Positions 1 to 29,396 of a stretch of 29,396 nucleotides of DNA are shown here, one piece after another; position 1 is the stretch's first letter, and every line of letters starts with the position of its first letter. The translations under genes and the position numbers were made by a program. Where the stretch lies: contig CAXXSM010000009.1 in assembly GCA_963663405.2 (NCBI GenBank), positions 1-29,396 of the forward strand, read 5' to 3'. The notes under the pieces were generated by a model that was not told the DNA's origin, did no database searches, and was given only the letters and a program-made list of their open reading frames with translations. The DNA comes from a bacterium (GTDB lineage: Bacteria > Hinthialibacterota > Hinthialibacteria > Hinthialibacterales > Hinthialibacteraceae).

Positions 1-1288
1 CCTTCACCCGCTTCGCTTTGATCTGGCTTCTGTCGATCGTGAATTGTTCTCCCTGTGGTGTATAAATGAATGCGAAGGAACCGTCATTTGCGCACGCGGC
101 GCGGATTTTGGCTGCCCCCATCTTAGGTCCATCAACGATAAGGGATTGATCCGGTTCCAGTTTCCACCAGGGGCGGGATTCATACAATCTTCGAACATAG
201 CCCATTTGAAACGCGCCGGGATGGTTGATGGCTTCGGACCAGGGAATATGGGCGCTGATGATTGGGCTGCGTCCTGGGCGCCACATCTGCCAAATATTGT
301 TGTTTCCATATGTGTGACCGCACGCTCCGGCTAAGAGAGACCAATACGCCGCTTGCCGCGCGTCCCCATCTTCGAAACGGACTTGTTCGTTAGTTCCTTT
401 GAAATAGAAACCAATCGGGATCGATTCATAGCGGGGTTCTCCATCGAGAGTTGGTTTTATCGGCTGCAGCGCATAATCATGCGCGGCAAAGAGTCCATTA
501 TCGTGGCCGCGCGCGCCGTGGGAGGATTGGAACATATTGAAATCCAACCAATCGGCGTTATGAAAATAATCGGAGGAGAGACCCGGCCCCCGTGGATGAT
601 ATGTCTTTAAATGCGAACCACCGTCTCCTTCTTCCAAACCTTCGGCCATAGCGTTGATGATTTCCCGTTCTTCTTCGTTTTCTATATTCCGATCGCCTCC
701 TAAAATCCAGATGACATGTTGATCCTTATAGCGTTCTCCAAGAAAGCGGCCATAAATCCGCGCGTTTTCCGCATTGAAGATAGAGGATTCATTTTGGACT
801 TGCTTCCAGTATTTTCCCCAGGATGGCAGCATTCCGATGTATAAGCCCAATTCATTTGCTTTCTTGACGATGTAATCTACATGCGTGAAATAGGCTTCGT
901 TTGTTTGGGTGGGATCTTTATCAATAAGTGGCAAATCGCCATAGGGATTCGGATCGGTCAAACCATTCAGTTGCGCCAGGATGACGGCCTGGATGACCGT
1001 AAAACCTTTTTCGGCTCGATTGGAGAGATAGAGGTCCGCTTCCTCCCGATTGAGCCGATGGAAGAGTTCCCAGGCGGTGGCGCCAAGGTAAAAGAATGGC
1101 TCTCCACTTGTGGTTTCCAGATACCGGTGATTCTCCGCGATCCGCAATGGAGATAGATCCGAAGCGGACGTGGTGGAATTTAGAAGAAGCGTCAATACCA
1201 TAAAAAATCCGATTCCCAAAATGTGAGTTGGATTGGTGATTAGAGAGTGGAATGAAATATAGTGGATTTTTTTGATTCGATCAGTCAT
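1..1288 (-). CDS. Glycoside hydrolase family 140-like (DUF4038, apiosidase-type) protein with C-terminal beta-sandwich domain; partial, runs off the left edge
   Basis: Not in the ORF track because no stop lies in the window. Manual translation from ATG 1288 (AGGAG upstream) gives MTDRIKK...[32 protein letters not shown]...[12 protein letters not shown]...[26 protein letters not shown]...[16 protein letters not shown]...[15 protein letters not shown], motifs typical of DUF4038/GH140. Start and end segments are in the same frame. Confidence 0.85.
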   Translation of the reverse strand, partial: [429 protein letters not shown]

Positions 1289-1371
1289 TCATAGTCTCCT
1301 CTTGAGAGTATATTTTCCGATGTTGGATTATTAGATGATTTGTTTGAATCCTTATTCTTGATTCTTACGTA

Positions 1372-3891
1372 TCAAGGATAGGATCTTGCGATACGGAATC
1401 CAAGAACAGTAAGCGCATTGCCGGTCGAGTAGATCGAACGTGACGCGGAACGGCTGAATTGAGCGGTTAGCTTCCAATCTCCTCCACGGCCGGCGTTGCT
1501 GGATCCTTCTTCCGGTCCGTGTGGATCGGTTTGGGGGCCTCGTTGGTAAGGATCTTCCCAATAATCCATGCACCATTCCCATAGATTTCCGTGCATATCG
1601 TAGAGTCCCCAGGGATTCGGTAATTTTAATCCCACTTCTTTTACATATTCGGGATAGTCATGTTCCCCATTATTCGCGCAGTACCACATATATTGGTCGT
1701 GGAATTCGGAATAGCCACAAAAATCACTGGAACTGAGCGCGTCTCCATGTGAAAACCGTGTTGATGTTCCCGCCCGGCAAGCGTACTCCCATTCCGCTTC
1801 GGTGGGGAGGCGGTACCCATTCGCGTCCCAGTTCACAACCCATGTGGATTCATCAAAGACAGGTGTTCGATTTTCCAGTTCACTCAAACGGTTGCAAAAG
1901 CTGGCGGCGTGATACCAGGAGACATAGTACACGGCGTAATTATCCCCTTTGTTAAACATCTCATCTGCGGGATTATTGCCCATCACCGCTTCATACTGCG
2001 CTTGGGTTACTTCATAGATTCCGATATAGAAATCCTGTGTGATCGTGACTTCATGGGGAGGCCATTCATCGGGCCAGCGGCCTTGTTCATCTTCGGCGCT
2101 ACCCATGGTGAAACTTCCCGCGTGGAGATGGTTGAGTGTGAGTGACTTGGCGTTGTCGGGAAGTTCAAGCGCTATTGTGATCGTATCCGCTCCGGTTTGG
2201 TTGACAACAGTGGGAGTTGGAGGAAGTTCCTCCGGAATCAATGTTGGAGTAAACGTTGGGTAAATAATTGACGTTGAATCCGGCGCCGTCGTTGGTCCTG
2301 TGGTGTTGGTTGGTATTGGATCTGTACTGCCATCCGCCACACTTCTCATGATACGAAAACCGAGGTTGGTATGCCTAAGTCGATATTTATCCCGGTAAGC
2401 CGAACGGCTATATTGAGCGAATTCACCCCAATCCCCGTTGCGCGCGACTCGATAGAAATCCTCTTCGGGTCCACGGGGATCGACTTGGGGACCGCGGTCA
2501 TAGGGATCTTCCCAATGGTCGGTGCAATATTCAGCCACATTGCCATGCATGTCATACAATCCCCAGGGATTCGGCAATTTTAATCCTACGATCTTATTTC
2601 CATAGGGATTGTCGTCCCGGCTATTGTTGCCGCAGTACCACATATATGGATCGTGAAATTCCGTCTCCATGCATTGATCGTTGTCCGCCGTTCCATCTCC
2701 ATGCGAATAGCGGGTGGTTGTGCCCGCGCGGCAGGCGTATTCCCACTCCGCTTCCGTTGGTATACGATACCCGTTTGCGTCCCAATGGATACTCCACGGA
2801 TTGAATGGATCGCCGGATGAACTGTAGCATGGGCTCAAACCTTCAAGTTCGCTGAGCTGGTTACAAAACGATACGCAATCATCAAAATCGACATTATTGA
2901 TTGGATAATTCGTTCCCACTCCATATTGTTCGTAGACGGGATTGAATTTCATGATCGATTCCCATTGGCCTTGTGTCACCTCGTGCGTTCCCATGTAAAA
3001 ATCGTATGTGATGGTGACTTGATGCGGCGGCCATTCCTTTTCATCCCTGTTGATTTCATCAAGTGGGCTGCCCATTGTGAATGTTCCGGCGGGGAGACGG
3101 ATTAAGGTTAACGGTATGGCTTCTTCGGTTAGATCGAGAATGACTGTATGAGTTTTTCCCAATGTAGGCGCCTCTACGGTTGGCGTAGGAGTAGAATGCG
3201 CTTGTATTGGCGCCTGCGTCGCGGTTGCGGTTGGAATCGGCGTTTCGGTTGGTTGATCGGACGGCGCCATCATGATCACATCCGGATCGGTTTCGTTCCC
3301 ACTCATGAATTCTTCATTATAGAATTGGCCTTTTTGTAAAAGAAAGATTTCTAAATTGTCCACATAAGCCGTCAGCGTTTCTGTTTCGCTTGTGTTGACG
3401 ATTTGGAGCAGGGGTTGAAATCCCGCTTCCGAGGGGGGGATGAAGAAATCAGAGAGTCTGCGGTAATGATTTTCAAAATAGGCGCCGTTCATAGGTGTGA
3501 TCGTGGATACGAATACATTACCGCCTTGATCGATCGAAGCGAGGTAAATGGACGCGAAAGAGGAATCGGTTCGTACAGAACAACGGATCAATGCGGACTG
3601 GTTCGATGCGATCGCCGCGGCGAAAATCATCGCGCCTTCGCCTGGTTCCGCCTGGATGATTATACCTTGACCATCCGTGGAGCCGTCGAACGCTTGATCC
3701 GTTGGAATGCTTCCGAATGTAACATCCGCTTTTGGCATCGAATCGAAGCCGGCGCCTTGCACAAGAATTCCATTCTCCTCCACCGTGCCGCCTGAAAAAT
3801 CGTATAGGATTGGTTCTTCCTGAGAGTAGGCCCATCCAGAGAAAAGGAGGAGAGCCGCGATCGCTAGGGTGAAATGTCGTGATGTTCTCAT
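1372..3891 (-). CDS. Secreted protein: N-terminal uncharacterised beta-rich domain, Pro/Thr linkers and two tandem FGE-sulfatase (SUMF1/CLec-fold) domains
   Basis: ORF 1372..3969; likely start is Met27 at 3891 (AAGGA upstream, then signal peptide MRTSRHFTLAIAALLLFSGWAYS). Motifs F.MGS, EVTQ.Q, R(I/L)PTEAEWEYACRAGT, PNPWGLYDMHGN, LGFRI each occur twice. Confidence 0.85.
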   Translation of the reverse strand: MRTSRHFTLAIAALLLFSGWAYSQEEPILYDFSGGTVEENGILVQGAGFDSMPKADVTFGSIPTDQAFDGSTDGQGIIIQAEPGEGAMIFAAAIASNQSALIRCSVRTDSSFASIYLASIDQGGNVFVSTITPMNGAYFENHYRRLSDFFIPPSEAGFQPLLQIVNTSETETLTAYVDNLEIFLLQKGQFYNEEFMSGNETDPDVIMMAPSDQPTETPIPTATATQAPIQAHSTPTPTVEAPTLGKTHTVILDLTEEAIPLTLIRLPAGTFTMGSPLDEINRDEKEWPPHQVTITYDFYMGTHEVTQGQWESIMKFNPVYEQYGVGTNYPINNVDFDDCVSFCNQLSELEGLSPCYSSSGDPFNPWSIHWDANGYRIPTEAEWEYACRAGTTTRYSHGDGTADNDQCMETEFHDPYMWYCGNNSRDDNPYGNKIVGLKLPNPWGLYDMHGNVAEYCTDHWEDPYDRGPQVDPRGPEEDFYRVARNGDWGEFAQYSRSAYRDKYRLRHTNLGFRIMRSVADGSTDPIPTNTTGPTTAPDSTSIIYPTFTPTLIPEELPPTPTVVNQTGADTITIALELPDNAKSLTLNHLHAGSFTMGSAEDEQGRWPDEWPPHEVTITQDFYIGIYEVTQAQYEAVMGNNPADEMFNKGDNYAVYYVSWYHAASFCNRLSELENRTPVFDESTWVVNWDANGYRLPTEAEWEYACRAGTSTRFSHGDALSSSDFCGYSEFHDQYMWYCANNGEHDYPEYVKEVGLKLPNPWGLYDMHGNLWEWCMDYWEDPYQRGPQTDPHGPEEGSSNAGRGGDWKLTAQFSRSASRSIYSTGNALTVLGFRIARSYP
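1375..3157 (-). repeat. Intragenic tandem duplication of the FGE-like domain (copies at about 2340-3157 and 1375-2187)
   Basis: Identical peptide blocks in both copies (WPPH.VTIT.DFY, WDANGYR.PTEAEWEYACRAGT, EFHD.YMWYC.NN, VGLKLPNPWGLYDMHGN); the DNA is diverged at synonymous sites. Confidence 0.85.
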
Positions 3892-3979
3892 GGGAGTATC
3901 CTTTTGAAACGAGTATTTTAAGATCTGGATATCCTGTGCGTGAGAAAAATCCATTATCTTTTTCTCCATCTTATTGATT

Positions 3980-6823
3980 TTATTCTTTCAATCGGCGCTC
4001 CGCGTCTTCATCCATCCATTTGCGCATAATATCTGGGTGATCCATGCGGGGATAATCGTGAAGGGATTTCCAGTTAAATTCCGCGTCGTATGGATCAAGC
4101 GCCTTTTGGGGATCAAAGACAGCGGGATGGACTGGAACCGCTTCGTATGGGGAGAAGTCCGGTGTGGCTTGGAACATGTCGGAAAGGTCGCTGGTCATAG
4201 CGTCGTAGTGATTGATGTATGGAATTCCTAAAATCAAATTCATCGTCTTGATAATTGAAGGCAGTGAGGTATGAATATGAGAGACATGACCGAAACGGGC
4301 GTAGGGGCTGATGACGATACAAAGGCTTCGATGATGGTCGATGTGATCGCGTCCATTTTGGGCGTCGTCTTCGGTGACGATAATCGCCATTTCTTTCCAA
4401 TATTTTGTATGGCTCAACCGTTCCACAACACGCCCGAGAGCTAGGTCATTGTCAGCCATGTAAGACTCGCGATAGGGGTAGCCGTCTTTGGGGCGTTCAC
4501 CGGCGCCGTGGTCTTGAGGCAGGGACATGGTAATCACATGTGGGAATGGTTCCTTACCGGACAGCCACCGGTCTTCCAATTCCTTTTCAAACATGTCAAC
4601 ACGGAACTGATCGGGGATGTTGGTGTTGTATGTGGCGAAGATGCGGGAAGTGCGTTCGAATAATGGAGCGGGAACAGGATAGTTCATGGGGAATCGAATT
4701 CCCGTAAATTTGTAATCGTGTCCGCTTTCTTCTTTTCCTGAAGGGAATTCAACACCCAGACCGAAGTTGAAGAAATCCACATCATATCGGGCGAAGTGAT
4801 CCCATAACGATCCCACTTCGATATAATCTTCCGGCAAGAGGGCGGCGTACGCGCCGGTTACACCCCGGCGGCCGGGAGCGGTGGATTCCGCGATGAAACG
4901 GCGCCGTCCGCCATAGGACGCGGAGGTGCTCGTTTCACACCAGACGCCGGGATAGACGCCCTGCAGCCATCGATGCCCGTCGGCGGAATGGTCCGAATCG
5001 CAATAGAAGTTATCACAGGTGGCGAAGCGTCGAGCCATGATTTGATGGTTCGGCATGACATTCACATTTTCGACAACGTCATCGGGACGTGTCTGCGACC
5101 GGACCGTGGCTTGCAAGCCGAAATCGGCCAAAGAAGGTTCTCCCCGTCCTCCTTCAAGTTCACCGAAGACTTGATCATAGGTTCGATTTTCCTTGGCGAT
5201 GAAAACGACGTATTTTATGGGGGATTCGTACGCGCCGGGATAAGGGGGAACGGGATTTTGTTCGTCTCTCTCCCAGGGGCGGAAATGGCTAATCTGGGCG
5301 TTATTGGTAAGGACCTGCGCAGTTTCTCCAGCAAGTTCGTTCCGGGTCGGGATTTTGAAGATGGAGACTGTGCCGCGCATGAGATTTCCGATTCCCGTCC
5401 GGCCTTTTAAATCAACGCCCGGCCCGCCGTTCGGTCCGGCGCCAAATCCTTTCGCGTTCGACACGAGTAGATGAGTCCCGTCCGGAGAGACCGCAAGTTT
5501 GCTGGGGAACCACCCAGTGGGGATGTGACCGAGGATTTCATTTGTATGTGTGTCGATGACGCCCACTGCGTTGATTCCGGCTTCGGCGGCGAAGAGATAA
5601 TTTTGATCCGGCGAAAGAGCCAGGCCAAAGGGGATCACGCCACGCAAACGGTTGAGTGGAGCGGGCATGGTTAGTTTGATGTCTTCTTTAATGGTGTTCG
5701 TTTCCACATCAATGATGGAAATCGAATCGTTTGTCCCATTAGAGACATAGACGAAACGGCCATTGCAAACGATGGAATTGGGGGAGGCGCCGCCAAGGGC
5801 GGGAATGCCTTCAATTCGTTCGCCTACAAGAACGCCGGTTTTAATTTTGGCGATGATTTTGCCTCGATCGGGTTGTTCTAAATCGATGGTGTAGACCGAG
5901 ACGGATTCCGGGACATTGGGATCGCCTAGACCGGGGACATTAATATCCCCAATTGTCGCGCCGTGAATCATTTCGTTTGAAAGATAGGGGAATGCGGCGA
6001 ATGTTAATGAGGTTTCCTCAAATTTTTTTGGATCGAATCCTTCTACGAGGCTATATTCAAAAAGACCAATATTAGCGACATACAATCGCGAACCGTCAGG
6101 GGATTGGCATATTCCGAATGGATACCGGCCGACGGGGATTACATCAACGATACTGCGGGATTCCATATCGATCGTTACAACACGGAAATTCATCTGATCG
6201 ACAACATAGAGCCGGGACGCGTCCGGGGATAAAACCATATCACCCGTATAACTATCTTCCCAGGTACGCCCCCGGAATGGGACGTTCAGGTTAATGGTAT
6301 ACAGGCGCTCTCGTTTAATGATATCCCAGACCATCACGGTTCCATCATCCCCGCCCGACGCGTAGAGAAGATGATTATCTGGAGTAGTAGGGATCGCAAC
6401 GCCCATAAAACAGGCGTTGAGAACGCCTTCATCCGTGTGAACGCCTTCGGGGATTTGATCGATTGTTGGGTTCTCAGAGAGGGGATCGCGGATTATGGAG
6501 AGAGAAAAAGGATCGACACCGCTGTTGACTGTGACAAGCACACGGCCGTCTTTGGAGAGCGTCAAACCATAGGGGTGCGGTTCGATGACGAGCTGTCTGC
6601 CTCGCGGTGTGAGGAGACGGCCGTTTGGGATTACGGAGACGCCCTCGTGGTGGATCTGGCAGTAGAGAGTACCCGCCGGGGCGGAGAGGACAACGCTTGA
6701 AATATCTTGGTTTGATGAACCGGCCAGGGAATTGAAATTCCAGACCGTAATAAGAATTATCACTGATGTAAAGGCAATCAATCGAATCAGGAAATTCATG
6801 GTTATTCTATTCTTTATTTTCAT
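3980..6823 (-). CDS. YVTN/YncE beta-propeller fused to a phosphoesterase (alkaline-phosphatase-superfamily) domain, exported
   Basis: ORF 3980..6904, likely start 6823 (AAGGA upstream, N-terminal hydrophobic helix). Propeller repeats (IPVGRYPFGICQSPDGSRLYVAN, IPTGWFPSKLAVSPDG) precede IKYVVFIAKENRTYDQVFG, DNFY..SDHSADGH.W, MADNDLALGRVVE, TEDDAQNG.DHID.HRS. Confidence 0.85.
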   Translation of the reverse strand: MKIKNRITMNFLIRLIAFTSVIILITVWNFNSLAGSSNQDISSVVLSAPAGTLYCQIHHEGVSVIPNGRLLTPRGRQLVIEPHPYGLTLSKDGRVLVTVNSGVDPFSLSIIRDPLSENPTIDQIPEGVHTDEGVLNACFMGVAIPTTPDNHLLYASGGDDGTVMVWDIIKRERLYTINLNVPFRGRTWEDSYTGDMVLSPDASRLYVVDQMNFRVVTIDMESRSIVDVIPVGRYPFGICQSPDGSRLYVANIGLFEYSLVEGFDPKKFEETSLTFAAFPYLSNEMIHGATIGDINVPGLGDPNVPESVSVYTIDLEQPDRGKIIAKIKTGVLVGERIEGIPALGGASPNSIVCNGRFVYVSNGTNDSISIIDVETNTIKEDIKLTMPAPLNRLRGVIPFGLALSPDQNYLFAAEAGINAVGVIDTHTNEILGHIPTGWFPSKLAVSPDGTHLLVSNAKGFGAGPNGGPGVDLKGRTGIGNLMRGTVSIFKIPTRNELAGETAQVLTNNAQISHFRPWERDEQNPVPPYPGAYESPIKYVVFIAKENRTYDQVFGELEGGRGEPSLADFGLQATVRSQTRPDDVVENVNVMPNHQIMARRFATCDNFYCDSDHSADGHRWLQGVYPGVWCETSTSASYGGRRRFIAESTAPGRRGVTGAYAALLPEDYIEVGSLWDHFARYDVDFFNFGLGVEFPSGKEESGHDYKFTGIRFPMNYPVPAPLFERTSRIFATYNTNIPDQFRVDMFEKELEDRWLSGKEPFPHVITMSLPQDHGAGERPKDGYPYRESYMADNDLALGRVVERLSHTKYWKEMAIIVTEDDAQNGRDHIDHHRSLCIVISPYARFGHVSHIHTSLPSIIKTMNLILGIPYINHYDAMTSDLSDMFQATPDFSPYEAVPVHPAVFDPQKALDPYDAEFNWKSLHDYPRMDHPDIMRKWMDEDAERRLKE

Positions 6824-6999
6824 TATTCGTCCTTTCTTCGAAGAGCGGATGCATTGATTCGCCGCCTTCTTCACTATTCCGCTATTAACATTTAACATAA
6901 ACAATTCATGAGTCCGTACTTTTTTTCTTGCTATTATTCCCCTATTCTAAATGAGCGATAGGGGAGACGAAGGCGTCAGGCATGAGGGAGATTATTTAT

Positions 7000-7665
7000 A
7001 TGACTGAAGTGGATTTAGTATTTTTTGACATGGATCACACACTTTTGGATATGGATTGTGATCTGTCGTGGAAAGAATTTCTTGTGGATGAGGGATTGGC
7101 TCCCCCCGCTGATAAAGAAGAAGCGCGCCGTTATCTTGAATTGTACCACCAGGGGATCAGCCCTGTAGAGGAATTTCTTCAATTCCAGCTGCGTGAATTT
7201 ATTGGCAGGACTCTCATGGAGATGGAGCGCTTGGCCCAACGGCACTTCGAAGAACGGGTCAGCGGTCATGTCTTTCCGCAAGCGATCGATACGATCGCCG
7301 GATTTACACAAAGGGAGATTCCCACCGCGCTCTTAACGGGCACGAACAATATTATTTCCACTCCCATAGCGGAGAAATTGGGGATCCGCGATATCCTGGC
7401 GACAGAATTGGCGGTTGTGGATGGGCGCTTCACGGGCGGAATCGAAGGTCCTTATCTGAGCAAGGAAGGGAAAGTGGAAAAAGCGCTGGATTTCTGCCGG
7501 AAAATGAATACAGAACCAGTCCGGTGCGCCTTCTTCGCCGATAGTATCAACGATCTGCCCATGCTGGAACGAGCTGGACGCCCTGTGACGGTGAATCCGA
7601 AACCGAACTTGCTTGAAATAGCTCAGTCCCGTAATTGGGAGATCCAATATTGGGATTTTGAATGA
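7000..7665 (+). CDS. HAD-superfamily hydrolase, subfamily IB (PSP-like)
   Basis: Motif I FFDMDHTL, motif II LLTGT, motif IV FADSINDLPML, and P.TVNP. ORF 6982..7665; start at 7000 is preferred (GAGGGAG upstream). Confidence 0.88.
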   Translation: MTEVDLVFFDMDHTLLDMDCDLSWKEFLVDEGLAPPADKEEARRYLELYHQGISPVEEFLQFQLREFIGRTLMEMERLAQRHFEERVSGHVFPQAIDTIAGFTQREIPTALLTGTNNIISTPIAEKLGIRDILATELAVVDGRFTGGIEGPYLSKEGKVEKALDFCRKMNTEPVRCAFFADSINDLPMLERAGRPVTVNPKPNLLEIAQSRNWEIQYWDFE

Positions 7666-7680
7666 AGGATAGGTAAGATT

Positions 7681-9091
7681 ATGAAAAAGGATATTGCGAT
7701 CATCGGCGCTGGGATCGTAGGAACCGCGATCGCGCGCGAACTATCCTGCTGCGATCTCTCCTGCGTTCTGCTGGAAAAACACAATGATGTGGGGGCGGAG
7801 ACGAGCAAAGCGAACAGCGCGATTCTGCATACGGGATTTGACGCTCCACCAGGATCGTTGGAAGCGCGTTTAGTGAGAGACAGTTACAACGAGTTTTGCC
7901 GCATTGCGCCGGCGATGGGGATCGCGCTTGAAAAGACGGGCGCGCTCTTGGTTGCTTGGACGGAGGAGGAAGTCCAATCCCTGCCCGCTATTGTAAAAAA
8001 AGCGCGCGAGAATGGCGTGATGGATGTAGCGGAACTCTCGTTGGAAGAATTGTATACACGCGAACCTGACTTAGCGCCCGGCGCGCTGGCTGCCTTGGAA
8101 GTGCCAAGGGAATCGATTATCGATCCGTTTACCCCGGTAATCACGTTCGCTACACAGGCGGCCCGCAATGGAGTCGAGATTCTCTGCAGTCACACTCTGC
8201 TGGGAGTCCGGACGGAGGGAGGAACGCATTTTCTCCAAACAACAGGCGGATCGATTGAGGCGAACTGCGTGATTAACGCGGCGGGATTGTACAGCGATGA
8301 AGTGGACCGGTTGTTTGGTCATGAAGTGTTTACCGTCACGCCGCGCAAGGGTGAATTCATCATTTATGATAAGATCGCCCGGTCCTTGGCAAGTAGTATC
8401 ATTCTTCCTGTGCCTACGGAAAAAAACGAAAGGCATGCTCGTTTCACCTACAGTATTTGGCAATCTATTGGCGGGTCCCACCGCAGACGACCAAAAGGAT
8501 AAAACGGATACCAGCACAAGCGCCGGGGGATTGGAGAGAATCCGCCGGAACGCGGAACGGTTATTCCCCGCATTGGCGCGTATCCCGGTTACCGCTACCT
8601 ACGCGGGTCTGCGGGCCGCCACTGAACACCGGGATTATCAAATTCACTTTTATCCTGATCAGAATTATATTACGGTGGGAGGGATTCGATCCACCGGCCT
8701 TTCCGGCTCATTGGGCATTGCGCCTTATGTGCTGGCAGGATTGCGGGATATGGGTTGGAAAGCGGAACGTGTCCGGGACTATCCAAAAATCAAACCGCAT
8801 AATCTGGGTGAAGCGTTCGAACGGCCCTATCAAAGTCAAGAATATATCCGGGAGAATCCGGATTACGGCCGGATCGTCTGCCACTGTGAACGGGTATCGC
8901 GCGCGGAGATTGAAGATGCGCTCAATAGCGATGTACCCGCCAGAGATATCGATGGACTGCGCCGCCGGACGCGAGCGTCGATGGGCCGCTGTCAAGGATT
9001 CCACTGCCAGGCGGCCCTGGACGCCGTGCTAAGGGAAGCGAATCCCAGCTATGCGGAAGACAGAGTAAAAAAAGGGGGGCAAGATGATTGA
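7681..9091 (+). CDS. FAD-dependent oxidoreductase (GlpA/L-2-hydroxyglutarate oxidase-like) with C-terminal BFD-like [2Fe-2S] domain; one +1 indel at A7 run 8420-8426
   Basis: IAIIGAGIVG, ETSKANSAILHTGFD, PRKGEF in ORF 7681..8502, continuing as TKGMLVSPTVFGNLLAGPTA, YAGLRAA, GIRSTGLS, IVCHCE...RRTRASMGRCQGFHC in ORF 8297..9091. Confidence 0.85.
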
Positions 9092-10325
9092 ACGGCGTTT
9101 AGTAGATGTACTCATCATCGGCGGTGGTCCCGCTGGACTCAGCGCCGCCCGGCGTCTCAAGAACTTGGGCGTGGAATCCGTGTTGGTCTGTGAAAGGAAA
9201 TCGGTTTTAGGCGGGACGCCCTTATATTCCAACCATTTCGGATTTGGCCCTACTCTGACGACGGGGCCGTTCTATGCCGTCAAACTGATCCGCGATGCGC
9301 TTAAAACAGAATGTTGAATTATGGACGGAAGCGACTGTCCATGCGTGGGAAGGGGATCGAACGGTATGCGTGACGAGTCCAAAAGGTCGGGGCGCCATAA
9401 CCGCGAAAGCCGTTCTGCTGGCCACTGGCTGCCGGGAAAAGCACACGCAGCGCGCTTCTCGTTCCGGGACACCGTCCATCCGGTGTGTTGACCACATCTT
9501 CGCTGCAGCATTTCACATTCGCCTACAAACGTACAATCGGAGAAAGGGCGCTGGTCGTGGGCGCTGAACATGTATCGTTCAGCGCGGTCCATACGCTGCG
9601 GCGTTATGGCTGCAAAACAGTCGCGATGATTACGACTCATACACAGCATCAAACGTATCCTCCGGTGAAATGGTTTCTCTCGGATCTGCGTCGCATTCCC
9701 ATCATGACGAACGCCATCCCCAGTAATATTCTTGGCGGAGACCGGGTGGAAGCCGTAAGAGGTAACCAATACTGTTTCGGGTAAGACTAATTGCTATGAA
9801 GTGGACACCGTTGTGTTTTCCGGGCGGTTCATTCCCGAATACGAACAAGCTTACGCGGCGGGTGTTGCGGTGGATGAAGGGACGCGCGGTCCGGCGGTTG
9901 ACCAGCGTTTGCGTACAGAGAAGGAAGGTATTTTCGCCGCCGGTAATATTCTCCGGGGCGCGGAACGGGCGGGTGTGGCGGCGCGGGAGGGCCGTTACGC
10001 CGCGGACATGATACACGCCTATCTTCATAAACCAACGTGGCCGCGTGACCGGATTGCTCTGTATTGCAAGTCTCCTTTGACCTGCGTTTCACCCAACCGT
10101 ATTGCGGTCAACGATAGCGCTCCTCCAGTTTGGTTGATGACTTGGCGGGTGGATAAATGTATAGAAAAGGGAATTTTCAGGATCGAGCAGGATGGGCGTG
10201 TTTTGTATGAACGAAACGTTGGGCGGCTGCTGCCCAACCGGCGGCTTGTGTTGTGTTCCGGGGATTGGATAAAAGATGTACGCCTGGATGGTTCTGCGTT
10301 GACGGCGGAGATTGTATCGGTGTAA
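9084..10325 (+). CDS. NAD(P)/FAD-dependent oxidoreductase (pyridine nucleotide-disulfide family), usual partner of the GlpA-like gene; several indels
   Basis: Fragments in successive frames: VLIIGGGPAGLSAA (9084), AVLLATGCRE (9295), ALVVGAEHVSFSA (9485), DTVVFSGRFIPE...GPAVDQRLRT..GIFAAGNIL (9801). Start overlaps the upstream stop. Confidence 0.8.
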
Positions 10326-10430
10326 GCTGATTGTGGAGATTTGGACTGATGTTGAATTTATTACGATATTATTAATTGTAAACGCTTCTATTGAATGACG
10401 ATCGTATAACTAAAAAAGAAAGCGGGGGCT

Positions 10431-11938
10431 ATGAACAATTCTAAAAAATCACTTTTTAACCGGCGTAGTTTCATTCAGTCCGCTTCTTGTGGACTTGCCG
10501 CGCTCACGGCGGGACAGTCCTTCGGCTCCGTGCGAAAACGGAGGAATGTCGTCTTTGTGCTCAGTGACGATCATCGTTATGATTTTATGGGATTCATGAA
10601 AGGCGCTCCCGCTTTTTTAGAGACGCCGAATATGGATCGCATGGCGCGTGAAGGGGCGCATCTGGCGAACGCGTTTGTCAGCACGTCTCTCTGTTCTCCC
10701 AGCCGGGCGTCGATCCTAACAGGGCAGTATATGCGGCATCACGGGATTGTGGATAACCAGCGACCCGCGCCGGAAGGTACGGTCTTTTTCCCAAAGTATT
10801 TGCAGGAAGCGGGTATCAAAACCGCTTTTATCGGCAAATGGCATATGGGGCACGGGCGGGACGATCCAAGACCAGGCTTCGATCATTGGGAGAGTTTTCA
10901 AAGGGCAGGGAACTTACTTTGATCCCGAATTGAAATGTCAACGGAACACGCCGGAAATTCGAAGGCTATACAACCGATGTATTGACGGATCGCGCGCTCG
11001 CGTGGCTGCGGGAACGGGACAGTGAGGATTCGCCGTTTTTCTTGTATCTCATACAAAGCGGTTCATTATCCTTTCCAACCGGCGCCGCGTTATCAAGGCC
11101 GGTATGCGAAAGAGACAGTCGCGCGTCCGGAAACGATGGCCAACACGGAGCGTAACTACCAATCTCAACCGCACTGGGTGCGTGAGCGGCGTTATAGCAT
11201 CCACGGGATCGATCACATGGAGACGGGGCCGTATGACAACGATCCCGTGCCTTCGTTCGACGCTCTCTATAAACAATATTGTGAAACCGTTCATGGATTG
11301 GATGAGAATCTGGGGCGGGTGTTGGGACTATCTGGATGAATCCGGCTTGAGTCAATCAACTTTGGTGGTGTACATGGGGGATAATGGATTTGCGCTGGGC
11401 GAGCATGGTTTCTATGACAAACGCGACGCCTTCGAAGAATCGATCCGCGTCCCGATGCTCGCGTACGCGCCTGGATTGATTGAACCGGGCTCGCGGATCT
11501 CACAGATGGTTCAAAATATCGATATCGCGCCGACTCTGTTGGAAGCGGCGGGGCGCGCAAGCGCCAGAGAAAGCCGCGATGGACGGCCGGTCGTTTATGC
11601 CATTGCTTCTTGGTCAATCAGTTCCTTGGCGCGATCATATTTTGTATGAGTATTATTGGGAGTGGAATTTTCCCGCGACACCGACAGTGTTCGCGATCCG
11701 GGATGAGCGGTATAAGTATATTTTCTACCAAGGCGTTTGGGATCGTGACGGTTTTTATGATCTGCAGACCGATCCACATGAACGGCATAACTTGATCAAC
11801 GTCCCTGCGTATAACCAGCAAATTGAGGCGATGAAAAAAACAACTCTTTGATGAACTCGACGATCGGGATGGATTGACAATACCAGTAAGGGCGTCCATT
11901 GGGAGAACGGCTCGATCAGCGGAAGGAATCGGCGATAA
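10431..11938 (+). CDS. Tat-exported Cys-type sulfatase (arylsulfatase/GlcNAc-6-sulfatase-like); multiple indels, 3' end approximate
   Basis: Twin-arginine RRSFI, NVVFVLSDDHR, signature CSPSRASILTG, IGKWHMG, then in other frames YKAVH.PF, YMGDNGFALGEHG..DKR..FEESIRVP, NIDIAPTLLE, DLQTDPHERHNL. Confidence 0.85.
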
Positions 11939-11958
11939 AAGGAGTGGAGGCAAACGCC

Positions 11959-13082
11959 ATGAAATTAAAAATAGTGTTTATTTTAGTTCTATCCAGTTTA
12001 TTCAATTTACCTACAATTCTTTACGCGCAGGAGCTGCCAGAGCAGTATCGAGAGAAATTTTCGGATTCCTTTCCTATCCGTAAGCAGCAGCATTTGGACT
12101 TGGGGAATTATGTAGACCGGTTAATTGCGGAAAGAATTCAGAAAACACTTACATTTTTTAAACCCGATTATTCCTCTGTTGATTGTTATTTGAATTCGAT
12201 TTCCAAGTATCGGAAAGAATATTTTAAAACGATCGGCTATCCACCTCCTTACGAAAAAGTCGGATCGCTCGAAATGAAACTCGTGGGCGAGGACCGGTAT
12301 TGCAAGGTCTACCGGGTATGGTAGAGGTGTTGGAAGGGGTGAAAACATATGGATTTACCTGGTTCCAAGAGAATTGGATGGGCAAGCGCCTCTAATAATC
12401 GCGTCCACGGGGGCAGTGGTTGTCCGGAAGCGATCGTGGGGATCGATACGCGTGAAGTCTATCACAACATGGATTTGAGGCGGTAAAGAGGGGGTATATT
12501 GTATGGGCCCCGGAACTGATCGATCGGGTTAGCTACGGCGGCGATCCGAAAGTGAAAGAAGCGTATCAGCATCAGGTGGATCGAAAGCCAAACTTGCGGG
12601 AACCAGTCTCGTTGCGATTTTGCTGCACAAGATCAAATGCAGTGTGGACGCGTTGATTAAAAACCGTCCTGAAATCGACGCAAACCGGATCGGAATGACC
12701 GGCTTGTCACGCGGGGGGCGATATACTCTTCTCACTACGGCGTCTTTACCCTATATCAAATGCGCTGTTGTTTCAGGCATGTTCAGCGATCATGAATCCT
12801 ATCTGAAAAGAGGATCGGAGCGATCCTGAAACACCGGTGGATACTAATGTCTTGGAAAGTTTGGCCATGCGAATTCGTTGGCATGATCTGCCCTCGTCCA
12901 TTGTTGATTCAGATGGGAGTAAAAGATCCTGTTATTCCAATTGAAGGGGCGCGGGTGGAGAACCAGAGAGCAGCGCTTCATTATCAAAAACTTGGTGTTT
13001 CGGAAAACTATCAGTTTTGGAGCATTCAGGTGGTCATGAATTTCACTTAGATAGTTTGTTTGATTTTTTGAGAAGTATTTAA
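11959..13082 (+). CDS. Secreted alpha/beta-fold hydrolase (dienelactone hydrolase/acetylxylan esterase-like); multiple indels
   Basis: GGAGG then ATG 11959 with signal peptide MKLKIVFILVLSSLFNLPTILYAQ; nucleophile elbow IGMTGLSRGG (ORF 12620), CPRPLLIQMGVKDPVIP (ORF 12847), HSGGHEF near 13020-13045, TAA 13080-13082. Confidence 0.72.
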
Positions 13083-13469
13083 GGGGATTAGACTGAAGGA
13101 CCGCTTATTTTAGCTTATCCAATAAGTGAGTACGTAAAGTAAGAAAATTATTCTCTTTTCATGTAAGATTGCGTAACCATGTTTACCCAGCCTTGAAAAG
13201 GCAGGGCTATTGTAAAATTTCCCACAGGGACAAAAGAAAATAGGCCAGGATTTTTAATCCTGGGGATAGAGGAATATACAATCTCGTTATGAATAGCATT
13301 TACTAATAGTACCCATTTATCGGATGAGCCAATATAATTTCTTGTTGACATGCAATTCAAAAAGAACAAATATGTATATATCATAGAGATTTGAGAATTT
13401 AAGGCAGACAGGGAGGCCAGATTTCCAAACGCTATTGCATGACTTTATCCGGGTGTTGTGTAAGACGTT

Positions 13470-13860
13470 TCAGTTCCTGTCTCTCGGGTTGTCTTCCGCT
13501 TAATCTAGATATATATGTTTTTCTCAACAGGAGACGCTTAGGAACTTCTGAAATGGCGGACATGGTAAGATCCGGAGACACTCCTTGAAGGGAACACGGG
13601 TTGGATTTATCCTGGAACGAATGGAAGGTTATGGCTTGGACAAGCCAATAAGAGGGTAATCATTGCAGCATGTTTTGACGTGCATCGAGCTGAATCTATT
13701 CGTTCATACTAGACCTTTGACGATAGAGAAGGTGACAATGGTCAGATAGGGGCGCTCGATATCAATCTCTCTTGTAATAAACCAAGCAAAGGGGGAGCGA
13801 TAGGCCGATAGTCTTATGATCAGGATGTAAATACGAGAATGTGGATTTATTATTCCCTTG
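13470..13860 (+). pseudogene. Decayed, truncated paralogue of the N-terminus of the beta-propeller sensor kinase at 20855
   Basis: One frame (codon start 13515) reads MFFSTGDA*ELLKWRTW*DPE...WIYPGTNGRLWL...ACFDV...GDNGQIGALDI...GR*SYDQDVNTRMWIYY. This is colinear with the kinase's VAQESVHWRVWNDVD...YIKASPSGKIW...GWFDGY...RSGQIWTLDI...SRYVSKQAINEGNWIHY. In-frame stops at 13539, 13566, 13710 and 13809. Confidence 0.7.
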
Positions 13861-13916
13861 GATATAGTGATAGTCTCTTGCATTCGCGCTTGAATGGTTT
13901 TTTATGAGTATCGCGC

Positions 13917-14913
13917 TCAATTATCAAAGTGAAGTTCGGGCGTTTTATCCATATTTGTGGGACCCTGACTTAAATCGAAGAACGTTTCGAATATCTTGCC
14001 ACCGACTATGTTCAATTTGGTTTGAAATCGATCTAAATATTCGTGCAATCCTTGAGAGATGATTTCTTTGATCGAAGTGAAATCCAGTTCCGACCGCAAT
14101 CGTCCTAAATATTGTTCCGCCTCACTCATGAATGTACCGACAGGAGATCCCGATATTTTGTGTAGCGATTCTTCCGCCTTAAGCAGACAGTAATGCACAG
14201 CACGGGGGAAATGGTTATCCAGAATCAAGAACTTCGCAACGTATATCGGATCGATCGTTCCGTATTTCTGTTTGTACATATGAAAACCGCTCGCTGAACT
14301 CAAGAGCGCGGAGCATTGAATGTTGTCTATGGGCGTGCCGATATCGTAAGATTTTGGAAGCAATATAAAGTATTTCATATCGACGATCCGGGATGTTTTG
14401 TCGGCGCGTTCAAGCATTCGCCCCATTCGAGCGAAATGCCAGCCTTCATCGCGAGACATCGTCGTATCGGTTACTCCAATGAACTGATTACTCCCATTTC
14501 GAATCTGCGAGAAGAAGTCATGCAGTTGATCTAATTTGGGAGAAAATTTCTGAGCCCGCGTTATGGATAAGTAGAATGTATTAATTTGTTCCCACATTTC
14601 CGCAGAAAGTGATTTCCCGTATCGACCGGGCGTTTTTCGCGAGCGTTGGCGAGACACGAATAAATGGAATTAGGATATTCTGCATCAAACGTTAAAAACT
14701 GAATGACATTGGTTTCCCGTAAATTTATCGTACCGTTCTAAAAACCAATCTCGCTCGCCCGTAACGTTCACCAGCGGCTCCCATTGATTGTGATCTCCGC
14801 TGGGCATATCCAACATAAGTTTTAGATTCACGTCGACGAACCGTGCGACGTTTTCCGCCCTGCTCGATATATCGACTCATCCAATAGATTGAATCCGCTA
14901 CGCGACTTAGCAT
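13917..14913 (-). CDS. Alpha-E domain protein (DUF403); frameshifted near the 5' end
   Basis: [17 protein letters not shown] at 14913; later [59 protein letters not shown]. Confidence 0.88.
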
Positions 14914-14990
14914 AATCGCTTCCTTCTCGTGTCAACATCAAGCTGTCATTTGTTCTTGATCCAAATTCATGTTCGATTGAAACTGACCGC

Positions 14991-16428
14991 TCATTGATTT
15001 GCGACCACCCACGTATCTTACTTCCACCTCCTTGTGATGAATTGACGACAAGCGAACCTTTCTTTAAGGCCACTCGTGTCAATCCACCGGGAAGAACGTA
15101 TATATCTTCCCCGTATAAAATATAGGGACGCAGATCGACATGGCGGCCTTCGAAATGGTCGTCGACGACAACCGGAGTGCGGGACAGAGAGATCGTCGGT
15201 TGCGCGATGTAGTTTCGGGGATTGGCTTTAATGCGTTTCGCAAAATCCTTGCGTTCTTGTTTCGTTGAATTAACGCCGACCAGCATTCCATAACCACCCG
15301 ATTCGTTCGCCGCTTTGACGACTAACGTATCGAGGTTTTCCAATACGTATTTCATGTCGTTTTCATCCCAGCAAACATGAGTGGGCACGTTAGGAACGAT
15401 CGGTTTTTCATCCAAATAGTATTTGATGATTTTCGGTACGTACGAATAAATGACTTTATCGTCGGCGATCCCCGTTCCGGGCGCGTTCACGAGAGCAATT
15501 TTGCCTTGGCGGTACGAATCGAATATCCCTGGAACACCAAGCAGGGATTCTGGATTAAAGACTTCCGGATCCAGAAAATCGTCGTCGATTCGCCGATAAA
15601 TAACATCCAACCGTTGAAAGCCTTTCGTTGTGCGCATGTAAACTAATCCGTTGCGCACGACCAAGTCCCGCCCTTCAACCAATTCGATTCCCATTTGCCG
15701 CGCCAGGAATGAGTGTTCGAAATAGGCGGAATTATAAATGCCGGGAGTAAGCACCGCGCTGGTTGGATTCGATAACGTTTCTGGAACCAGATACTCCAGC
15801 ATTTCGCGAAGCCGGTTGGGGTAATCGTCGACTGCGCGGATTTGGGATGTTTGAAATACATAAGGGAAGGTTCGTTTTAAAATATGGCGGTTTTCAAGAA
15901 CGTATGAAACGCCCGATGGACAGCGTAAATTATCTTCGAGCACGTAGAAGCGGCCGTCTCTATCGCGTATTAAATCCGTTCCTGTGATGTGGCGCCAGAT
16001 CCCCTTGGGAGGTTTTAAGCCGATGCACTGTTTGCGAAAACTCGCCGCATTCAGGATTAAATCTTCCGGAATAATTTGATCTTTTAGAATCTGCTGATCG
16101 TTGTAAATGTCATCGATAAAGAGGTTCAGCGCAGAAATACGCTGTTTGAGCCCTCGCTCCAACACGCTCCATTCCTGATTGTCTACAAGGCGAGGAATAA
16201 TATCGAATGGGAAGATTTTTTCTCGTCCTTCTTTTTCTCCATAGACGGTGAATGTTATTCCCAGATTCATGAAAAGCCGCTTCCGCTTCTTTTTGTCTGC
16301 GAAAGATATCTTCTTTCGGCATTGAATTAATACGGTTAATCAACGATGTAGCGAATGAACGCGGTTTATTCTCATTGTTGAATAGCTCATCATAAAAACC
16401 TTCGGTTTTGTAATCATCAAAAAATCAT
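14991..16428 (-). CDS. Circularly permuted type 2 ATP-grasp protein (DUF404/407); indels near both ends
   Basis: Start ATG 16428 (AGGA upstream), FYDELF; [94 protein letters not shown](DTWV), TGA at 14991-14993 after restoring one base. Confidence 0.9.
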
Positions 16429-16453
16429 TGAACTATTCCTTTCATCGATCGTA

Positions 16454-17975
16454 TTATCCGTTGCTCGTTGGTTGACGCATGCGCAAATCCAACGTTAATG
16501 GATAGTCTTTATTTTTCGTAACAGATATTGCGCGCATTTGTCCCGGCGTATGACCGAACGATTCAAATCGAGACGCACGGCGCGACTCGGCTTCCAATGC
16601 ATTGATAGGAAACGTGTCGTAATTCCGCCCACCGGGATGCATAACATGGTATGTACACCCTCCAAGCGAACGTTGGTTCCAGGTATCAACCAGATCGATT
16701 ACCAATGGCGTATGTACAGGGATTGTTGGATGAAGGCAGGAAGGCGGCTGCCACGCTCGATACCGGATTCCAGCGCAGAATTCTCCCTTGCGTCCGGTAG
16801 GATGAAGGGGGGACGGGGATTCCGTTGCAAGTGATTTGATGTCGGGGATCGACGGCGCCGGAAATCTTGATTTGAATTCTTTCAAGCGACGAATCCACAT
16901 AACGAGAGGTTCCTTGCGAGGTCTGTTCTTCACCCAGTACGTGCCAGGGTTCGATGGCTTGCCGAAGTTCAATCTCAACATCATCGTATGCGACAACGCC
17001 AATCCGGGGAAACCGAAATTCAAAATGGGCTTCAAACCACGACTCTTTTAAGGGAAATCCAAACGATGTTATATTGTGTATGACGTCACAGAAATCCTGC
17101 CAAATAAAATGAGGCAGCATAAACCGATCGTGAAGTTGTGTCCCCCAACGAACAAGTTTTTCTTGATAGGGAACTTCCCACATCCACGCGCACAATGCGC
17201 GCAACAGCAATTGCTGAGCCAAACTCATTTGATAGTGTGGAGGCATTTCAAAACTGCGGAATTCCACCAAACCAAGCCGGCCCCTTGGTGAATTCGGCGC
17301 GTAAAGTTTGTCGATGCAAATTTCCGCCCGATGCGTATTCCCCGTAAGATCGACCAACAGATGACGAAATACTCGATCGACCAACCAATGCGGATGCGAT
17401 CCTTCTTTAGAAATTTGATCGAACGCAATTTCCATTTCGTGAACGGCTTCGTGCCGCGCTTCATCAACGCGCGGCGCCTGACTTGTTGGTCCAACAAACC
17501 AACCGGAGAATAAATAAGAGAGCGATGGATGGTTCAACCAATAGGCGATGATGCTCTTTAACAAATCAGGGCGGCGCAAAAAGGGACTGTCTTTCGTCGC
17601 CGGTCCGCCTAATACTAGATGGTTGCCTCCATTGGTTCCCGTGTGCCTTCCATCCAGCATAAACTTTTCTGTTCCCAATCGGGAAAGCCTTGCTTCTTCA
17701 TAGACGCCTTGTGTAACGTTTACCAATTCACCCCAGGAAAATGAGGGATGAACGTTCACTTCGATTACTCCTGGATCGGGAGTTACTTTATATTGATTTA
17801 ATCGTGAATCGCTTGGAGGATGGTAGCCCTCAATACGGACGGGCATTTTGAGTTCATTGGCGGTCTCTTCTATACAAACGACCAATTCTAGATACTGCTC
17901 GAGGTAGCGCAGGGGAGGCATAAAAACATACAGCCGTCCCTCTCGCGGTTCGACGCATAAAGCCGTGCGAACGAC
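16454..17975 (-). pseudogene. C-terminal half of a DUF2126 (putative amidoligase, normally transglutaminase-fused) gene; N-terminal half missing
   Basis: VVRTALCVEPREGRLYVFMPP, VTPDPGVIEVNVHP, EKFMLDGRHTGT.GGNH, HPSLSYLFSG.FVGPTSQAPRVDEAR, GNTHRAEICIDKLY, QLHDRFMLPHF, ELRQAIEPWHVLGEE, then frameshift near 16810 to AGIRYRAWQPPSCLHPTIPVH, HPGGRNYDTFPINALEAESRR, YPLTLDLR. Confidence 0.8.
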
Positions 17976-18420
17976 GCCGTCCCAACTCTGATTCACTCCC
18001 CAAGCGTCTTCCTGGGAATAGTACTCCGTTGGAATCCACGTATCACTAATGATTGCAATATGACTCGTCAACATTTCTGGCAAGATTTCCAACCAAATCC
18101 CTTTCCCTGAGAAACCGGCGGATAAAGAGGCGACTCCAGGAATGGCGCCTGGATTGAGTAAACTGTTTACGTTCAATTCCTCTAGTTCCATACTAACCGA
18201 CTCAAATGTCCCATCCGTTTTAGAGGCGCCAGTTGTTCCCGATGCCAACAAAGAATCGTATCCGGCAGTGAAAATAGTCTAGGTTTCCTTCTACACATTC
18301 CGCCCAGAAGTCTTCCCTTTGAACACGAACCGGGCCCGTTGATTATCGTTACGTAGTATGCGCTTTTTGCCTTGGACTTCGAGGAGCATCTTGATCACTG
18401 TATGCAGTAACTCGATTTCC
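17976..18420 (-). other. Unidentified coding-like fragment joined in frame to the DUF2126 half-gene
   Basis: The open frame upstream of VVRTAL (TIFTAGYDSLLASGTTGASKTDG...SAGFSGKGIWLEILPE...QSWDG) does not resemble DUF2126 and is interrupted by TAG codons near 18280-18293. Confidence 0.35.
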
Positions 18421-18680
18421 TGTTGCTACTATCGATTTACTCAACCTACTATTATTGAATAATTAAAAGCGCCATGGTTGGAAAATGAAATTCATCGTAT
18501 ATCCAGATTCAAAGTGAATGCCATAGGATCGGGGGAGGGATCTCAATGGGCCGGAATCATGGATGAGTATTTTCCTAGTCTTTTAATGAAGGGTGGTTAC
18601 AGTTTGATCGACTTTTTTGATCCTACGGAATCGAAAAAGAATGATTTGTTGATTCCAATTCTCAAAATCAAATAAACTTA

Positions 18681-18709
18681 TAGACTTTAAAATAATTGAA
18701 TGATAAGAT
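18681..18709 (+). promoter_or_regulatory. Putative sigma70 promoter for the gene at 18797
   Basis: TAGACT (18681-18686), 17 bp spacer, TAAGAT (18704-18709), with TG at the extended -10 position, in an AT-rich region. Confidence 0.4.
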
Positions 18710-18796
18710 TAATGAATTTCAAAAATAAACTGTTTTTTATTTGATTCTGGAGGATCTAAATTAGATCATTCTATAATAATAGGAGAGTAAAATACC

Positions 18797-20242
18797 ATGT
18801 ATAAAAAACGAATTATCATGCTGCGCCTGTTCGCTTTATTTTGTATTCCGTTCCTTGGAATCACACCTGGATTCGCCGCCACAACCCTTACACCGGGGAT
18901 ATACGCATTGGAAGACCTGACTGCCGATCCGGAACCTGTTACCGTGAACTCTGTCGGCACGGATGATATGGATTCTGATACGTTCCAAATCCCAACACAG
19001 GAAACATTTAATCTTGAAGTATATGAATTGACGCCGGGTTTTTACCGTTTCGTCAATGATCCAACCGCAAAAACCAATCCAGCTGCGCTGAACAGTGAAG
19101 TCGGAGGATTAAACTTGAGCGCGCTCACAACCGATACAGGGGCTGATGGTGTACTTTTTCGTGGCTTAGGCAGTTATCCAGGAGAAACAGCCATCAGTTT
19201 CGGTGTAATTAATGTGTTTCCTGACGCGCCTTTACTGCCAGACGGAAATCTGGATGTCGAACGCGCCGCTGGTGAAATTGGCTATCAATTTTACACTGGC
19301 CAGAACTACTTCGACATCAATGGCACAATTGGAGTTTTTGAAAATGTATCGATCGGCGATCATGGCAATAACAACACAGGAATTATCCGAACTCAGAATG
19401 GCGGCCGAACCTTTATGACTGATGTTTGGATTTATAATGTATATGATGGTATCTTTTTTAATGACACTGCAGACGGGTACTTCTTCAATTGTATTTTTCA
19501 TCAATCCTACCAGCCCTGGATACATATCGACGACGCGATGGCCGATGGATATTTCACAGAGGAGTGGAACACTTTTGTTATGCCCGATGGATTGCAAGGC
19601 AGTTCGTTCGCGGATGGCTTGCAATCTCTCGGCGTGGATATTACAGAAGAGCAGTATCCCCAAATTCAAGGGGTTGTTTTGCGAAATGACGCGACCTGGT
19701 CTTATAATATTACACTTATTCAAACTCGATACGATCCTGATTTTCAAAATGTGTACATGAAAAATTGTACTTTAGTTAAACACATCGTCCAGCATACAAA
19801 TCTTACTTGGAGTCACATATCCGGGAATGGGGCGGGTGTCTATGCTCTGCTTGAAGATTGTATGATACTCAATCTCGATACGAGTCCCAATACCCAAATC
19901 CGATTTGGTACCGATGGTGTTGACTTTGCGGGCAATATGTTCAACATCAAGTTTTGGAATTACGGCGGAAACGACGCCAATGTAATGGGAATGGATCCCA
20001 ATTGGCTGATTTTTGATGTCGATATGGAAACACCTGGCGGCTTAGATATCAGCGATGTTTCAGAATTAATCCGCCTTGATGGCCGGAAGTTAACTACCTT
20101 TAAACCCGGTTCAGTGGAATTGACAATGGCTAGTGATGGCGGTCCGATCGGTTACCGTTTACCGGCGACAGCGCCTGATGGCCCATTGCCGGTTATTGAT
20201 GAATCCGCTACTGTGGATGTTGATTTTTGGATGGTTTATTGA
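18797..20242 (+). CDS. Secreted protein of unknown function, probable beta-helix-like fold, C-terminal ...SATVDVDFWMVY motif
   Basis: 481-aa ORF, AGGAG RBS, signal peptide MYKKRIIMLRLFALFCIPFLGITPGFA; beta-helix-like turns FENVSI, FFNCIF, MKNCTL, LEDCMI; acidic. Confidence 0.8.
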   Translation: MYKKRIIMLRLFALFCIPFLGITPGFAATTLTPGIYALEDLTADPEPVTVNSVGTDDMDSDTFQIPTQETFNLEVYELTPGFYRFVNDPTAKTNPAALNSEVGGLNLSALTTDTGADGVLFRGLGSYPGETAISFGVINVFPDAPLLPDGNLDVERAAGEIGYQFYTGQNYFDINGTIGVFENVSIGDHGNNNTGIIRTQNGGRTFMTDVWIYNVYDGIFFNDTADGYFFNCIFHQSYQPWIHIDDAMADGYFTEEWNTFVMPDGLQGSSFADGLQSLGVDITEEQYPQIQGVVLRNDATWSYNITLIQTRYDPDFQNVYMKNCTLVKHIVQHTNLTWSHISGNGAGVYALLEDCMILNLDTSPNTQIRFGTDGVDFAGNMFNIKFWNYGGNDANVMGMDPNWLIFDVDMETPGGLDISDVSELIRLDGRKLTTFKPGSVELTMASDGGPIGYRLPATAPDGPLPVIDESATVDVDFWMVY

Positions 20243-20257
20243 TCAAGGCAGAAGTCT

Positions 20258-20578
20258 CTATACCTCATGCGAAAGAAAAGAACTTGTTGATCTCCGATAT
20301 GATGACCGGGGGTGTTTCGATTGATCCCCATTCAAAACAGTCTGCGATTTAGAAAATGACGTGCTCACCGTTGGAAATTTTATTCGTTTATTAATAAGTG
20401 ATGGTTTGAATAAATTAGGAATAAAATTGGTGGGAAATCTATTTACGCCAAAGTCGTTTAAATATAATGTCAAGTGATCTCCATCTAGATAATAAATCCC
20501 ATCCTGCTTTTGTCCAATTATAAATCTTATTGATTTGTTTATCCATAGCCGGATTCCTTTGTTCATTCCATTGTTCAT
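20258..20578 (-). pseudogene. Possible gene remnant with a TIGR03067-like segment
   Basis: DGIYYLDGDHLTLYLNDFGVNRFPTNF resembles the GIY.LDGD.L.L......G..RPT.F pattern of TIGR03067 domains; the rest of the ORF is not convincing. Confidence 0.25.
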
Positions 20579-20854
20579 TGTATGGTGATAGCGAATATCA
20601 TGGCGTTGGAATTTGTTTGATCCATTCTTCTTACCACTTGATTGTTTTGTTCGTTCAACACTTATTCTAATTGGTTGGAAACACCCATGTGGTGGAAATA
20701 GAGCATTCTAATGGTTAGTTGAAAGTGGAATTAAGACATTATTAAAACTTTCAAATATGAGGAAAAACGATAGTTGGGTTTATTTGAAACATGAAAGTGT
20801 TATATAATTGAATACGTCTCTATGCAAAACTTGTCGATTTGAATCCAATTAATA

Positions 20855-23800
20855 ATGAAAAGAATGGCAAATTCTCAAAACGATCCGGCCACTATAAACA
20901 GAGAAGATCTTATTAGATCAAACTCATTTTTGAAAATCATCTCTACTCTTCTTCTCATAGTTCTTCTTGTGTTCTTGTTTTCAGTGAGGTGTGTGGCTCA
21001 AGAATCTGTTCACTGGCGTGTTTGGAATGATGTGGATGTTTTTCATTCGAGATATATCAAGGCCAGCCCATCCGGAAAAATATGGACCATCTTCGAAACC
21101 ACGTCAGGATATAGGAATGGTTGGTTTGATGGATATACCGTAGGCGCGCTTCCTCTCATTAAATCCGATTTCAGCGTGTCTTTTCCGCTTGAGAATCGCT
21201 CCGGCCAGATATGGACTTTAGATATTGATATGATGTCATATCAGATTATTGGTTTTAGCCGCTATGTAAGCAAACAGGCTATCAACGAAGGGAATTGGAT
21301 TCACTATCCAGCAGAAGAGATCAAATCCTTTATATCGCCTGAAGAGCCATATTCCGCCATCATGCGCTTTGCTCCCGGCGATAAAGAGTGTGTGTTGCTT
21401 CTTTCTTCCAAGGGATTGATTGAGTATAACGCCAACACAAAACAAACCCGTTTTCTAAAGACGATTGAAGAAACGAATCTTGGCCGTTTCATTCATATGG
21501 CTGAATCAAAGGATGGCGGTTTATGGATCACTTCGGAAAACGGTTTGGCTAAAGTAACAGGCAGTCATGCTGGAGGATTGCCTACGGTTGACTCTGTACA
21601 TTGGCAGGAATTTGTTTTTCCCCCTGAACTTAAACTTCAAGATTCCGCCATACCGATTGAAGTCCATCCTGGAGAAGTTTTCTTCACGGCCTCGCATACT
21701 GGGAATTCAAGACGTATTCTGGTCCGGTTCGACGGTGAGAATTGGCGAATCGTTCCCATCTCCGGAGAACAGCAAGTGATTATGGGCTGGCGTGGTGGGG
21801 ATGGCTATATCTGGGCGCTACGAAGCCAGACGATCGTGGATCCATTTGTTCCCTATGGCTTTGTCAAACGTAATGTGCCCAATTGGATCTCTCCTACATT
21901 GATACGAATTCATGACGGATATGAGGAACTCATTGAGTGGCCGAAGGATCTTGGTGGTTATTTTCGCTCTGCCACTGTGGAGCCAAGTGGCGTTTTTTGG
22001 ATCGCGCAAGGCGCCAGCGCCGCTCGATGCGCGGTTCCAGCGTGGAGAATTCCTCCCGGTTGCCCTGAAATTGATATGCAAGTCTATATGGCGTCTGAAG
22101 ATGATCGGGGACGTCTCTGGTTCGTTGCGCTAGACCGGCTGCTCTGCCTGGAAGACGGAAAATGGAAAACGTACATATTGCCCGATGGTCAATCTGTGAT
22201 TATTTCTACAATTCAAAAACTGTGTCCCTACTCGGATGACCGCATCGTGGTCCTGGTTTCCAGTGGCTCATTGCTCATACTCGATCCACAGGATGGAAAA
22301 TTTCAATCGCTAACTCATCCGGCGGGGAGGAAAATTAAAACCATCACTCCAAGGGCAGAGGGAGGATTTTGGATTGCGACCTTGGATGAATCCCTATCCC
22401 AGGCTTACATTGAGACGCTTGAAGGAGAATGTTTCGAAATCGTTCTCGGCGAAACCGAAGAGACGCGGACAGTGGATCTGTTATTCCATCCTTTTATTCT
22501 TGAAACAAAAGACGGGGAACTTTGGTGTCCCTGGAATGGCCGTGTAGGGAGATATAAGAGTGGTGAGTTTCATCTTATTGGACCGAAAACCGAACATCCG
22601 TTTGGGAACTTAAACTATTTTACAGAGATCGAAGATGGCGTTATCTGGGCGGGAGGACATAATAAGATTGTTGAGTTCAAGGGGAATTCATGGAGAACCT
22701 TACAAGTTGGTTTTGGGAATGTGCATCAGATAGTAAGACGGCGGGATGGCAGTCTATTGGCCGCAACACATCAAGGCATCCTGCAATATGTAGAGAATTC
22801 ATGGATTGTCAATACAATAGAAGATGGTCTTCCAAATTCGCATTGTTACATGGTATATGAGGATCAGCAGAACCGTCTTTGGGCCGGAACAGCAAGGGGA
22901 TTAGCGCTTTATGATCCCACGATCGGTCAAGATCCACCCAAGACCATCATCAGAGAGGACAACAATCTGAAAGAAACGGCGCCGGGTGGGGAAGCGCATA
23001 TCATTTATTCAGGTATGGATCGGTGGAACTATACAAAGCCGGAACGCTTGCTCTATTCGCACCGAATTGATAATGGTCCCTGGAGTTCGTTTTCGTCAGA
23101 GACAATCGCCACATTTTCGGGTTTAACTGCAGGAGAACACTTGTTTGAAGTACGCGCGATTGACCGGAATTGGAATATTGAACTAAATCCATCATCTTAT
23201 CTTTTCAGAACTCATCCTTACTGGTATAAAGATTCAATGTTTCTCTTGATCCTGATAGCTGGAATAATACTGATCCTTATTTTGCCTGGTTTACACATCT
23301 ATCACCACTTTGCCATTGAGAATTTAGTATTACAGCGTACCGCGCAACTGCGCCATACCGAGTGGCGTTTGCTGGAGATTAGTGAACGAGAACAGCAGCG
23401 CATCGGGCACGATCTGCACGACGACATCGTCCAGGATTTAACGGCCATCGCCATGAGCGAAGAGATTTTGGCCAATGAAATTGCGGAACAATCCCCAGCG
23501 GCGGCGAATGAACTTAAGGGATTTATAAAGCTGATCGACGAAGCTTCGGAAAAAACACGGCGATTGGCGAGTGGATTGGCGCCGGTCAATCTCGATAAAC
23601 TGGGTCTTGCCGCCTGTCTGCGGCAACTAGCGGAAGTGATTCAGAAACAGAATACGATACACTGCCGGGTTGAGATCGCTTCCTCTCTAAATGCTGGAGA
23701 CCAAAATGTACAGCTCAATCTCTATCGTATTGTACAAGAAGCAATGAATAATGTGGTCAAACATGCCCAAGCGACGAAGATGATCATTCGTCTATCAGAA

Positions 23801-23983
23801 AGGGATTTCCAAATCGAAATCGATATTGAAGATGATGGTGTGGGATTTGATGCTGATATGACGGTGGAAGACGGTATGGGACTCCACATCATGCGATACC
23901 GGGCGGAATTGATCGGAGGGCGCCTCACGATCCAGAGCCGCCCAGGAACAGGGACGAAAATAGCGCTCCGGGCTCCGATATGA
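20855..23983 (+). CDS. Membrane sensor histidine kinase: extracytoplasmic beta-propeller repeats, Y_Y_Y domain, TM helix, HisKA_3 and HATPase_c
   Basis: N-terminal hydrophobic helix; propeller repeats (ESKDGGLWITSENGL, EDDRGRLWF, EDGLPNSHCYMVYEDQQNRLWAGTARGL); YSHRIDNGPWS...FSGLTAGEHLFEVRAIDR; TM; EREQQRIGHDLHDDIVQDL; LYRIVQEAMNNVVKHA, IEDDGVGF, GMGLHIMRYRAELIGG. Confidence 0.93.
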   Translation: MKRMANSQNDPATINREDLIRSNSFLKIISTLLLIVLLVFLFSVRCVAQESVHWRVWNDVDVFHSRYIKASPSGKIWTIFETTSGYRNGWFDGYTVGALPLIKSDFSVSFPLENRSGQIWTLDIDMMSYQIIGFSRYVSKQAINEGNWIHYPAEEIKSFISPEEPYSAIMRFAPGDKECVLLLSSKGLIEYNANTKQTRFLKTIEETNLGRFIHMAESKDGGLWITSENGLAKVTGSHAGGLPTVDSVHWQEFVFPPELKLQDSAIPIEVHPGEVFFTASHTGNSRRILVRFDGENWRIVPISGEQQVIMGWRGGDGYIWALRSQTIVDPFVPYGFVKRNVPNWISPTLIRIHDGYEELIEWPKDLGGYFRSATVEPSGVFWIAQGASAARCAVPAWRIPPGCPEIDMQVYMASEDDRGRLWFVALDRLLCLEDGKWKTYILPDGQSVIISTIQKLCPYSDDRIVVLVSSGSLLILDPQDGKFQSLTHPAGRKIKTITPRAEGGFWIATLDESLSQAYIETLEGECFEIVLGETEETRTVDLLFHPFILETKDGELWCPWNGRVGRYKSGEFHLIGPKTEHPFGNLNYFTEIEDGVIWAGGHNKIVEFKGNSWRTLQVGFGNVHQIVRRRDGSLLAATHQGILQYVENSWIVNTIEDGLPNSHCYMVYEDQQNRLWAGTARGLALYDPTIGQDPPKTIIREDNNLKETAPGGEAHIIYSGMDRWNYTKPERLLYSHRIDNGPWSSFSSETIATFSGLTAGEHLFEVRAIDRNWNIELNPSSYLFRTHPYWYKDSMFLLILIAGIILILILPGLHIYHHFAIENLVLQRTAQLRHTEWRLLEISEREQQRIGHDLHDDIVQDLTAIAMSEEILANEIAEQSPAAANELKGFIKLIDEASEKTRRLASGLAPVNLDKLGLAACLRQLAEVIQKQNTIHCRVEIASSLNAGDQNVQLNLYRIVQEAMNNVVKHAQATKMIIRLSERDFQIEIDIEDDGVGFDADMTVEDGMGLHIMRYRAELIGGRLTIQSRPGTGTKIALRAPI

Positions 23984-23989
23984 GTCGAA

Positions 23990-24011
23990 ACAGCGGTTTT
24001 TTAACTGCTGT
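23990..24011 (+). terminator. Small hairpin after the kinase stop (possible terminator or stabilising stem)
   Basis: ACAGCGGTT-tttt-AACTGCTGT, 9-bp stem with one G-U pair; no U-tract follows. Confidence 0.3.
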
Positions 24012-24043
24012 GATACCGAAGAAACCAGCGCATCATGATCCCC

Positions 24044-24112
24044 TGTGGGAACATTTCCCACAAGAAATCAGGACAATTCCCGATTGTCAATTTCCATGTG
24101 GATGAATACAAT
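24044..24112 (+). promoter_or_regulatory. Two palindromic operator-like sites abutting a sigma70 promoter of the response regulator
   Basis: TGTGGGA-acatt-TCCCACA (24044-24062) and AATCAGGA-caat-TCCCGATT (24066-24085), whose last TT starts TTGTCA (24084-24089), 17 bp, TACAAT (24107-24112). Confidence 0.7.
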
Positions 24113-24185
24113 GCGGTTACGGCTATGACTATCGAAATCTCAAGGTGGACTGGACCATCAGCCATACATCTCCTAGGGGCGGTTC

Positions 24186-24854
24186 ATGATGGGCGATGCG
24201 AAAAAGTTACGTATTCTTCTTGTTGATGATCATCCGCTAATGCGCCAGGGGATTGCCCGCGTCATCGAGAAAGATGAGGAACTAACCGTATGTGGCGAGG
24301 CGTCTAGCGTATCGGAAGCCTTAAAAATTGTTGAACGAAGCCGGCCGGATCTGGCTTGTGTTGATCTTTCTCTTGAAAACAGCAATGGCGTGGATTTAGT
24401 ACGCTCGTTGACCCATATGGATCCTCCCATTCCTTGTCTGGTTATCTCGATGCATGAAGATCTGGCTTATGTGGAAAAGGCGTTTAGAGCTGGCGCGTGC
24501 GGTTATTTATTGAAGCGGGAATCGGCGGAAAAATTGACAACGGTTATCCGCCAAGCGCTCCGGGGTGAAGTTTTCACCAGTTCGCAGATCACTTCCTCAA
24601 TGCTTGAGCGGTTAATCCACCCAAACAATGATCAGGAACCTGCGCCGCAAGAAATGCTGACCGCGAGGGAATACGAGATCTTTTGTCTCTTTGGACAAGG
24701 ATCAGCCCGCACCGAGATTGCAGACCAACTCTCCATCAGCGTCAAAACCGTCGATACTCACGTTGAGCGGATCAAAGAGACCTTGCATCTGGATTCCACC
24801 TTCCAGCTCATCCACCGTTCCGTCAAACACTGCCTCAAAGTTGGTTTGCTCTAG
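24186..24854 (+). CDS. NarL/FixJ-family response regulator (REC + LuxR HTH)
   Basis: ILLVDDHPLMRQG, PDLACVDLSL, VISMHED, GACGYLLK, LTAREYEIF.L.GQG....EIADQLSISVKTVDTH. Confidence 0.95.
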   Translation: MMGDAKKLRILLVDDHPLMRQGIARVIEKDEELTVCGEASSVSEALKIVERSRPDLACVDLSLENSNGVDLVRSLTHMDPPIPCLVISMHEDLAYVEKAFRAGACGYLLKRESAEKLTTVIRQALRGEVFTSSQITSSMLERLIHPNNDQEPAPQEMLTAREYEIFCLFGQGSARTEIADQLSISVKTVDTHVERIKETLHLDSTFQLIHRSVKHCLKVGLL

Positions 24855-24901
24855 GTTTTCCTCCATCATTACTCATTTTTCCTCTTGATCCTGTAGTTAA
24901 G

Positions 24902-24991
24902 GTGGGAAATGTTCCCACAAAAAAATAGGAATTATTCCCACAAAAAATGGGAATCTCCCCGATTTATTCAGAGTAACAATGATCCTAGTAT
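24902..24991 (+). promoter_or_regulatory. Three operator-like sites abutting a putative sigma70 promoter of the 25091/26169 operon
   Basis: GTGGGA-aatgt-TCCCAC (24902-24918), ATAGGA-attat-TCCCAC (24925-24941), ATGGGA-atct-CCCCGATT (24947-24964), then TTTATT (24963-24968), 17 bp, TAGTAT (24986-24991); same register as at 24044-24112. Confidence 0.65.
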
Positions 24992-25090
24992 TGGTCAAAG
25001 TAACGTTGTGGGATACGTTCTCTCAAGGATTTTCTCACATCAAAGCCTATATACAAAATTCAGAACGAAGAAAGGATGAGGTAAAGAAAA

Positions 25091-26089
25091 ATGAACAGAG
25101 GGTATGTTTTGATCGCCGTTTTGATCTTCGCAGGAGTAGGATTTGTACACAGCGCTTCGGCTCAATTGACAGCGGAACGAACGTTTTCACAATCCGAGTA
25201 TTTCCCCGGAATCCCCATTCAAGTGACAATTCACATTACGGGCGAGTCGGACCAGCCATTGACAGTAGTGGATACGATCCCCGATGGCTTGGAGATCCAT
25301 GGAAAACACAGTGGGGTAGTCAGTGGAAACCAGATTTCTTTTGAGTCAAGCATTACGTCCACGGGTGTGAAAAATCATGTGTACTATGTCATGTCTCATT
25401 CAGGCAGTCAAGGAGACGCGTTGTTTGAAGGAACAGTAAACGGACAGGTGATTGGAGGCGAAACAACGTTAGTTCAAGGAACATTAGAACCACTGGGTAT
25501 ATTTCAGCATCACACGGATCTTGGGAATCCAATTACACCAGGCAATGCTCGCTACGACTCCGCATCGCAGGAATACTTCATTCAAGGATATTGGAACCAA
25601 GGAGGTACAGGTGGAGCAGGTGGTCATGTTATCTACTCGGAAATGAACGGCGATTTTAGTCTCGAAGCCAAAATGCAAACTGAAAATCCAATCAACGGTG
25701 GAGCCTATATCGGGATTATGGATTACATAGAGACTCATACTCCCTATTACATTTTTTATAGAAATGCTAAAGATACCCTTCTTAATGAACTTTGGGTGAA
25801 TACTCTAGGCGTTTTTTATACCACGGGCATGGAACTTCCCTCTACTGTTCCGTACGAAAAGGCCAAGATCGTCCGTCGAGGGGATAAGGGAGAAATCTAT
25901 TATTCCGATCCCACCACTGGCAATTGGATACTCTTCAGCGAGCAAATGTTATATTTCACCAATCCTGTCTATGCGGTAATTGGCGAGTGGCACAGTGATG
26001 ATTCTTCAAACACCATAGAACACTTTATTGAGGTACAACTAACGGAATTATCTGATTCATCGACTGGGAATTGGGAGATCTATAAGTGA
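25091..26089 (+). CDS. Secreted protein: Ig-like N-terminal domain plus concanavalin A-like (DUF1349-type) domain, C-terminal ...SDSSTGNWEIYK motif
   Basis: GAGGT RBS; signal peptide MNRGYVLIAVLIFAGVGFVHSASA; LTVVDTIPDGL; LGIFQHHTDLGNP..PG.A.YD....EYFIQG, GDFSLEAK, KIVRRGD typical of ConA-like modules. Confidence 0.75.
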   Translation: MNRGYVLIAVLIFAGVGFVHSASAQLTAERTFSQSEYFPGIPIQVTIHITGESDQPLTVVDTIPDGLEIHGKHSGVVSGNQISFESSITSTGVKNHVYYVMSHSGSQGDALFEGTVNGQVIGGETTLVQGTLEPLGIFQHHTDLGNPITPGNARYDSASQEYFIQGYWNQGGTGGAGGHVIYSEMNGDFSLEAKMQTENPINGGAYIGIMDYIETHTPYYIFYRNAKDTLLNELWVNTLGVFYTTGMELPSTVPYEKAKIVRRGDKGEIYYSDPTTGNWILFSEQMLYFTNPVYAVIGEWHSDDSSNTIEHFIEVQLTELSDSSTGNWEIYK

Positions 26090-26168
26090 ACAGAGCGCGG
26101 CGCCATCAAGCGGCGTAGTAATGTTCACGATCCGTAAAATGAATATACAAAAACAGGAGGAAGCGGAG

Positions 26169-28010
26169 ATGAAGAACCAGTACAATCTGTATGTGCGCTT
26201 GTGCTTTGCCATGTGTGTTCTATGTATCACGCCTGCTGCTTTCGGCAAAGTGATCTATGTCTCTCTCAATGCGGCAGGTGATGGCAGCGGATCAAGTTGG
26301 GAAAACGCATGTACAAGCATCGCCGCAGGCATTGCAATCTCGTCAACTCACTCCTGGAACAACGAAATCAGCGCCGATGAAATCTGGGTGGCTTCGGGAC
26401 GATATCGGGAAGCCGTCACGATGAAAGAAATGACTCTGATGTATGGTGGTTTTTCAGGGAACGAAACGATTCGTGAAGCGCGCGATTGGATTGCAAATGA
26501 AACGATAATCGACGCGGCGGGATTGAACGCCACATCCGTCATAGCCGCCAATCGTGCAGTGTTAGACGGATTGACCATTACCGGTGGTAATTCGAATGCG
26601 TATGGTGGTGGTGTGTATTGTCCGAAAGAAGCCTCTGTTTTGCTCAATAACTGTATGATTAACGAGAATGCGGCAGAATCCGGTGGTGGAGTATACTGTG
26701 CGGAAGGCTCTAGTGTGAAATTTTCTAATTGCGCCATTCGCAAAAATACGGCGAAAAGTGATGGAGGAGGACTGTATTGTTCGATGTGGTCTTCAGTGGA
26801 ATTATCACACTCAGACATTGTAGAGAATATTGGTGAAAACATGGATTGGCAAGGAAGCCAAGGAGGTGGTGTATTCTGCGATTGGGATTCGGACATTATG
26901 TTTGAATCCTGCGTAATTCATGAAAATAGTGCCGGCTGGGGGGGGGGCGTGGTTTGCACAGGGGTGACCTTTGCGAATTTCTTTCACTGCACGATTTCCA
27001 AAAACTACGCGGGGTGCAATGGAGGTATTTTTGGTTGGAATATTAATATGACCGATTGCCTTGTTACGGATAATACACAAACGGTTGGTGGTTGTTTTGC
27101 CAATACGGCTGCGGGTCTCACCGCTTATGCCGAATCATCAATTTCAAACAGCTTGATCACGGGGAATGTTGCAGTAGAAAGCGCTGAAACCGGAGGATGT
27201 GTGATTTCAGTTGGAGGTCAAATGGAGAACTGCACAATTAGCAATAACCAAGGTGGAAACGGGGGATTGCATATTTACGAAGCTGGATTTGAAGGCGCTG
27301 ATGCAATAATTAAAAACTGCACGATAACAGATAACATAGGAGGATTCAGGGGTGCGGGAGTTAATGGCCATAGATTTGAAATGATCAATTGTACGATCCT
27401 AAGAAACTCGGTAGTAGCAGATAGTTTTGGTTGTAGTGGGGTAAACGGCGAGAGATATACGTTAAAGAATTGCGTGATCGCAGAGAATTTTGGAGGTGAA
27501 ACGGTTGTTGAGAATACTGGATATAATGCGGAAGCTGGTGAAGGCATGACCTGTTACATGATTAATTGTATTATTCGAGAAAACACAACAAACGCCTCCG
27601 TCATTACTTCTTACGACTATCCATTTCTTCTTGCCAATTGCACTATCGCAGGGAACTCAGGCGATGGATGCGATCTGACAACTGGTTCTAAATTAACAAA
27701 CTGCATTTTGTGGAATTCAGGAAAAGAGATCACAGGTTCAGCGGAAGTCACATATAGCTGTGTTGAAGGAGGCTGGCCAGGCGAAGGAAACATAGACGCC
27801 AATCCTCGATTTACCGATCCAGATAATGGCGATTACCATTTGCAAGATGGTTCCCCATGTATCGACACAGGACTCGTAACCGCAGCGCCAGATGAAGATA
27901 TGAAAGGCCACAGCCGGCCAGGGAGCGATGGTTTCGTGGATATCGGCGCGTATGAATCCCCTCCAGAATATAAATCCACTGTCTATGTACCTTGTTGGAA
28001 AATGTATTAA
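26169..28010 (+). CDS. Secreted right-handed parallel beta-helix repeat protein with choice-of-anchor Q-like tail, C-terminal ...KSTVYVPCWKMY motif
   Basis: Likely start 26169 (AGGAGG upstream, signal peptide); VIYVS..A.GDGSGSSWENA, EIWVASG.Y, LDGLTITGG, repeated GGGVYC / NC.I..N units, NIDANPRF.DPDNGDYHLQDGSPCIDTG, DIGAYE. Confidence 0.88.
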   Translation: MKNQYNLYVRLCFAMCVLCITPAAFGKVIYVSLNAAGDGSGSSWENACTSIAAGIAISSTHSWNNEISADEIWVASGRYREAVTMKEMTLMYGGFSGNETIREARDWIANETIIDAAGLNATSVIAANRAVLDGLTITGGNSNAYGGGVYCPKEASVLLNNCMINENAAESGGGVYCAEGSSVKFSNCAIRKNTAKSDGGGLYCSMWSSVELSHSDIVENIGENMDWQGSQGGGVFCDWDSDIMFESCVIHENSAGWGGGVVCTGVTFANFFHCTISKNYAGCNGGIFGWNINMTDCLVTDNTQTVGGCFANTAAGLTAYAESSISNSLITGNVAVESAETGGCVISVGGQMENCTISNNQGGNGGLHIYEAGFEGADAIIKNCTITDNIGGFRGAGVNGHRFEMINCTILRNSVVADSFGCSGVNGERYTLKNCVIAENFGGETVVENTGYNAEAGEGMTCYMINCIIRENTTNASVITSYDYPFLLANCTIAGNSGDGCDLTTGSKLTNCILWNSGKEITGSAEVTYSCVEGGWPGEGNIDANPRFTDPDNGDYHLQDGSPCIDTGLVTAAPDEDMKGHSRPGSDGFVDIGAYESPPEYKSTVYVPCWKMY

Positions 28011-28860
28011 CTCATATTACGCACGGATTGAGTCGCGCCGGATTCTAAAACCGTGTGACCGTGCCGCCGGTACTCGCGAAGCGCGGCGAACAAGTCTTGC
28101 TCTTGCTGAGTGAGTTGGATATTGATCTGCTCCGGCGGCTTCTGTTCCGCGAATGGAGGACGCAGAGAACAGCGGTTAATATCATCTTTCAGCCGCCGTA
28201 TTCTCACTTGTTCCCAATGATTCCGGTCCGAGTCTTCCAATTCCGCTTTCATTTGGAAGCGCAAGGGATCAAGCAGTTCCAGTAAACCAGTGAAACTGAC
28301 TGTATAGCCATTGTGCGGAGTTGCCGATAAAAATACACGATGTTCTAACAGAAAACGAATCTCCCGTAACATCTGTGTGCGCAAACTGGATCGTTTACTG
28401 CCCTGCGGAGCAAAATTGTGGCACTCGTCTACAATCAACAAATCCCAGGGAACACGCGCGGAGCCGTTGCCTCCAGCTGGTACGCGTTGACTTGTATCGC
28501 AGAATTCCAGATCGCTAAAAGAGGCTCTTCTTCGATGCTCCTGTCTGGCCGGAGACGATTCAATCGAATCCAGCGATGGGCATCCACAAACGCCTGCAAA
28601 GCGTCCGGCGCGTCAGGACGTTTTTCATCAATCCTCGGTAAGGAAGTCGAACCGAGAACTTGCGCGCTGGTTTCAATTTCCCAAAGAACTTGGTCAAATT
28701 CTGAATACTGGTTGTCATCAAGGTACTCGACTTCGACCAGATGCAACCGCCCTTGGACACTCTCACTGTCGTATGGCGCAACAGTGCGAACGACCGCTAA
28801 ACGGTTTCAGATACGTACAGCTTGGCCGATTTCTGGAGGGGTAGTATTGATTTTTAGCAT
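28007..28860 (-). pseudogene. drmD: Remnant of a DISARM DrmD-like SNF2 helicase (nonsense codon, internal deletion, 3' truncation)
   Basis: ATG 28860: MLKINTTPPEIGQAVRI*NRLAVV (TGA at 28809-28807 where Arg is expected)...EYLDD...VLWEIE...LP...DAPDALQAFVDAHRW...AIQVNAYQLE. It then jumps with a frame change to PWDLLIVDECHNFAP...EHRVFLSATPHNGYTVSFTGLLELLDPLRF...IRRLK. Walker A and the C-terminal RecA domain are absent. Confidence 0.72.
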
Positions 28861-29142
28861 GATTGTATAATTGTAAACACTTGACCGATTTTTGTTTGGT
28901 TTAGAAAATTAACTGAATAGAGTATAGCGTGGAAATTCGATGAGATAAATTTAGGTATTACGGCGTCCGTTTCGGAAATAATTAAAAAATTGAATCAGAG
29001 GTGAAAATTATCAGGATTTGCTCAAAATATTCCGGTTGTGAGATAGGGAAATTCCAATCATAAGGAACAACCTATATAAATCAATGATATGAATTGCGCT
29101 TAAATCACTTTCTGATTTGTTTGTGGATCAATGGTTCATGCA

Positions 29143-29396
29143 TTATTTACCGGTAATCGTAATCGATTTGAATTCCGCATCGGTATACCATGTGCCCAGT
29201 CCGAATCGGCCTTGAAGCGGCCGATCGGCTTTGTAGGTCATAATCTGTTTATCATCGATGTATCCTTCAACTGTATTTGAATCCTTGATGACAAGCCGTA
29301 CATCATACCAGGTATCGTATTCGACTTTAAACTCTTTCCGTTCTGTTACATCACCAATTGTAGAGCCTTGGACCGCATCCCATTTCTCAATGACCT
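29143..29396 (-). CDS. 3' end of a gene ending in a ConA-like/DUF1080-type beta-sandwich domain; partial
   Basis: Manual translation: VIEKWDAVQG...EYDTWYDVRLVIKDSNTVEGYIDDKQIMTY.....QGRFGLGTWYTDAEFKSITITGK*, TAA at 29143-29145. Confidence 0.65.
   Translation of the reverse strand, partial: VIEKWDAVQGSTIGDVTERKEFKVEYDTWYDVRLVIKDSNTVEGYIDDKQIMTYKADRPLQGRFGLGTWYTDAEFKSITITGK

Follow-up and report, generated by a model that had tools for sequence, protein, structure and literature searches.

The C-terminus of PilC/PilY1, and also that of MshQ, acts as a plug that completes a β-sheet of PilK/PilX in the tip complex of type IVa pili (T4aP), according to the accessible parts of the reports (PMC13533445; PMC13711793; bioRxiv 10.64898/2026.09.18.752573). 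The plug is formed by the last 9–12 residues of a signal-peptide protein, is disordered when alone, and has a tryptophan near its end and a hydrophobic residue at W+3, as these partial texts describe it (PMC13711793; bioRxiv 2026.09.18.752573). Kingella PilC1 and PilC2 are portrayed in the accessible text as unlinked and very different proteins with one common pocket, and the PilC plug, demonstrated in 2026 as a one-adhesin device, has been proposed for engineering the tip display of chosen cargo, likewise according to excerpts. In the type IVb (T4bP) pairs TcpB-TcpF and CofB-CofJ, a short disordered peptide of the cargo binds the tip pilins and drives secretion, as stated in the available portion of the same preprint (bioRxiv 2026.09.18.752573). 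Sorting signals in general have the hallmarks, as listed in the accessible part of Haft's account, of a signal peptide, unrelated bodies and exchange with other signals (bioRxiv 2023.06.07.544157). Here we describe a nine-residue C-terminal peptide, termed the tail, that ends many exported proteins of the phylum Hinthialibacterota.

A genome-wide C-terminal tail

An initial annotation of the window (the whole stretch of DNA analysed, 29,396 nucleotides) had picked out three open reading frames with signal peptides, unrelated bodies and similar ends. Exact translation confirmed the three C-terminal peptides (Table 1), and signal-peptide-like segments were found at the start of all three proteins. 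The bodies are indeed unrelated, with a best BLAST E value of 0.089 between ORF1 and ORF3 and with possibly other domains in ORF2. The remaining 18 called genes of the window, other exported enzymes included, all score below −10, in agreement with their reported lack of the tail.

Table 1. Tailed open reading frames of the window and their C-terminal peptides
Feature	Position	Strand	Description
ORF1	18797..20242	+	481 aa exported protein, unnamed family, beta-helix-like body, free C-terminal tail
Tail 1, VDVDFWMVY-stop	20213..20242	+	PSSM score 17.2 (member threshold 7)
ORF2	25091..26089	+	332 aa exported protein, possibly with two domains, DUF11-like and concanavalin-like (lead only)
Tail 2, SSTGNWEIYK-stop	26057..26089	+	PSSM score 16.1; one residue past aromatic
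ORF3	26121..28010	+	right-handed beta-helix with choice-of-anchor Q domain
Tail 3, VYVPCWKMY-stop	27981..28010	+	PSSM score 15.3

ORF1 has no match in Pfam or NCBIfam, and Foldseek gave nothing at E≤0.001, with only weak matches to pectate/alginate-lyase β-helices. Its AlphaFold model has a pLDDT of 90.7, falling below 50 over the last 11 residues. The tail is kept by 28 of 29 ORF1 homologues, as the initial annotation required, and one homologue has a dockerin-like end in its place, as judged by eye. No match to ORF2 was found in Pfam; a DUF11-like domain followed by a GH43_C2/DUF1349-like domain (Atlas features 0.82 and 0.78) may be taken as a lead only. The C-terminal 70 residues of ORF2 group with eight paralogues, and the tail is present in all. 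ORF3 matches PF13229 in Pfam (E 1e-20) and NF041518 at residues 570–613, its tail comes after the choice-of-anchor Q domain, and its closest homologue ends in nearly the same tail. Translation of ORF3 likely starts at 26169, which has AGGAGG upstream. The PilY1 β-propeller (PF05567) is absent from all three proteins in Pfam searches.

The tail is a genome-wide feature that occurs far beyond chance. At a position-specific (PSSM) score threshold of 7 for membership, it ends 218 of the 6,413 called genes of the genome (82% complete; 8.4 Mb), compared with a null of ∼1, and the members fall into 83 sequence clusters, 53 of them singletons. The shorter W-x-[VIM]-Y motif first proposed is also real and far above chance, its regular expression ending 151 of the 6,413 genes versus 3–21 at 11 shifted control ends. 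However, the motif is longer than was proposed, comprising nine residues, [TSV]-x-[VI]-x-[DNSE]-W-x-[LIV]-[YFH](-x)-COOH, and L is the commonest residue at −2. By position, the consensus is T/S/V at −9, V/I at −7 (86%), D/N at −5 (52%), W at −4 (94%), L at −2 (61%, above V/I/M) and Y/F/H at −1, with Y/F/H at W+3 in 92% of tails. Tryptophan occurs 278 times at −4 versus ∼100 times at other positions. The stop directly follows the aromatic residue in 168 of 218 tails and comes one residue later in 45, and a linker rich in S/T/P lies upstream. Internal copies scoring at least 14 number only six, versus the 218 terminal members.

As had been predicted, the tail is enriched sevenfold among signal-peptide proteins: it is present in 161 of 1,689 non-pilin genes with a signal peptide and no transmembrane (TM) segment and in 53 of 3,762 genes without (OR 7.4, p 5e-42), where signal peptides were assigned by a heuristic and not by SignalP. 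A lipobox regular expression matches 8 of 218 members and 80 of 1,796 other signal-peptide proteins and so does not set the members apart, and a Tat motif is present in 1 of 218 tail proteins. The cargoes, which reach 3,270 aa, include lectin-like, β-helix, propeller and LRR proteins. A weak tail (score 7.4) is found on a BlaR1-like inner-membrane protein.

Type IV filament genes and candidate readers

We tentatively propose, at somewhat less than an even chance, that type IV filament machinery of a T2SS/T4aP-like kind reads the tail as a portable docking peptide at the C-terminus. The initial annotation had named secretion, S-layer docking or transpeptidation machinery; the evidence favours a type IV filament over the latter two, with the reader itself a candidate only. 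The genome contains 107 orphan GspG-like pilins, 25 of which are directly adjoined by a tail gene (12.0±2.8 expected from permutation of the tail labels over the signal-peptide genes within each contig, with none of 2,000 permutations reaching 25). Of 100 pilins listed for a second genome, 12 begin within 600 bp past the stop of a same-strand tail gene, where a uniform distribution would give 0.44, and none lies within 600 bp on the opposite strand. A pilin follows a tail gene no more commonly (9.3%) than does another tail gene (8.3%), and the adjacency may thus reflect shared regulated loci. Co-duplication of pilins and cargoes gave a null result (5 related pairs among 32, p 0.75). The numbers of tails and pilins are correlated over 35 genomes (rho 0.66), the within-family value per megabase being 0.25 and non-significant. 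Homologues of PilT and PilU are present above cut-off, PilX_N (PF14341) has no match in the genome despite a positive control, and the C133-type T2SS operon is without gspG in all 8 loci read.

The C133-type GspK of the phylum matches the fold of GspK/XcpX (Z 22). Its terminal strand comprises residues 422–428, with the consensus P-x-I-x-Y-W-K-V-x-R-stop, and one end reads IIDWKVIR. When scored with the tail PSSM, 22 such ends have a median at the 97.7th percentile of non-member ends, but none reaches the member threshold (best −0.5 versus 7). A single-copy giant K pilin ends just before the last strand of GspK in 29 of 29 orthologues, a register that was assigned by aligning the final columns globally (P 27%, E 1e-4) and by eye, while local hhalign misaligned the two ends past the common INxNTA motif (P 96%). 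Downstream of giant K, a conserved exported protein is found in all 26 order-level genomes and mostly has an NL[YF][FY]RER-like end, which resembles the classical W-R-E plug more closely than the tail does. The empty strand slot of giant K is therefore already explained by the plug-like end of this partner. Each of the three ordinary GspKs that the genome encodes retains its own last strand, and no second strand-less K pilin was found in genome scans. Complex prediction with a 35-residue window tail (15-row alignment) and N- and C-terminal fragments of giant K gave a score of 0.00 in two control-free runs, which has no bearing either way.

With its ordinary signal peptides, the cargo arrives in the periplasm folded and soluble, its nine-residue end free and disordered. 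This end would then fold as a β-strand along the sheet edge of a tip pilin, presumably with the tryptophan and the last aromatic residue buried, in the manner of the PilC/PilY1 plug on PilK. Next, the cargo would be pushed through a secretin and released or, alternatively, might be kept at the tip of a filament that can retract and is built from one of the ∼107 variable GspG-like pilins. A single reader for ∼220 interchangeable cargoes would be a many-to-one version of the plug. Candidate readers are giant K, whose partner would also use the empty strand slot; the GspK encoded with the gspG-less T2SS, provided that it yields its own tail-like last strand; and the variable pilins themselves. 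More broadly, and more doubtfully, the type IV filament of Hinthialibacterota may have become a platform for export and display in general, addressed by a linear signal at the C-terminus. In this view, any of hundreds of binding proteins and enzymes would plug the tip by one β-strand, each paired in a local gene module with one of 25–200 variable pilins, and capture of the SusC/SusD type would give way to a retractile filament. The weakly tailed BlaR1-like protein, being an inner-membrane protein, is not secretable and counts against reading by a filament.

Sorting ends of homologues and alternative readings

The tail occurs across Hinthialibacterota. The phylum, which is uncultured, is found in lakes, aquifers and digesters. 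Outside it, no clear tail excess was seen in 21 genomes reached via GspK-like loci (highest 16 versus 5). Paralogues exist both with and without the tail, and in homologues from other lineages it is replaced by T9SS, PEP-CTERM or dockerin ends. Among 120 homologues, the tail position is occupied by a T9SS C-terminal domain (CTD) in 10 (Pfam), a dockerin in three and an SLH domain in one. The tail is thus placed where other bacteria have other sorting ends, as first suggested, and its role as a lineage-specific label on exported proteins is well supported. These replacements, together with the dockerin-like end of one ORF1 homologue, also favour docking of the tail to an envelope receptor other than a pilin (a secretin N-domain or a cohesin-like, S-layer or outer-membrane protein) for export or surface holding, akin to cohesin-dockerin or PorV-CTD pairs, which we consider possible but on the unlikely side. 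A cohesin-domain protein is present in 34 of 35 genomes of the phylum, and its gene adjoins pilM-secretin, just upstream of pilM, in nine loci read. However, 16 dockerin-like proteins, none of them tailed, could be the ligands of the cohesin, the receptors are candidates only, and the likeness to the last strand of GspK would be unexplained.

Catalogued signals do not account for the tail. No sorting-signal match was obtained for 15 tails in Pfam and NCBIfam at E values up to 10, and no published signal matching the tail was found in the literature, which upholds the claim that no known family fits. A tripartite signal (motif, TM helix and basic cluster) is ruled out since the protein stops at the aromatic residue or just after. 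The β-signal of BAM was also rejected, the carriers being no outer-membrane β-barrels (ORF1 is modelled as a soluble β-helix-like protein and ORF3 is a β-helix). The T9SS CTD (PF18962/TIGR04183) has no match on the tails or window proteins, and PF18962, SprA (PF14349) and PilY1 (PF05567) have none in the genome, although here the control searches were positive in no control genome. It is unlikely that the tail is an enzyme substrate, cut near the tryptophan by a transpeptidase or C-terminal protease and thereby anchored or matured in the manner of a sortase substrate. The general hallmarks of sorting signals, as far as they are given in the accessible part of Haft's account, are present, as is the S/T/P-rich linker, but a TM helix and a basic tail are lacking, no Cys, Gly or Glu is invariant, and exosortase (PF09721) was not found in the 82% complete genome, though the control was positive. 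Moreover, the alternating hydrophobic residues at −9/−7 and −4/−2/−1 would fit a bound strand.

Slightly less probable still is a function confined to the periplasm, with the tail as a retention, chaperone or scaffold tag that joins solute-binding proteins to pilin-like proteins of the inner membrane in complexes for uptake or sensing. The weak tail of the BlaR1-like membrane protein, the CBM9-like and lectin-like binding domains among the pilin-adjoining cargoes and the scarcity of TonB receptors (only two above cut-off in 8.4 Mb) are in its favour, but many cargoes are very large and belong to types with outer-surface signals in other phyla. Recent duplicates do occur among the members, but a passenger of paralogue expansion or a part of the fold, with no sorting role, is highly improbable and already largely refuted by the counts of clusters, paralogues and internal copies, together with the disorder in the model and phylum-wide retention.

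Comparison with described systems

To our knowledge, substrates of the T2SS have no agreed linear signal. If reading by a type IV filament is correct, the tail would provide a T2SS/T4P-type pathway with a readable signal of nine residues, and with ∼220 plug-like cargoes, tip display would have already evolved at proteome scale. Whatever its reader, the tail makes the surface proteome of an uncultured phylum predictable from a motif and is a sorting signal of new build, nine residues long, soluble and without a membrane anchor.

Like LPXTG, PEP-CTERM, GlyGly-CTERM and MYXO-CTERM, the tail is a many-to-one C-terminal label on unrelated signal-peptide proteins, and it shares with these tripartite signals interchange in homologues. 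Unlike them, it is without a TM helix or basic cluster, and no cognate sortase was found (the exosortase family was searched). The T9SS type A CTD (TIGR04183, PF18962) occupies the same place on homologous β-helix proteins and is also soluble and TM-free, but is a folded domain of ∼75 residues. The T4bP loading signal, in the accessible part of its description, resembles the tail in its proposed role, being short, disordered and part of a cargo that is not a pilin, but it lies at the N-terminus, fits a homotrimer cleft and is dedicated to a single cargo. The C133-type GspK strand (compare PDB 3CI0, 5VTM) shares the register of the tail, with a hydrophobic residue at W−3, W, hydrophobic residues at W+2 and W+3 and the stop, although GspK supplies its strand in cis and the tail would act in trans. 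The PilC/PilY1 plug is likewise a short extreme C-terminus on a signal-peptide protein, disordered as the tail is in the AlphaFold model, and, as far as the excerpts describe it, has the same tryptophan (conserved in 94% of tails) and hydrophobic W+3 position (Y/F/H in 92%). After the tryptophan the tail has E/S/M-L-Y where the plug, in those excerpts, has R-E-hydrophobic, and whereas known plugs occur on one or a few adhesins that share a conserved β-propeller, the tail ends ∼220 unrelated proteins.

The tail and its carriers

The initial annotation had read the W-containing ends of three exported proteins, ORF1, ORF2 and ORF3, as a candidate undescribed sorting or anchoring signal, and translation of positions 20201-20242, 26051-26089 and 27972-28010 agrees with the peptides it gave. 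Its pattern, W.[ILVMF][YF].{0,2}$, ends 151 of the 6,413 genes called with a simple hexamer model in the 8.44 Mb genome (170 contigs, 82% complete), versus 3–21 when gene ends were moved inward by 5–55 residues. An iterated position matrix applied to the same genes yielded 218 members at a score of at least 7, against a null from truncated ends of ∼1 per proteome, with the consensus [TSV]-[SAP]-[VI]-x-[DN]-W-[ESM]-[LIV]-[YFH]. The stop follows the aromatic residue directly in 168 members, one residue on in 45 and two or three on in 5. The three tails of the window score 17.2, 16.1 and 15.3, and its remaining 18 called genes all score below −10.

The tail behaves like a sorting signal. It is present on 161 of 1,689 genes with a signal peptide, as assigned by a loose heuristic, and neither a transmembrane segment nor a pilin assignment, versus 53 of 3,762 without a signal peptide (odds ratio 7.4). 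Among these 53, the hydrophobic N-region is weaker in 18, a state also seen in 18% of background genes; 16 overlap with an ORF upstream, as expected of frameshift fragments; one sits at the edge of a contig; and the other 18 have no explanation. Just one of 169 P-loop proteins lacking a signal peptide is tailed, and internal copies scoring at least 14 number only six. Members fall into 83 single-linkage clusters, 53 of them singletons, and tailed and tail-less paralogues coexist; other choice-of-anchor Q proteins, for example, end just past that domain. In the AlphaFold model of mature ORF1 (pLDDT 90.7) the body is confident except for the last 11 residues, which are unstructured at <50.

The tail is retained by 28 of 29 ORF1 homologues, the most distant of which has a dockerin-like end in its place. 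Among the 120 ORF3 homologues listed, 8 are tailed; Pfam assigns a T9SS CTD to 10, a dockerin to 3 and an SLH domain to 1, and a PEP-CTERM-like end was recognised by eye in 2. Others have short anchor-less ends (see table). The genome also encodes 16 dockerin-like proteins, none tailed, and a further common C-terminal domain with a consensus near IIIDTGDQVNLLEIPYW occurs on 15 exported proteins (contigs C55, C111, C149, C36, C27 and others), likewise none tailed.

Gene clusters, split genes and alternative C-terminal ends (G000 is this genome, C numbers its contigs; L and P numbers are loci and protein homologues)
Feature	Position or proteins	Remarks
FAD oxidoreductase-like gene	window 7681-9317	split over frames; named by eye
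Sulfatase-like gene	window 10431-11851	split over frames; named by eye
Transglutaminase-like gene	window 16454-18251	split over frames; named by eye
Propeller/Y_Y_Y sensor kinase and NarL-type regulator	window 20855-24854	between ORF1 and ORF2; both without tail
T2SS operon E-F-H-I-J-K-L-M-C-D, no gspG	L004, G000:C133:24900-36810	also at L164-L169, L171
H-I-J-K minor pilin cluster with giant K	L002, G000:C143:46431-58257	also at L044-L063
xLPLxxR-type short anchor-less end	P0020, P0030, P0039, P0043, P0045, P0056	ORF3 homologues
[FY]YR[LV]-type short anchor-less end	P0022, P0047, P0084, P0087, P0107	ORF3 homologues
PWIPLLL short anchor-less end	P0076	ORF3 homologue
W-x-x-Y-[KR] variants, anchor-less	P0037, P0082	ORF3 homologues; slightly below member threshold

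Splits also affect giant K, a cohesin-like gene and secretins here; relatives have these intact, which points to assembly indels.

Known sorting families and taxonomic range

The tail has neither a transmembrane helix nor a basic end. Comparison of 15 tails with Pfam and NCBIfam at E up to 10 returned no sorting family beyond the choice-of-anchor Q domain that adjoins one of them. No exosortase was found in the genome by a search whose control responded; PF18962, SprA and PilY1 were also without a match, and the controls for these three responded nowhere. Membership of the PilY1, tripartite, T9SS or BAM families was rejected. The papers listed by the literature searches, which covered openly accessible main text, include none on the motif; 'C-terminal' occurs nowhere in the available text of the Hinthialibacter paper (PMC9324843) or in the Sumerlaeota paper (PMC8092238). 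Enrichment, homologue conservation and the lack of a family match thus bear out the initial annotation, and there is good support for taking the tail as an address or docking label that is specific to this lineage and has not been described before.

Across the order's 26 genomes a DNA pattern of the tail plus stop gives 24–139 matches, against 3–19 for the reversed pattern used as control; in the nine other genomes of the class it gives 6–39, and in 30 of 35 genomes it reaches at least twice its own control. The Ca. Hinthialibacteria OLB16 genome has 19 versus 5. No clear excess was seen in 21 genomes outside the phylum. We infer that the range is the phylum Hinthialibacterota; Ca. Hinthialibacter sp. 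and Ca. Omnitrophota are among the names that homologues bear. Two Omp85 matches indicate a diderm organism, and only two TonB receptors pass the cut-off.

Type IV filaments and candidate receptors

The PilK beta-sheet is completed by about ten residues at the C-terminus of PilC/PilY1, and T2SS GspK brings its own version of that strand (available text of PMC13533445). In this plug a W is conserved and the residue at W+3 is hydrophobic, and both are needed (available text of PMC13711793); in Neisseria it is disordered alone and binds with a Kd of about 62 μM, and its sequence differs from system to system (available text of bioRxiv 2026.09.18.752573). As the best mechanism we tentatively propose that the tail acts as a plug at the tip of a type IV filament, which tailed proteins would have to reach from the periplasm. 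The bolder reading, in which a linear signal serves a general route for cargo, is less likely than not.

The genome has nine secretin matches at eight loci, three T2SS operons, a Tad locus, a pilM-to-secretin locus, PilT, PilU and 107 orphan GspG-like pilins, which recur as 25–202 pattern matches per genome in 35/35 phylum genomes. Tail genes adjoin 25 of the 107 pilins versus 12.0±2.8 in permutations within contigs among signal-peptide genes (0 of 2,000 reach 25). Ten of the 107 start ≤600 bp from a same-strand tail stop versus 40 of 2,100 other signal-peptide genes (odds ratio 5.3, P=1e-4), and in a second genome, which is probably one of the phylum set, the same holds for 12 of the 100 pilins listed out of 110, with none on the opposite strand. 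Six pilin-neighbour cargoes gave one CBM9-like match, two weak lectin- or reelin-like matches and three none.

Against the plug reading, however, 18 of the 218 tail genes come after another one, a share close to that of pilins that come after a tail gene; cargo kinship is not mirrored by pilin kinship; and one membrane protein, which from its N-terminus we take to be BlaR1-like, carries a weak tail at its end. The correlation of tail and pilin counts across genomes (rho 0.66; 0.49 per Mb), which as relatives are not independent, weakens to 0.25 per Mb within the family. In BlaR1-like proteins at C115:15134-17194, C150:490-2154 and C25:79910-82006 the periplasmic domain ends in a weak variant common to soluble paralogues.

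One non-pilin candidate for the receptor, present in 34 of 35 phylum genomes, is an exported protein with a cohesin domain, encoded immediately upstream of pilM and of a secretin that bears TPRs (loci L006:5896-6981 and L134:6273-8231). Giant K, matched in 33 of 35 genomes and about 2,130–2,320 residues long where intact, as in most relatives, stops ≤3 residues from the position preceding GspK's last strand in all 29 orthologue ends read, and 20 database homologues end in the same way. It has, however, its own conserved plug-ended partner, which argues against its reading the tail: in 26/26 order-level genomes an exported protein of about 410–460 residues follows, ending in families f1 and f2 in NL[YF][FY]RER-like residues. 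In the other nine genomes, where K is likewise cut short, this partner was not found beyond weak linker matches. In a Ca. Omnitrophota genome with zero tail-pattern matches, a 1,008-residue K-type pilin (locus L092) likewise stops short of the last strand, and the product of the gene that follows has a plug-like end containing W.

Ordinary GspKs retain their own last strand, which also speaks against naming them as the reader. The C133-type T2SS operon has no room for gspG at 8/8 loci (a ninth fetched locus being of another type) and therefore must borrow a major pilin. Its GspK matches the GspK/XcpX fold (Z 22, rmsd 2.1–2.4) and ends in a strand at residues 422–428 (consensus P-x-I-x-Y-W-K-V-x-R-stop). 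Among non-member ends, the 22 ends from 30 loci (seven of another type or misread and one cut off being dropped) rank at the 97.7th percentile by median score, and none reaches the threshold. Elsewhere, two orphan pilins precede a 905-residue GspE/PilB-like ATPase (L172:7943-10660; G000:C132:67942-70659) with an apparent signal peptide, a TPR region and a transmembrane segment ahead of the ATPase domain, and GPRGSGRT as its Walker A.

Among known systems, the last strand of the C133-type GspK and the tail are in the same register. In families f1 and f2 the end of giant K's partner resembles the classical plug more than the tail does; the tail and the PilC/PilY1 plug have in common their length, disorder and W/W+3 pattern.
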